Source of the DNA: an uncultured Pelagibacteraceae bacterium
GTDB lineage: Bacteria; Pseudomonadota; Alphaproteobacteria; Pelagibacterales; Pelagibacteraceae
Length of the DNA: 64,000 bases
Assembly: GCA_902618855.1 (NCBI GenBank)
Contig: CACNCD010000005.1
Location: 23,907-87,906 of the forward strand
Reading direction: 5' to 3'
Shown one piece after another: positions 1 to 64,000 of this stretch. A program made the translations under genes and the position numbers. How positions within the stretch are numbered: position 1 is the stretch's first letter; each line of letters begins with the position of its first letter. The notes beneath the pieces were generated by a model. That model made no database searches, was not told the DNA's origin, and was given only the letters and a program-made list of their open reading frames with translations.

Positions 1-105
1 ATCTAAAATTAATATTTTAAAATTTCTATATTTTTCTAAATTTTTTAAAAGTTTTTTTGGGGTTTTATAAAGTAACAAAATAACAGATATATCTTTATTA
101 TTCAT
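1..105 (-). CDS. Partial (N-terminal 35 aa) probable family 2 glycosyltransferase, runs off the window
   Basis: Manual translation from ATG at 105: MNNKDISVILLLYKTPKKLLKNLEKYRNFKILILD, resembling the GT-A/GT2 N-terminus (xISVIxxxY...IxIxD); lies directly downstream of a GT4 gene. Confidence 0.55.
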   Translation of the reverse strand, partial: MNNKDISVILLLYKTPKKLLKNLEKYRNFKILILD

Positions 106-116
106 ACTAAAAATTT

Positions 117-1379
117 TTATTTATATAGATTATAAATTTCATTTATTTTATCAAATTCTTCATCTTCAGATATAATTTTAGTTTCAAAAATATTTTTTCT
201 TAATTTATTCGCAAATTCTTTGTTATTTAAAATTTTCTCCACAGATAACACTAAATCTTCGAAACAGTTTTTTTCAAGGATTATTCCATTTTCATTATTT
301 TTAATTATATCATTTGCACCAAAGAAATTTGATACCACAGGTATAACATTGAAACTTAGATACTCTCTTATAATTGTACCATATGTCTCAAACAGTGAGG
401 GTAGAATTCCTATATCAGCCCAAGAAAGTACACTTTTAATTTCATTATGATTAAAATGATCAAAAAATTCAATATTTTCAAATTTTCCTAATTTTGATTT
501 TTGAATTTTATTTTTATCTCCGTAAATTCTTAATTTAATTTTATTTGGATATTTTCTTAATAATTTATCAAATGATTTTTCGACTATCTCCCAGCCTTTT
601 CTATATGCATATCCACCAGTATAAATAATATTAAAGGTCTCCTTACTACTTTTTTTATTAATGATTTTATTTATTTTAATGCCGTGTGGAATTACTGAAT
701 AAGGTTTTGTTGCTTTTGCGTGAGTAAAAAAATAATCAGCAAATGATTTTGAAGGAAAAATCAAATGATTATATATATTATCTATATGTGAATTTGCAAT
801 TCTAACTCTATCTTTCAATTTAATTTTTAACATTTGAAGATTTTTCTTTTTTTCATTTAATAAAAAAGATTTTACTCTTTTTAAAAATTTATAATTTTTA
901 AATATATTTTCAGAAATACAGTCACTACATATGTCGGCATTTAATTTAAAGTTACAGAGACTATTATCTTTTTTTTTATAAATTGGATGAACAAAATAAC
1001 AAAAGTCTTCGAAAGCGCAGTAATGTCTTATTATTGGAACCTTTAAATTTGAAATTGAGTATAAAAACTGAGAGTCAAAATGTAACCAATCGATAATATG
1101 AATTAAATCTGGCTTAAATGGTAATTTTAAATCTTCATCAATTATATTTTTTTTTTCATTGAAGCCATTTAATCTCCATTCTGTTATTGAAGGTATTGAA
1201 TAGTATAAAATATCGTTTTTTTTTAAAATTTTATAAAAATTTTCTTTATTATTTGTTGGTGTTACAACACATACATTAAAATTTTTACTCTTAGCAAGTA
1301 AAGCATATTGATTAGCTATTATTGGAGTTCCAGCGTTTAAGTTCCATGAGTTAGCCTGAACTATGTAAATTATATTCAT
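117..1379 (-). CDS. Glycosyltransferase family 4 (GT-B fold)
   Basis: C-terminal GT4 motifs: IPHGI, YTGGYAYRKG, DIGILPSLFETYGTIIREYL, PVVSNFFGANDII, NGIIL. Confidence 0.85.
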   Translation of the reverse strand: MNIIYIVQANSWNLNAGTPIIANQYALLAKSKNFNVCVVTPTNNKENFYKILKKNDILYYSIPSITEWRLNGFNEKKNIIDEDLKLPFKPDLIHIIDWLHFDSQFLYSISNLKVPIIRHYCAFEDFCYFVHPIYKKKDNSLCNFKLNADICSDCISENIFKNYKFLKRVKSFLLNEKKKNLQMLKIKLKDRVRIANSHIDNIYNHLIFPSKSFADYFFTHAKATKPYSVIPHGIKINKIINKKSSKETFNIIYTGGYAYRKGWEIVEKSFDKLLRKYPNKIKLRIYGDKNKIQKSKLGKFENIEFFDHFNHNEIKSVLSWADIGILPSLFETYGTIIREYLSFNVIPVVSNFFGANDIIKNNENGIILEKNCFEDLVLSVEKILNNKEFANKLRKNIFETKIISEDEEFDKINEIYNLYK

Positions 1380-1452
1380 GACTTAATTATATAAATATAG
1401 AAAAAACACTAAAAATGATATTTATATTTGTATAGCTATACCCTGTTGATTG

Positions 1453-1547
1453 TGGCGGAAGGAGAGGGATTCGAACCCTCGGTACACCTTTTCAAGCGTA
1501 CGGCGGTTTAGCAAACCGCTGGTTTAAACCAGCTCACCCATCCTTCC
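1453..1547 (-). tRNA. tRNA-Ser(GCT)
   Basis: GGAAGGATGGGTGAGCTGG...GCGGT-TTGCTAA-ACCGC, long variable arm, GGGTTCGAATCCC, encoded 3' CCA. Confidence 0.97.
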
Positions 1548-1563
1548 TTATTTAGGTGTGTAA

Positions 1564-1602
1564 CTTGAAATCATTGAATATTCAATACTAATCAAGTAAT
1601 TT
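1564..1602. promoter_or_regulatory. Palindromic divergent promoter region between tRNA-Ser and soxB
   Basis: Perfect palindrome ATTGAATATTCAAT (1573-1586) flanked by CTTGA/TCAAG; plus strand TTGAAT-N17-TAATTT, minus strand TTGAAT-N17-TACACA. Confidence 0.5.
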
Positions 1603-1612
1603 CACTCAAAAA

Positions 1613-2866
1613 ATGAAAAATAAATATTCGATATTTTCACTTATAAAAAATGCTTTAAGTAACCATGAAAATTGGCAAAGAGCATGGAGAGATCCTGAGC
1701 CAAAAAAAGAATACGATGCAATTATTGTCGGTGGAGGAGGCCATGGTTTAGCTACAGCTTATTATTTAGCAAAAAAACATGGTATGACAAATATAGCTGT
1801 TGTTGAAAAAGGTTGGATTGGTGGTGGCAATACTGGTCGTAATACTACAATTATTAGATCTAACTATTTATGGGATGCAAGCGCAGGATTGTATGATCAT
1901 GCTTTAAAAATATGGGAGAACTTATCCCAAGAATTAAATTATAACGTGATGTTTAGTCAAAGAGGAGTCATGAACCTAGCTCATAATCTTCAAGATGTGA
2001 GAGATCTTAAAAGAAGAACTCATGCAAATAGATTAAATGGAATAGACGCTGTATGGTTAAATACAGAAGAAGTTAAAAAGTTTTGCCCAATTATAAATAC
2101 TTCACCCAATATCAGGTATCCTGTTTTAGGTGGAACACTTCAAAGAAGAGCTGGAACAGCAAGACATGATGCTGTTGCTTGGGGTTATGCTCGCGGAGCT
2201 GATGCTATGGGTGTTGATATAATTCAAAATTGTGAGGTAAAAGGTATTAAAAGAAATGGTGATCGAGTCGAAGGAATTGAAACAAACAAGGGTTTCATCA
2301 AAACAAAAAAAATTGGGGTCGTTGCGGCAGGTCATTCAAGTGTTATAGCAAACATGGCTGGAATTAAATTACCATTAGAAAGTAAACCTCTACAAGCTCT
2401 TGTGTCTGAACCGGTAAAACCAATTATAGATACTGTAGTAATGTCAAATGCAGTTCATGCTTATGTAAGTCAATCTGATAAAGGAGAATTAGTTATCGGA
2501 GCTGGAACCGATGCTTATATTTCGTACACGCAGAGAGGAAGTCATGATGTGATTGAAGGAACTTTAAAAGCAATATTGGAACTGTACCCTATTTTTAGTA
2601 GAATGAAAATGTTAAGACAATGGGGAGGTATTGTTGACATATGCCCAGACGCTAGTCCTATAATAAGCAAAACAAATATTAAAGGTTTATATTTTAATTG
2701 TGGTTGGGGAACAGGAGGTTTTAAAGCAACACCTGGATCTGGTGATCTTTTTGCTCATACTATCGCAAACGATGAACCTCATAAATTAAATGCAGCTTTT
2801 AATTTAAATAGATTTGTTAGCGGTGATCTAGTTGATGAACATGGAGCAGCTGCTGTTGCGCACTAA
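1613..2866 (+). CDS. soxB: Sarcosine oxidase subunit beta
   Basis: [17 protein letters not shown] motif, [41 protein letters not shown]-terminal EHGAAAVAH. Confidence 0.96.
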
Positions 2867-3141
2867 TGTTTATAATTAATTGTCCATATTGCGGAGAAAG
2901 AGATCAATCAGAGTTTTCCTGTGGTGGCGAAGCTCATATAGAAAGACCTAAACAACCCACAGAATTAAGTGATGATCAATGGGCTGAATATTTGTTTATG
3001 AGAAAAAATATAAAAGGCATACAATTTGAGAGATGGAACCATGCACATGGATGCAGAAAATGGTTTAATGTTGTTAGAGATACATCTAATGATAAAATTC
3101 ACGCAGTATATAAAATGGGAGAAAGACCTCCTCTAAAATAG
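2866..3141 (+). CDS. soxD: Sarcosine oxidase subunit delta
   Basis: CPYCGER...EF..GGEAHI.RP...W.H..GCRKWFN..RDT Zn-binding signature; TAATG overlap with soxB. Confidence 0.95.
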   Translation: MFIINCPYCGERDQSEFSCGGEAHIERPKQPTELSDDQWAEYLFMRKNIKGIQFERWNHAHGCRKWFNVVRDTSNDKIHAVYKMGERPPLK

Positions 3142-3143
3142 TT

Positions 3144-6100
3144 ATGTCAAAAAATTTACGTATAAATAAAAATAATTTCATTGATCAAACTATAAGAATA
3201 TCATTTAAATTTAACGGTCAAAAACTCTTTGGTTTTAAGGGAGATACTCTTGCTTCTGCTTTATTAGCCAATGATATACATCTAGTTGGAAGAAGTTTTA
3301 AATACCATAGACCAAGAGGAATTATGACATGTGGTTCAGAGGAACCAAATGCAATTGTACAAATAGGCAATGATCCCTCATCAACAGAGCCAAACGTTAG
3401 AGCTACTGAAATTGAACTTTATGAAGGATTAGAGGCATATAGTCAAAATTGTTGGCCTAGTGTTAATTTCGATATAGGAGGAATAAATAATTTTTTATCC
3501 CCTCTCCTTCCTGCGGGTTTTTATTATAAAACTTTTATGTGGCCAGCAAGTTTTTGGGAAAAATATGAATTTTTTATCAGACATTCCGCAGGGCTTGGAA
3601 AATCACCTACAAAGCCAGATACTGATTTATATGATCATCAATATGCTCATTGCGATGTTTTAATTATTGGAGGAGGAATTTCAGGAATTTTATCTGCTAA
3701 ATTGGCAGCTGAAAAAGGCTTAAACACAATACTAATAGATGATAAAAATTGTTTAGGCGGATCTACTATTTATCAAGAAGATGATTGTTTTAAAATAAAT
3801 AATGATTACTCAAACAAATGGCTTAAAAAAGAAATAGACAATTTTAAAAATTATCCAAATTTACTTATAAAAAAAAGAACAAGTCTTGCAGCGTTTCATG
3901 GGTATAATTATTTACTAGCGAAAGAAAATTTAACAGATCATTTGGGTGCAAACGAAAGAAAAAATAAAATTAGACAAAGACTTTGGAAAATAAGAGCAAA
4001 AAAAGTGGTTATTGCAACAGGATCTATTGAAAGACCATTAATATTTAATAACAACGATAGACCTGGAATTCTATTAAGCTCCTCTATAAAAAAATATATT
4101 GATTTTTTTGGAGTGAAAAATGGAAACGAAATTTCTCTGTTTACAAATAATGATAGCGCCTATGAAACTGCTATATCGTTAAACAAAAGTGGAGTTAAAG
4201 TAAATACAATTATAGATATTAGAGAAAATTCCACTTCCTCTTTAGTTAAAAAAATTCAAAAGATTGGTATAAATATTTTATGGGGCCATACTATAGTCAA
4301 TACCAATGGATACAAAAGAATAAAATCTATAAATGTTCAGAAATTATCAGCGAATGGTGAAAGTGTAGTTGGAAAAAGAATAAAAATTAATTGTGACTGC
4401 TTAGGTATGTCAGGTGGATGGACACCTATGGTACATTTATTTACACAGTCTGGTGGAAAATTAAAATTTAAAGATAAAGATTATATTTTTATACCAGATA
4501 TGAATAAATCACCTTCAGATCAAATTAGTGTTGGGTCCTGTAATGGAAATTTCGAATTAGATGATTTGATAAGTAATACCATTAAAAATATCAAAATTTT
4601 TTTAGACTTAGATAAAACTATTTATGATAATTTAAATGTGGTTTGTTCAAAAGAATCTGAAAAAAGAAATATATGGTTGTTACCATCAGATAAGCCGCTT
4701 TCCAAAACAAAACCTTTTCTAGATTTCCAAAATGACTCAACTGCAAAAGATGTTAAATTAGCTCTTAGAGAGGGTTTTAAATCTATTGAACACGTTAAAA
4801 GATATACAACGACAGGCATGGGTACTGATCAAGGGAAATTATCAAACATGCATGCTTTAGGAATTATTGCAGACACAACTGGAACAAATATGGGTGATCT
4901 AGGAACAACAACTTTTAGACCACCTTTTACCCCTCTTACATTTGGATCAATTGTAGGGAGAAATGTTGGTGAATTTTTTGATCATACAAGAAAAACTGCA
5001 ATACATGATTGGCATGTTGAAAATAATGCTAAATTTGAAAATGTTGGTCAGTGGAAGAGAGCTTGGTACTTTCCTAAAAATAATGAAACAATGTTTCAAG
5101 CTGTACAAAGAGAAAGTAAAGCAGCTAGAGATGGCGCAGGCATTCTTGATGCCTCAACCTTAGGAAAAATTGATATTCAAGGCACTGATGCTTCTGAATT
5201 TTTAAATAGAGTATATACAAACGCTTGGTCAAAACTTGCCATAGGAAAATGCCGCTATGGACTTATGCTAAATGAAGATGGAATGGTTTATGATGATGGA
5301 GTTACAACTAGACTTGGTGAAAATCATTATATTATGACAACAACAACAGGAGGAGCAGCTAACGTGCTATCGAAACTTGAAGATTACCTTCAAACAGAGT
5401 GGCCTGAATTAGATGTATATTTGACAACTGTTACAGATCAATACTCAACCATAAGTATTTGTGGCCCAAGATCAAAAAATATTGTGAAAAAAATTATTCC
5501 TGATTTAGATCTGTCTGATGTAAATTTTCCACATATGTCATTTAAAAATTCTAAAATAGATAATGTTAATTGTAGAATTATGAGAATAAGTTTTACTGGC
5601 GAGCACAGTTATGAAATTAATATTCAATCTAATTATGCGAAAGATGTTTGGATAAAATGTATGGAGGCTGGAAAAGAGTTTAATATAACGCCTTATGGAA
5701 CTGAGACTATGCACCTTTTGAGAGCTGAAAAAGGTTTTATAATTACAGGTCAAGATACAGATGGAACGCTAACACCTTCAGATTTACAAATGGACTGGAT
5801 TATTGGAAAAAAGAAATATGATTTTATTGGAAAAAGATCTCTTTATAGAAGCGACACCATTAGAGAAGATAGAAAGCAATTAGTTGGACTTTTAACTGAA
5901 GATCCCTTGGAAGTTCTAGAGGAAGGCGCTCAATTAGTAGAGGATATAAATAAAAAACCTGTTGAAATGCTTGGGCATGTAACTTCAAGCTATTTTAGTC
6001 CAAATTTAAAAAAATCAATTGCTCTTGCTGTTGTAAGAAGTGGAAAGAAGTTGAAAGGAAAAAGGCTTATTGTGCCAATGGAAAATAAAAACATCAACGT

Positions 6101-6155
6101 AACTATAACAGATACTGTATTTTATGATAAAGAGAATAAGAGGTTGAATGCTTAA
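3144..6155 (+). CDS. soxA: Sarcosine oxidase subunit alpha
   Basis: GDTLASALLAN, RSFKYHRPRG, KRYTTTGMGTDQGK, C-terminal GcvT-like folate-binding domain; 1003 aa. Confidence 0.96.
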   Translation: MSKNLRINKNNFIDQTIRISFKFNGQKLFGFKGDTLASALLANDIHLVGRSFKYHRPRGIMTCGSEEPNAIVQIGNDPSSTEPNVRATEIELYEGLEAYSQNCWPSVNFDIGGINNFLSPLLPAGFYYKTFMWPASFWEKYEFFIRHSAGLGKSPTKPDTDLYDHQYAHCDVLIIGGGISGILSAKLAAEKGLNTILIDDKNCLGGSTIYQEDDCFKINNDYSNKWLKKEIDNFKNYPNLLIKKRTSLAAFHGYNYLLAKENLTDHLGANERKNKIRQRLWKIRAKKVVIATGSIERPLIFNNNDRPGILLSSSIKKYIDFFGVKNGNEISLFTNNDSAYETAISLNKSGVKVNTIIDIRENSTSSLVKKIQKIGINILWGHTIVNTNGYKRIKSINVQKLSANGESVVGKRIKINCDCLGMSGGWTPMVHLFTQSGGKLKFKDKDYIFIPDMNKSPSDQISVGSCNGNFELDDLISNTIKNIKIFLDLDKTIYDNLNVVCSKESEKRNIWLLPSDKPLSKTKPFLDFQNDSTAKDVKLALREGFKSIEHVKRYTTTGMGTDQGKLSNMHALGIIADTTGTNMGDLGTTTFRPPFTPLTFGSIVGRNVGEFFDHTRKTAIHDWHVENNAKFENVGQWKRAWYFPKNNETMFQAVQRESKAARDGAGILDASTLGKIDIQGTDASEFLNRVYTNAWSKLAIGKCRYGLMLNEDGMVYDDGVTTRLGENHYIMTTTTGGAANVLSKLEDYLQTEWPELDVYLTTVTDQYSTISICGPRSKNIVKKIIPDLDLSDVNFPHMSFKNSKIDNVNCRIMRISFTGEHSYEINIQSNYAKDVWIKCMEAGKEFNITPYGTETMHLLRAEKGFIITGQDTDGTLTPSDLQMDWIIGKKKYDFIGKRSLYRSDTIREDRKQLVGLLTEDPLEVLEEGAQLVEDINKKPVEMLGHVTSSYFSPNLKKSIALAVVRSGKKLKGKRLIVPMENKNINVTITDTVFYDKENKRLNA

Positions 6156-6711
6156 TTTTAATTCAACTATTAAACAGAAAAAAACATATAGTGATATAAA
6201 AATTGAAGAGATTGAACCAATAATAAAAATAAATTTAAGAAGTAAAAAAAGAGAATTTTCAAAAAAAATTGGAAAGATTCTATCTATCTTACCCCCAACT
6301 GAAGCGAACACCTCATCTGGTAATGAAGATTATAATTTACTCTGGTTAAGTCCAGATGAATGGTTGGTTTACTCAAATAATAAAAATCAATCTTTAAAAG
6401 AACAAATAGATATGGAGGATAAATTGTTTGATGAAATTTCTAAATTAAACCAAGGTGCTGTAACTAACGTATCAGATCATTGGGTAATGATTAATTTTAA
6501 AGGTCACAAAATTTATGATTTATTATCAAAAAGTTGTCCTTTTAATTTTAATGAATTTAAAAGAAAAAAAGGCTCTGTAGCTCAAACCTTAGTCAATCAT
6601 GTAGATGTTATATTGCATAATAAATATGATAATGAATTAAATTTATTTGTAAGAAGATCTTTTTCAGAAGATCTATGGTTATGGATTAACGACAGTGCTA
6701 GATTTATATAG
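6148..6711 (+). CDS. soxG: Sarcosine oxidase subunit gamma
   Basis: LWLSPDEWL, VTNVSD, VRRSF..LW.W motifs; position after soxA. Confidence 0.92.
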   Translation: MLNFNSTIKQKKTYSDIKIEEIEPIIKINLRSKKREFSKKIGKILSILPPTEANTSSGNEDYNLLWLSPDEWLVYSNNKNQSLKEQIDMEDKLFDEISKLNQGAVTNVSDHWVMINFKGHKIYDLLSKSCPFNFNEFKRKKGSVAQTLVNHVDVILHNKYDNELNLFVRRSFSEDLWLWINDSARFI

Positions 6712-8034
6712 CTTGTTATTAAGATAATAGTTCACAACAATAAGTAAAATAATTGATACAAGCCATTGAAAAATTACCCATAACCAAAAGAAATTATCGT
6801 AATCAACGCTTAAATACTTAGCTAGATAAAATACAACTATAGGTACCAAAACATTTCTAGCTATATTGTTTAACATCGCGTTTTCAGATTTTTTAAGAGC
6901 CATAAAAAAACCATTGGTAAGAAAAAAGAAAGGATAAGCTGGTAAAACAAATGCAGATATTTTCAAATATCTTTTTCCATAATCTATTACTTCAAAATTA
7001 TCTGAAAAAAATTTAGGTATAATGTTTGCTGTTAAAAATATTATAACACCCGATATAACCATTATAAAAAAAGAATATTTAATTGCTGTAAAATATGTTT
7101 CTTTAATTCTATCGTATTTTTTAGCTCCATAGTTTTGTGCGATAATAGATATTAATGCAGTGTTAATGCCAAGGATAGGTAAAAGGACGACCTGCTCTAT
7201 TCTGGTTGCTGCCCCGTATCCTGCAGTCGCAAATTCATTAGTCATGCCAACGTAAGTAAAAATAATTGCAGCTGCTACTGAATAACCGCAAATTGCTATA
7301 GTTATTGGCATTGATTGAAAAAAAATATTTATTAAATAATTCAGTTTTGGATATAAAAAATCTTTTGTTAAACTTTTTAGTCTCTTATTTTGCAAAATTT
7401 TTAAAAAAATAATTATAAAAGATATTAGTTGAGCAACAATTGTTGACACTCCAATTCCAGCAACACCAAGCGCTGGTATAAATAAAAAACCAAATATGAA
7501 GATTGGATTTAATATAATATTTAAAATAAATGACAAAATTAAAACATTTCTATATGTTTTTGTATCACCTTCGGCATGTAATAAAGAATTCAAAGCAACA
7601 ACTAAAATAAATAAAAAAGATCCAGAAAAAATTATATTAGTATACTCAAGACCCAAGTTTGTTACTATTTCTGTAGAGCCCATTAAATAGTAAATTTTTT
7701 TAGAAAAAATCAATCCTAATAATGTAATAACAATTGAAATTAAAAATCCGAAATAAATCGTATTAATAAAATAACTTAAAACTTTTTTTTTATTATTCTC
7801 TCCTATGCTGTTACCAATTAAAGCTGTTCCTGCAACTGTAACACCTATACATGTTGCAATAATAATAAAATAAATTGGAAAAGACTTAGATAATGCAGAT
7901 AATGCTTCTGGTGAAATTTTACCTGCATAGAAAGTATCAACAATATTATAGAGTGTTTGAAAAAGTGTTCCAACGCTAGCAGGAATTGCCAATTTTTTTA
8001 CAAGATCAGGTATATTGTCTTTTAGTAAATTCAT
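6679..8034 (-). CDS. MATE family efflux transporter
   Basis: LAIP...QTLYNIVDTFYAG, GDTKT, LNIILNPIFIFG...LGVAGIG; about 12 hydrophobic segments. Confidence 0.9.
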   Translation of the reverse strand: MNLLKDNIPDLVKKLAIPASVGTLFQTLYNIVDTFYAGKISPEALSALSKSFPIYFIIIATCIGVTVAGTALIGNSIGENNKKKVLSYFINTIYFGFLISIVITLLGLIFSKKIYYLMGSTEIVTNLGLEYTNIIFSGSFLFILVVALNSLLHAEGDTKTYRNVLILSFILNIILNPIFIFGFLFIPALGVAGIGVSTIVAQLISFIIIFLKILQNKRLKSLTKDFLYPKLNYLINIFFQSMPITIAICGYSVAAAIIFTYVGMTNEFATAGYGAATRIEQVVLLPILGINTALISIIAQNYGAKKYDRIKETYFTAIKYSFFIMVISGVIIFLTANIIPKFFSDNFEVIDYGKRYLKISAFVLPAYPFFFLTNGFFMALKKSENAMLNNIARNVLVPIVVFYLAKYLSVDYDNFFWLWVIFQWLVSIILLIVVNYYLNNKLYKSSTVVNP

Positions 8035-8050
8035 TTATGGAAAAAAGTTT

Positions 8051-8950
8051 TTAATATTCTTTTTGGAAGATATGTCTCTTCTTGCTCTTTTTTGCAAGAT
8101 TAATTTGTTTTTGTCTCATTCTAAATCTATCTTTTTGAATATTCGTCAAGATATCGTGACATCTTGGACAAGAAACACCCTCCTCATATTTTATAGACTT
8201 TTTATCTTTGGTTGAAATCGGTTTTCTACAACCACTACACATAGAAAACGATCCCTTGTCTAATTCATGTTTAACACTAATTCTATTGTCGAAAACAAAA
8301 CATTCACCCTTCCACAGGCTGTCCTTTTTTTTTATTGTTTTTAAGTAGTTTAAAATTCCTCCTTTAAGTTGATAAACATTTTTAAATCCTCTTTTTTCTA
8401 AAAAAAAAGAGGCTTTTTCACATCTAATGCCGCCCGTACAAAACATTGCAACAGGTTTATTTTTATTTAACTTTTTTAAAAACTTTGGAAACTCTCTAAA
8501 GTTATTTATATTTGGATTTATAGAGTTTTTAAATGTACCTACTTCATGCTCAAATGGCTTTCTTACATCAATCAAAGTCGTATTTTCATCAGAAATAATT
8601 TTATTCCATTTTTTTGGGTTTATTTGACCATTAAGATTTCTTTTATTAATATTTATTCCCATTGGAACTAATTCCTTTTTAATTTTTACTTTACACTTAT
8701 GAAAAGGTTGAAATTTATTTAAAGAAAAATTCTCACTATCAAAATTTAAAAAATTAAAAACCTTTTTAATTTTTTTAATTCCCAAATTTAGATTATTTTT
8801 TTTTCCAGAAATTGTTCCATTAATGCCCTCATTCGACAAAATAATCGTTCCACGAATTTCATTTTTAATAAAAAAAATATTTAAAATTTTCTTATTTTTT
8901 TTTATCTCTTTAATTTTTTTAAATTTATAAAACCCAAAAATATAAAACAT
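8051..8950 (-). CDS. trhO: Rhodanese-domain tRNA uridine(34) hydroxylase (YceA/TrhO family)
   Basis: FYKF, GTIILSNEGINGTISG, EHEVGTF, MFCTGGIRCEKAS, YQLKGGILNYL, WKGECFVFDNR, C-terminal Cys cluster. Confidence 0.88.
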   Translation of the reverse strand: MFYIFGFYKFKKIKEIKKNKKILNIFFIKNEIRGTIILSNEGINGTISGKKNNLNLGIKKIKKVFNFLNFDSENFSLNKFQPFHKCKVKIKKELVPMGININKRNLNGQINPKKWNKIISDENTTLIDVRKPFEHEVGTFKNSINPNINNFREFPKFLKKLNKNKPVAMFCTGGIRCEKASFFLEKRGFKNVYQLKGGILNYLKTIKKKDSLWKGECFVFDNRISVKHELDKGSFSMCSGCRKPISTKDKKSIKYEEGVSCPRCHDILTNIQKDRFRMRQKQINLAKKSKKRHIFQKEY

Positions 8951-9606
8951 TATAATTTTCTACAGATTGTTAAGCCGTCGCCAATAGGCATCATAACTTT
9001 TTCGGTCTTTTTGTCTTTTTTAATATAAGAATTAAAATCTCTTATAAATGTTGTTATTTTATCATTTTTATTTTTCTTAACAACATCTCCATACCATAAA
9101 ACATTATCAATAATTATTAATCCATTTTTTTTAATCAGATCGATGCTATGGTCATAATAATTTTTATAATTTTCTTTATCGGCATCTATAAATATAAGAT
9201 CGAATTTTTTACCCTCTTTTTTTAAAATTTTTATACTTTCTAGAGCTGGTTTGACTATTAACTTTATTTTATTTTCTTGATTTGCTTTTTTAATATAATT
9301 GAAAGCAACATCCGATGTTTTTTTGTTTTTGTCCAAGGCTATTAATTCTCCATCATCTGGTAAAGCTTGTAACATTGATACGGTACTTAATCCGGTAAAA
9401 GTTCCAATTTCTAAAATTTTTTTTATATTACATGTTTTAATCAATAAATGTAGAAAATGACATTGGCTTTCCGAAATTTGCATTTTTTTAATTTCACCAA
9501 GACTTTTATTATAGGAAATAATTTCTTTCTGAATTGGACTCAAATTTAAAGAATTATCACTAATATATTTTTCTATATCATTTGTAATTTGTAAATTTTT
9601 ACCCAT
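8950..9606 (-). CDS. Class I SAM-dependent O-methyltransferase (caffeoyl-CoA OMT / YrrM-TrmR-like family)
   Basis: MQIS..Q..FL, ILEIGTFTGLS, FDLIFIDADKENY, IIIDNVLWYG. Confidence 0.88.
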   Translation of the reverse strand: MGKNLQITNDIEKYISDNSLNLSPIQKEIISYNKSLGEIKKMQISESQCHFLHLLIKTCNIKKILEIGTFTGLSTVSMLQALPDDGELIALDKNKKTSDVAFNYIKKANQENKIKLIVKPALESIKILKKEGKKFDLIFIDADKENYKNYYDHSIDLIKKNGLIIIDNVLWYGDVVKKNKNDKITTFIRDFNSYIKKDKKTEKVMMPIGDGLTICRKL

Positions 9607-9611
9607 TTAGG

Positions 9612-11069
9612 CTAAAGTTTTTTCTTTAAGATATCATTGACCATTTTTGGATTCGCTTTACCTGATGAGGCTTTCATTACTTGACCAACAAAAAAACCAA
9701 AAAGTTTATCTTTTCCAGATTTATATTTTTGTACATTGTCTGGATTATCTAAAATCACTTTATCTATAATTTTTTCTAATTCTTTTGGATCGCTTTGTTG
9801 TTTAAGACCTTTTTCTTCAACGATTTTCTTTGGATCCTTGTCTCCTTTTGACATTTCTACAAATAATGTTTTAGCGATTTTTCCCGATATAGTTCCATCT
9901 GAAATTAAGTTAATTAATTTTGATAAATTTTCTGGACTTATTGGACTTTGATCGATTTCAATATTTTTTTCATTAAGTAATGCAAATAATTCACCAGTAA
10001 TCCAGTTTGCAGATAATTTAACATCAGAGTTTTTAATTACTTTTTCAAAATATTTTGACGTTTCTAAATCTGAAACTAGTATTGTCGCCTCATAAGGAGA
10101 AAGTTTAAATTTTTCAATAAAACGATCTTTTTTTTGATCTGGAAGCTCAGGTATTTCGCTTTTAATATCCTCTATAAATTGATCATCAAACTCTAAAGGC
10201 AATAGGTCTGGATCAGGAAAGTATCTATAATCATGAGCATCCTCTTTTGATCTCATTGATCTTGTTTGATTTTTTTTAGTATCAAAAAGTCTGGTTTCCT
10301 GATCAATTATACCGCCTTCCTCTAATAATTCGGCTTGTCTATTTGCTTCATACTCGATAGCCATTTGCATAAATTTGATTGAATTAACATTTTTAATTTC
10401 GCAACGTGTACCAAATTTATCACTGCCAAGTTTTCTCACCGACACGTTAACATCTGCTCTTAATGAACCTTCTTGCATATTTCCATCACATGTACCTAAA
10501 TATCTCATTATTGATCTTAATTTCTTTATATATAAGTTGACCTCTTCAGGTGATCTAAGGTCTGGTTTGCTAACAATTTCCATAAGAGCTACACCAGATC
10601 TATTTAAATCAACTAAAGTGCTACTAGGGTCTATATCATGTATACTTTTTCCAGCATCTTGTTCCAAATGCAGTCTTTCAATTCCGATAGTCTTGGGACC
10701 TGAGGGTAAGTCTAGAACAATTGATCCTTCACCAACAATTGGATCTTTGTATTGGGAAATTTGATAACCCTGAGGTAGATCAGCATAAAAATAATTTTTG
10801 CGATCAAAAATTGATTTTTTATTAATCTTAGCATTTAAACCAATGCCTGTTTTAACAGCTTGCCTGATACAAAACTCATTTATTACAGGTAGCATTCCAG
10901 GAAACGCAGCATCAACTAAACTTACTTGAGTATTTGGCTCAGATCCAAATTTTGTTGCTGAATTTGAAAATAATTTTGAGTTTGAAAGCACTTGAGCATG
11001 TACTTCTAATCCAATTACTACTTCATAATTATTTCCATTTTTCTCTATCAAGTATTGATCTTTTTTCAC
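9612..11069 (-). CDS. gatB: Asp/Glu-tRNA amidotransferase subunit B
   Basis: [46 protein letters not shown]; GTG start. Confidence 0.98.
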
Positions 11070-12523
11070 TTAATCCACCAATCGCTTGTATTTAATTTAA
11101 AATTAATTTTTTCTTCCATAGAGTATGCAATATTTAGAATTCCCTGTTCATCAAAAGGTTTTCCAATAAGCTGGAGTCCTAATGGATAGTTGTTTTCATC
11201 TAAACCTGCTGGAATTGAAATACCAGGTAATCCTGCTAAATTTACAGGAACGGTAAAAATGTCATTTAAATACATAGAAACGGGGTCGTTCATTTTCTCA
11301 CCTACTTTAAAGGCTGAGCTTGGTGTAGAAGGAGTTAAAATTGCATCAACTTTATTAAAAGCTTCATCAAAATCGTTTTTTATAAGTTTTCTTACTTTTT
11401 GAGCTTTAAGATAGTAAGCATCATAATAACCTGATGAAAGAACATATGTGCCTATCATAATTCTTCTTTTAACTTCGTCACCAAATCCTTGAGATCTAGT
11501 TTTTTCATACATATCAATTAAATTTTCACCCTCGACTCTAAATCCATATTTCACTCCGTCATATCTGGCTAGATTTGAAGATGCCTCTGCTGGTGCAACT
11601 ATATAATAAGTAGGAAGAGCATATTTTGTGTGTGGTAAAGAAATATCAATAATTTCAGCCCCACAATTTTTTAAATATTCTTTACCATTTTCCCATAATT
11701 TTTCTATTTCAGCAGGCATTCCTTCAACTCTATATTCTTTAGGAATACCAATTTTTTTGCCTTTAATATTTTTATTAAGATGAGAAAAATAATTTGGCCG
11801 TTTAAAATCAATTGATGTTGAGTCTTTGTTATCGAATGAACTTATTACCTCAAGTAAAAGCGCACAATCTTTAACATCTCTTGTCATTGGACCTGCCTGA
11901 TCTAAAGAGGATGCAAAAGCAACTATTCCGTATCTAGAACAACTTCCATACGTAGGCTTTAATCCTACAGTTCCTGTGAAAGAAGCTGGTTGTCTAATTG
12001 ATCCACCTGTATCAGTACCAATGGTAGCTGGTGTAAGTTTTGCGGCTAAAGCAGAAGCAGAACCACCCGAAGAACCTCCAGGTACTAAATTATTATCAAT
12101 TGGGCTTAAAACATTTCCAAAATGACTTGTTTCATTTGATGAGCCCATAGCAAATTCATCACAATTCAATTTTCCTAGTAATATAGCTCCTGAATTCCAG
12201 AGATTTTGAGTAACGGTAGACTCATAACTTGGAACAAAATTTTCTAAAATTTTACTACCTGCTGTTGTTTTAACATTTTTTGTACAATAAAGATCTTTAA
12301 CTGCTATAGGAATGCCTGGAAGTTTTTTTTCAAGATCTGGTTTAGAATCAAATTTTTTTGAATTTGCTAGAGCATCATCGAAAGTTTCTTCGATATAAGT
12401 ATTTAGTTTTTTTGATGATTTTGATCTTTCTATATAATTAGAAGTAATATCTTTTGAGCAAATTTCTTTAGATTTAATTTTTTTAACAAGCTCAGTTAAT
12501 GTTAAATTTGTTATATCAGTCAT
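11066..12523 (-). CDS. gatA: Asp/Glu-tRNA amidotransferase subunit A
   Basis: Amidase signature [31 protein letters not shown]; ATG at 12523 overlapping the gatC stop. Confidence 0.98.
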
Positions 12524-12810
12524 CACTCTACCACTTTCGGTACCACAAAATAATCTTTATTATCTTTTGGAGAATTTTTAAGGATATCTTCTCTTATATT
12601 TTTAGATAAAATTTGATCTTTTCTGAATCTTAGAGTTGTTTCTGCAATTGATGTTAAAGGCTCAACTTTGTCTGTATTTAATTCGTTTAGTTTCTCAATC
12701 CATTTAAATATTGAGTTTAAATCTTTCTCAAGTTTCTTGGCTTTTTGATCATCAATTGAAATTCTTGATAATTTAGATATGTGTTTAACGGTTTTAAGAT
12801 CTATAGTCAT
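12523..12810 (-). CDS. gatC: Asp/Glu-tRNA amidotransferase subunit C
   Basis: [25 protein letters not shown]. Confidence 0.96.
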
Positions 12811-12828
12811 ATGATAATTAGATCTATC

Positions 12829-12836
12829 ATTATAAT
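12829..12836. promoter_or_regulatory. Overlapping bidirectional -10 elements for gatC and ruvX
   Basis: ATTATAAT reads TATAAT on both strands (plus 12831-12836, minus 12834-12829) in the middle of a 39-bp divergent spacer. Confidence 0.45.
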
Positions 12837-12849
12837 AGAAAAATACAAC

Positions 12850-13305
12850 ATGATCACTATTGATGAACTTAAGAGTAAAATTGATAAAAAATCACGATTA
12901 CTAGGTATTGATATTGGTACAAAAAGGATTGGTATATCGATATCTGATGACAAAAGATTAATTGCTATGCCTTTAAAAACTGTTGAACCCTCATCCCTAA
13001 ACGAATTTATCAAAGAAATTAAATATTTAGTTAATGAAAATAACATTCAAGGATTAATTATTGGTGATCCAATTAATATGGATGGTACAAAGGGTAAATC
13101 TTCTCAGTCTGTTAAGGATAAATCTATTATAATCAATAGAGAGGTCAATATTCCCATAATTTTATGGGATGAAAGATTATCAACCGTGGGTGCATTTAAT
13201 TTATCAAGCCAATTGGATATAAATGTTTCTAAAAGAGTAAAAAAAATTGACGAAAATGCAGCTACATTCATACTTCAAGGGGCTCTGGATTATTTAAATA
13301 ATTAA
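12850..13305 (+). CDS. ruvX: RuvX/YqgF pre-16S rRNA nuclease
   Basis: LLGIDIGTKRIGISISD, IIGDPINMDG, WDERLST, IDENAATFILQGAL; start moved to ATG 12850. Confidence 0.93.
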   Translation: MITIDELKSKIDKKSRLLGIDIGTKRIGISISDDKRLIAMPLKTVEPSSLNEFIKEIKYLVNENNIQGLIIGDPINMDGTKGKSSQSVKDKSIIINREVNIPIILWDERLSTVGAFNLSSQLDINVSKRVKKIDENAATFILQGALDYLNN

Positions 13306-13308
13306 TAC

Positions 13309-13337
13309 TTGCAATAATTCTTCATAATAGTTATAGA
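13309..13337 (+). promoter_or_regulatory. Sigma70-like promoter of pyrB
   Basis: TTGCAA-N17-TATAGA ending 10 nt before the pyrB ATG. Confidence 0.5.
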
Positions 13338-13347
13338 GTTAATTTTA

Positions 13348-14292
13348 ATGGCAATAAATTCTAATAAAGCTATTAAGATTTCAAAAAAACATCTCCTAGG
13401 TATTCAAGATTTAACTGTTTCTGATGTAAATTTAATACTTTCTGAATCAAAAAAATTCATTTCTGTTAACAAAAGTAAAAATAAAAAGGTTGATATTTTA
13501 AAAGGTAAAACACAAATTAATTTGTTTTTCGAACCGTCTACTCGTACACAAAGTTCTTTTGAATTAGCAGGAAAAAGACTCGGTGCAGATGTAATGTCAA
13601 TGAATATTACTAACTCTGCAATTAAAAAAGGTGAAACATTGATAGATACGGCTATGACACTTAATGCAATGCATCCAGATATAATAGTAGTAAGGCATCA
13701 AGACTCTGGGGCTTGTAATCTTTTATCACAAAAAGTTAATTGCGCTGTATTAAATGCCGGTGACGGAAGAAGAGAGCATCCTACACAAGCATTGCTTGAT
13801 GCTTTAACAATTATTGATAGAAAAAATAAAATACAAGGTTTGAGAATAGCTATATGTGGTGACATTCTTCATTCGAGAGTTGCTAGATCTAACATTTATT
13901 TGCTGAACATGTTAGGTGCTGAAATAAATATTGTTGCACCTTCAAATCTACTTCCCAAAGATATTAATAAGCTAGGAGTAAATACTTTTTCAGATATGAA
14001 AAAAGGATTAAAAGACTGTGATATAGTAATGATGTTAAGATTACAAAATGAAAGAATGACAAGTTCTTTTTTATCATCAAACAGAGAGTACTATGAGTAT
14101 TATGGATTAACTCCAGATAAATTGGAGGAAGCAAAAAATGATGCATTGATAATGCATCCAGGTCCAATGAACCGGGGTATAGAAATCGATACTCGACTAG
14201 CTGATGATATAAACAAAAGTGTAATTAAAGAACAAGTTGAATTAGGAGTAGCAGTGAGAATGGCTTGTTTAAAAATTTTTTGCGAAAAATGA
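13348..14292 (+). CDS. pyrB: Aspartate carbamoyltransferase catalytic subunit
   Basis: [41 protein letters not shown]. Confidence 0.98.
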
Positions 14293-15575
14293 AAAAAAAA
14301 TATTTTCTAAATGCTAATATTATAGATCCAAAAAATTCAATTGATGAGGTTGGAGGTTTAATTATAAGCGAAGAAGGGAAAATAGAAGCAGTTGGTAAAA
14401 AAGTTAATAAAAATAATATTCCATCAAGAGAAAAATATATTGATCTTAAAGATAAATACCTATTTCCTGGACTAGTAGATATGAGAGTTTTTGTAGGGGA
14501 ACCTGGTTATGAATATAAGGAAAATTTTAAAACTCTGAGTAATGCTGCAATTGCAGGAGGAGTGACCTCTGTTGTAACAATGCCTAATACCTCACCTGTA
14601 ATTGACAACGTATCAATTGTTGATTTTTTAAAAAGAAGAGGTCGAGACAAGGCAAAAATAAATATTTTTCCTGCTGCTTCTATGACTAAAAATCTTGAGG
14701 GCACCAATATGACTGAGTTTGGTTTGCTAAAAAATAAAGGAATTGTAGGTTTTACAGATGGATCAAAAACAATTCAGAATACAAGACTTATGTCTAGAAT
14801 AATGAGATCTGCTTATGATTTAGACTGCTTAATAATGCAACATGCTGAAGATCAAGAACTTTCTCAAAATGGACTGGTTAATGATGGTATAATATCAACA
14901 AAGCTTGGTCTTCAAGGAATACCAGATTTAGCTGAAAAAATAATTATTGAAAGAGATCTTACACTTTTAGAAGATTTTAATTGTAGATATCATATCTCTC
15001 AAATCTCATCAGCCAAATCAATAGATGTTATTTCTCAAAAAAAAAATAATGTTAATTTTACAACTGGAGTATCAATTAACAATTTATCACTAAATGAAAA
15101 TGATATAGGAGATTTTAGAACCTTTTTAAAACTATCGCCTCCCCTAAGAACAGAAGAAGATAGAGTTTCACTGGTAAAAGCAATTAATAAAGGTTTAATT
15201 GACGTTATTGTGTCAGACCATAAACCTGAAGATGAGGAATCTAAGAGATTAACTTTTTCTCAAGCAGCTACAGGAGCTTCTGGTATAGAAACTCTTCTAG
15301 CATTATCATTAGAACTATTCCATAATGGTTCGGTAAAATTATTTAAGTTAATCGAATTATTAACAAATAATCCCGCAAAAATTTTAAAAATAAACAAAGG
15401 CAATCTTTCTGTTGGAAACGATGCTGATTTTTGTATAGTTGATATTTACAAACCATGGATTGTTAAAAAAGAAAAAATTATCTCTAAGTCTAAAAATACT
15501 TGTATTGAAGATAAAAAATTGCAGGGTTTAGTCACTAATACATTTGTAAAAGGTGAAGAATTATTTAAAATTTAA
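14289..15575 (+). CDS. pyrC: Dihydroorotase-like protein (probably the inactive PyrC' type)
   Basis: [41 protein letters not shown]; several metal-ligand His residues replaced. Confidence 0.88.
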
Positions 15576-15578
15576 ATC

Positions 15579-16157
15579 ATGGAAGTATTTTTTATAGCTT
15601 TAGTTTCATATTTACTTGGCTCAATACCATTTGGTTTTTTATTAACAAAATTATTTTTAAAACAAGATATAAGAAATATTGGATCAGGAAATATTGGTGC
15701 TACCAATGTATTAAGAACTGGAAATAAACTTATAGGTTTCTCTACCTTATTTCTAGATATTTTAAAAGCTGTTATCCCTATTATTTTTATTAAATATAAC
15801 TTTCCAGATTATATATTTATATCTTCTTTATCTGTATTTTTAGGTCACGTTTTTCCTGTTTGGTTAAAATTTAAAGGTGGCAAAGGTGTAGCAACTTATG
15901 TTGGTATACTATTTTGTATAAATTATGTTCTTGGATTTGTTTTTATTATTAGTTGGTTTATTATTTTTCTTCTATCAAAATATTCATCGCTCTCTTCTTT
16001 GCTAGCTTCATTGATTATTCCCATATATCACTTTTTTTTAATCGGTGATAAAAATCATTTTTTCTTTATAATTTTATTTATTTTAATTTTTTATACCCAT
16101 AGAGAAAATATAAAACGCTTAAAAAATAATACTGAATCGAAGACAAAAATTTATTAA
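15579..16157 (+). CDS. plsY: Glycerol-3-phosphate acyltransferase PlsY
   Basis: YLLGSIPFG, GSGNIGATNVLR, GHVFPVWLKFKGGKGVAT, HRENIKRL. Confidence 0.97.
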   Translation: MEVFFIALVSYLLGSIPFGFLLTKLFLKQDIRNIGSGNIGATNVLRTGNKLIGFSTLFLDILKAVIPIIFIKYNFPDYIFISSLSVFLGHVFPVWLKFKGGKGVATYVGILFCINYVLGFVFIISWFIIFLLSKYSSLSSLLASLIIPIYHFFLIGDKNHFFFIILFILIFYTHRENIKRLKNNTESKTKIY

Positions 16158-16158
16158 T

Positions 16159-16186
16159 TTGACTATCTAAGTGTTTTATGTAGGTT
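16159..16186 (+). promoter_or_regulatory. Sigma70-like promoter of topA
   Basis: TTGACT-N16-TAGGTT ending 8 nt before the topA ATG. Confidence 0.45.
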
Positions 16187-16194
16187 CTGAGTAA

Positions 16195-18741
16195 ATGAAT
16201 CTAGTGATTGTAGAAAGTCCTGCAAAAGCCAAAACGATTAATAAATATTTGGGTGATAATTTTACAGTTTTAGCTAGTTATGGTCACATTAGAGATTTGC
16301 CCTCCAAAAATGGCTCAGTAAATCCAGAAGAAAAATTTAAAATGATTTGGGAAGTTGATACCTTCTCAAAGAAATATTTAAAAGAAATAACTGATGCTGC
16401 AAAAAATTCTAATAAAATTATTTTGGCTACTGACCCGGATCGTGAAGGTGAAGCTATAGCTTGGCATGTCAAAGAATACTTAGATGAAAAAAAACTATTA
16501 AAAGATAAAAAAATTGAAAGAGTTGTTTTTAATGAGATTACTAAAAAAGCTGTAACAAAAGGAATAGACAATCCAAGAAATATAGAGCCCAACCTGGTTG
16601 ATGCATATATGGCAAGACGCGCATTAGATTATTTAGTTGGATTTAACATATCACCAATCTTATGGACAAAATTACCTGGCTCAAAATCTGCAGGTAGAGT
16701 TCAATCTGTTGCATTAAGATTGCTTACAGAGAGAGAACATGAAATTGAATTATTTAAACCTGAGGAATTTTGGACCTTAAATGTAATTTTTAAAACTAAA
16801 AATGGAGATGTGCTTAACTCTAATACAGTTTTAATTAATAACAAAAAAATAGAAAAGTTTTCCTTTAAAAATAAAGATGAAATAAATAAATCAATATCTC
16901 TTATTAAAGAAAATAAATATAAAATATCAGATATAAATTCAAAAATTTATACTAGAAATCCTCTAGGTCCTTTTACCACTTCAACTCTTCAACAAACTGC
17001 TTCGAGTAAATTAGGATTTGGTGCATCTAGAACAATGCAAATTGCACAAAGATTATATCAAGGAATTGATATTGAGGGTGATACGGTTGGTTTAATTACT
17101 TATATGAGAACTGATGGAACTAATATATCTAATGATGCAGTCACTGATTTTAGAAACTTTATAAAGAATTCATATGGAGAAAACTATCTTCCAAAAGAAC
17201 CAAACAACTATTCTGGTAAAAAAGCAAAAAATGCTCAAGAGGCTCATGAAGCGATAAGACCAACTGATATAACTAGAACACCAGAAACAATGAAGAAATT
17301 TTTAAGCACAGATCAAATTAAATTATATGATTTAATATGGTCTAGAGCACTTTCGTCCCAAATGGAATCTGCAAAGTTTGATAGAAAAACTATTACTATT
17401 GTTTCAGATGATAATTCAAATCAATTCAAATGCTCTGGATCTACAGTAAAATTTGATGGTTTTTTAAAACTTACAAGAATAGAAGACGAGGACGAGAAGA
17501 TTTTGCCAGAGGTGAACAAAGAAGAAGTTCTTATAAATGATTTTATCGACGAACAACATTTTACTCAACATCCGCCAAGATACTCTGAAGCAAGCTTAGT
17601 TAAGAAACTGGAAGAGTTAGGTATAGGAAGGCCATCAACTTATGCAAGTATTATTTCTGTTATTTCCAATAGAGGTTATGCTGATATTGTAAATAAACGT
17701 TTCTTTCCCACTGATAGAGGAAAATTATTGTCAGCTTTTCTAGAAAAATTATTTTCAAAATATGTGGATTATAGCTTTACTGCAAATTTAGAAGAACAAC
17801 TTGACGATATTACCGCTGGTAAGGAGGAGTGGATTAAAGTTCTTGATAATTTTTGGAAAGATTTCAATAATAATGTATCAAATGTAAAAGAAAAAAGAAC
17901 TAGAGAGGTTTTAGATCTTTTAAATGAAAGCCTTGGAGAACTAATCTTTGAGTCAGATGAAAACGGTAAAATAAATAGAAAATGTAAGTTATGTGATACC
18001 GGTGAGCTAAGCTTAAAAAATAGCTTTAGAGGCGGCGCTTTTATAGGATGCTCAAATTATCCTGATTGTAAATTTACAAGACCTTTATCTAAATCAAAGG
18101 CTAATGACCAAATTGCTTTAGCTGAACCGAAATTAATAGGTCAAAATGAAAATGGAAAAGAAATTTATTTAAAAAGTGGAAGATTTGGACCTTATCTACA
18201 ATATGAAGTTATAGATGAAGTGAAACAATCAAAAAAGAATAAAAAGAAAAAAGATAATAATAATTTAAAAAATGTATCAATTCCAAAAGGAATTGAAATA
18301 GATCAAATTAATTTGGAAAAGGCAAAGTACTTATGTTCACTGCCTAAAGTTATTGGTCAACATCCTGACAATGGAAAAGATATAACAATTAATTCTGGAA
18401 GGTTCGGTCCATATCTTAAATGTGAAAATAAATCTGCAAGATTAGAAAATGTTGATGAAATTTTTACAATCGGTCTTAATAGAGCAATTACATTAATAGC
18501 TGAAGCTAAACCAGGTAGAATTTCATCTTCTTTAATTAAAGATCTTGGTGAACATCCAGAGGATAAAAAACCTGTGAGAATTATGAAAGGACAATATGGA
18601 CCTTATATTAAATATAAATCATTAAATGCAACTATACCTGAAGAAAAAGATCCAACTGAACTTACGATGGAGGAAGCTTTAATATTGATTGAGAAAAGAA
18701 GAGAATACGATAGAAATAAGAAATCAAAAAAAAGAAAATAA
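16195..18741 (+). CDS. topA: DNA topoisomerase I
   Basis: LVIVESPAKAKTI, ATDPDREGEAI, SAGRVQS, ITYMRTD (catalytic Tyr), one Zn ribbon and C-terminal GRFGPY repeats. Confidence 0.98.
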   Translation: MNLVIVESPAKAKTINKYLGDNFTVLASYGHIRDLPSKNGSVNPEEKFKMIWEVDTFSKKYLKEITDAAKNSNKIILATDPDREGEAIAWHVKEYLDEKKLLKDKKIERVVFNEITKKAVTKGIDNPRNIEPNLVDAYMARRALDYLVGFNISPILWTKLPGSKSAGRVQSVALRLLTEREHEIELFKPEEFWTLNVIFKTKNGDVLNSNTVLINNKKIEKFSFKNKDEINKSISLIKENKYKISDINSKIYTRNPLGPFTTSTLQQTASSKLGFGASRTMQIAQRLYQGIDIEGDTVGLITYMRTDGTNISNDAVTDFRNFIKNSYGENYLPKEPNNYSGKKAKNAQEAHEAIRPTDITRTPETMKKFLSTDQIKLYDLIWSRALSSQMESAKFDRKTITIVSDDNSNQFKCSGSTVKFDGFLKLTRIEDEDEKILPEVNKEEVLINDFIDEQHFTQHPPRYSEASLVKKLEELGIGRPSTYASIISVISNRGYADIVNKRFFPTDRGKLLSAFLEKLFSKYVDYSFTANLEEQLDDITAGKEEWIKVLDNFWKDFNNNVSNVKEKRTREVLDLLNESLGELIFESDENGKINRKCKLCDTGELSLKNSFRGGAFIGCSNYPDCKFTRPLSKSKANDQIALAEPKLIGQNENGKEIYLKSGRFGPYLQYEVIDEVKQSKKNKKKKDNNNLKNVSIPKGIEIDQINLEKAKYLCSLPKVIGQHPDNGKDITINSGRFGPYLKCENKSARLENVDEIFTIGLNRAITLIAEAKPGRISSSLIKDLGEHPEDKKPVRIMKGQYGPYIKYKSLNATIPEEKDPTELTMEEALILIEKRREYDRNKKSKKRK

Positions 18742-18742
18742 A

Positions 18743-19204
18743 ATGAATTATGATAAAAGAATTGAAGATTTAAAACTTATTCTTCCTAAAGCTGCTGATC
18801 CAGTTGGTTCTTATGTTGCTATAAGAATTTCTGGTAATTTGCTTTTTATATCTGGTCAAATATCAATGAATGAGAATGGTGAGTTAATTAAAGGAAAACT
18901 AGGTAAAGATTTGAATATAGAAAGCGGTTATAATGCTGCTAAAAGATGTGCTTTAAGTATTGTAGCGCAAGCTAAAAAAGCATGTGGAAACAATTTATCA
19001 AAAATTAAATCATGCATTAAACTTACAGGTTTTGTAAATTCAACAGATGATTTTATAGATCAACCAAAAGTTATTAATGGCGCATCAGATTTGATATCAT
19101 CAATCTTCGGAGATGCTGGAATGCATGCAAGAGCTGCAGTAAGTACAAACAGTCTTCCGTTAGGAGTTGCTGTAGAAGTTGATGCTATTTTTGAATTAAA
19201 TTAG
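18743..19204 (+). CDS. RidA/YjgF family protein
   Basis: LFISGQI, VINGASDL...FGDAGMHARAAVS..LP...AVEVD; start at ATG 18743. Confidence 0.9.
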   Translation: MNYDKRIEDLKLILPKAADPVGSYVAIRISGNLLFISGQISMNENGELIKGKLGKDLNIESGYNAAKRCALSIVAQAKKACGNNLSKIKSCIKLTGFVNSTDDFIDQPKVINGASDLISSIFGDAGMHARAAVSTNSLPLGVAVEVDAIFELN

Positions 19205-19207
19205 TTC

Positions 19208-20506
19208 TTATCTTCCTATACTATAATATTTAAAACCTTGGGCTTTGATTTTATTTGGAGAGTAAATATTTCTCATATCATAAATAATAAATTTTTTACC
19301 TTTTATCAAACTTTTAAAATTGATTGATTTAAAATCATTCCACTCAGTATGAATAATAACAAGGTCTGAACCCTTTATAGCATCTTTAATTGAATTTGAA
19401 TTATAGACATTTTTAATTTTAGAAAACTCTTTTTTAATACCTGTGGGATCAAAATATTTAATTTGAGCGCCTTTTTTAGATAAAGCAGGTATCATTATAA
19501 GACTTGAAGAGTCTCTCATATCATCTGTGTTAGCTTTAAATGTAACTCCTAAAAAGGTTATTTTTTTATTTTTGATTTTTTTGTTTAAAATTTCGTAAAC
19601 TCTATTAAGTAATATTTTTGATCTATTTTTATTTGATTTAATCACTGACTTAACAACAGACAAATTTGTTTTAAACTTATCTGCAGTAGAAGTTATAGCT
19701 TTTGTATCTTTCGGAAAACACGATCCCCCGTAAGCAGGTCCTGCTCTTAAAAATCGACTTCCTATTCTTTTATCAAGGCCCATACCAATCGATATATCCT
19801 CAACATTAACACCAGTTTTTTCACATAAGTTAGCAATTTCGTTAATAAATGTAATTTTTGTAGCTAAAAAAGCATTAGATGCATATTTTATTAATTCAGC
19901 AGCTCTTCTTGATGTTTGTAAATATGAAGCTCCCTTAGAAATCAATGGGCTATAAAGATTCTTTAAAATACGATTAGATTTTTTATCTAGAGTTCCAATT
20001 ACCACTCTATCTGGATATATAAAATCTCTTATAGCCTCTCCTTCTCTAAGAAATTCAGGATTTGATACAACTGAAAATTTATTTTTGTTATTTTTTCTTG
20101 ATAAAATTTTTTCTATTTCGTCTCCAGTGGTGACTGGGACTGTTGATTTGGTAATTACTATTTTAAATTTGTTAATTGAGGAACTGATTTCTTTAGCAAC
20201 ATCATAAATCTGACTAAGATCTGCAGTTGAACTTCCTTTTTTACTTGGGGTTCCTACGCAAATAAAAATGATATCAGATTCACTGACTGATTTTTTTAAA
20301 TTAGTTGAAAAATTCAATCTTTTATTTTTAAAATTTTTGATAACTAGTTCAGATAAACCAGGTTCATAAATTGGAATTTTTCCTTTTTTAAGAAAATTTA
20401 TCTTGTCAGCATTTTTATCAACACAAATTACTTCATTTCCAAGATCAGCAAAACATACACCGCTTACTAAACCTACGTAACCAGTCCCTATCATACATAG
20501 TTTCAT
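19208..20506 (-). CDS. ugd: UDP-glucose 6-dehydrogenase
   Basis: IGTGYVGLV, SNPEFLREG, YGGSCFPKD, FKANTDDMR. Confidence 0.95.
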   Translation of the reverse strand: MKLCMIGTGYVGLVSGVCFADLGNEVICVDKNADKINFLKKGKIPIYEPGLSELVIKNFKNKRLNFSTNLKKSVSESDIIFICVGTPSKKGSSTADLSQIYDVAKEISSSINKFKIVITKSTVPVTTGDEIEKILSRKNNKNKFSVVSNPEFLREGEAIRDFIYPDRVVIGTLDKKSNRILKNLYSPLISKGASYLQTSRRAAELIKYASNAFLATKITFINEIANLCEKTGVNVEDISIGMGLDKRIGSRFLRAGPAYGGSCFPKDTKAITSTADKFKTNLSVVKSVIKSNKNRSKILLNRVYEILNKKIKNKKITFLGVTFKANTDDMRDSSSLIMIPALSKKGAQIKYFDPTGIKKEFSKIKNVYNSNSIKDAIKGSDLVIIHTEWNDFKSINFKSLIKGKKFIIYDMRNIYSPNKIKAQGFKYYSIGR

Positions 20507-21318
20507 GATTTTGAAATTTCCAAAGTTGAATTAATATAACCTTTCATGCTACCACAATCTAAATATTTTCCTGAAAAGTTATGTGCTATGAACTTACTAT
20601 TTTCAAAAATTAATTTTTGAATTGCATCGGTTATATGAACTTCACCGCCTTTACCACTTTTTTGTTTTGACAATTTCGAGAAAATTGTTTTAGGAAGTAT
20701 ATATCTTCCAATGACTGCTTTGTTTGATGGTGCGTTTACAACAGATGGTTTCTCTATAACGTCTTTGATATAATAATTTTTTTTATTTATTTTTTTTCCT
20801 AATTTAAAAATGCCCCATCTTGAAACACTTTTTTTACTTACACTCATACAAGCCATTACAGATGTTTTGTGACGATTGTGAATATCAATCATAGATTTCG
20901 AACAATTTTTTTTTATAATAAGATCGTCTGGTAACAACATTAAAAAAAAATTATCTTTTATAATTTTTTTTGTCTTCAATACAGCATCTCCAGTACCAAG
21001 TGGCTTATTTTGATAAACAAATTTTATAATTTTTTTATATTTTAGTATTTTTTTATATTCATTAATAATTCTGAGATCCTTCTTTTTTTTAATTATTTTT
21101 TTATAAAAGCTATCGCTATAGAAATAGTCCTTGATAGATTTTTTTTTTTTAGAAATTATAAAAATAACTTCTTTAATACCAGCTTCAATACATTCATCTA
21201 AAATATATTCAATACCGGGTTTGCCATTTATAGGTAAAAGTTCCTTGGCAAAAACTGTAGTCAGAGGCAATAATCTTGTACCAAGACCAGCTAGTGGAAT
21301 AATTGCTTGTTTAATCAT
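20503..21318 (-). CDS. galU: UTP--glucose-1-phosphate uridylyltransferase
   Basis: AIIPLAGLGTRLLP, KELLP, Q.KPLGTGDAV, LPDDL, EKP, GEVHITDAI, YLDCG. Confidence 0.9.
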   Translation of the reverse strand: MIKQAIIPLAGLGTRLLPLTTVFAKELLPINGKPGIEYILDECIEAGIKEVIFIISKKKKSIKDYFYSDSFYKKIIKKKKDLRIINEYKKILKYKKIIKFVYQNKPLGTGDAVLKTKKIIKDNFFLMLLPDDLIIKKNCSKSMIDIHNRHKTSVMACMSVSKKSVSRWGIFKLGKKINKKNYYIKDVIEKPSVVNAPSNKAVIGRYILPKTIFSKLSKQKSGKGGEVHITDAIQKLIFENSKFIAHNFSGKYLDCGSMKGYINSTLEISKS

Positions 21319-21352
21319 TTAAATGTTTTACTTATTAAAGAGTTTTATACAA

Positions 21353-22165
21353 ATGAAAATTTTATTAAATAAAAATGATTTAAATGAGGCACTATATAGT
21401 CATTCAAACTTAGGTTTTGTGCCAACTATGGGTAGCCTCCACGAAGGTCATATTTCATTAATAAAAAAATCGATGAAACAGTGTAAAAAAACTCTAGTTA
21501 GTATATTTATTAATCCAACACAATTTAATAATAAAAATGATTACAAAAATTACCCTAAAAATTATAAAAGAGATTTGTCAATTCTTAGAAATCTTAATGT
21601 TGATTTCGTATTTATCCCTAAGAAAAGCGAAATTTATAATTATAAAAGAATAAAAAAAATTAAGATTCCTGAAAAACATAAGATTATGTGCGCAAAATAT
21701 AGAAAAGGGCATTTTGAGGGAGTAATTGATGTAATGGATCGTCTAACAAAAATTATAAAACCAAAAAAAATATTTATGGGTGAAAAAGATTTTCAACAGT
21801 TATATCTGGTAAAAAAATTTATTGAAAAGAATTATAAATCTAGAATTATAAGCTGTAAAACAATACGTGATAAAAATAAACTAGCTTTATCTTCAAGAAA
21901 TATACTTTTGAATGAAAGTGAATTGTCTATAGCTAGACAATTATCTAAGAATATTTATTTCATTAAGAAAAAATTAAACAAAATAAAAGACAAAAAGAAA
22001 TTTCTTTTAAAAAAGAAAAACGAAATTAAAAAAATTTATAATACTAGTATTGAATATCTTGAATTACGAAATATTAATAATTTACAAATAACAAATAATA
22101 TTAAAAAATCAAAACTTTTTATAGCTTATTATTTGAATAAAATAAGATTAATAGATAATTTTTAA
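21353..22165 (+). CDS. panC: Pantoate--beta-alanine ligase
   Basis: GFVPTMGSLHEGH, SIFINPTQF, R.GHFEGV, GEKDFQQ, LALSSRN. Confidence 0.95.
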   Translation: MKILLNKNDLNEALYSHSNLGFVPTMGSLHEGHISLIKKSMKQCKKTLVSIFINPTQFNNKNDYKNYPKNYKRDLSILRNLNVDFVFIPKKSEIYNYKRIKKIKIPEKHKIMCAKYRKGHFEGVIDVMDRLTKIIKPKKIFMGEKDFQQLYLVKKFIEKNYKSRIISCKTIRDKNKLALSSRNILLNESELSIARQLSKNIYFIKKKLNKIKDKKKFLLKKKNEIKKIYNTSIEYLELRNINNLQITNNIKKSKLFIAYYLNKIRLIDNF

Positions 22166-22167
22166 TT

Positions 22168-23541
22168 TTAGAAAAAATAAGCACCAACTCCTAAAAAAGA
22201 AACAAAACCTATAACATCTGTAATTGTAGTAACAAAAACACTTGATGCGATAGCTGGATCAATATTCATTTTTTTTAATGATACTGGAACTAAAATTCCA
22301 AAAAGACCTGCAACGACCATAGTAAGCACCATTGAAATTGATATTATTAAAGATAATTGTGTATCATTAAACCATAATTGAACTATCAAAGAACTAATAA
22401 TAGCAAATATTATTCCATTCAATACTCCAATATTAAATTCTTTTAATATATTTTGATTAAAATTATTTTTTGTTAGATCGTTAGTTGCAAGTGTTCTCAC
22501 GGTGACAGCAAGAGTTTGCATACCAGCATTTCCACCCATTGATGCCACTATGGGCATTAAAAAAGCTAAAACCACCATTTGTTCTATTGTGGCTCCAAAT
22601 AAACTAATACACCAAGTTGCTAAGAATGCTGTAAATAAATTTAATAATAACCAGTTAAATCTTCTTTTAGTTTTTGTCAAAACACCGTCGGTTATTTCTT
22701 CATCACCTACACCAGCAAGCCTTAATACATCTTCCTCTGCTTCTTCTTTAAGTACTGTTAGAACATCATCACTGGTTATCATTCCTACTAATTTATTATT
22801 TTTATCAACAACACAAGCAGAATTTAAATTATAATTTTCAAATAAGTGTCCCACTTTTTCTCTATCCATATCAACTGGAATTGAAAGCTGACTTTCATTC
22901 ATTATAGAAATCATTTTTGCATCTCTTGGTGTTCTTAAAACTTTTGATGATGGAACTGTGCCTATTGGTTTAAACTCATTATCAACTATAAATATTTCAA
23001 GGAACTGTTCTGGTAAATCCTTATTTTCTCGAAGATAATCAATAGTTTGACCCACTGACCAGTTGCTTGGAATGGCTGTAAATTGTCTCTGCATTAATCT
23101 AGCAGCTGTATCCTCTGGATAACTTAAACTTTCCAATAAAGCAAAACGATCTTTAGGTGGTAATGAACTTAAAATTGAATTTTTATTTTTTTCGTCAATA
23201 TTTTCCAAAATTTGAATAGAATCATCAGAGTCCAGATTTTTCAAAATAGTCACTATTGATTCTGATGACAAATAGTTAATTATTTCTTTTTGAATTGACT
23301 CATTTAATTCAATAAATATTTCTGGATCAATTTTAAAATTATTTAATTTAATTAATTTTTCACGATTATTTTCACTTAAATTTTCAATAATATCTGCTGC
23401 GTCCGCAGGATGCATCTCCTTAAATGAATTGTTAATAAACAAAGCATCATTATTAACTATTTTATCAGTAACAACGTTAATGTACTCTTTATTAAACTCA
23501 AAGTTGACTTTTTTATCTTTTATTTTTTTTATTAAAGTCAT
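22168..23541 (-). CDS. mgtE: Magnesium transporter MgtE
   Basis: MHPADAADIIE, YPEDTAARLM, CBS pair, PIVASMGGNAGMQ, DPAIASSVFVTTITDVIG. Confidence 0.96.
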   Translation of the reverse strand: MTLIKKIKDKKVNFEFNKEYINVVTDKIVNNDALFINNSFKEMHPADAADIIENLSENNREKLIKLNNFKIDPEIFIELNESIQKEIINYLSSESIVTILKNLDSDDSIQILENIDEKNKNSILSSLPPKDRFALLESLSYPEDTAARLMQRQFTAIPSNWSVGQTIDYLRENKDLPEQFLEIFIVDNEFKPIGTVPSSKVLRTPRDAKMISIMNESQLSIPVDMDREKVGHLFENYNLNSACVVDKNNKLVGMITSDDVLTVLKEEAEEDVLRLAGVGDEEITDGVLTKTKRRFNWLLLNLFTAFLATWCISLFGATIEQMVVLAFLMPIVASMGGNAGMQTLAVTVRTLATNDLTKNNFNQNILKEFNIGVLNGIIFAIISSLIVQLWFNDTQLSLIISISMVLTMVVAGLFGILVPVSLKKMNIDPAIASSVFVTTITDVIGFVSFLGVGAYFF

Positions 23542-23601
23542 AAATTTATCTATAATTTATTAGGCACTATTAATATAAAATTCATATAATACAATTCTTT
23601 A

Positions 23602-24222
23602 ATGGATATTGAGATCAAAAAATCAAAAAAACCCGTAGAATACGCTAAAGCAATAAGTTTTTTGGAGAGTAGAATTGACAAAATTCTAAAAAATAAAGCA
23701 CCAGAGTTAATATGGATATTAGAACATCCATCGATTTACACAGCTGGGAGTAGTTATAACGAAAGAGAAATTTTAGATAAATCTATAAATTTATATAAAA
23801 CAAATCGAGGTGGAAAAATAACGTATCACGGACCAGGTCAAATTATTTTTTACTTTGCCATAAATCTAAATAATAGAAAAAAAGATATTAGAAATTTAAT
23901 TAACAAAATTGAAAATACAATAATTGAAACTTTTAAAAATTATAAAATTAAAGCATTTGCGGATAAAAAAAATATTGGTATTTGGGTTAATCATAAAAAG
24001 AAAATAAAAAAAATAGCAGCAATAGGAATAAGAGTTAGAAGGTGGGTTGCTTATCATGGTTTTTCAATTAATGTTAATACAGATTTAAAGAAATATAAAA
24101 AAATAATTCCTTGTGGAATAAAGGATAAAGATTTAATCAATCTCAGCAAAATTAAAAATCAATCTTACAAAAATTTAAAAAAAGATTTAATAGAAAATTT
24201 TATAAAGAACTTAAAAAGTTAA
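23602..24222 (+). CDS. lipB: Lipoyl(octanoyl) transferase
   Basis: [39 protein letters not shown]. Confidence 0.96.
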
Positions 24223-25117
24223 GTCTTTTAGTTTTTAAAAAATTTTTAAAATAGTCAGGAAGCATAGCTCTATAAGTAAATTTTTTATCTTTAATCATAA
24301 ATTTAATTTGATATGAATGAAGCATTAAATTTTTATTTATACCTTGTAATTTTTTTTTAAAATTATACTTTTGGTCACCATAAATGGGATGGCCAATTTC
24401 AAATAACTGTTTTCTTAGTTGATGCTTACGTCCAGTTATAGGTTTCATTTCAATAAGAGTAAAGTTTACATTTTTATCTAAAACTTTAAAATAAGTTTTG
24501 GCTTTTTCTGAAATTGGTTTATTTTTTTCATATCTAATTAAATCAGAGTTCCATTCACCTGATTTTTCAGATATTTCGCCGTGGCATATAGCTAAATAAG
24601 TTTTATGAACTTTCCTTAATCTGAATAAAGAAGTAAGAAGTTGAGCTGACTCCCTATTTTTTGCAATAATAAAAACTCCAGATGTATCTTTGTCTAATCT
24701 ATGTACTGTAAAAGGCTTTGTATCAATAAATATTTCACTTTTAGAAAAAATATCAATAAGATTTTTTTTCGATTTTGTACCTCCTTGAACCGAAATTCCT
24801 GATTTTTTATTAATAACAACAAAATCCTTATTATTATCAATTATTAAATCTTCGTTTGACTTTATTATATCTTTTGTAGGTTTAAATTTAATTTTTTTTT
24901 TAGTTATTTGTGGCTTAAAATAAAAATCATTTAATTCAATTTTTTCATTCGTATTTATCTTGTAAGAACTTTTAACTTTTTTATTGTTAACTTTTATTTT
25001 TCCATATCTTAAATTTTTTTCTATGAACGATTGTGGTAGTTCTCCTAAGTTTTTTCTTAACCAGCGATCAATACGCATTTTATTAAACGTCTCTTCAACG
25101 TTATAAATTTTTTTCAT
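24200..25117 (-). CDS. RluA-family pseudouridine synthase with S4 domain (RluC-like)
   Basis: RIDRWL S4-like start, HRLDKDTSG catalytic motif, [21 protein letters not shown]. Confidence 0.92.
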
Positions 25118-25133
25118 GACTTTAAATGTTTAA

Positions 25134-25571
25134 TTAGGCTGGAACCGATTTTTTTTCTTCTTGTTTTTCTTTTGCAGTATCTTTTTTCTTTTTATCAATT
25201 CTTTTTGCCTCTTTATCTCTATCAACAAACTCTATAACCGCCATAGGTGCATTGTCTCCATACCTAAAGCCAGCCTTTACAATTCTAGTATAACCACCAT
25301 TTCTTTTTTCATATCTTTTAGATAAAGTTTTTTTAACTTTATTCGTAGATTGAATATTTTGTAATTTTTTCATTAATAACCTTGTTGTTTGTAATGTCTC
25401 TTTTTTTCCTAATGTTATAATTTTATCTGCTTGAGGTTTTAAAAACTTTGCTTTTGGTAATGTGGTAGTAATTTGTTCATATTTTATTAAGGAATTAAGC
25501 ATATTTTTTAATAGAGCTTTTCTATGCTCTGAAGTTCTATTTAGTTTTTTATTTGCAAATCCGTGTCTCAT
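25134..25571 (-). CDS. rplQ: 50S ribosomal protein L17
   Basis: MRHG...LNRTSEHRKALL, RNGGYTRI. Confidence 0.98.
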   Translation of the reverse strand: MRHGFANKKLNRTSEHRKALLKNMLNSLIKYEQITTTLPKAKFLKPQADKIITLGKKETLQTTRLLMKKLQNIQSTNKVKKTLSKRYEKRNGGYTRIVKAGFRYGDNAPMAVIEFVDRDKEAKRIDKKKKDTAKEKQEEKKSVPA

Positions 25572-25576
25572 GAGAT

Positions 25577-26605
25577 TTAGATAGCTTCTTCAAGTTTTTT
25601 TGACATCTCAGCGATATTGTCTGGAGGCCAATTAGGTATTTCCATTCCAAGATATAGAGACATCCCATTTAAAACTTCTTTAATTTCATTTAATGATTTT
25701 CTACCAAAGTTTGGTGTTCTTAACATTTCGCCTTCGGATTTTTGAACTAAATCGCCTATATAGATAATATTATCGTTTTTTAAGCAATTCATAGATCTAA
25801 CTGATAACTCTAACTCATCAACTTTTCTAAGAAGATTTTTATTAAATTCTGGTTCAGATGGCTTTTCACGCACAATAACTTCCTGAGGCTCATCAAAATT
25901 CACAAACATGTTCAATTGATCCTGAAATATTTTTGCTGAATATGCTACCGCATCCTCAGCTGAAATCGATCCATTTGTTTTTACTTCCATAGTAAGTTTA
26001 TCATAATCTAAAGCTTTACCTTCTCTAGCTGTACTTACAGAATAGGTTACTTTTTTTACTGGGCTGTATAATGAATCAATCGGGATAAGACCAAGTGGAG
26101 GCTCGTCTGGTTTGTTCATGGAAGCTGGAACATATCCTTTGCCAGTTTCAACAGTCATTTCCATATGAAAATTCGTTTTTTCATCTAAATTGCAAATTAC
26201 TAAATCAGGATTTAAAATTTCTATATCAGGTACTGTTGTAATATTTGAAGCTTTTATTTCACCAGGTCCCTTGGCATCTAAAACTAATTTTTTTACACCC
26301 TCAAACGAACTTTTAAGAGCTAAAGATTTAACGTTTAACACAATATCAGTAACATCTTCTCTGATACCCTTAATAGATGTAAATTCATGAAGAACACCAT
26401 CAATCTGTATTGAAGTTACTGCTGCGCCTCTTATAGAAGATAGCAATATTCTTCTCAAAGAATTCCCAAGAGTTAATCCATATCCTTTTTCTAAAGGTTC
26501 TGCTGTAATTTTAGCATAAGTTTTATCATCACTAAGTTGAACATCTAATTTTGATGGTTTTATTAATGATTTCCAATTTTTAATATTTACATCACTTGTT
26601 TCCAT
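25577..26605 (-). CDS. rpoA: RNA polymerase alpha subunit
   Basis: [44 protein letters not shown]. Confidence 0.99.
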
Positions 26606-27055
26606 TTATACTCTCCTTTTTTTTGGTGGCCTTGATCCATTATGGGGCATTGGCGTTGTATCTTTAATTGAAATAATTTTAAAACCTCTAGCTTGAAGAG
26701 CTCTCAAAGCTGTTTCTCTTCCAGATCCTGGACCTTTTACTTCGACAGATAAAACTTTCATTCCATACTCTAGAGCTTTAGAAGCAGCTGCATCAGCAGC
26801 AACTTGTGCAGCATAAGGAGTTGATTTTCTTGATCCTTTAAAGCCTTTCTGTCCCGCTGATGCCCAAGAAACAACATTGCCACTTGTATCAGCTATAGAA
26901 ATAATTGTGTTATTAAATGTTGATTGAACATATGCAATTCCATTAAGTATATTTTTTTTAACTTTCTTTTTTTTTGAGTATGTGCTTTTTTTTACAGTAC
27001 TAACTTTTTTTTCCTGTTCCTGGTCCTGATTACTTTTCTTTTCTGATTTTGCCAT
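26606..27055 (-). CDS. rpsK: 30S ribosomal protein S11
   Basis: [33 protein letters not shown]. Confidence 0.98.
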
Positions 27056-27057
27056 TA

Positions 27058-27441
27058 TTATTTTTTCAGTGGTGTTAATTTTTTACCAGCTATAGCTATT
27101 GCTTTTCCTTTTCGTGTTCTTGCATTACATCTAGTTCTTTGACCTCTTACTGGTAATTTTTTTCTATGCCTTGAACCTCTATATGAAGCAAGGTCAATTA
27201 ATCTTTTTATATTTAAAGAATACTCTCTTCTTAAATCACCTTCTACTTTGAAATTTTTATCAATATACTCTCTAATTTTAAGTATCTGATCATCCGTTAA
27301 CTCATTAACTCTTTTTGATTTAGGAATTTCTAAATCCTTACAAATTTGTTGAGAAAATTTATCTCCTATTCCATATATATAAGTAAGTCCAATTTGAACA
27401 AGTTTGTTTTGTGGAATATTTACCCCTGCAATACGAGCCAT
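27058..27441 (-). CDS. rpsM: 30S ribosomal protein S13
   Basis: [27 protein letters not shown]. Confidence 0.98.
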
Positions 27442-27465
27442 AAAAAGTGATTAAAAATTTAGCCT

Positions 27466-27493
27466 TTTATATAAGAAGTTTGTTTAAAGTCAA
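27466..27493 (-). promoter_or_regulatory. Promoter of the alpha operon (rpsM-rpsK-rpoA-rplQ)
   Basis: Minus strand TTGACT-N16-TATAAA in the 56-bp adk-rpsM spacer. Confidence 0.55.
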
Positions 27494-27497
27494 TGCG

Positions 27498-28061
27498 TTA
27501 AACCCTAAGTTTTTCCTCAATTTTTTGAGAAATTTCGTTTATTTCCATAGATCCATCTATTTCGTGAAAATTTTGATTATTTGTATAATAATCTAACACG
27601 GGTTTTGTAACTTCCATATAGGTATCATATCTTTTTAAAATAATACTTTCTTCATCATCTGATCTTTTTTCTAAAACTTTTCTTTTTTCAATTCTTTTAA
27701 TAATTGCATCCTTATTTACATTAAGAAAAAAAATGTAGTCTATTTTTTGATTAGATTTATTTAGCAAAATTTCAAGATTTTTTGCTTGGTTTAAGGTTCT
27801 TGGATAACCATCAAAAATTAGCTTATTTTTTTTTGGAGGATCAAATATTATTTTTTCAAGAAGCTTATTTACAATTTCATCGTCTACAAATTTTCCATCA
27901 TTCATATTATTTACAATTTTTTTTCCAATTTCTGAATCCTTATTAATTTCTTCTCTCAACATATCGCCTGTTGATACCTGAAAACTATTTAATTTTTCTA
28001 CCAAATATTTAGCCTGTGTTCCTTTTCCAGCACCCGGCGGACCAAAGATAATAATATTCAC
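27498..28061 (-). CDS. adk: Adenylate kinase (short-LID type)
   Basis: GPPGAGKGTQA, STGDMLR, FDGYPR, RSDD; 187 aa; GTG start. Confidence 0.97.
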   Translation of the reverse strand: MNIIIFGPPGAGKGTQAKYLVEKLNSFQVSTGDMLREEINKDSEIGKKIVNNMNDGKFVDDEIVNKLLEKIIFDPPKKNKLIFDGYPRTLNQAKNLEILLNKSNQKIDYIFFLNVNKDAIIKRIEKRKVLEKRSDDEESIILKRYDTYMEVTKPVLDYYTNNQNFHEIDGSMEINEISQKIEEKLRV

Positions 28062-29342
28062 TTACCTTCCAAATTTTGTTTTTTTGATTAATTGCTCGTA
28101 TTGAGAGCTCATCATTCTGGTTTGAACTTGTGTAACTGTATCAATAGCAACTACAACTACAATAAGTATAGACGTTCCACCCAAATAAAAAGGTATTGGG
28201 TAATTTGCTATTAAAAATTCTGGCATTAAACAAACTAAAGTCAAATACAATGCTCCAATAGTCGTTAGTTTAGTTAAAATATTATCAATATACATTGCTG
28301 TACTTTCGCCTGGTCGTATTCCAGGAATAAAACCACCATGTTTTCTTAAATTTTCTGCAGTTTCATTTGGATTAAAGGTTATTGATGTATAAAAAAAAGT
28401 GAAAAAAATTATTCCTGATGCATATAATAACATATAGAGAGGTTGACCCTGACCAAAAAAAGATGAAAAATTCAAGAAAGTTTCACTTTGACTAAAATTA
28501 AAGTTAGAAAAAGTAACTGGCAACAGAAGCAATGCTGAAGCAAATATTGCTGGTATAACTCCAGCTTGATTAATTTTTAATGGAAGAAATGATGAGTCTC
28601 CACCATATATTTTATTTCCCATTTGTCTTTTTGGGTAGTTTATTAAAATTTTCCTTAATGCTCTTTCCATGAAAACGATAAACATAATAGTTCCAACCAA
28701 AAGTAAAAAAATTAAAATTATCATCACTGTTGAAATTGCTCCAGTTCTTCCTAGCTCAAATGTCGTCACAAGTGCTCGAGGTATTTCTGCTACAATACCT
28801 GAGAATATTATTAATGAAATTCCATTACCTATACCTCTTTGAGTGATTTGTTCACCTAACCACATTAAGAAAATTGTTCCAGCAACAATTGTTGTAACGG
28901 TAGATATTTTAAAAAACATTCCAGGATTTATAACTAGATTTGCAGATGATTCTAATCCAACAGCTAAACCGTATCCTTGAACCATTGCTAATAAAACTGT
29001 ACCATATCGAGTGATTTGTGATATTTTTTTTCTACCTATTTCACCTTGACTTTTCAAATTTTTAAAATAATCGGAAACACCAGTTAACAACTGCACAATG
29101 ATAGATGATGATATGTAAGGCATAATACCTAAGGCAAAAATAGCCATTCTACTAATTGCTCCTCCAGCAAAAACGTTAAACATTCCTAATAAACCTTTTT
29201 GGTTTCCCTCCATCATTACTTGTAATTGGTCAGGATCGATACCCGGTAGAGGAACAAAAGTTCCAAATCTGTAAATTGATAAAATAAAAATCGTAAATAT
29301 TATTCTATTTTTAAGATCACCTGATTGTAGACTTGCACTCAT
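28062..29342 (-). CDS. secY: Preprotein translocase SecY
   Basis: IFALGIMPYISSSIIVQLL, GIGNGISLIIF, FIPGIRPG. Confidence 0.99.
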   Translation of the reverse strand: MSASLQSGDLKNRIIFTIFILSIYRFGTFVPLPGIDPDQLQVMMEGNQKGLLGMFNVFAGGAISRMAIFALGIMPYISSSIIVQLLTGVSDYFKNLKSQGEIGRKKISQITRYGTVLLAMVQGYGLAVGLESSANLVINPGMFFKISTVTTIVAGTIFLMWLGEQITQRGIGNGISLIIFSGIVAEIPRALVTTFELGRTGAISTVMIILIFLLLVGTIMFIVFMERALRKILINYPKRQMGNKIYGGDSSFLPLKINQAGVIPAIFASALLLLPVTFSNFNFSQSETFLNFSSFFGQGQPLYMLLYASGIIFFTFFYTSITFNPNETAENLRKHGGFIPGIRPGESTAMYIDNILTKLTTIGALYLTLVCLMPEFLIANYPIPFYLGGTSILIVVVVAIDTVTQVQTRMMSSQYEQLIKKTKFGR

Positions 29343-29354
29343 AAACTAGTTGGT

Positions 29355-29810
29355 CTATTTTTTGTTAATTTGAATTGATCCACCAATTTTTTTAAGTTTT
29401 TCAATTGCTGATTTAGAAATTAAATCTGCTTGAATATTAACTTTGTCTTTAATTTCACCTTTTCCTAAAATTTTCAATATCCTGCTATTTTTATTGATGA
29501 TTTTGAGTTTCTTTAAAATATCTACATTTATTGTCTGATTAGAGTTCAATTTTTTTTTATTAATAAACATTTGAATTTTATCGAGATTTATTTTTGCAAT
29601 TTTTAGATCTTTTATAGAATTAAAACCTCTTTTGGGTAGTCTTCTATAAAGAGGCATTTGACCACCTTCAAAACTTTTAATTGCAACACCTGATCTAGAT
29701 TTCTGACCTTTTACCCCTCGACCCGAAGTTTTGCCCTTTCCAGACCCAATACCTCTGCCTACTCGGATTTTTTTTCTAATAATTTTTCCTGTTGTATTTA
29801 ATGTTGTCAT
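29355..29810 (-). CDS. rplO: 50S ribosomal protein L15
   Basis: RVGRGIGSGKGKTSGRG, FEGGQMPLYRRLPKRGF. Confidence 0.98.
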   Translation of the reverse strand: MTTLNTTGKIIRKKIRVGRGIGSGKGKTSGRGVKGQKSRSGVAIKSFEGGQMPLYRRLPKRGFNSIKDLKIAKINLDKIQMFINKKKLNSNQTINVDILKKLKIINKNSRILKILGKGEIKDKVNIQADLISKSAIEKLKKIGGSIQINKK

Positions 29811-30313
29811 TATCCTCTTTTTTCAATTATTTCTGAAATTTTTTTATTTCTTATAGTAGATATTTGTTTTGGTGAATTTTGAGCTGTTAGTGCTTTCATC
29901 GTTGCTCTTATCACATTATGAGGATTTGCAGTTCCCATAGATTTAGCAACGATATCTCTTATACCCAAAACTTCACAAACAGCTCTCACAGGACCACCAG
30001 CAATTATACCAGTTCCTTTCGGTGCTGCTCTTAATTTAATTTTCCCCGCTCCGTCTTTTCCATAAATATCATGATGAATTGTTCTTCCTTCTCTTAAAGG
30101 AATGTGTATAAGTTTTCTTCGCGCCATTTCATTTGCCTTTTTAATTGCATCAGGTACTTGTTTAGCTTTTGCATGAGCTATTCCAATTTTTCCATTTTGA
30201 TTTCCCACTACAACTAAGGCTGAAAATCCAAATCTTCTTCCACCTTTGACAACTTTGGTTATTCTATTAATATGAACCAATTTTTCTACAATATCATCTT
30301 TATTTTTTTCCAT
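29810..30313 (-). CDS. rpsE: 30S ribosomal protein S5
   Basis: [26 protein letters not shown]; start moved to ATG 30313. Confidence 0.98.
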
Positions 30314-30314
30314 A

Positions 30315-30671
30315 TTAAAAATCCAATCCATTTTTTCTTAAAGTTTCCGCAAAGATTTTTACTCTTCCATGATATTTATAAATACCTCTGTCGAAATAAA
30401 CTTTTGTTATTTTTTTTTCTATAGCTTTTTTTGCAAGTCTTTCTGCAACTGCTTTTGAAAGATCACTTTTATTTTTCACATTTAAATTTTTAATATCCTT
30501 TTCTATTGATGAAGCGGAAAATAAGGTTTTTGAATTTTTATCATCAATAATTTGTGCAGAAATATTTTTGGTTGATCTCGAAACACAAATTCTAAATCTA
30601 TCTGATTTAGCAACTTTTTTTATTTTGTTTTTAACTCTGAATCTTTTTCTATTTGACGTAGTTAATTTCAT
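30315..30671 (-). CDS. rplR: 50S ribosomal protein L18
   Basis: [18 protein letters not shown]. Confidence 0.97.
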
Positions 30672-31210
30672 TATTTTTTCTTACCTTCTTTTCTAAGTAT
30701 GTATTGATCTTTTTCCCTTATTCCTTTACCTTTGTATGGTTCGGGAGGTCTTATAGATTTAATCTTTGAGACTACTTCACCAACAAGCTGTTTATCGTAA
30801 CCCGAAATCTTTAAAGTAGTTTGTTTTTCAACAGTAACTTTTATTCCTTCTGGTATATCAAAATTAATATCATGGCTAAAACCAAGTTGCATATTTAACT
30901 GTTTACCTTTTAAAGTCGCCCTATAGCCTACTCCTACAAGTTCTAAAGTTTTTTCAAAACCTTTACTTATTCCTATTATGGCGTTGTTAACCAAACTTCT
31001 GTTCATTCCCCATAGTCTTTTTGTATCTTGGTCAATTTTTTTTGGTTTTAAAGATATTTCCTTTCCATCATTAATTTTTAAATCAAATATATTTAAATCA
31101 ATATTAAGTGATTTTTTGCCCATCGGACCGTCTACATTTAAAATAGATCCATTTAATGCTACTTTTACTTTATCTGGTATTGATATATTTATTTTTCCAA
31201 TTTTAGACAT
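30671..31210 (-). CDS. rplF: 50S ribosomal protein L6
   Basis: [23 protein letters not shown]. Confidence 0.98.
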
Positions 31211-31605
31211 TAAAATACCTTACAAATTATTTCTCCGCCAATTTTTTGTTTTCTAGCATCAAGATCAGTCATAACGCCCTTGGGAGTTGAGATTATTGCA
31301 ATACCTAGGCCATTATTAATTTTTGGAAGACTTTCAGCGCTAGAAAAGATTCTTCTTCCAGGTTTTGATATTCTTTCAATTGTACTTATAACTGGATTTC
31401 CAGAATGATATTTCAAGTTTATTGATAAAACTGGTTTTTTCTTATCTTCGTTAATTTTATAATCCACAATATAACCCTCATTTTTTAAAATTTCTGATAT
31501 GCTTATTTTAAAATTTGAAGAAGGTAATTCTACGATTTTATGATTTCTTAATTGTGCGTTTTTAATTCTAGCTATCATATCTCCAATTGGGTCACTTAAA
31601 CTCAT
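31210..31605 (-). CDS. rpsH: 30S ribosomal protein S8
   Basis: DPIGDMIARIKNA, SKPGRRIF, STPKGVMT. Confidence 0.98.
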   Translation of the reverse strand: MSLSDPIGDMIARIKNAQLRNHKIVELPSSNFKISISEILKNEGYIVDYKINEDKKKPVLSINLKYHSGNPVISTIERISKPGRRIFSSAESLPKINNGLGIAIISTPKGVMTDLDARKQKIGGEIICKVF

Positions 31606-31616
31606 AATTTTCCTTT

Positions 31617-31922
31617 CTACCAGCTTGATTTAACCATCCCTGGTATTTTTCCTTGTAATCCTAGTTGTCTCAAAGCAATTCTAGAAATTTTTAATTTTCT
31701 ATAAACCCCATGTGGTCTACCAGTTATTTGACATCTATTCATAATTCTTACCTTGGAAGAATTTCTAGGTAGCTTTGAAAGTTTTTGCTGTGCCTTAAAT
31801 CTTTCTTCTAAAGAAAGTTTCTTATTCATAACTATTTTCTTTAGTTCTTTTCTTTTCTTAAAGTATTTATTAACAAGTTTTATTCTTCTATTGTTTTTAT
31901 TTATCGCACTTAATTTTGCCAT
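31617..31922 (-). CDS. rpsN: 30S ribosomal protein S14 (Zn-independent long form)
   Basis: [22 protein letters not shown]. Confidence 0.98.
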
Positions 31923-31923
31923 T

Positions 31924-32478
31924 TTAGTTTTCTCCTTTATTTTTAAACGGGAAGTTCAATTTTGTTAATAGTTCACGACTATGCTCTATAGACTTTGAAT
32001 TAATAACTATAGTGATATCTAAACCTCTTATTTTATCTACCTTATCAAAATTAACTTCTGGAAAAATTATATGTTCTTTAACACCAAATGTGTAGTTCCC
32101 AAACTTATCAAAACCATTTGATGATAAACCTCTAAAATCTTTAATACGTGGCAACGCTATATTAACTAATCTATCAATAAATTCGTACATCTTATTTTTT
32201 CTTAATGTAACTTTTAGACCAGCATTTGTGCCTTTTCTTGTCTTAAAATTAGAAATAGATTTTTTAAATTTTGTTAGCACTGGTTTTTGACCAGCAATAT
32301 TAGCCAAGTCTTCTTCACAGGATTTAATGATTTTAGAGTCATTACCATCTAATCCTAAACCCATATTAATTACTACTTTTTCCAAATATGGTGTCATATA
32401 TAAATTTTTAAATCCAAATTTTTCCTTTAATGATGGTTGTATTTCTTTTAAATAAAGTTCTTTTAGTCTAGGTGTCAT
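31924..32478 (-). CDS. rplE: 50S ribosomal protein L5
   Basis: [27 protein letters not shown]. Confidence 0.98.
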
Positions 32479-32483
32479 AAAAT

Positions 32484-32732
32484 TTATTTTTTAACCTCTT
32501 TTTTTTTACTTTTAGCTGTATCCATAATTATTGCTAAATTTGATATATTTAGAAAATTCTCTTTTGAAACAATTCCCCCTTTTTTTTCCTTAGTTGTTTT
32601 CACATGTTTCTTTACCATGTTAATACCTTTAACTTTCGCCCTATTATTAGATCTATCAATTTCAATAACTTCACCTTCTTTTCTTTTATCCTTTCCAGCT
32701 ATAATTTTTACCTTGTTGCCTTTTTTAATCAT
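32484..32732 (-). CDS. rplX: 50S ribosomal protein L24 (short, 82 aa)
   Basis: [18 protein letters not shown] motif, GINMVKKH; start ATG 32732. Confidence 0.95.
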
Positions 32733-32733
32733 T

Positions 32734-33102
32734 TTATAATACCTCCGGAGCAAGTGAAATAATCTTCATTTGACCTCTGCTTCTTAATTCTCTTGTTACA
32801 GGACCAAAAATTCTCGTCCCTACTGGCTCACCTTTTTCGTCAACTAATACAGCAGCGTTATTATCGAACTTAACCTTGGAACCATCTTCTCTGTGAATTC
32901 CTTTTTTCACCCTTACTACAACTGCTTTATGAACAGAGCCTTTTTTAACTTTACCTTTTGGTATAGCCTCTTTCACTGCTATTACTATTGTGTCACCTAT
33001 ACCAGCATATCTTCTTTTTGATCCTCCTAAAACCTTAATACATTCAATTCTTTTTGCTCCAGTATTGTCAGCAACTAATAATTCAGTTTGTACCTGTATC
33101 AT
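32734..33102 (-). CDS. rplN: 50S ribosomal protein L14
   Basis: [23 protein letters not shown]. Confidence 0.99.
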
Positions 33103-33335
33103 TTTGACTCTTCCATTACTTGAAATTTTTTATTTTTTGAAAATGGTTTGCTCTCAATAATAGAAACTTTATCGCCATTTTTAAATTTGTTATTTTCATC
33201 ATGGGCATTATATTTTTTTCTAACTCTTATTATTTTTTTTAGAATTGGATGTTGGTATTTTCTCTCTACAAGTACAGTTATCGTTTTATTCGGTTTATCA
33301 CTTACAACTATTCCTGATAATATTTTTTTAGGCAT
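33099..33335 (-). CDS. rpsQ: 30S ribosomal protein S17
   Basis: [31 protein letters not shown]. Confidence 0.97.
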
Positions 33336-33519
33336 TTAATTTTCCTCTCAAAAGCGTTTTTAGTCTTGCGATTGTTTTTTTAGTTTCATTAATCTTAGCT
33401 GGATTTTCTATTTGAGAATTAACTTTTTGAAATCTAAGATTAAATAAATCCTTTTTCATTTTATCCAAGTTTTTAAGTGCTTGCGCTTTAGTTAGTTTGT
33501 TTAATTCTTTTTTTTTCAT
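33328..33519 (-). CDS. rpmC: 50S ribosomal protein L29
   Basis: LFNLRFQ...IARLKT; position between rplP and rpsQ. Confidence 0.95.
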   Translation of the reverse strand: MKKKELNKLTKAQALKNLDKMKKDLFNLRFQKVNSQIENPAKINETKKTIARLKTLLRGKLNA

Positions 33520-33929
33520 TACGATATTCTTTTAATAAATTTTGTTTTAATTGGAAGTTTTGCAGAAGCTTTGTATAGTGCTTCCCGGGCTATTTGTTCT
33601 GAAACACCGTCGATTTCAAAAAGAATTCTGCCAGGTTTCACTCTACAAGCCCAAAATTCTGGAGATCCTTTGCCTTTTCCCATTCTCACCTCTACTGGTT
33701 TTTTTGAAACAGGAATATTTGGAAATATTCTAGTCCAAACTCTTCCTTGTCTCTTCATATGTCTTGTAAGTGCAACTCTTGCTGCTTCTATTTGTTTACC
33801 AATAACTCTATCAGGCGACATAGCTTTTAGAGCAAATGCGCCATAATTTATATAATTGGCCCTTGATGCATGACCATGAATTCTGCCTTTGTGTGCTTTT
33901 CTAAATTTTGATCTTGTTGGTTGTAACAT
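33519..33929 (-). CDS. rplP: 50S ribosomal protein L16
   Basis: [26 protein letters not shown]. Confidence 0.98.
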
Positions 33930-33931
33930 AA

Positions 33932-34591
33932 TTATTTTTTATTAGTTTCTTGACTAAACTCCTTGCTAAAAATTTCACCTTTATAAATCCAAACTTTTAT
34001 TCCTATTATTCCATAAGTTGTTAATGCTTCTGACTCTGCATAATCGATATCAGCTCTTAAGGTATGTGATGGTATACTTCCTTCTCTCAACCACTCTGTC
34101 CTTGCTATTTCATTGCCGCCTAAACGTCCACTTATAGAAACCTTTATACCTTTAGCTCCTAACCTTAATGCAGATTGCATAGATCTTTTCATTGCTCTTC
34201 TATAGGAAATTCTTTTTACTAATTGTTGGGCAATATTTTCTGCAACTAAAAAACTATTTGTTTCGGGTTTTTTTACCTCTTTTATATTTAAATTAACTTC
34301 ATTAGATGTAATTTTCGATAATTTTCCTTTAATCTTTTCGATATCACTACCTTTTTTTCCAATAACAAATCCAGGTCTTGAAGTATAAATTGTTACAAAA
34401 CATTTTTTTGAAGTTCTCTCAATCATGACTTTTGATACACCTGAATTAATTACGTTTTTTTTTATATAATCTCTTATTTTAAAATCCTCGATTAGATAAT
34501 TTCCAAAATCCTTCTTTTTTGCATACCAAACAGAGTCCCAACCTCTGTTTATTCCTAATCTTAAACCAACTGGATTAACTTTTTGACCCAT
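33932..34591 (-). CDS. rpsC: 30S ribosomal protein S3
   Basis: [26 protein letters not shown]. Confidence 0.99.
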
Positions 34592-34973
34592 GACTCTCCA
34601 TTTTTTTTGATTCTGATAAAATTATCGTAACATTTGAATAAGGTTTTAATATTGGAGCCGCACGACCTTTTGCTCTAGCTCTAAATCTTTTCATAATAAC
34701 TTGCTTTCCACAGTAAGCCTCTTTAACAATTAGCTTATCAATATCATATTGATAGTTATTTTCTGCATTAGCAACTGCTGAGGAAATTGTTTTTTTTATA
34801 TCTTTAGATATTCTTTTCTCAGAAAATGTTAAATCTCTTATCGCTATCTCAACTTTTTTTCCCACAATACCTTTTAATATAGGATTTAATTTCCTAACGC
34901 TGGATCTAACATTTTTATTTGTAGATTTTACAGTTTTTTCTTTAGAATCCTTGTTTTTTTTAATTTTTTTCAT
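34575..34973 (-). CDS. rplV: 50S ribosomal protein L22
   Basis: [20 protein letters not shown]. Confidence 0.97.
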
Positions 34974-35284
34974 TACTTTTTCTCAACCTTAGTTTCAGAG
35001 CCTGACTCTTTAGCGGCTTTTTTATCTGCAGGTGTGTGGCCTGCAAAAGTTCTTGTAGGAGCAAATTCTCCTAATTTGTGTCCTACCATATCTTCCGAAA
35101 TTGTAAGTGGTATAAATTTTTTTCCATTATAAATCAAAAAACTACAGCCTATGAAATCTGGTATTATTGTTGATTTTCTTGACCAGGTCTTAATTGGTTT
35201 TTTATTAGAGTCTTTTTTTTGTATATCAACTTTTTTTATCAAGCTTTCTTCAACAAATGGTCCCTTCCAAACTGATCTTGCCAT
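34973..35284 (-). CDS. rpsS: 30S ribosomal protein S19
   Basis: [24 protein letters not shown]. Confidence 0.98.
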
Positions 35285-35294
35285 AAATTATTCC

Positions 35295-36128
35295 TTAATC
35301 TTTTTTCTTCTTTCTTCTTCTAATTATATATTTATCTGTTCTTTTATTGTCTCTAGTTTTCAAACCTTTTGCTGATTGTCCTGATCTAGATACAGGATGT
35401 CTACCACCAGCACTTTTACCTTCACCTCCTCCTAGAGGGTGATCAACTGGATTCATAACAACGCCTCGAGTATGAGGTCTTCTTCCAAGCCATCTTGATC
35501 TTCCAGCTTTACCTATTTTAATATTTTTTTGATCTGGATTGGATAAAACTCCAATTGTAGCTAATGATCTTGAATCAATTTTTCTTACTTCGCCTGAAGA
35601 CATTTTTATTAAAGAATAATTTCCGTCAATTCCAGAAATTATGACAGATGTACCTGCTGATCTTGCTATTTTTCCACCTGACCCAGGCTGTAGTTCAACG
35701 TTATGAATATTTATACCAACTGGAATATCTTGTAATGGCATACAATTTCCAATTTTTATCTCTTTTTTATTTCCATTAATAATTTTATCACCTACTTTAA
35801 TTTTTTGAGGAGCTAAATAATATTTAAATATTCCATCATCAAATTTTACTAACATTATGTAACAAGATCTATTTGGATCATATTCTATTCTTTCAACTGT
35901 TGCTTCGATATCAAACTTTTTTCTATAAAAATCAACTTCTCTGTACATTTTTTTATGACCACCCGCTCTATTTCTTGATGTTATACGTCCATAATTATTT
36001 CTACCTTTTCTAGGATTTTTTGGAGAAACTAATGACTTGAAGGGCTTTCCTTTCCATAGACCTGTTCTATCGATGAGAATTGTTCCTCTAGTTGATTTTG
36101 TATATGGTTTAAATGTTTTTAATGCCAT
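35295..36128 (-). CDS. rplB: 50S ribosomal protein L2
   Basis: IEYDPNRS, RGVVMNPVDHPLGGGEG. Confidence 0.99.
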   Translation of the reverse strand: MALKTFKPYTKSTRGTILIDRTGLWKGKPFKSLVSPKNPRKGRNNYGRITSRNRAGGHKKMYREVDFYRKKFDIEATVERIEYDPNRSCYIMLVKFDDGIFKYYLAPQKIKVGDKIINGNKKEIKIGNCMPLQDIPVGINIHNVELQPGSGGKIARSAGTSVIISGIDGNYSLIKMSSGEVRKIDSRSLATIGVLSNPDQKNIKIGKAGRSRWLGRRPHTRGVVMNPVDHPLGGGEGKSAGGRHPVSRSGQSAKGLKTRDNKRTDKYIIRRRKKKKD

Positions 36129-36130
36129 TA

Positions 36131-36424
36131 TTAAATACCTGATGTTAGATCAATACTTTGACCTTTTTTTAGAGTTATAATTGCTTTTTTGTAACCTTGT
36201 ATTTTTACTTTTCTACCTCTTGTCAATTTTGTTCTATTTTGTTTATTAATTATATTTACTCTAACGACGTTAACTTTGAATATTTTTTCAATATTTCTTT
36301 TCAATGATTTTTTGTTAGCTTTGTTTGGAACTTTAAAAACAATTTTATTTTGTTCTGATAAAGAAGTAGATTTTTCTGTAACAAAAGGTGAATAAATTTT
36401 ATCGTATAAATGAATTTTTTGCAT
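36131..36424 (-). CDS. rplW: 50S ribosomal protein L23
   Basis: P.VTEKS, FKV.V..VN, KKAIITL. Confidence 0.96.
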   Translation of the reverse strand: MQKIHLYDKIYSPFVTEKSTSLSEQNKIVFKVPNKANKKSLKRNIEKIFKVNVVRVNIINKQNRTKLTRGRKVKIQGYKKAIITLKKGQSIDLTSGI

Positions 36425-36425
36425 T

Positions 36426-37049
36426 TTATGAATATCTCTTTTCTAGCTCTTTGACTGAACTTTCAGTAAAAACAACTTTTTTAAATTTAACAATATCAAA
36501 AGCACTAAAATGATTTACATCAGTCACTTTAACTGATGGTATATTTCTTGTTGCCTTAAATATTTTATCTTTTGATTTTTTATCTAAAATAATAAGTGAA
36601 TTATTAATTTCAAATTTATTTATTATTTTGCTCATTTCTTTAGTTTTTTTTATCTCACTAGCAAAGTCGCTGAATATAACTAAATTGTTTAATTTATTTT
36701 TTTCAGTAATTAAGGATGCAATACTTAATCTTTTTTCATTTTTTGTTAATTTTCTCTTCTTGTATGATAGTTGGCCTTTTGGACCATGAGCAACACCACC
36801 TCCAACAAATATAGGTGCTTTTCTACTTGCATGTCTAGCGTTACCTGTTCCTTTTTGAGCATATATTTTTGATGTTGACCCTTTTATTTCGTTTTGTTGT
36901 TTAGTTTTTGCTCGTCTACCCTTATAATTTGCATTTGTTTTATACAAAACATTATTAACTAAAGTCCGATTAATATTTCCCGAAAAAATTTTATCTAAAA
37001 CTTCAATTGAAGTTTTTTTACCATCTAAATTTAATTTTTCTATTTTCAT
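36426..37049 (-). CDS. rplD: 50S ribosomal protein L4
   Basis: QKGTGNARH, GGGVAHGPK; start moved to ATG 37049. Confidence 0.97.
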   Translation of the reverse strand: MKIEKLNLDGKKTSIEVLDKIFSGNINRTLVNNVLYKTNANYKGRRAKTKQQNEIKGSTSKIYAQKGTGNARHASRKAPIFVGGGVAHGPKGQLSYKKRKLTKNEKRLSIASLITEKNKLNNLVIFSDFASEIKKTKEMSKIINKFEINNSLIILDKKSKDKIFKATRNIPSVKVTDVNHFSAFDIVKFKKVVFTESSVKELEKRYS

Positions 37050-37050
37050 T

Positions 37051-37761
37051 TTATTTTTTCTTTTTATCTGGAATTTTTTTTGCTTTCTCTGCAGCTTCAA
37101 TTTTCTCTAATATTGTTAGTTTTTTGATATTTTTTGCAGATTTTTTAACCAAAACTTCTGTATTTTTTGAACCTGGTATTGATCCTTTTAAATACAATAA
37201 GTTATTTTCTAAATCAGATTTTACTATTTCTATATTTTGGATGGTTCTTAATTTATCCCCCATGTGTCCAGCCATTTTTTTATTTTTAAAAACTTTTCCA
37301 GGATCTTGTCTTTGACCCGTTGATCCGTGTGATCTATGTGAAACTGAAACACCGTGAGTTGCTCTTAGACCTGAAAAATTATGTCTTTTCATAGCTCCTC
37401 CAAAACCCTTTCCGATAGTTTTTGATCTAATATCTACAAACTTTACTTCCTTAAAAATCTCTAAGCCAAATTCATTGCCTTCTTTAAATTTTTCAGTATT
37501 TGTTACTCTAAACTCTTTTAATATCTTTTTTGGCTCTGTATTTTTTTTAGTATAAAAACCTTTCATAGCTTTTGTAAGTTTTGAATTTTTTATTTTTCCA
37601 TAACCAAGTTGGACTGCATTGTACCCATGTTTTTCTTTATTTATTACTTGTATTACTCTTGCTTTTTCCATTTTAACTACAGTTACAGGTATTGATTGAC
37701 CTGATTTATAGAATTCTCTTGTCATACCTATTTTTTTTCCAATGAGAGCTAATTCTGACAT
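37051..37761 (-). CDS. rplC: 50S ribosomal protein L3
   Basis: [35 protein letters not shown]. Confidence 0.98.
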
Positions 37762-37763
37762 AA

Positions 37764-38072
37764 TTATATTTTTATCTCCACGTCTACACCTGAAGCTAAA
37801 TCTAGTTTCATAAGAGCCTCTACTGTTTGCGGTGTTGGTTCAATTATATCTATTAATCTTTTATGTGTTCTTGTTTCAAATTGCTCTCTACTCTTTTTAT
37901 CTATATGTGGGGATCTTAAAACAGTAAATCTCTCAATTCTTGTTGGTAAAGGAATAGGTCCTTTTATATTTGCTCCTGTTCTTTTAACAGTATTTACTAT
38001 TTCTTCAGTAGACTGATCTAAAATTTTATTATCGTATGCTCTTAATTTAATTCTTATATTTTGCTTTTCCAT
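37764..38072 (-). CDS. rpsJ: 30S ribosomal protein S10
   Basis: [28 protein letters not shown]. Confidence 0.99.
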
Positions 38073-38074
38073 AA

Positions 38075-40150
38075 TTATCCTGTTTTTTTTGTAACCTCAT
38101 CTTGAACATTTTGAGGAACTTTTGAGTAATGATCGAAAAACATTGAGTATTGAGCTCTACCTTGTGACATCGATCTTAAATTATTTATATACCCAAACAT
38201 ATTTGCCAAAGGGACCATGGCTGTTATAACTGTAGCATTACCCCTTTGCTCTTGAGTGTTTATCTGTCCTCTTCTACTGTTTAAGTCACCAATAACATCT
38301 CCCATATAATCTTCAGGAGTTACAACTTCAACTCTCATCACTGGTTCTAAAAGTTTTAAAGTTCCCTTTGAACACGCTTCTTTAAAACATTGTCTAGAAG
38401 CTAATTCAAAAGCTAAAACGCTTGAGTCAACATCGTGATGTAAACCATCAAGAATTGTTACTTTATAATCAATAATTGGAAAACCTGCTAATATTCCAGT
38501 ATCTGAAACTGTTTCTATACCTTTTTCCACGCCAGGTATAAATTCTTTAGGTATAGCTCCACCTTTAATTTTGCTTTCTACTTGTCTTCCTGCTCCAGGT
38601 TCTAATGGTTCAACAGATAATTTAACTCTAGCAAATTGACCAGCTCCACCACTTTGCTTTTTATGAGTATAATCAAATTCAGCTAAACTTTGAATTGTCT
38701 CTCTATATGCAACCTGTGGAGCTCCAACATTTGCCTCTACTTTAAATTCTCTTTTCATTCTATCCACAATAATGTCTAGATGTAACTCTCCCATTCCTTT
38801 TATTATAGTTTGTCCTGACTCTTCATCAGAAGTTACTCTGAATGATGGATCTTCTTTTGCTAATCTTCCTAAAGCTTCACCCATTTTCTCTTGGTCTGCC
38901 TTTGTCTTTGGTTCAACTGCAATCTCTATAACCGGATCAGGAAACTCCATTGGTTCAAGAAGTACAGGATTATCCTCATCTGCTAGAGTATGTCCTGTTA
39001 TGGTATGCTTGAGTCCAGCAAGTGCTACTATATCACCTGTATTTGCTTCTTTTATATCTTCTCTAGAGTTTGCATGCATTAAAAGCATTCTACCAACTCT
39101 TTCCTCTTTATCTTTTGAGGTATTATAGATTCCAGTTCCTGCTTTAATAGTCCCAGAATAAATTCTGATAAAGGTTAATGATCCTACAAATGGGTCGTTA
39201 GCGACTTTAAAAGCTAATGCAGAAAAAGGGGCATTATCCTCAAACTTCATTTCTAATTCTTCTTCAGAACCAGGTTTAGTTCCTTTAATGGATCCTATAT
39301 CCTCAGGACTTGGAAGATAATCAACAACTGCATCTAAAAGTGGCTGAACACCTTTATTTTTAAAAGCAGAACCAGTTAAAACTGGAACAAAATCAAAATT
39401 TAAACAACCTTTTCTTACACATTTAATTAGATCTTCTTCCTTAATTTCTTCTCCATTAAGATAACTTTCCATTAATTTTTCATCTTGTTCAACAGCTGTT
39501 TCTACTAGTTCTTGTCTATATTTGTTTGAAATTTCTTTTAAATCATCAGGTATATCTTTTGTTTCAAATTCAGCACCTAAAGTTTCATCTTTCCAAATAA
39601 CTGCTTTCATTTTAATTAAATCTACTATTCCTTGGAGGGAGGATTCTATACCGACAGGAATTTGCATTACTAATGGTTTAGCTCCAAGTCTATCTTTAAT
39701 CATTTCAACACACCTAAAAAAGTCTGCTCCTGTTCTATCTAATTTATTAACAAAACAAATTCTTGGAACTTTATATTTGTCTGCTTGCCTCCAGACAGTT
39801 TCTGATTGTGGTTCTACTCCAGCTACACCATCAAATACAGCAACTGCACCATCAAGAACTTTTAGTGATCTCTCAACTTCAATTGTAAAATCGACATGTC
39901 CTGGTGTATCTATAATATTGATTCTATGATCTCTCCAAAAACAAGTTGTTGCAGCGGAAGTAATTGTGATACCTCTTTCTTGTTCTTGTTCCATCCAATC
40001 CATTGTTGCAGCACCGTCGTGAACTTCTCCAATCTTATGACTTTTGCCTGTGTAGTATAAAACTCTTTCTGTTGTTGTAGTTTTTCCTGCATCGATGTGT
40101 GCCATGATCCCAATGTTTCTATATTTATTTAGTTTATGAGTTCTAGGCAT
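38075..40150 (-). CDS. fusA: Elongation factor G
   Basis: [31 protein letters not shown]; start ATG at 40150 (691 aa). Confidence 0.99.
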
Positions 40151-40157
40151 AATTTTT

Positions 40158-40628
40158 TTACCATCTAAAATGAGCAAAGGCTTTATTTGACTCTGCCATT
40201 TTATGGGTATCCTCTTTTTTTTTGATTGCTGATCCTTTATTTTGATATGCATCATAAATTTCATTAAATATTTTATCTGACATCTTCTTATCTTTTCGTT
40301 TTCTTGACGCATCTATCAACCATCTTAAAGCGAGCGCTTGTGACCTTTTTGATTTTACTTCTACCGGTACTTGGTAAGTTGCTCCACCAACTCTTCTAGA
40401 TCTTACTTCTACTGTTGGTTTAATATTATTGATAGCTTCGTTAAAAACGTTAATTGGCTCTTCTTTAACTTTTAATTTAATTTTATCAATTGCATCATAA
40501 ACTATTTTTTCTGCTATAGTTTTTTTTCCATCATACATAATAGAATTTACTAGTTTTGGAATTATTGCTGATTTATAAACTGGGTCTATTACCTGAATTT
40601 TTTTTGGAGCTCTTTTTTTTCTAGACAT
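40158..40628 (-). CDS. rpsG: 30S ribosomal protein S7
   Basis: [24 protein letters not shown]. Confidence 0.99.
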
Positions 40629-40631
40629 AAT

Positions 40632-41003
40632 TTATTTACCTTTTTTTGCTCCATATTTTGAACGTTGCTGTTTTCTTGCTGTTACTCCTTGTGTATCTAA
40701 ATTACCTCTCAGAATATGATATCTTACACCTGGTAAATCTTTTACTCTACCTCCTCTAATTAATACAACAGAGTGTTCTTGTAAATTATGTCCTTCACCT
40801 GGAATGTATGAAGTTACCTCGTGTCCATTAGACAATCTTACTCTTGCTACCTTTCTTAATGCTGAATTTGGTTTTTTTGGTGTTGTTGTATAAACTTTTA
40901 CACACACACCTCTTTTTTGAGGTGATTTTTCTAAAGCAGGAACTTTGTCCCTGGATTTTACTTTAGTTCTTTTTTTTCTTAACAATTGGTTAATTGTTGG
41001 CAT
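40632..41003 (-). CDS. rpsL: 30S ribosomal protein S12
   Basis: [27 protein letters not shown]. Confidence 0.99.
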
Positions 41004-41022
41004 AATTTTTATAATAATTTTA

Positions 41023-41093
41023 TTTTTGATGAAATAACTGACAGGTTATTTATGGCAGCGTTTAGTACTAATGCACTACATTCCAACCAAAAA
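41023..41093 (-). promoter_or_regulatory. Structured rpsL 5' leader (three-way junction), probable ribosomal-protein autoregulatory RNA
   Basis: mRNA sense: UUUUUGGUUGGAA pairs with UUUCAUCAAAAA and encloses the GUAGUG..UUAG-UA-CUAA..CGCUGC and AAAUAAC-CUGUCA-GUUAUUU hairpins; an rpsL-associated structured motif is, from memory, described for Pelagibacter. Confidence 0.6.
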
Positions 41094-41099
41094 CATCGC

Positions 41100-41141
41100 C
41101 AAAATACTATAGAATTTCACTTTGTCAATTTAAAATGACAA
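41100..41141 (-). promoter_or_regulatory. rpsL promoter with a -35 TTGACA embedded in a near-perfect 20-bp palindrome
   Basis: Minus strand TTGTCATTTTAAATTGACAA followed by AGTGAAATTCTATAGTATTTT. Confidence 0.45.
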
Positions 41142-41157
41142 CTAAAATGCCTTATTT

Positions 41158-44100
41158 TTATTGATTTACTTGAGTTTCCGCGGGCTCAATTTTTTCCTGC
41201 TCTGATAAAAATTTTTGATCATCATCAAGAGCCTTTTTGTTCCAATCATTTTTAATTGATCCAGTCCCGGCAGGAACTAATCTTCCAACAATTACGTTTT
41301 CTTTTAATCCTTGGAGTTTGTCAATTTTTCCTTTAATTGCAGCATCGGTTAAAACTCTTGTTGTTTCTTGGAATGAAGCTGCTGATATAAAGGATTCAGT
41401 TTGCAACGAAGCTTTTGTTATACCCATTAAAACCCTTTCTCCTACTGCTGGTTTTTTATTCTCTGCTTTTAATTTTTCGTTCATAGTATCAAATCTATTT
41501 CTATCAATTATTTCTCCAGGTAATAAATTAGAATCTCCAGATACTTTTACTTCAACTTTTTTAAGCATCTGCCTTAAAATAGTTTCTATATGCTTGTCAT
41601 TTATTACAACACCTTGTAATCTGTAGACCTCTTGAACCTGGTTTACAAAATACTCTGTTAATTCTTCAATACCTAAAATTCTTAAAATATCATGGGGCAA
41701 AGGTTGACCATCTAATAAATACTCACCCTTTTTAATTTTTTCCCCTTGATTGAAATTAATATGTTTGCCCTTTGGAATTAAATAATTTGAAGTTTCGCCG
41801 CCTTCAGCTACTATCGATACTCTTTGCTTTCCTCTAACTTCTTTCCCAAACAAAACTTTACCATCGTTTTCTGCTATTATTGCACTATCTTTAGCCTTTC
41901 TTGCTTCAAATAATTCAGCAACTCTTGGTAGGCCTCCAGTTATATCTTTTGTTTTTGAAGTTTCTTTAGGCAACCTCGCAATAACATCTCCAGCAAATAT
42001 TTTTTGTCCATCTTTAACTGATAATATTGAGTCAGGCACCAAATAGTATCTTGCTTCATTATCGTCAGCTTTTTTAATAACATTCCCTTTTTCATCTCTT
42101 AAAGTTATTCTAGGTTTTAAATCAGTGTTTTTGGACTGTGACCTCCAATCAATAACAGATTTGGATGAAATACCTGTTGTATCATCTGTTATCTCTTGTA
42201 AAGACACTCCGTCAATTAAGTCAACATATCCAGCTATACCACTCTTTTCAGCAATCACTGGTGTTGTGTAAGGATCCCATTCGCAAATTTTAGAATTCTT
42301 TTTTATCTTTTCACCATTTTGAAAGAAAAGTTTAGATCCATAAGGTATTTTATAAATTGCCACTTGCATTCCTTTATCATCCTCAATTGATATTTGAGTG
42401 TTTCTACCCATAACAATCAAATTTTTCTTAGAATCTTCAATAAGATTTGTATTTATAATTTTTAGTATTCCATCAGTTTTTGTTACTATTTGAGACTCTT
42501 GTTTAATTGAAGCTGTTCCTCCGACGTGAAAAGTTCTCATTGTAAGTTGAGTTCCAGGCTCTCCAATAGACTGTGCTGATATCATTCCAATTGCTTCACC
42601 AACATGAACCATTTTTCCTCTAGAAAGATCTCTTCCATAACTCATTGCACAAACTCCTTCTTTAGATCCACATGTTATAACTGAATAAACATTTATAGAT
42701 TTTACTCCAGCAGCATCGATTTTTTCACATCCAGACTCATCAATCATTTCACCTTTCTTAATAATTTTTTCACCTGTAACAGGATTTTTTACGTCATTAG
42801 CAGCAACTCTTCCTAATGCTCTCTCCGATAATCCGACAATTACATTTCCACCTTCAATAATTTCTGACAAATTAATGCTTCCTGCTTTTCCACAATCACA
42901 CTCTTTCTTTGTAATAGTCAAATCTTGAGCTACGTCGCACAATCTTCTAGTTAAATATCCAGAATTTGCAGTTTTTAATGCAGTATCAGCTAAACCCTTT
43001 CGAGCACCGTGAGTAGAATTAAAATATTCTAAAGCAGTTAAACCTTCTTTAAAATTCGATGTAATTGGTGTTTCTATGATCTCCCCAGATGGTTTTGCTA
43101 TCAAACCTCTCATGCCAGCTAGTTGTTTCATTTGTGCTGCCGATCCTCTTGCTCCGCTATCAGCCATCATAAATACAGAATTAATTTTTAGCCCTTCATC
43201 TGTAGTTTCTGTGGCCGAAATTCCCTTCATCATTTCTCCAGCTACTTTATCTGTACATTTAGACCATGCATCAACAACTTTATTATATTTTTCACCTCTT
43301 GTAATTAGCCCTTCTGAATACTGATTTTCATAATCAGCAATAAGTTTTTTTGTTTCATTGATTAGCTGATCTTTATTTGATGGTATGACTAAATCATCTT
43401 TTCCAAAAGATATTCCAGCTCTAAAAGCGTGCTTAAATCCTAAATCTTTTAACTTGTCACAAAAAATTACAGTTTGCTTTTGTCCACAAAATCTAAAAAC
43501 AATGTCTATTACCTCTGATACTATTTTTTTTGGTAGCAATCTATCTATTAAAGAAAATTTAATCTTATAATTTTTTGGTAAAACATTTGCTAATAAAAAT
43601 CTTCCTACAGTACTAGTATATTTTTCAAATTTTTTATTTCCATTTTCATCAACAGTTTCAAATCTAGATATAATTCTTGAATGAACTTTTAATTGACCGC
43701 TTTCAAGAGCATGTTCTATTTCTGCATTATCAACAAAATAACCTTCTATTTTATCTTTTGTAACAGGTTCCTGAGATAAATAATAAATTCCTAAAATCAT
43801 ATCTTGACTCGGAACTATTATAGGTTTTCCGTTAGAAGGACTTAAAATGTTGTTAGTTGACATCATTAATACTCTCGCTTCTAATTGAGCTTCTAAACTT
43901 AAAGGAATATGAACGGCCATTTGGTCTCCATCAAAATCAGCATTAAATGCAGCGCAAGTTAGTGGATGTAATTCAATTGCATTTCCTTCAATAAGTTTTG
44001 GTTCAAATGCTTGAACTCCTAATCTATGAAGTGTTGGGGCTCTATTTAGAATTACAGGGTGCTCTCTTACGATTAGTTCTAGCGCATCCCATACGGCATT

Positions 44101-45327
44101 AGTTTCTTTCTCAACTAATTTTTTTGCTTGTTTGATAGTTGATGCAAGGCCCAATTTATTCAGTCTAGCGTAAAGAAAGGGTTTAAATAATTCTAAAGCC
44201 ATTTTTTTTGGTAAACCACATTCGTGAAGTTTAAGATCTGGTCCAACAACAATTACTGATCTTCCTGAATAATCAACTCTCTTTCCTAACAAATTTTGTC
44301 TAAATCTACCTTGTTTACCTTTCAGCATTTCTGCTAAAGATTTTAGCGGTCTTTTTCCTGTTCCCGTTATGACTCTGCCTCTTCTTCCATTATCGAATAA
44401 AGCGTCAACTGACTCTTGTAACATTCTTTTTTCATTTCTTATTATTATGTCTGGTGCCTTAAGATCCATTAGTCTTTTTAAACGATTGTTTCTATTTATA
44501 ACTCTTCTATAAAGATCATTTAGGTCTGATGTAGCAAATCTTCCTCCATCAAGCGGAACTAAAGGTCTGAGTTCTGGAGGAATTACCGGGATAACAGTTA
44601 ATATCATCCACTCTGGCTTTTGGCCAGTTTCCATGAATGACTCAATTAACTTTAATCTTTTTATCGATCTTTCTTCAGCGACTTTTGACTTAGTTTCATT
44701 AATTGCTTTGACCAGTGTAGCTTTTTCTACTTCTAGATCTAAAGATTTTAATATTTCAAGAATAGCCTCTGCTCCAATACCAGCTGTGAAGGCCTCTTCT
44801 CCATATTCATCTTGATATTTTGCTAGTTCTTCCTCATTGAGCAATTGGTTCTTTTTCAGACCGGTTAAACCAGGTTCTATAACAATAAAATTCTCAAAGT
44901 ATAAAACTCTTTCCACCTCTTTTAATTTCATATCAATTGCTAAAGAAATTCTGCTTGGTAAAGATTTTAAAAACCAAATGTGAGCAACTGGGGTGGCTAA
45001 ATTTATATGTCCCATTCGTTCTCTTCTGACATTTGATTTTGTAATTTCTACACCACATTTTTCACAAATTATGCCCCTGAATTTCATTCTTTTATATTTT
45101 CCACATAAGCACTCATAGTCTTTTATCGGTCCAAATATTCTCGCACAGAACAATCCATCCTTTTCAGGTCTGAAAGTTCTATAATTTATCGTTTCAGGTT
45201 TTTTTATCTCTCCATAGGTCCACGACTTAATTTTTTCAGGACTTGCGAGTGTTATCTTTATGCTATTAAAATTTTGAGCATCCGATATCTCGGTATTTTT
45301 AAATAAATCTGTAAGTTCTTTTTTCAT
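41158..45327 (-). CDS. rpoC: RNA polymerase beta' subunit
   Basis: [21 protein letters not shown] catalytic motif, [10 protein letters not shown]. Confidence 0.99.
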
Positions 45328-45329
45328 AT

Positions 45330-48300
45330 TTAATTAAGTTCAACATTTAAACCTAAGGATTTTATTTCCTTAACTAAAACGTTAAATGACTCAGGTATAC
45401 CTGATTCAAAATTTTCCTCTCCTTTAACAATTGTTTCATAAACTTTTACTCTGCCAGCAACATCATCTGATTTTACAGTTAATATTTCTTGCAAACTATA
45501 AGATGCACCATATGCCTCTAAGGCCCAAACTTCCATTTCACCAAATCTTTGACCACCAAGTTGAGCCTTTCCGCCAAGTGGTTGTTGTGTTACTAAACTG
45601 TACGGACCTGTAGACCTTGCGTGAATCTTGTCTTCGACTAAGTGGTGAAGTTTAAGCATATAAATTATACCCACAGTTACTGGACGGTCAAATCTTTCTC
45701 CTGTTCTACCATCCCATAAAAAAGTTTGACCAGTAGTTGGTAAATTTGCAAGTTTTAACATATCAGTAACATCTTTTTCTTTAGCTCCATCAAACACCGG
45801 AGTTGAAATTGGGATACCATTTTCAAGATTTTCACATAAATCTTTGAACTCTGTTTTATTAAGTTTATCAAGACTTTGTTCAAAAACCTCTTTTCCATAT
45901 ACTGACTTTAGAAAATTAGAAATTTTTTCGGTTTTTTCTATTTTTTTTTGATTTTCATCAATTAATTTCTTTATATTTTCACCAAATTCTTTACATGCCC
46001 AACCTAAATGAGTTTCTAATATTTGACCTACATTCATTCTACTTGGAACACCCAAAGGATTTAAAACGATATCAACTGGCTGACCATTCTCTAAATAAGG
46101 CATATCTTCAATTGGGACGATTTTACTTACTACTCCTTTATTTCCGTGTCGTCCTGACATTTTATCTCCTGGTCTTAATCTTCTTTTTATAGCCACAAAA
46201 ACTTTAACCATTTTCATTACACTTGGTAGAAGGTCGTCACCTTGTCTAATTTTTAATACTTTATCCTCAAATCTTTCTTGTATATCTAGGTTTGCTTTAT
46301 TAAATTGATCTTTTAATTGATTTAAGGCCTCTTCTTTTTTATTGTCATTTATAGATAGTTTAAAAATTTCGCTAATACTCGCACTTTCAATTTTATCAGC
46401 ACTTATTTTTTCTCCAACTTCAAAAGTTTTTGATTTTTTATTAATTGTTGAACCTGATAATATTTGGCTTGCACTTTGCTTAATACTTCTCTCTAAGATT
46501 TCTTCCTCAACTATTTTATCTTGTTGTACGGAATCAATTTCAGATCTTTCAATTGTTATTGATCTTTCATCTTTCTCTATACCATGTCTATTGAATACTC
46601 TTACATCTACTACAACACCGCCACTTCCACTTGGCATTTTCAAGGAAGTATCAGTAACATCTATTGCTTTTTCACCAAAAATAGATCTAAGTAACTTTTC
46701 TTCTGGACCTGAAGCGGAATCTCCTTTTGGCGTTACTTTGCCTACCAAAATATCTCCGGCTTTAACTTCTGCACCTATATATACTATACCTGATTCATCT
46801 AAATTTTTTAATGACTCTTCATTGACATTAGGAATATCTCTTGTGATATCTTCTTCACCTAATTTTGTATCTCTTGCCATCACTTCATATTCCTCTATAT
46901 GAACTGAAGTGAACACGTCGTCAGTAACACATCTCTCTGATATTAGTATAGAATCTTCAAAATTATATCCTTGCCATGGCATAAACGCGACAGTCACATT
47001 TTTACCTAGTCCTAATTCTCCAAGTTTTGTTGAAGGACCATCAGCTATGATATCACCAGAGTTTACTTTATCACCAACTCTTACTAAAGGTTTTTGGTTA
47101 ATACATGTATTTTGATTTGATCTTTTGAATTTTTGTAAATTATATATATCAACACCTGATTTAGTAAAATCAGTTTCACTAGTTGCTTTTATGACTATTC
47201 TTTTTCCATCAATTTTATCAACAATACCATCTCTCTTAGCAACTATGGTAACTCCGGAGTCTAGAGCTACATCACTCTCTATTCCTGTTCCAACTAAAGG
47301 AGACTCTGGTTTTAGTAATGGTACCGCCTGTCTCATCATATTAGAACCCATTAAAGCTCTGTTAGCATCATCATTTTCTAAAAAAGGAATTAAAGACGCT
47401 GCAACAGACACGAGTTGTTTTGGAGAAACGTCTATGTAGTCAATATTTTCTGGTTTTGATAAAACAAAATTTAAATTTTGTCGACAAGACACTAAATCCT
47501 CTGTTATTTTACCATTTTTATCAACTTTTGAGTTAGCTTGGGCAATGGTATATTTTGTTTCCTCCATTGCGGATAGATATTCAATTTTATCCTCAACAAT
47601 TCCGTTGTTAACTCTTTTATAAGGACTTTCTATAAAACCATATTTATTAATCTTAGCATAAGTAGATAAACTATTTATAAGACCGATGTTTGGACCTTCT
47701 GGTGTTTCAATTGGGCAAATTCTTCCATAGTGGGTAGGGTGAACGTCTCTGACTTCAAACCCCGCTCTTTCCCTAGTAAGTCCTCCAGGTCCAAGAGCTG
47801 AAACTCTTCTTTTGTGAGTAATTTCAGATAATGGATTTGTTTGATCCATAAATTGAGAAAGTTGAGAGGTTGCAAAAAAATCTTTTAATGAAACCGTTAA
47901 AGGTTTAGCGTTAATCAAATCTTGTGGCATTGAAGACTCAACATCTAATGTTGTCATTTTCTCTTTAATAGCTCTTTCCATTCTATATACACCTATTCGA
48001 GCCTGATTCTCTACAAGTTCACCAACAGATCTTACTCTTCGGTTTCCTAGGTGATCAATGTCATCAACTTCGTCTTTTCCGTCTCTTAAATCTAACATTT
48101 TTTTTATGATAGATATAATGTCGTCATTTCTTAAAATTGTAATTTTATCTGAACATTCTAAATTTAATCTAGAGTTCATTTTTACTCTGCCTACATCAGA
48201 AAGATCATATCTATCTGAACTAAAGAACAGATTATTAAAAATTTGTGTTGCTATTTCAATAGTTGGAGGCTCACCAGGTCTTAAAACTTTATAAATTTCC

Positions 48301-49412
48301 GTAATCGCGTCATTCTTAGTTTCATTTTTATCATTAAAAATTGTTTGTAATAAGTAAGGACCCTTATTTATTGAGTTTGTAGTAGATATATCTATAGAAG
48401 AAATATTTGTATCAATTATCTTTTTTAAAATAGTTTCATTAAGTTCTGTTCCAACTTTTAAAGTTTCGTCATTTAAAATAACGTTTTTGTGAAGGAATTT
48501 TCCAAATAATGATTCATTAGCAACAAATATTTCTTTTAAACCATCATTAGAAAGTTTTTTTGCATTTAGGTAATTAATTTTATCACCAAGTTTTATAATT
48601 ACTTTGCTAGTTTTAGCATCAACAACTTCTTCAGAGAAATTTTTAGTTTTATAATTTTCTGGATTAAATTTTGTTTTCCATTTTTTTAATTTATGATCAA
48701 ACGTAAAAGTTTCTTTTTCATAAAATTCACTTACAATATCATTTTTAACATAACCTAAAGCTAATAATAAAGTTGATGCTAATATTTTCTTTTTTCTATC
48801 AATTCTGAAGTACAACAAGTCTTTAACATCATATTCAAAGTCTAGCCATGATCCTCTATTTGGAATTACACGACAGTTAAATAGTAATTTCCCACTAGCG
48901 TGTGACTTTCCTTTGTCATGGTCGAAAAAAACTCCGGGACTTCTATGCATTTGGTTAACAACAACTCTTTGGACACCGTTGGTGATAAATGTTCCACTAT
49001 TTGTCATCATTGGAACCTCTCCCATATAGACTTCTTGTTCTTTAGCGGACAATATATCTTTAGTGTTTGTCTCTTGGTTTATATCATAAACAACTAATCT
49101 TAATGTACATTTAAGAGCCGAGGAAAAAGTAAGACCTCTCTGAATACATTCTTCAGTATCAAATTTAGGTTTTTCAAGTCTATATGAAACATATTCTAGT
49201 GTTGCCTTATCATTCAAATCCTCTATTGGAAAAATACTTTTAAATACTCTATCGAAACCCTTGGTTAGTTGGTTTGCAATTGTTGTATCGAACGATGTAA
49301 GTTCTTTGTAAGAATTTTTTTGTACCTCTATTAAATTTGGAATAGATAAACCTTCTTTAAGTTTTCCAAAATTCTTTCTAATATTCTTTTTTTCAGTAAA
49401 AGATAATTGCAT
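45330..49412 (-). CDS. rpoB: RNA polymerase beta subunit
   Basis: [51 protein letters not shown]. Confidence 0.99.
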
Positions 49413-49466
49413 CTATAGTGTCTCGCTGATTAAATTAAAACCAGCAATTAATTCTTTCTTTAATAT

Positions 49467-49838
49467 TTACTTAAGTTCGACTTTTGCGCCTGCTGCTTCT
49501 AATTTAGCTTTTATTTCTTCAGCTTCTTTTTTATTAACACCAGACTTAACTTCTTTAGGAGCTCCCTCTACTAAATCTTTAGCTTCTTTTAATCCTAGTG
49601 AAGTTACAGCTCTTATTTCTTTAATTACATTTATTTTTTTATCACCTGCTGCTGCAAGCATAATTGTAAACTCACTTTTTTCCTCTGCAGGTGCTGCTCC
49701 TCCAGCTGCTGCTGGTGCCGCTGCCACAGCTGCTGCAGCTGTAACGCCCCATTTTTCCTCAAGTTGTTTTGAAAGTTCAGCTGCTTCTACAACAGTTAAA
49801 CTTGATAAATCTTCTATAATTTTATTTAGATCTGCCAT
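49467..49838 (-). CDS. rplL: 50S ribosomal protein L7/L12
   Basis: LEEKWGV, Ala-rich hinge, [20 protein letters not shown]. Confidence 0.99.
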
Positions 49839-49861
49839 AATATTTTGTGTTTTTGTAGGGT

Positions 49862-50371
49862 TTATTTTTTACTTTTTTCGAGCGCTAAAATAGCGATTTT
49901 TGAAGCAGGTGCAAGTAAAATACTTGCGATTTTTTGTGCTGGAGACCTCAAAATTCCTACAATTTTCGCCCTTGCTTCATCAAGTGTTGGAAGAGTAGCT
50001 ACATTTTTAACTCCATCAACGTCTAAAACATCAGTACCCATGATTCCACCCAAAATTTTTAGATTCTCATTTTCTCTAGAAAATTTAGTTAATATTTTAG
50101 CTGATGTGATTGCATCTTCTGAGAATGCTACAGCGGTTGGTCCACTAAATAAATTAGATAGTTCCTTGCACTTAGATTTTTCGAGAGCTAACTTTGTTAT
50201 TCTATTTTTTGTTATTTTAAATATTATACCATGCTCCCTCATTCTTTTTCTCAATTCATCTAGTTGCTTAACTGTTAATCCTTGGTAATGTGTAACCAAT
50301 ACGGCTTCAGAATTTTCAAACTGACTTGTCATCTCTTTAATATAAATTTGTTTTTGTTCTTTATTCATCAT
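49862..50371 (-). CDS. rplJ: 50S ribosomal protein L10
   Basis: [38 protein letters not shown]. Confidence 0.97.
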
Positions 50372-50373
50372 AA

Positions 50374-51063
50374 TTAAATACTTTTCGGTAGTTTAAGTTT
50401 ATAGGAAACTCCCATGGAAGAAGTTATAAAAATATTTTTTATAAGGTCGCCTTTTACTGTATTATTTGATTTTTCTTTTTCCAATGTGTCAAGAACAGCA
50501 TTATAATTTTTTAAAAGTTTATCGTCTGCAAATGATTTTTTTCCTATACTTAAACCTATGTTGCCATCCTTATCATTTTTAAGTTCGGCTTGACCAGATT
50601 TAGCATCTTGAATAGCTTTTTTAATATTTTCTGTGACTGAACCTAATTTTGGGTTTGGCATCAAACCTTTTGGCCCTAAAATTTTACCAAGTTTTGAAAG
50701 TTTTATCATCATTGAAGGTGTACACAATAATTTGTCAAAGCTAAGTTCACCATTTTTAATTTTATCTATAAAATCATCACCTCCAGCAATATCTGCACCA
50801 GCATTTTTAGCTTCTTGAACTTTTCCGTCTTCACAAACAACAGCTACTTTGATTTTTTTTCCACTACCTGAGGGTAAATTTACAATTGTTCTTAAATTAA
50901 TTTCTGACTTTTTTTGTTTATGATTGATTTGCATATTTAAATCTATTGACTCATCAAACTTTGTAGTACAATTTTTTTTAATCTCTTTTAATACATTTTC
51001 AAAATCATTAGCCTTTAACTTTGAAGTATTTGTTGGAAGTTTTTTAAATCTTTTTGATCGCAT
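50374..51063 (-). CDS. rplA: 50S ribosomal protein L1
   Basis: KFDESID, LP.GSGK, LGKILGPKGLMPNPKLGSVT, SSMG. Confidence 0.97.
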   Translation of the reverse strand: MRSKRFKKLPTNTSKLKANDFENVLKEIKKNCTTKFDESIDLNMQINHKQKKSEINLRTIVNLPSGSGKKIKVAVVCEDGKVQEAKNAGADIAGGDDFIDKIKNGELSFDKLLCTPSMMIKLSKLGKILGPKGLMPNPKLGSVTENIKKAIQDAKSGQAELKNDKDGNIGLSIGKKSFADDKLLKNYNAVLDTLEKEKSNNTVKGDLIKNIFITSSMGVSYKLKLPKSI

Positions 51064-51491
51064 TATTCTTTTACCTCTATCCCCATTGATCTTGCTGACC
51101 CTGCAATAATTTTTACTGCTTCCTCTAAATCATGTGCATTTAAATCTGCCATTTTTTTCTTTGCAATCTCCTCAGCTTGCTTTTTTGTTATCGATGCAAC
51201 AATCTGCCTTCCAGGTTCTTGTGAGCCACCTTTTAATTTTGCAGCCTCTTTAATAAAATGTGAAGCAGGTGGAGATTTAATAATGAAATCAAATTTTTTA
51301 TCTTTGTATACGGTAATTATTACTGGCACAGGTTTGCCCATGAAATCTTTGGTCTTTTCATTAAATGCTTTACAAAATTCCATAATATTTATTCCTCTTT
51401 GTCCAAGTGCAGGACCTACTGGAGGAGCAGGATTAGCTTGCCCACCTTTAATTTGTAATTTTACGTATCCTGATATTTCTTTTTTAGGCAT
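51063..51491 (-). CDS. rplK: 50S ribosomal protein L11
   Basis: [34 protein letters not shown]. Confidence 0.99.
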
Positions 51492-52021
51492 TAGCTTACT
51501 TTCTCCACTTGATTATATTCTAAATCTACAGGTGTTGGTCTGCCAAAAATTGAAACAGAAACTTTTAATCTAGATTTTTCTTCATCTATTCCCTCAACCA
51601 TTCCACTAAATGATGCAAACGGACCATCTATCACTTGTACTTTTTCACCAACGCTGTAATCAATACCTGATTTTGGTTGAGCTACACCATCTTTAATTTG
51701 TCCTAATATTTTTTCTATCTCTTTATCGGAAACTGGCACTGGAATTCCCTTCGAGCCTAAAAAACCACTTACTCTCTTAATATTTTTTATCATGTGATAA
51801 ATATTATTATCCATTTCACTTTTAATCAAAACATATCCTGGAAAATATTTCTTTTTTCTTTGTACCCTTTTTCCTCTTTTTACCTCTGTTACATCATGAG
51901 TAGGAACGATTATTTCCTCTATTTTATCAGATATTTTAGCCTTATCTGCCTCCTCTTTTATAAGACTAGCAACTTTATTTTCAAAACTTGAATGAGATTG
52001 CACTATGTACCAATTTTTCAT
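51491..52021 (-). CDS. nusG: Transcription termination/antitermination factor NusG
   Basis: [34 protein letters not shown]. Confidence 0.98.
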
Positions 52022-52212
52022 TAGAAACTAACCTTTAATAATAATTCTAAAAAAAACTTTAAAACTTGATCTAAAAGTAAAAAAAACAATGAGGCAATAA
52101 CAGCCATTACAACAACCATCAATGTTCCTTGTAAAGTTTCTTTGCCTGTTGGCCATGTAACCTTAAAAGCTTCTTGTTTTACTTCTTGAATAAATTTTAA
52201 AGGGTTTCTCAT
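52021..52212 (-). CDS. secE: Preprotein translocase SecE
   Basis: EVKQEAFKVTWPT followed by one TM helix; upstream of nusG. Confidence 0.95.
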   Translation of the reverse strand: MRNPLKFIQEVKQEAFKVTWPTGKETLQGTLMVVVMAVIASLFFLLLDQVLKFFLELLLKVSF

Positions 52213-52230
52213 AATATTTTTTGTAACTTT

Positions 52231-52306
52231 TGGCAGGAGCGGAGGGACTCGAACCCTCAGCCTCCGGTTTTGGAGACCGGCGCTCTACCAATTGAGCTAC
52301 ACTCCT
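52231..52306 (-). tRNA. tRNA-Trp(CCA)
   Basis: AGGAGTGTAGCTCAATTGGTAGAGC...CCGGT-CTCCAAA-ACCGG...GGTTCGAGTCC...CCA; 76 nt. Confidence 0.98.
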
Positions 52307-52310
52307 AAGT

Positions 52311-53501
52311 TTATTTTATAATCTTAGTTACTACTCCAGCTCCTACTGTTCTACCACCTTCACGAATTGCAAAATTAAGTTTCTCGCTCATCGCAATTGG
52401 AGTAATTAGTTTAACAGTAAATTTGGCATCGTCTCCAGGCATAACCATTTCAGTGCCTGATGGAAGAGCTACTTCACCAGTCACATCTGTAGTTCTAAAA
52501 TAGAACTGAGGTCTGTATTTTGTAAAAAATGGAGTGTGTCTTCCACCTTCCTCTTTTTTCAAAACATATGCTTGAGCTTCAAACTCTGTGTGTGGAGTAA
52601 CTGATCCAGGTTTAGCTAAGACTTGACCTCTTTCAACGTCAGTTCTTTCTACACCTCTTAACAATGCTCCAATATTATCACCTGCTTCACCACTGTCTAA
52701 GAGTTTTCTAAACATTTCAACTCCAGTACAAACTGTTTTTTTTGTATCTCTAATTCCAATTATTTCAATTTCCTCACCAGTTTTTACTACGCCTTGTTCA
52801 ACTCTACCAGTAACAACTGTACCTCTGCCAGATATAGAGAAAACGTCCTCAACCGGCATTAGGAAAGGTTTGTCTTTAGGTCTATCAGGTTGTGGAATAT
52901 GTTCATCAACAGCTTTCATTAATTCCATTATTGCATTTTTACCTGTTGCCTCATCTTTACCCTCAACAGCATTTAATGCAGATCCTTTTATAATTGGTGT
53001 TTTGTCTCCTGGAAATTTATAAGATGTTAATAGTTCCCTTATTTCTTCTTCTACAAGATCAATAAGCTCTTTATCTTGCACTTGATCAACTTTGTTTAGG
53101 AAAACTACGATTGCTGGCACACCAACTTGTCTAGCTAAAAGAATATGCTCTCTTGTTTGAGGCATTGGACCATCAGCTGCGTTAACAACTAGGATAGCTC
53201 CATCCATTTGAGCTGCACCAGTAATCATGTTTTTTACATAGTCAGCATGACCTGGACAATCTACGTGCGCGTAGTGTCTTTTGTCAGTTTCATATTCAAC
53301 ATGCGCAGTTGAAATTGTTATACCTCTTTCTTTTTCCTCTGGTGCTTTATCAATTTGATCATAAGCAACAAACTTTGCCCCACCTGCTTCAGCTAAAACT
53401 TTTGTTATAGCTGCAGTTAAAGTAGTTTTACCATGGTCTACGTGTCCGATTGTACCTATATTACAATGCGGTTTATTTCTTACAAATTTTTCTTTCGACA
53501 T
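52311..53501 (-). CDS. tuf: Elongation factor Tu
   Basis: [40 protein letters not shown]. Confidence 0.99.
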
Positions 53502-53536
53502 TACTTTTTATCCTCATCTATATTTTATTTATATTC

Positions 53537-53610
53537 TGGAGCGGGTAAAGGGAATCGAACCCTTACATCCAGCTTGGAAGGCTAGCGTTCTACCATTGAA
53601 CTACACCCGC
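53537..53610 (-). tRNA. tRNA-Gly(TCC)
   Basis: GCGGGTGTAGTTCAATGGTAGAAC...CTAGC-CTTCCAA-GCTGG...GGTTCGATTCC...CCA; 74 nt. Confidence 0.97.
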
Positions 53611-53654
53611 AACACCCAAGAATTTCACTCCATTGTTATCAAAAATTTACTGAA

Positions 53655-53740
53655 TGGTGGAGGGGGAAAGATTCGAACTTTCGAAGACCGAAGTCAACGG
53701 GTTTACAGCCCGCCCCATTTGACCGCTCTGGAACCCCTCC
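53655..53740 (-). tRNA. tRNA-Tyr(GTA)
   Basis: GGAGGGGTTCCAGAGCGGTCAAA...GCGGG-CTGTAAA-CCCGT, long variable arm, AGTTCGAATCT, CCA; 86 nt. Confidence 0.97.
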
Positions 53741-53869
53741 TTTTGGGGAAGCGTCCCCTAGTTCAATAAAGCTTCAAACAACAAGCGTTTTATATATTTT
53801 TATTATGCAATTGCAATACGAGATTTACTGGGAAAATATGAGAAAATACGTATAAAATTCATATTAATC

Positions 53870-54616
53870 ATGAATAAATCGCCTTTTTTTATAGTAGGTC
53901 AGCATGCTGTAATAGAAGCTCTTAGAAATCCAGAAAGAAAGGTTTTGAGAGTTTTTTTGACAGAGGAAAGCAAAAAAAATATTCACAGAAAAAATCCAAA
54001 GAAAAATATCCTGGAAAATGTAAAGGTTTATTTTAAAACAAAAAAAGAATTAGATAAATATACAACTAAAGATCAGATATCTCACCAAGGTTATGTAGCA
54101 GAGATTGAAGAATTAGATCATATAAAATTAAAAGATTTTATAAAACAAAAAAAAAATTTAACTTTAGTCTGTCTTGATGAAGTAACTGACCCTAGAAATA
54201 TTGGATCCTTAATAAGAAGCGCAGCTTCATTTAAGATAGATGGATTAATAGTAAAAGATAGACATTATCCAAAAACAAGCAAACTTATGTATAAATCAGC
54301 AAGTGGATGTATTGAGCATATGAATATATTTCAAGTTTCAAATATAAATTCTACTTTAAAAAATTTAAGAGATAAAAATTTCTGGATTTATGGTTTTGAC
54401 TCTGCTGCTAAAAAAAATTTTACAGAGATAACTTGGGAGGGTAATAATATTCTTTTGTTCGGATCAGAAGGATTTGGTATGAGGCATCATACTTCAAAAT
54501 ATGCTGATTTTTTCGTAAAAATAAATATTAATAAAAATATTGAAAGTTTAAATATATCGAATAGTGCTGCTATTGTATTTCATCATTTAAGCTGTTTAAA
54601 AAAAAATCTTGATTAG
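53870..54616 (+). CDS. rlmB: 23S rRNA Gm2251 methyltransferase (SPOUT)
   Basis: G.HAVIEAL, HQGY.A, LDEVTDPRNIGSLIRSA, GSEGFG, ESLNISNSAAI. Confidence 0.92.
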   Translation: MNKSPFFIVGQHAVIEALRNPERKVLRVFLTEESKKNIHRKNPKKNILENVKVYFKTKKELDKYTTKDQISHQGYVAEIEELDHIKLKDFIKQKKNLTLVCLDEVTDPRNIGSLIRSAASFKIDGLIVKDRHYPKTSKLMYKSASGCIEHMNIFQVSNINSTLKNLRDKNFWIYGFDSAAKKNFTEITWEGNNILLFGSEGFGMRHHTSKYADFFVKININKNIESLNISNSAAIVFHHLSCLKKNLD

Positions 54617-54645
54617 TGTAGAAATAATTTATACAAGTTGGATAT

Positions 54646-54721
54646 GCCCTTGTAGCTCAGTTGGTAGAGCAATTGATTTGTAATCAATAGGTCCGCGGTT
54701 CGAATCCGTGCGGGGGCACCA
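54646..54721 (+). tRNA. tRNA-Thr(TGT)
   Basis: GCCCTTGTAGCTCAGTTGGTAGAGC, ATTGA-TTTGTAA-TCAAT, GGTTCGAATCC, CCA; 76 nt. Confidence 0.98.
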
Positions 54722-54741
54722 AAATTATTTAATAGTTTAAA

Positions 54742-55953
54742 TTACTTCCATCTATTTAATAAATATGAAAATTCATCTAATATTTTTTCATAGTTTTCTT
54801 TAAATATATCCTCACTACAAATATTTTTAAAATATTCATAATTCTTAGCAGTAAATTCATTAACTTTATTTTGATCGAAACAAATTTCCAGTTTTTTAAC
54901 TAGGTCTATTGGCGAAGAAATATCAATGCTAATTAAATGATCATTTATTTTATCGTTGGGAATTAAATCTTTTGTATAAAAAATTATTTTTTTAAAATAA
55001 AATGATTCATAAATTGGTAGATTTGTTGGACCCCCATAAGTTGGCATTACAACTGCATCTGAATTTAAATATAATGATATAACTTCATCATCACTTATAA
55101 ACTGAAGTATCTTAATATAGTCGGTTAATTTTTTATTTAAAATTAATTCTTTTATATATTTATAATTTCCCTTGTTTCCACCACAAAATACAAAAAAAAA
55201 TCTTTCATCATTATTATTTTTTAAAATTTCGGCTACATCTATAATATATTTATGATTTTTATGCGGCCAAAATTGCGCAGGATAAAAAATAATTTTTTTA
55301 TCATTAGGTAATTTAAAATTATTAAAAAATTCATCATATTGAATTTTATTAAATTTTTTTTCTTTATAAAGTGTTGGTAGCATTGGAATAAAATTTTGAA
55401 CTACTACTTTATCTTCAGATGCGTTATAAAAATCTATTAAATCTTTTTTATTAGATTTATGAGCAACAATAATTTTAAAGGCTCTAAATACGATTTCTTT
55501 AAACAATTTTTCTTTATATTCAAAAGTAAAATTTAAATTGTGCTCTGGAAATTGGCTATTTTTTTTATGATCAAGATCCCATATATTCGATATAAAAGTT
55601 ACCTCTTTACAATACCTACACATTGTAGAAGGTCCTAAAAAAATTATTAAATCATAATTATTTTTTCTTATAAAATTTGTAAAGGGGTGATTTATTTTTA
55701 TTTTATTAAATAAGTCTCTAATTAAATCTATCTCAAAAAATTGAATAAGATATCTAAAAAAAATATTATTTTTATATAATTTACTTTTAATACTTTTATT
55801 TTTTAAATAATTTTCAGTTTCTTTATCCGTGATTATTAATTCTATTGATGAATTATACTTTTTAATATCAAACAATAACAATGAAGATTTAAGTGATTGA
55901 AAAAATCCTCCACCCATTTTGTATGAACCTTCAAGATAAATGCCAATTTTCAT
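54742..55953 (-). CDS. Glycosyltransferase family 4 (GT-B)
   Basis: IFYPAQFWPHKNH, LYLNSDAVVMPTYGGPTNLPIYES. Confidence 0.82.
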   Translation of the reverse strand: MKIGIYLEGSYKMGGGFFQSLKSSLLLFDIKKYNSSIELIITDKETENYLKNKSIKSKLYKNNIFFRYLIQFFEIDLIRDLFNKIKINHPFTNFIRKNNYDLIIFLGPSTMCRYCKEVTFISNIWDLDHKKNSQFPEHNLNFTFEYKEKLFKEIVFRAFKIIVAHKSNKKDLIDFYNASEDKVVVQNFIPMLPTLYKEKKFNKIQYDEFFNNFKLPNDKKIIFYPAQFWPHKNHKYIIDVAEILKNNNDERFFFVFCGGNKGNYKYIKELILNKKLTDYIKILQFISDDEVISLYLNSDAVVMPTYGGPTNLPIYESFYFKKIIFYTKDLIPNDKINDHLISIDISSPIDLVKKLEICFDQNKVNEFTAKNYEYFKNICSEDIFKENYEKILDEFSYLLNRWK

Positions 55954-55970
55954 TATTCAATTTTTAAATA

Positions 55971-57101
55971 TTATTTTAAAATATTTATTAAAGTATTTTT
56001 AATAAATTTTAATTCCTTTAAAGTTAAACCTAAACCAGATGGTAAATAAAATCCATTTTTTGATATAAACTCAGAGTTTTTAAGTTTTAAGTTTTTAAAA
56101 TAACTATATTTTTTAAGTGCATCCTGCTTATGAATTGGCCAAAAAAAAGGGCGCGTTCCTATATTTTTCTTTAAAAGTTTTTGAGTAATTTTTTTTGCTG
56201 AGATCTTGCTACTTTTCTTAATAACTATCCCAAAGACCCAATATATATTTTTACAGTATGAAAGTTTAGGAGGTTGTATAATTATGTCTTTAATATTTTT
56301 AAAATTTTGGTAATAATAATTCCCAATCTCATATTTTCTCTTGATAATTTGTTTAATTCTTTTTAATTGATTTAGCCCTAAAGCTGCTTGTATATTTGTA
56401 TAACGGTAATTCCATCCTATATCATAATGATTAAATCTATTGTTTTTTAATCCAAAACATAAATTTCTATAATCTCTTATTTTTTTATTAATCAAACGAT
56501 TATCAGTTAATAACATCCCTCCTTCACCAGTAGTAATATGTTTATTTGCATAAAAACTGAGAACGCTTATATCTCCAAAACTTCCACAATATTTTTTTTT
56601 ATATTTTAAACCTAATACTTCAGCGGCATCTTCAATCAAATATAAATTATATTTTTTAACAATCTTTAAAATTTTATCCATATCGTTTGATAAACCGTAA
56701 ATGTGGGGTAGCATTATACATTTAGTTTTATTTGTAATTTTTTTTTCTATATCTTCAATTTTTATATTCCATGTTTTAATATCAACATCTATTAGTACAG
56801 GTTTAGCTGAATTTTTAATGATTGCATTTACATTGGATATAATTGTGAATGAGGGCATTATTACTTCATCATTTTTTTTTAAACCTAGAGCTTTAATCGC
56901 TACCTCAAGAGCAGCGGTACCACTACTGACTGCACATCCAAATTTACGATTAAGAAATTTTGCCAATTTAATCTCAAATTCTTTTACATCTGGTCCTTCA
57001 GAAGACACCCATCCGGATTTAATAGCTTTAAAAACGGCTAGAGCATCACTATTATTAAGTAATGGCGTATTTACAGGAATAAACTTTTTATATTTTGTCA
57101 C
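55971..57101 (-). CDS. DegT/DnrJ/EryC1/StrS PLP-dependent nucleotide-sugar aminotransferase (perosamine synthase-like)
   Basis: VSSGTAALEVA, HIYG, IEDAAE, SFYANKHITTGEGGML (PLP Lys), GWNYRYTNIQAALG, LPSG; GTG start. Confidence 0.92.
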   Translation of the reverse strand: MTKYKKFIPVNTPLLNNSDALAVFKAIKSGWVSSEGPDVKEFEIKLAKFLNRKFGCAVSSGTAALEVAIKALGLKKNDEVIMPSFTIISNVNAIIKNSAKPVLIDVDIKTWNIKIEDIEKKITNKTKCIMLPHIYGLSNDMDKILKIVKKYNLYLIEDAAEVLGLKYKKKYCGSFGDISVLSFYANKHITTGEGGMLLTDNRLINKKIRDYRNLCFGLKNNRFNHYDIGWNYRYTNIQAALGLNQLKRIKQIIKRKYEIGNYYYQNFKNIKDIIIQPPKLSYCKNIYWVFGIVIKKSSKISAKKITQKLLKKNIGTRPFFWPIHKQDALKKYSYFKNLKLKNSEFISKNGFYLPSGLGLTLKELKFIKNTLINILK

Positions 57102-57102
57102 A

Positions 57103-57522
57103 TTAATCTTTAATAATTTTTTTATCCTTATTATTTACATAAGGTCCTTGTTTAACTTCGATAATTTTAGTTTTTTTTAGAATTGTAAAACCATGTCCAC
57201 CTTTAAAGAGTATTATAATATCTCCAGAATTCAATATTGTATCTTTTTTAATATCAGAGTTTTTTAAATCAAAAAATTTAATTTTAACTTTACCTTTTTC
57301 AATCAAGAGAACTTCTGTACAATAATTTATAACTCTAGGTTTTTTAACATGAATATGAGAGGTAATTTTATGATTTTTTTTGTGGTTTAAAAAACCTAAT
57401 TGTATTAAATCGCTACTTTTGGTTACAAAATCTACACCCTTTTTTATAAATTTATTTTTTTTTTTTATAATTATGGCATATAGAATTTTATTATGTCTAA
57501 TTTCCAAAACTCTTTTTTTCAT
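57103..57522 (-). CDS. Cupin-fold protein (WbuC-like, polysaccharide-cluster associated)
   Basis: H.H...E.L.I..G, GDII....GGHGF, EVKQGPY cupin motifs; context upstream of a sugar aminotransferase. Confidence 0.7.
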   Translation of the reverse strand: MKKRVLEIRHNKILYAIIIKKKNKFIKKGVDFVTKSSDLIQLGFLNHKKNHKITSHIHVKKPRVINYCTEVLLIEKGKVKIKFFDLKNSDIKKDTILNSGDIIILFKGGHGFTILKKTKIIEVKQGPYVNNKDKKIIKD

Positions 57523-57549
57523 AATAACTTAAATTTAAATAATATTTAT

Positions 57550-58317
57550 TTATGTTTCTCTTCTTATTTGTTCAATTTTAATTTTTTTTTGTAGACTTCG
57601 ATTCTTATCATATAAAAGATTAAATTTTATTTTTTTATTAATTCTAATTTGAATTTTTTTTGCATTTCTAACTTCAATATTATCTGCTACCGCACTGATT
57701 GGTCTTTTATCTGGATTTAAATTTTGTATAGTTATTTTTGATTTATCACTAATAATTTTTCCTCTCCATCTTCTTGGTCTAAATGCGCTTATTGGAGCAA
57801 TAGAAAGTTTTTTTGAATTTAAACTTAATATTGGTCCGTGGACTGAAAGGTTGTAAGCAGTGCTACCAGCTGGAGTAGATACAAGAACACCATCCGATAT
57901 TAGTTTTTTTATAATTTGTTTTTTTCCATTTTTTATAGTTATCGATGCAGCTTGTCTACTTTGTCTTAGAATAGATACTTCATTTATTGCTATAGCTTTC
58001 TTGGTTGATCCGTGTTTGCTTGTAACTTTCATTTCCAAAGGTGATATGGAAATTTTATTTGCTCTTTGTAAATTATTATTAATTTTTTTTAAATAAAACT
58101 TATTCATTAGAAATCCATAATTTCCCGAATTAATTCCATAAAAATTTTTTTTTAAATTATGCATTTTTTTTAAGGTTTGGAGCATAAAACCATCCCCACC
58201 AATTACGATTATAAGATTTGATTTTCTAATAGGATAGTTTTTAATTTTTTTTTCAATTAATTTTTTAATATTTATAGACGATAAGTTCTTATCAAAAACA
58301 ATCGATGCTTTAATCAT
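57550..58317 (-). CDS. nadK: NAD kinase
   Basis: VIGGDGFML, GINSGNYGFLMN, AINEV, DGVLVSTPAGSTAYNLS; start moved to ATG 58317. Confidence 0.96.
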   Translation of the reverse strand: MIKASIVFDKNLSSINIKKLIEKKIKNYPIRKSNLIIVIGGDGFMLQTLKKMHNLKKNFYGINSGNYGFLMNKFYLKKINNNLQRANKISISPLEMKVTSKHGSTKKAIAINEVSILRQSRQAASITIKNGKKQIIKKLISDGVLVSTPAGSTAYNLSVHGPILSLNSKKLSIAPISAFRPRRWRGKIISDKSKITIQNLNPDKRPISAVADNIEVRNAKKIQIRINKKIKFNLLYDKNRSLQKKIKIEQIRRET

Positions 58318-58320
58318 TAG

Positions 58321-58406
58321 TGGTGCCCTCGGCCAGACTCGAACTGGCACTCCCAAAAGGGCAAGGATTTTAAGTCCTTTGTGTCTACCAATTTCACCAC
58401 GAGGGC
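58321..58406 (-). tRNA. tRNA-Leu(TAA)
   Basis: GCCCTCGTGGTGAAATTGGTAGACAC, AAGGA-CTTAAAA-TCCTT, long variable arm, CAGTTCGAGTCTG, CCA; 86 nt. Confidence 0.98.
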
Positions 58407-58489
58407 ATTTGTGAATTTCATGAGTGTTTATGCTAATATTTATAATTGAACAAGATGAATAAGTAAAATTTTTTTATTTTATCTCTTCA

Positions 58490-58509
58490 TGCTCTGGTCT
58501 TGCTCTGGT
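58490..58509. repeat. 9-bp direct repeat TGCTCTGGT x2 with 11-bp period (candidate integrase arm-type sites)
   Basis: TGCTCTGGT at 58490-58498 and 58501-58509, GC-rich within an AT-rich spacer between tRNA-Leu and the helicase gene. Confidence 0.6.
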
Positions 58510-58523
58510 TATCCTAGAAAATC

Positions 58524-61500
58524 CTATATTAATTTTTGGATATATCTATCAACTTTTCTCAATTCTTTTTTTGGATCAAGCCACCAATCTGTTGACCATA
58601 TTCTATAAATATTCCATCCTAGGTCCTCTAAAATATTTTGTCTTAGAATATCGCTGTCTCTTTGAGATTTAGAGGAATGATAAGCTCGTCCATCACACTC
58701 TATGCCTGCTATAAAGCCATCAGGAAAGCTTTTATGTTTTATTCCAAGATCTATATAAAAACCTGAAACCCCTACCTGTGGAACAACTTCATATCCCATA
58801 TTTTTTAAACCATTCATAACAAATACCTCAAATTCACTCATAGGTTCTTTTCCTTCTGAAATATCACCTATTTCTAATTTGCCAGTTTTTGCATATTCAA
58901 TATAATTTTTTAAAATCATTCTTCCCTGAGCAGTTCCTTCTTTGAGCTGGACATCATTTGGATGCATTGATGTATAAAGATGAATCTCTTTTTTAGCTCT
59001 AGTAAATAATACATTTAATCTTCTGTGACCTCTATCAGGATTATTTATAGGTCCAAATGTTTGTAAAACTTTACCATGTTCATTAGGACCGAACAAAGTT
59101 GAAATAAAAATAGCATCTCTCTCATCTCCTTGTACACTTTCCAAATTTTTAACCTCAAATTTTTCAAGTGTATTATCCCAAGATTTTATATAATCTGATA
59201 TGTAGCCTTCTTTTGTTTCTCTTAAACGAAGTTCTTCTTCAATGAGTTCTTGCTGAAATATATTCATAGTCACTACTAAGCAGCTCTTAGATTTTTTATC
59301 ATTATCATTTTTCCTAATATTTTTTTTCATAAAATCAAGAAGTCCACTTACTAAAGCATCTTTTTCTTGGTTATTAATTTTACCTTTGTACAAAGCTTTA
59401 GCAAAATTATGATGAATGGCTTTATTAATACTTGGTGAAGGAGGAATAATTAATTGATTTTCATAAAAATGATGATTTGAAAAATTAATCAATTTTTCAT
59501 TTCTAGATCTATAGTGCCAACGTAACATTCTCATTGGTTTAAACCTTGTCAAAGCTAAATCTAAGATAGATTCTTCAACAAGATCCTCTTCTGTATCTTC
59601 TTGTTCTGTAACAGCAAAAAAATCTGATGGAGCTAATTGTTGAGGATCACCAACAATAACACATTGTGATGATCGTGCTAAACCACCAATAGCATCTTGC
59701 ATTCTCATTTGAGATGCCTCATCAATGATTAGCAAATCAAATAAATCTTCTTGTGATCTTACCAATTCAGCAAGTGTAAGAGGTGACATCATAAAACATG
59801 GTTTTAGTTCAGAAAGAGCCTCGGAAGACTGTTTTATAAATTTTCTCAAAGAAATTCTTGGTTTCTTTTGACCAATAATTCTCTCTATCAATCCTAATTC
59901 TGTTAATTTTTTAGTTGGACCCCTGCTAATACCTTGGGTTATTCTTTTGTTAATCAATTTATTTCTAAGATGATCTTTTTTCTTAATAGTAATTACTTTA
60001 TCTACCTCTTCATACTCAGCTCGTAAAGAATCAAGTTTTTGACCATTATATTTTGAAAGATTTGGATTTTCTTTATAAAAAAATTTCAATAAATAATTAT
60101 AATAAAGAGCATAAAAAATATTTTTTAAATTTTCATATTTAGATTGATTTTTATCAAAAGTATTCAATAAAACATTTTCACAACTTGAGTTATTTTTTCT
60201 AGCACCAATAAATTCAGTCCAATCATCAAGGGTTTTTAGCTCAAGTTTATTAAGTTTATTTAAAACAACTTCTGTGTCACAATTGTAAAAATCTTCTCCA
60301 AAAAAATCTTCATCATTAATATCATCTTTAATTTCATCGTAAAAATTAATGATTTCTTTATAAGTTTTGGAAATATTATTTGTACAACCCTTAATATCCT
60401 TTAATATTTGTTTATTACTTAATAATAAATTTATTGTATCTTTTTCAAAATATTTATCTAATGATGATAAATAGGTCAAAAGATATTCGATAACTTTTAA
60501 GTTTGTTTTAAAACCATTAAAATCTTTTTTTAATAGGTTTGATACAACGTTATCATCATCAATATCTTTTTTTTGAGACTGTAAGTCACGGTAAACCTTT
60601 TTGTATGAGGACAATAAATCTAAATCTTTTATTGCACTATTTTTTCTATAGGAGTTGGATTTTACCATACTTAAGTATTCTTTTTTGGCATTTCTAAAAT
60701 CAGATGATGCAAATGACAAAATATTTGAATTATTTATATTTTTCTTAATTTTTTCTAAATTTTTGAAATGTGAATGTTTAAATTTGAATATTTCATTAAC
60801 CCTTTTTTCAATCTCAAGTTTTGGACCTAAATTCTGTATCTTTTTTGAAAACAAAGTAAGTTTTTCTATGTCTTTTAAAGAATTAATATTTTTTAATACA
60901 ACAGAAAACTTATTGTCATTATCAAAATCGTTAAATAAATCTAAAAAAATTTTAATTTCCTGAAAAGTATTTAAATTTTTAAATTCTTTAATTTTTTTAT
61001 TTTTTTGTAATATTGAAACTTCAGATTTTAATTTATCTAAATTAGAACAAACTTTAGAAAGCTTTTTTATTAATTCCTTTTTTTCATACGGATTTAAATT
61101 TTCACCTAAAAAACCATACCAAGGATGATTATTGATATTTTTGTATTTAGATTTAAATTTTAAAGATTGTTCCTCAATTTTATCCAAGTTTTCAGCAATA
61201 ACCTTTATTCGATTTGGTGTTATATCCTCAACTTTAACAGTTTCAAAAAGTTTACTATTATTATCTTCAAAAATTTCATCGAAAATTTTTTTTTCAAATT
61301 CCTTATATTTTGCCCTAAGTCCGTAAAGTTCATACAAATTTTTTTCAGAGGCACCTACCTCAGAAGTAATTAATTTTCTATATTCTATTAATTCTTCTTT
61401 AATCTTTTTTTCTTTTGAGATATCGAATTCTAATTCTTTCTTAGATACTTTGTTAGATTTCAAATTAATTCTTTGTTTTATATCGTCAAAAAAATTGGCC

Positions 61501-63032
61501 TTATTCATTCCAGTGCTGGTGATATGTAAACAAAAATCACTTAAACCAGCATCTTGTAATTTTTTATAAACAACATTTCTAGCTGCTGTTTTATCAGCAA
61601 TAAATAAAACTTTTTTATTTTCTGATAATGCGGCTCCAATCATATTGGTAATTGTTTGTGATTTACCAGTTCCTGGAGGACCTTGAAGTGCTAAATTTTT
61701 TTTATTCATCACATCAACTATTGCACTAAATTGTGATGCATCAGCTTGGTTTAACAACAGGGGCACTTTTCCACTAATTTCTTTGTCATCAACCTCATAC
61801 TCTTCTGATCCACTACCATCAGAGTCCTCAGATCCAGAAAATATATCTTGTAAACTTTGTTGTGAACCAAGATCTATCCAATTGTTTGGGTCAAGATCAT
61901 GATACATGGCCATTCTTTGAAATTGAAAATGACCTAAAGTCATAAATCTTTTAAGACTCCATTGTTTTCTACTTTTTATTGAATTTTCAAATTTTTCAAA
62001 ATATTTTTCTGGAGTATCTTCTTCTTCAACATCATCAAGAACTATTCCAAAATCTTTTTCAAATTTTGCTTTAAGAGCAACATTTATTTGTAATTCACCG
62101 TTTGTTGTATTCAAATGAAATTCAGAACCTTTAGCTTTCTTTATTTCATTAAGCTCAACAGAGAGTAGGAGTAAAGGTGAAAGTAATTTTACATCACTTG
62201 ACTTTTTTTCATACCATTCAACAAATCCTAAAGCTAAAAATAAAGTATCAATACCCTTCTCATTAATTGCTTTATTGGCTGTTCTCCTTATAAAAGATAA
62301 TTTTCTATCAAGTTGTTCAGGTAATAATATAGTTTGTAAATAATTATCTTTATGTTTTTCAGATATTTCCTGTTTAGATTTCGGTAATATAAAACTTGGG
62401 TTAATACCACATTTTTTTGCATATTCTGTCAAACCAATTACTTCAGGTGTAGATCTTTTTTTCATTTTAAGTTTAACTCTAACTCTATCTTTAAGTTCTC
62501 TATCTAATTCTAAGGACTCTTTACTAACACCATCGTAATCATCTCCCATTTTTTCAACTTTTTTTAGATAAGCATCATCTTCTTTTTGTGCTCTCTGAAA
62601 TTCCATTTTAAATTCTCTTGTTCTTTCGTCTTTAGGTTCAAAATCTGGTTCGGGAAGAGATTTAAATATGTAAGTTTTTCCTGATGTTAAATCTTCAAAA
62701 ACTCTATCAGGTAATTCATCTACTATTCTTGTGTAGCCTCTACCTTTATCACTATGCTTAAAATTAATTAGTTTATTTTGATTTGTAGTTGAGCCAACTA
62801 AAATTTTTTCACGGAGTTTTTTAATGCTATTTTTAGCAAATTTAATTTTAGCATCATCAGATTTTTCATTCATTTTATTTTTGCCATTATAATCTATTTT
62901 TTTTCTAACATTTTCAATATGTTTACAAGTGTTTCTGTAATAAAAACTTTTACACTCACACTTGTAATTATCTCCTTCTTTAACAATTTTGTAAACATTT
63001 CCTTTACTACCTTTAACTTCAAATGACTCCAT
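58524..63032 (-). CDS. SWIM Zn finger-DUF4011-SF1 (UPF1/Dna2-like) helicase-Vsr/MTES_1575-like endonuclease protein (Hhe-like defence protein)
   Basis: N-terminal CECKSFYYRNTCKH; DUF4011-like KLREKIL...NKLINFK and EKGIDTLFLALGFVEW...PLLL; Walker A GPPGTGKSQTI; KPCFMMSP, FDLLIIDEASQ, GDPQQL, HYRS, VQGDERD, RLNVLFTRAK; C-terminal SEFE...IDLGI...IECDG.AYH...RQ.ILE.LGW.IYRIWSTDW. Confidence 0.88.
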   Translation of the reverse strand: MESFEVKGSKGNVYKIVKEGDNYKCECKSFYYRNTCKHIENVRKKIDYNGKNKMNEKSDDAKIKFAKNSIKKLREKILVGSTTNQNKLINFKHSDKGRGYTRIVDELPDRVFEDLTSGKTYIFKSLPEPDFEPKDERTREFKMEFQRAQKEDDAYLKKVEKMGDDYDGVSKESLELDRELKDRVRVKLKMKKRSTPEVIGLTEYAKKCGINPSFILPKSKQEISEKHKDNYLQTILLPEQLDRKLSFIRRTANKAINEKGIDTLFLALGFVEWYEKKSSDVKLLSPLLLLSVELNEIKKAKGSEFHLNTTNGELQINVALKAKFEKDFGIVLDDVEEEDTPEKYFEKFENSIKSRKQWSLKRFMTLGHFQFQRMAMYHDLDPNNWIDLGSQQSLQDIFSGSEDSDGSGSEEYEVDDKEISGKVPLLLNQADASQFSAIVDVMNKKNLALQGPPGTGKSQTITNMIGAALSENKKVLFIADKTAARNVVYKKLQDAGLSDFCLHITSTGMNKANFFDDIKQRINLKSNKVSKKELEFDISKEKKIKEELIEYRKLITSEVGASEKNLYELYGLRAKYKEFEKKIFDEIFEDNNSKLFETVKVEDITPNRIKVIAENLDKIEEQSLKFKSKYKNINNHPWYGFLGENLNPYEKKELIKKLSKVCSNLDKLKSEVSILQKNKKIKEFKNLNTFQEIKIFLDLFNDFDNDNKFSVVLKNINSLKDIEKLTLFSKKIQNLGPKLEIEKRVNEIFKFKHSHFKNLEKIKKNINNSNILSFASSDFRNAKKEYLSMVKSNSYRKNSAIKDLDLLSSYKKVYRDLQSQKKDIDDDNVVSNLLKKDFNGFKTNLKVIEYLLTYLSSLDKYFEKDTINLLLSNKQILKDIKGCTNNISKTYKEIINFYDEIKDDINDEDFFGEDFYNCDTEVVLNKLNKLELKTLDDWTEFIGARKNNSSCENVLLNTFDKNQSKYENLKNIFYALYYNYLLKFFYKENPNLSKYNGQKLDSLRAEYEEVDKVITIKKKDHLRNKLINKRITQGISRGPTKKLTELGLIERIIGQKKPRISLRKFIKQSSEALSELKPCFMMSPLTLAELVRSQEDLFDLLIIDEASQMRMQDAIGGLARSSQCVIVGDPQQLAPSDFFAVTEQEDTEEDLVEESILDLALTRFKPMRMLRWHYRSRNEKLINFSNHHFYENQLIIPPSPSINKAIHHNFAKALYKGKINNQEKDALVSGLLDFMKKNIRKNDNDKKSKSCLVVTMNIFQQELIEEELRLRETKEGYISDYIKSWDNTLEKFEVKNLESVQGDERDAIFISTLFGPNEHGKVLQTFGPINNPDRGHRRLNVLFTRAKKEIHLYTSMHPNDVQLKEGTAQGRMILKNYIEYAKTGKLEIGDISEGKEPMSEFEVFVMNGLKNMGYEVVPQVGVSGFYIDLGIKHKSFPDGFIAGIECDGRAYHSSKSQRDSDILRQNILEDLGWNIYRIWSTDWWLDPKKELRKVDRYIQKLI

Positions 63033-63041
63033 ATCTTTTAG

Positions 63042-63842
63042 TTAATTTTGATTTGACTGCTGTTTTACAAATGTACAAAAATTACAATCTTCTGTGAAGT
63101 TTGGAATAGAGGGATTATTTAGAATGTCTATTATTTTTGTTATATTTTCAAAGAAATCTTTTTCATCTCTCTTTAATGATGAATAAGATATGTTCATTCT
63201 CATATCGCAACTATTATTATTGTGACTTTGAATATCACTTGGATCAAATTGTAATATCCCCATATGAGTAATTGGGTTTAATAAAGGGGTTTTTTTACTT
63301 TTAGTAGATCCAGGTTTTGAAAATATTTGAGCGTAAGCTTCTAATTGGTGTTTATAATTCTCTGATTTGTCATCAGAAATTTTTGTAGTTTTAAAATCTA
63401 TTATACCATAACCACCTTTATCAAATTTAATTACGATATCTGGTCTTCCACCTAAAATGAATTCTCTGCCCTTATTATCTTTTAATGTTTCTGAAACTAC
63501 TCTTCCCGGAAGTTCATCTTTGTTCATAATTCTTCCAGAGGGTAATTCTTTTGTAAGATCAGAAGTATTTTTATCTTTATAATAAGCTTGTTGAACTACA
63601 TCAAATCTTGAAAAAACTGGTGGAGGAAAATCTTTAGGTCCAATTTTATGATTTTTTTCTAAATAAAAACATCTTTTACATTTCTTAGGTTTATAATCTA
63701 ACTCTGAAGGGGCTAAGACTAATATTTCATTTAAATTTTTACTTTTAATATTAGCCAATGAACTTGCTATATCAATGATATTTGATTTTTTTATTTGTTT
63801 ATTCTTTTTAAGTTTTTTATCCATTTTTATTATCTTATTCAT
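63042..63842 (-). CDS. PD-(D/E)XK (RecB/Cas4-like) nuclease with four cysteines
   Basis: LAPSEL...CKRCFY, GGRPDIV...IIDFKT, YKHQLEAYA (QxxxY), C-terminal CNFC. Confidence 0.82.
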   Translation of the reverse strand: MNKIIKMDKKLKKNKQIKKSNIIDIASSLANIKSKNLNEILVLAPSELDYKPKKCKRCFYLEKNHKIGPKDFPPPVFSRFDVVQQAYYKDKNTSDLTKELPSGRIMNKDELPGRVVSETLKDNKGREFILGGRPDIVIKFDKGGYGIIDFKTTKISDDKSENYKHQLEAYAQIFSKPGSTKSKKTPLLNPITHMGILQFDPSDIQSHNNNSCDMRMNISYSSLKRDEKDFFENITKIIDILNNPSIPNFTEDCNFCTFVKQQSNQN

Positions 63843-63843
63843 T

Positions 63844-63999
63844 TTATATCCTCTTTTCTTTCAACTTGAAATTAAGTTTAAATTTTTCTTCTAATAATTT
63901 TTCTTTGACTTTTAATTCTTCTAGATATTTTTGTTGTTTTTCTCTTAAAATCTTTTTAAGTTCTTCATTTGCTGAAAATAATTTTTTGCACTTAGGGCA
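63844..63999 (-). CDS. Partial (C-terminal) CxxC + charged coiled-coil protein, continues beyond the window
   Basis: Manual translation CPKCKKLFSANEELKKILREKQQKYLEELKVKEKLLEEKFKLNFKLKEKRI*; stop 1 nt before the nuclease ATG (TAAAATG junction). Confidence 0.55.
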   Translation of the reverse strand, partial: CPKCKKLFSANEELKKILREKQQKYLEELKVKEKLLEEKFKLNFKLKEKRI

Positions 64000-64000
64000 A

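Follow-up and report, generated by a model that had tools for sequence, protein, structure and literature searches.

The Gao Hhe protein is said to join a DUF4011 domain, an SF1 helicase and a Vsr-like REase, with DUF3320 as a C-terminal extension. A 4.9-kb gene carries the name Hhe in one table of PMC11232893. Prometheus, according to sections of PMC13700489, is a single-protein system akin to R-loop-acting enzymes, each of whose four domains is reported there, citing the primary paper, to be essential; the same sections already record 16 Lokiarchaeales homologues without DUF4011 or DUF3320. A third candidate, PDC-S37 (PDLC05009), belongs to the PADLOC model library, and its name does not appear in a term search of the main text of bioRxiv 10.1101/2024.01.29.577857. 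Among smaller nucleases, Cas4-family proteins are described, in part of PMC12094033, as holding an iron staple of 1+3 cysteines.

For SAR11, a 2026 survey counts 50 defence systems in 321 genomes (parts of PMC13712998). Neither Hhe nor Prometheus occurs in the parts of that survey that were searched or in three of its supplementary files, and DUF4011 is absent from these supplements, so the 1502-aa protein described below adds to the SAR11 list. SAR11 islands are reported to bear partial tRNA repeats that mark cassette insertion, mostly without an integrase (sections of PMC11796062), and the pelagiphages HTVC105P, 109P and 119P integrate at tRNA-Leu(TAA) (sections of bioRxiv 10.1101/410191). 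In our literature search, neither a DUF4011 helicase fused to SWIM nor a nuclease-headed island of the type considered here came up in any paper.

Organisation of the locus

The window is the whole 64,000-nucleotide stretch analysed here, positions 23907-87906 of contig CACNCD010000005.1, from an uncultured Pelagibacteraceae genome of 0.99 Mb that is 88% complete. Pelagibacteraceae also supply the nearest named records, in line with a SAR11-type genome. Three co-oriented minus-strand ORFs of 58, 266 and 1502 aa are separated by intergenic gaps of exactly 1 nt and 9 nt, and window and contig together confirm this arrangement as an earlier reading, made from the letters alone, had described it. 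That sequence-only reading had also noted Cys motifs in all three proteins, and these are present: CPKC in the 58-aa ORF, C55-x2-C58 and C253-x2-C256 in the nuclease, and C25-x-C27-x8-C36-x-H38 in the helicase. The features are:

58524..63032, minus strand: 1502-aa DUF4011 - SF1 (UPF1/IGHMBP2-like) helicase - MTES_1575 REase; cargo gene, last of the island
62919..63032, minus strand: N-terminal SWIM-type finger (C25, C27, C36, H38), optional, in frame with the helicase
62871..62873, minus strand: Met54, near the start point of SWIM-less relatives; possible second start
62064..62786, minus strand: DUF4011 domain, helicase residues 83-323 (Pfam)
58545..58832, minus strand: REase_MTES_1575 (Vsr-like) domain, residues 1401-1496, with 6 residues then to the C-terminus (Pfam)
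63033..63041, no strand: cargo junction, end of DNA homology with the closest islands (63034 against G367, 63052 against G245)
63042..63842, minus strand: 266-aa solo PD-(D/E)XK nuclease of Cas4/RecB/AdnA fold with 2+2 Cys; island header gene
63844..64020 (window part 63844..64000), minus strand: 58-aa CxxC and Lys/Glu-rich ORF; island header gene, its start 20 nt outside the window and read from the contig
58490..58509, no strand: 9-bp direct repeat pair of 11-bp period, 14 nt past the helicase stop, seen directly in the sequence and absent from the repeat-finder output
58368..58406, minus strand: 5' 39 bp of tRNA-Leu(TAA), the attachment core, of which related islands carry a second copy at their far end
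58321..58406, minus strand: intact tRNA-Leu(TAA), island boundary, 117 nt past the helicase stop

Outside the window come a 78-aa ORF, a CII-like regulator of 168 aa in divergent orientation (CP76, E 1.8e-5; phrog_101, E 3.8e-7) and three further genes, after which the contig ends. The island extends at least 3.4 kb beyond the window, up to the contig end, and its far end is missing from the assembly of this genome. The earlier placement of the genes in an accessory position beside tRNA-Leu of a core chromosome stands for the accessory position and the tRNA; with the island running on, the flank is not purely core. In a metagenome read comparison that covered 61200-64000, contigs spanned the nuclease-helicase junction in two of four runs, from two studies (X3 record 12, X8 record 24), so the junction is no assembly chimera; one RNA run gave just two short partial matches to the same interval. 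A promoter scan returned 37 candidates against 35.1 expected, which is chance level.

The helicase and its family

Pfam finds DUF4011 in the 1502-aa protein at E 2.9e-30 (105.8 bits, residues 83-323), AAA_11 and AAA_12 above cut-off, and REase_MTES_1575 at E 7e-35 (119.4 bits, residues 1401-1496); DUF3320 (PF11784) has no match at E<=0.1. These domains bear out the earlier description: the protein is Hhe-like, joins DUF4011 and an SF1 helicase to a Vsr-like end, starts with a SWIM-type finger and has no DUF3320, the SWIM match itself lying below cut-off. The helicase motifs (GPPGTGKS 451, DEASQ 1104, GDPQQL 1128, HYRS 1173, VQGDERD 1300, IECDG 1444) and the REase acids are intact and invariant across 31 aligned sequences, the REase residues being D1428, E1445, D1447 and H1452. 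The nearest solved structures are SMUBP2, SEN1, UPF1 and DNA2, which are 5' to 3' SF1B motors.

The best PADLOC models are PDC-S37 at 975 bits, which is also the top model for the G467, G565 and L071 helicases, followed by Hhe at 690 bits; the PDC-S37 ranking is a best score over nearly the whole chain, from a model library without thresholds or system rules. Across PADLOC and NCBIfam the top family matches are defence models throughout; the helicase does not reach the NCBIfam cut-offs of Hhe and ProA. Other relatives likewise score 1060-1455 bits against NF042953, under its cut-off of 2000. DUF3320 occurs in only one of the 120 best homologues, and 19 of them carry a GreA/GreB-type domain in its place; the ends of this family therefore vary, and the absence of DUF3320 is the norm. 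The helicase is a compact Hhe/Prometheus/PDC-S37-like protein and probably acts as a stand-alone anti-phage enzyme.

Such helicases had been called sparse in SAR11-type genomes, and they are: none of 400 order genomes holds one at E<=1e-30, 3/400 genus genomes do, and DUF4011 is found in 0/340 family genomes, the three draws overlapping and many genomes being incomplete (215/401 at >=90%).

An optional SWIM-type finger

The SWIM segment scores 15.3 bits in the helicase and 19.0 in P0013 against a Pfam PF04434 cut-off of 19.6, and the Atlas clusters nearest to it are SWIM-type at 0.91. The CxC-xn-CxH pattern (C25, C27, C36, H38) is kept in all 13 sequences that bear the segment, and its length variants in metagenome contigs keep the frame. 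Twelve of the 120 best helicase homologues have it (three others are N-terminal fragments, and some absences may be start-site calls). SWIM forms are scattered through one low-GC clade, and the segment is absent at the DNA level from G467 and G565. All 13 SWIM forms have a Met 8-16 residues past the CKH, about where SWIM-less relatives begin; since these forms are related, the pattern amounts to about four independent lineages. As judged by sequence comparison, the finger is an optional add-on and not particular to the window locus. The SWIM finger and the missing DUF3320, which the earlier reading took as distinguishing marks, do not serve as such, given that 119 of 120 relatives lack DUF3320 and 12 of 120 carry the finger.

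We also considered whether a free-standing gene copy of the segment exists, and rejected it, as the matches were weak, broken or fragmentary. The phage search gave one weak match inside a 156-aa jumbo-phage ORF (E 1e-3) and the viral contigs none; three matches in 340 genomes all have internal stops, and three short database matches resemble fragments of the helicase gene. The sole lead comes from the Atlas, where some clusters consist of SWIM proteins of 56-97 aa, one of these clusters being 75% viral.

The header nuclease and the 58-aa ORF

The 266-aa nuclease matches PDDEXK_1 at 30 bits (Pfam) and holds a RecB-type D-DxK core and a QxxxY motif (D135, D149, K151, Q166, Y170); these residues, together with C55, C58, C253 and C256, are invariant in 22 sequences. 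Its alignment-based model (pLDDT 83) has a fold that matches Cas4, AdnA, MGME1, RecE and lambda exonuclease, with a best Z of 12.1, and the solved structures nearest to it include 9IAB, a nuclease of the Cas4 family that works together with Argonaute. Its score for the Cas4 family TIGR00372 is 29.5 bits, below the cut-off of 65, and no cas genes were recognised among the listed ORFs of the island. A phage origin was rejected: tblastn against 50,697 phage records gave no match, and none was confirmed in viral contigs, where the search used a single-protein query, the alignment being too divergent to search. The PHROG exonuclease matches of the nuclease are at family level only.

Among 27 SAR11 loci the 58-aa ORF occurs at three, each time beside a member of the closest nuclease clade; the helicase is missing from two of these three. 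Its one longer match is partial and lies on a 519-nt contig. The idea that it is a remnant of a DUF2130 N-terminus was discarded, because the match is weak, 10 of 1000 shuffles did as well, and Pfam gives no match.

Cargo exchange behind the nuclease

The nuclease was found in 30/400 order genomes, against none for the helicase in an order draw with identical genus tallies; the 30 include the unpublished genome G170, used in this count only, and the figure is a lower bound, because the query missed a distant member in G565. Wide neighbourhoods were compared for 24 nuclease loci, from 23 of the 30 holder genomes (seven were not included) plus G044. The sequence-only reading had asked whether the nuclease recurrently neighbours DUF4011 helicases; the helicase occurs in 0/24 of these neighbourhoods, and the G565 helicase has no upstream partner.

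The two closest relatives of the island show what stands in place of the helicase. In G367, the same regulator, small membrane ORF, 58-aa ORF and a 94% identical nuclease occupy the same tRNA-Leu site, and behind the nuclease come an unnamed ORF of 292 aa and a C5 methyltransferase in convergent orientation. In G245, the same header (nuclease 90% identical) lies at a different site and precedes a zinc-finger ORF, a 483-aa ORF, HerA, HNH and a C5 methyltransferase. Header DNA is 91% identical to the window in G367 and 88% in G245, and this homology breaks at the nuclease stop, at window positions 63034 and 63052, respectively. A search for DUF4011 across the five genomes with the closest nucleases did not find it, the search control being positive in 3/14 genomes. 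An undescribed module of two or three components, as had been proposed, does not agree with the same small ORF and nuclease preceding unrelated cargo in both closest relatives, and the genes appear largely to be chance neighbours in a variable island, the outcome that the earlier reading had itself named as counting against its proposal. With the header nuclease standing before other genes in close relatives, it is unlikely that the three genes make up a new immune system of several parts.

Defence-type genes occur in 8/24 neighbourhoods; besides G367 and G245 these are G070, G358, G236, G278, G375 and G254, with methyltransferase, restriction, HNH or Pif1-like genes near the nuclease (the G278 methyltransferase being assigned by clustering). 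The other 16 loci have no recognisable defence neighbour. At three of the 24 (G339, G362, G204) the nuclease has no companion and a core gene on either side; by eye we take these two to be gltX and lpxB.

Seen from the helicase, one result runs against the cargo reading. All three SAR11 helicase loci with context (window, G467, G565) have a nuclease-family gene within 1.3 kb; the G584 locus is truncated upstream and lies outside this count, and L057, with the same truncated arrangement, was not counted separately. In G467 the nuclease-family gene runs right up to the helicase start (gap of 0 nt), and in G565 it lies 1.3 kb downstream, beyond three small ORFs, with no co-oriented gene upstream of the helicase. 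A nuclease-family member occurs at one of 152 distant helicase loci (101 of them with Walker A and REase end, of which 61 have both flanks): L071, outside SAR11, where the gene lies just downstream of the helicase and the element also encodes a primase and an integrase. The helicases are 54-71% identical and the nucleases near them 21-30%. These nucleases fall in three places of their tree, each beside helicase-free copies, and a single clade of the three SAR11 members is rejected (p-AU 0.00047; L215 is a long branch in the tree). The simplest account of these comparisons would be that the helicase travels in one island type, landing behind whichever header is present.

Attachment site

The island lies 5' of an intact tRNA-Leu(TAA), whose 5' 39-40 bp are repeated at island edges in G367, G195, G257 (twice), G309 and G122. 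Short direct repeats of 10-11-bp period occur on both island arms, G367 and G195 having pairs of 11-bp period in the corresponding position, and they are likely tyrosine-integrase arm-type sites. Integrase and primase were found in only two searched loci (G119, G138), with one integrase query that could miss distant ones. The integrase-RNAP spacer of HTVC105P matches 58364-58421 at 93% over 58 bp, which comprises the tRNA half and about 15 upstream bases. An excised circular form of the island was also sought and rejected, as the junction pattern found three viral contigs, each of which is a T7-like phage that has an attP of its own.

Discussion

Directly observed are the order of the domains, the intact motifs, the exchange of cargo, the loss of homology at the nuclease stop and the duplication of the tRNA half in relatives. 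Drawing on them, we consider it probable that the 1502-aa compact Hhe/Prometheus-like helicase-nuclease defends alone and fills an exchangeable slot behind the 58-aa ORF and solo nuclease that head a tRNA-Leu island, a slot that holds other genes in relatives. A promoter upstream of the 58-aa ORF may drive all three genes by read-through, and one header promoter would explain the tight gaps without partnership. From family knowledge, the UPF1/IGHMBP2-type motor would load onto single-stranded or R-loop nucleic acid of phage infection and run 5' to 3' on ATP, carrying its own C-terminal Vsr-like domain to the cut site, and DUF4011 and the optional SWIM finger could tune recognition. The upstream nuclease would likely cut single-strand DNA in the service of the island, in recombination or in degrading incoming DNA, whatever the cargo.

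The co-location of nuclease and helicase points the other way: it holds at all three SAR11 loci with context, is closest at the 0-nt gap of G467 and recurs outside SAR11 in L071. One reading of it, which we regard as unlikely, is that the solo nuclease is a facultative helper that degrades DNA ends or single strands produced by any defence cargo, and so adds to protection but is no dedicated partner. The family member within 1.3 kb of each of those three helicases fits such a role, as do the genes for restriction-modification, HerA or helicases that 8/24 other loci hold within about 6 kb, many of them spaced by -11 to +10 nt, and the closeness of the Argonaute-cooperating 9IAB. However, 16/24 loci lack a recognisable defence neighbour and three nucleases stand alone, and one shared island type would explain the co-location without cooperation. 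A closer bond, a dedicated two- or three-part defence complex as in Hachiman HamA-HamB (nuclease plus helicase), would account for the gaps of 1 and 9 nt, the recurrence of the junction in two of four metagenome runs and the second adjacent pair in G467, but we hold it to be very improbable, given that the genomes of the closest nucleases (90-94%) lack the helicase genome-wide, the nuclease and helicase trees are not congruent (p-AU 0.00047), the 58-aa ORF keeps to the closest nuclease clade (two of its three loci, among 27, without the helicase), and the helicase has a nuclease domain of its own.

The defence function itself can also be questioned, since the helicase scores under the Hhe and ProA cut-offs and lacks DUF3320 although all Prometheus domains are reported as essential. 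It might instead resolve R-loops or repair DNA for host or island, like its IGHMBP2/SEN1 relatives; the sub-threshold scores, the closest solved structures (SMUBP2, SEN1, UPF1, DNA2) and a DUF4011 gene that is core in all P. aeruginosa isolates examined (part of PMC10250203) are in keeping with this. We find it quite unlikely, as the gene is rare and patchy (3/400 genus, 0/340 family and 0/400 order genomes), the same slot holds methyltransferase/nuclease and HerA cassettes in sister islands, and every top family match is a defence model.

The preferred reading, a lone defender in an exchangeable slot, removes a plausible but false new system and leaves a rare Hhe/Prometheus-like cargo in a tRNA-Leu island that is also a pelagiphage integration site. 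Further SAR11 defence cargo can be sought with the header nuclease as a marker, as 8/24 neighbourhoods held some, and the compact DUF3320-less form, if active, would show which Hhe/Prometheus domains are dispensable. A broader model, unlikely as it stands, is that in integrase-poor SAR11 cassettes at phage attachment sites such as tRNA-Leu(TAA), the Cas4-like nuclease with its 2+2 Cys takes up or helps exchangeable defence genes right behind its stop, giving streamlined cells a plug-in immune slot; the Hhe-like cargo here would have gained a small phage-type SWIM gene as sensor or decoy and kept an internal Met that yields forms with and without it.

Comparison with known systems

The nuclease-helicase pair does not show the joint conservation and co-evolution expected of two-gene systems of the Hachiman kind. 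The window island shares with described SAR11 biology both the tRNA-linked flexible island and the pelagiphage attB at tRNA-Leu(TAA), whereas the CII-like plus nuclease header and the defence cargo slot are not described in the sections consulted of PMC11796062 and bioRxiv 10.1101/410191.

The header nuclease has D-DxK and QxxxY in common with the nuclease domains of solo Cas4, MGE-Cas4, ACE1 and AdnA-AddB, and its model superposes on Cas4 7mi4 (Z 12.1, rmsd 3.8, 174 aligned) and AdnA 9np6 (Z 12.1, rmsd 3.6, 192 aligned). The Cas4 iron staple uses one N-terminal and three C-terminal cysteines, whereas here the invariant cysteines are 2+2; we therefore ascribe to the nuclease a probable Cas4/RecB-type mode of action, yet do not file it as Cas4.

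The helicase is like Hhe (NF042953, PADLOC PDLC02194) in its order of DUF4011, SF1 helicase and Vsr-like REase in a single chain, and in that its relatives also behave as a single gene. It scores 1032 bits (E about 0) against the curated cut-off of 2000, is about 300 aa shorter than the model, its match stopping at model position 1683 of 1797, and lacks DUF3320 and the C-terminal extension while adding a SWIM finger in front. With Prometheus ProA (NF058533) it has a common core over residues 56-1501 at 879 bits, under the curated cut-off of 1500, but about 345 N-terminal and 200 C-terminal model positions are missing, DUF3320 among them, so that the four-domain architecture of Prometheus does not apply. 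PDC-S37 matches in one stretch (residues 67-1501, model positions 7-1341 of 1550), leaving about 210 C-terminal model positions unmatched and the SWIM finger extra. The compact SWIM-bearing SAR11 form is new, and the kind of protein is already known.

A second marker of the nuclease-headed islands

The DNA beyond the end of the window, just upstream of the 58-aa header ORF, carries two features (L001, the locus of the window):

L001:2496-2528 (contig C5 87946-87978; window-equivalent 64040-64072), perfect inverted repeat (12-bp arms, 9-nt loop)
L001:2990-3496 (window-equivalent 64534-65040), + strand, 168-aa CII-like (CP76/YmfL) regulator

The inverted repeat lies about 20 nt upstream of the ORF start, adjoining a strong AAGGAG ribosome site, and has no T-run, and is therefore not a typical terminator. 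Homologues of the regulator occur at 10 further places among the 24 nuclease loci, and this gene is a second marker of the island type carrying the header nuclease. The 58-aa ORF itself weakly resembles the N-terminus of a DUF2130 protein, the gene for which overlaps the stop of the nuclease-family gene in the SAR11 genome G565 (L215:16215-17342).

Insertion sites and cargo in related islands

Insertion sites and cargo of the related islands include the following:

L048:1452-1490 and 12468-12506 (G257), 5' half of tRNA-Leu, present twice
L037:5791-5823 (G367), 33-bp duplicate of the central part of tRNA-Thr(TGT)
L037:11529-15957 and L214:10214-11641, island genes with neurotransmitter-gated ion-channel domains
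L038:10368-16226 (G245), 108-aa ORF, zinc-finger ORF, 483-aa ORF and HerA, followed by HNH and C5 methyltransferase genes in convergent orientation

The two copies of the tRNA-Leu half, 11 kb apart, suggest that tandem integration took place at one site in G257. The tRNA-Thr copy in G367 marks a second small insertion site; the corresponding interval of the window, 54742-57522, encodes a glycosyltransferase and a DegT aminotransferase and also contains a 139-aa ORF. Among the cargo, the 483-aa ORF, which had no match in Pfam, PADLOC, NCBIfam or PHROG, could be a so far unrecognised partner of HerA. L037:11532-12728 matches Neur_chan_LBD (Pfam, E 2.6e-11), and the L214 gene was assigned by similarity. 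Behind the nuclease at L007, L041 and L008 (G008, G342 and G074) lie a gene for an ATP-dependent DNA ligase and two unknown ORFs that are conserved, with a umuD/umuC-like pair alongside in G008 and G342; the nuclease and ligase group is possibly a repair cassette.

Relation to known domains and elements

A GreA/GreB domain, C-terminal in both relatives checked, is present in 19 of the 120 best helicase relatives (P0076-P0120), and may tie the helicase family to RNA polymerase. The elements at tRNA-Met in G119 (L047) and G138 (L050) encode a tyrosine integrase, Prim-Pol/AAA_25, an HD protein, the CII-like gene and the nuclease, together with an 852-aa Castor/Pollux-like channel and a 1223-aa secreted protein. 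These elements are satellite-like, and are possibly autonomous relatives of the nuclease-headed islands.
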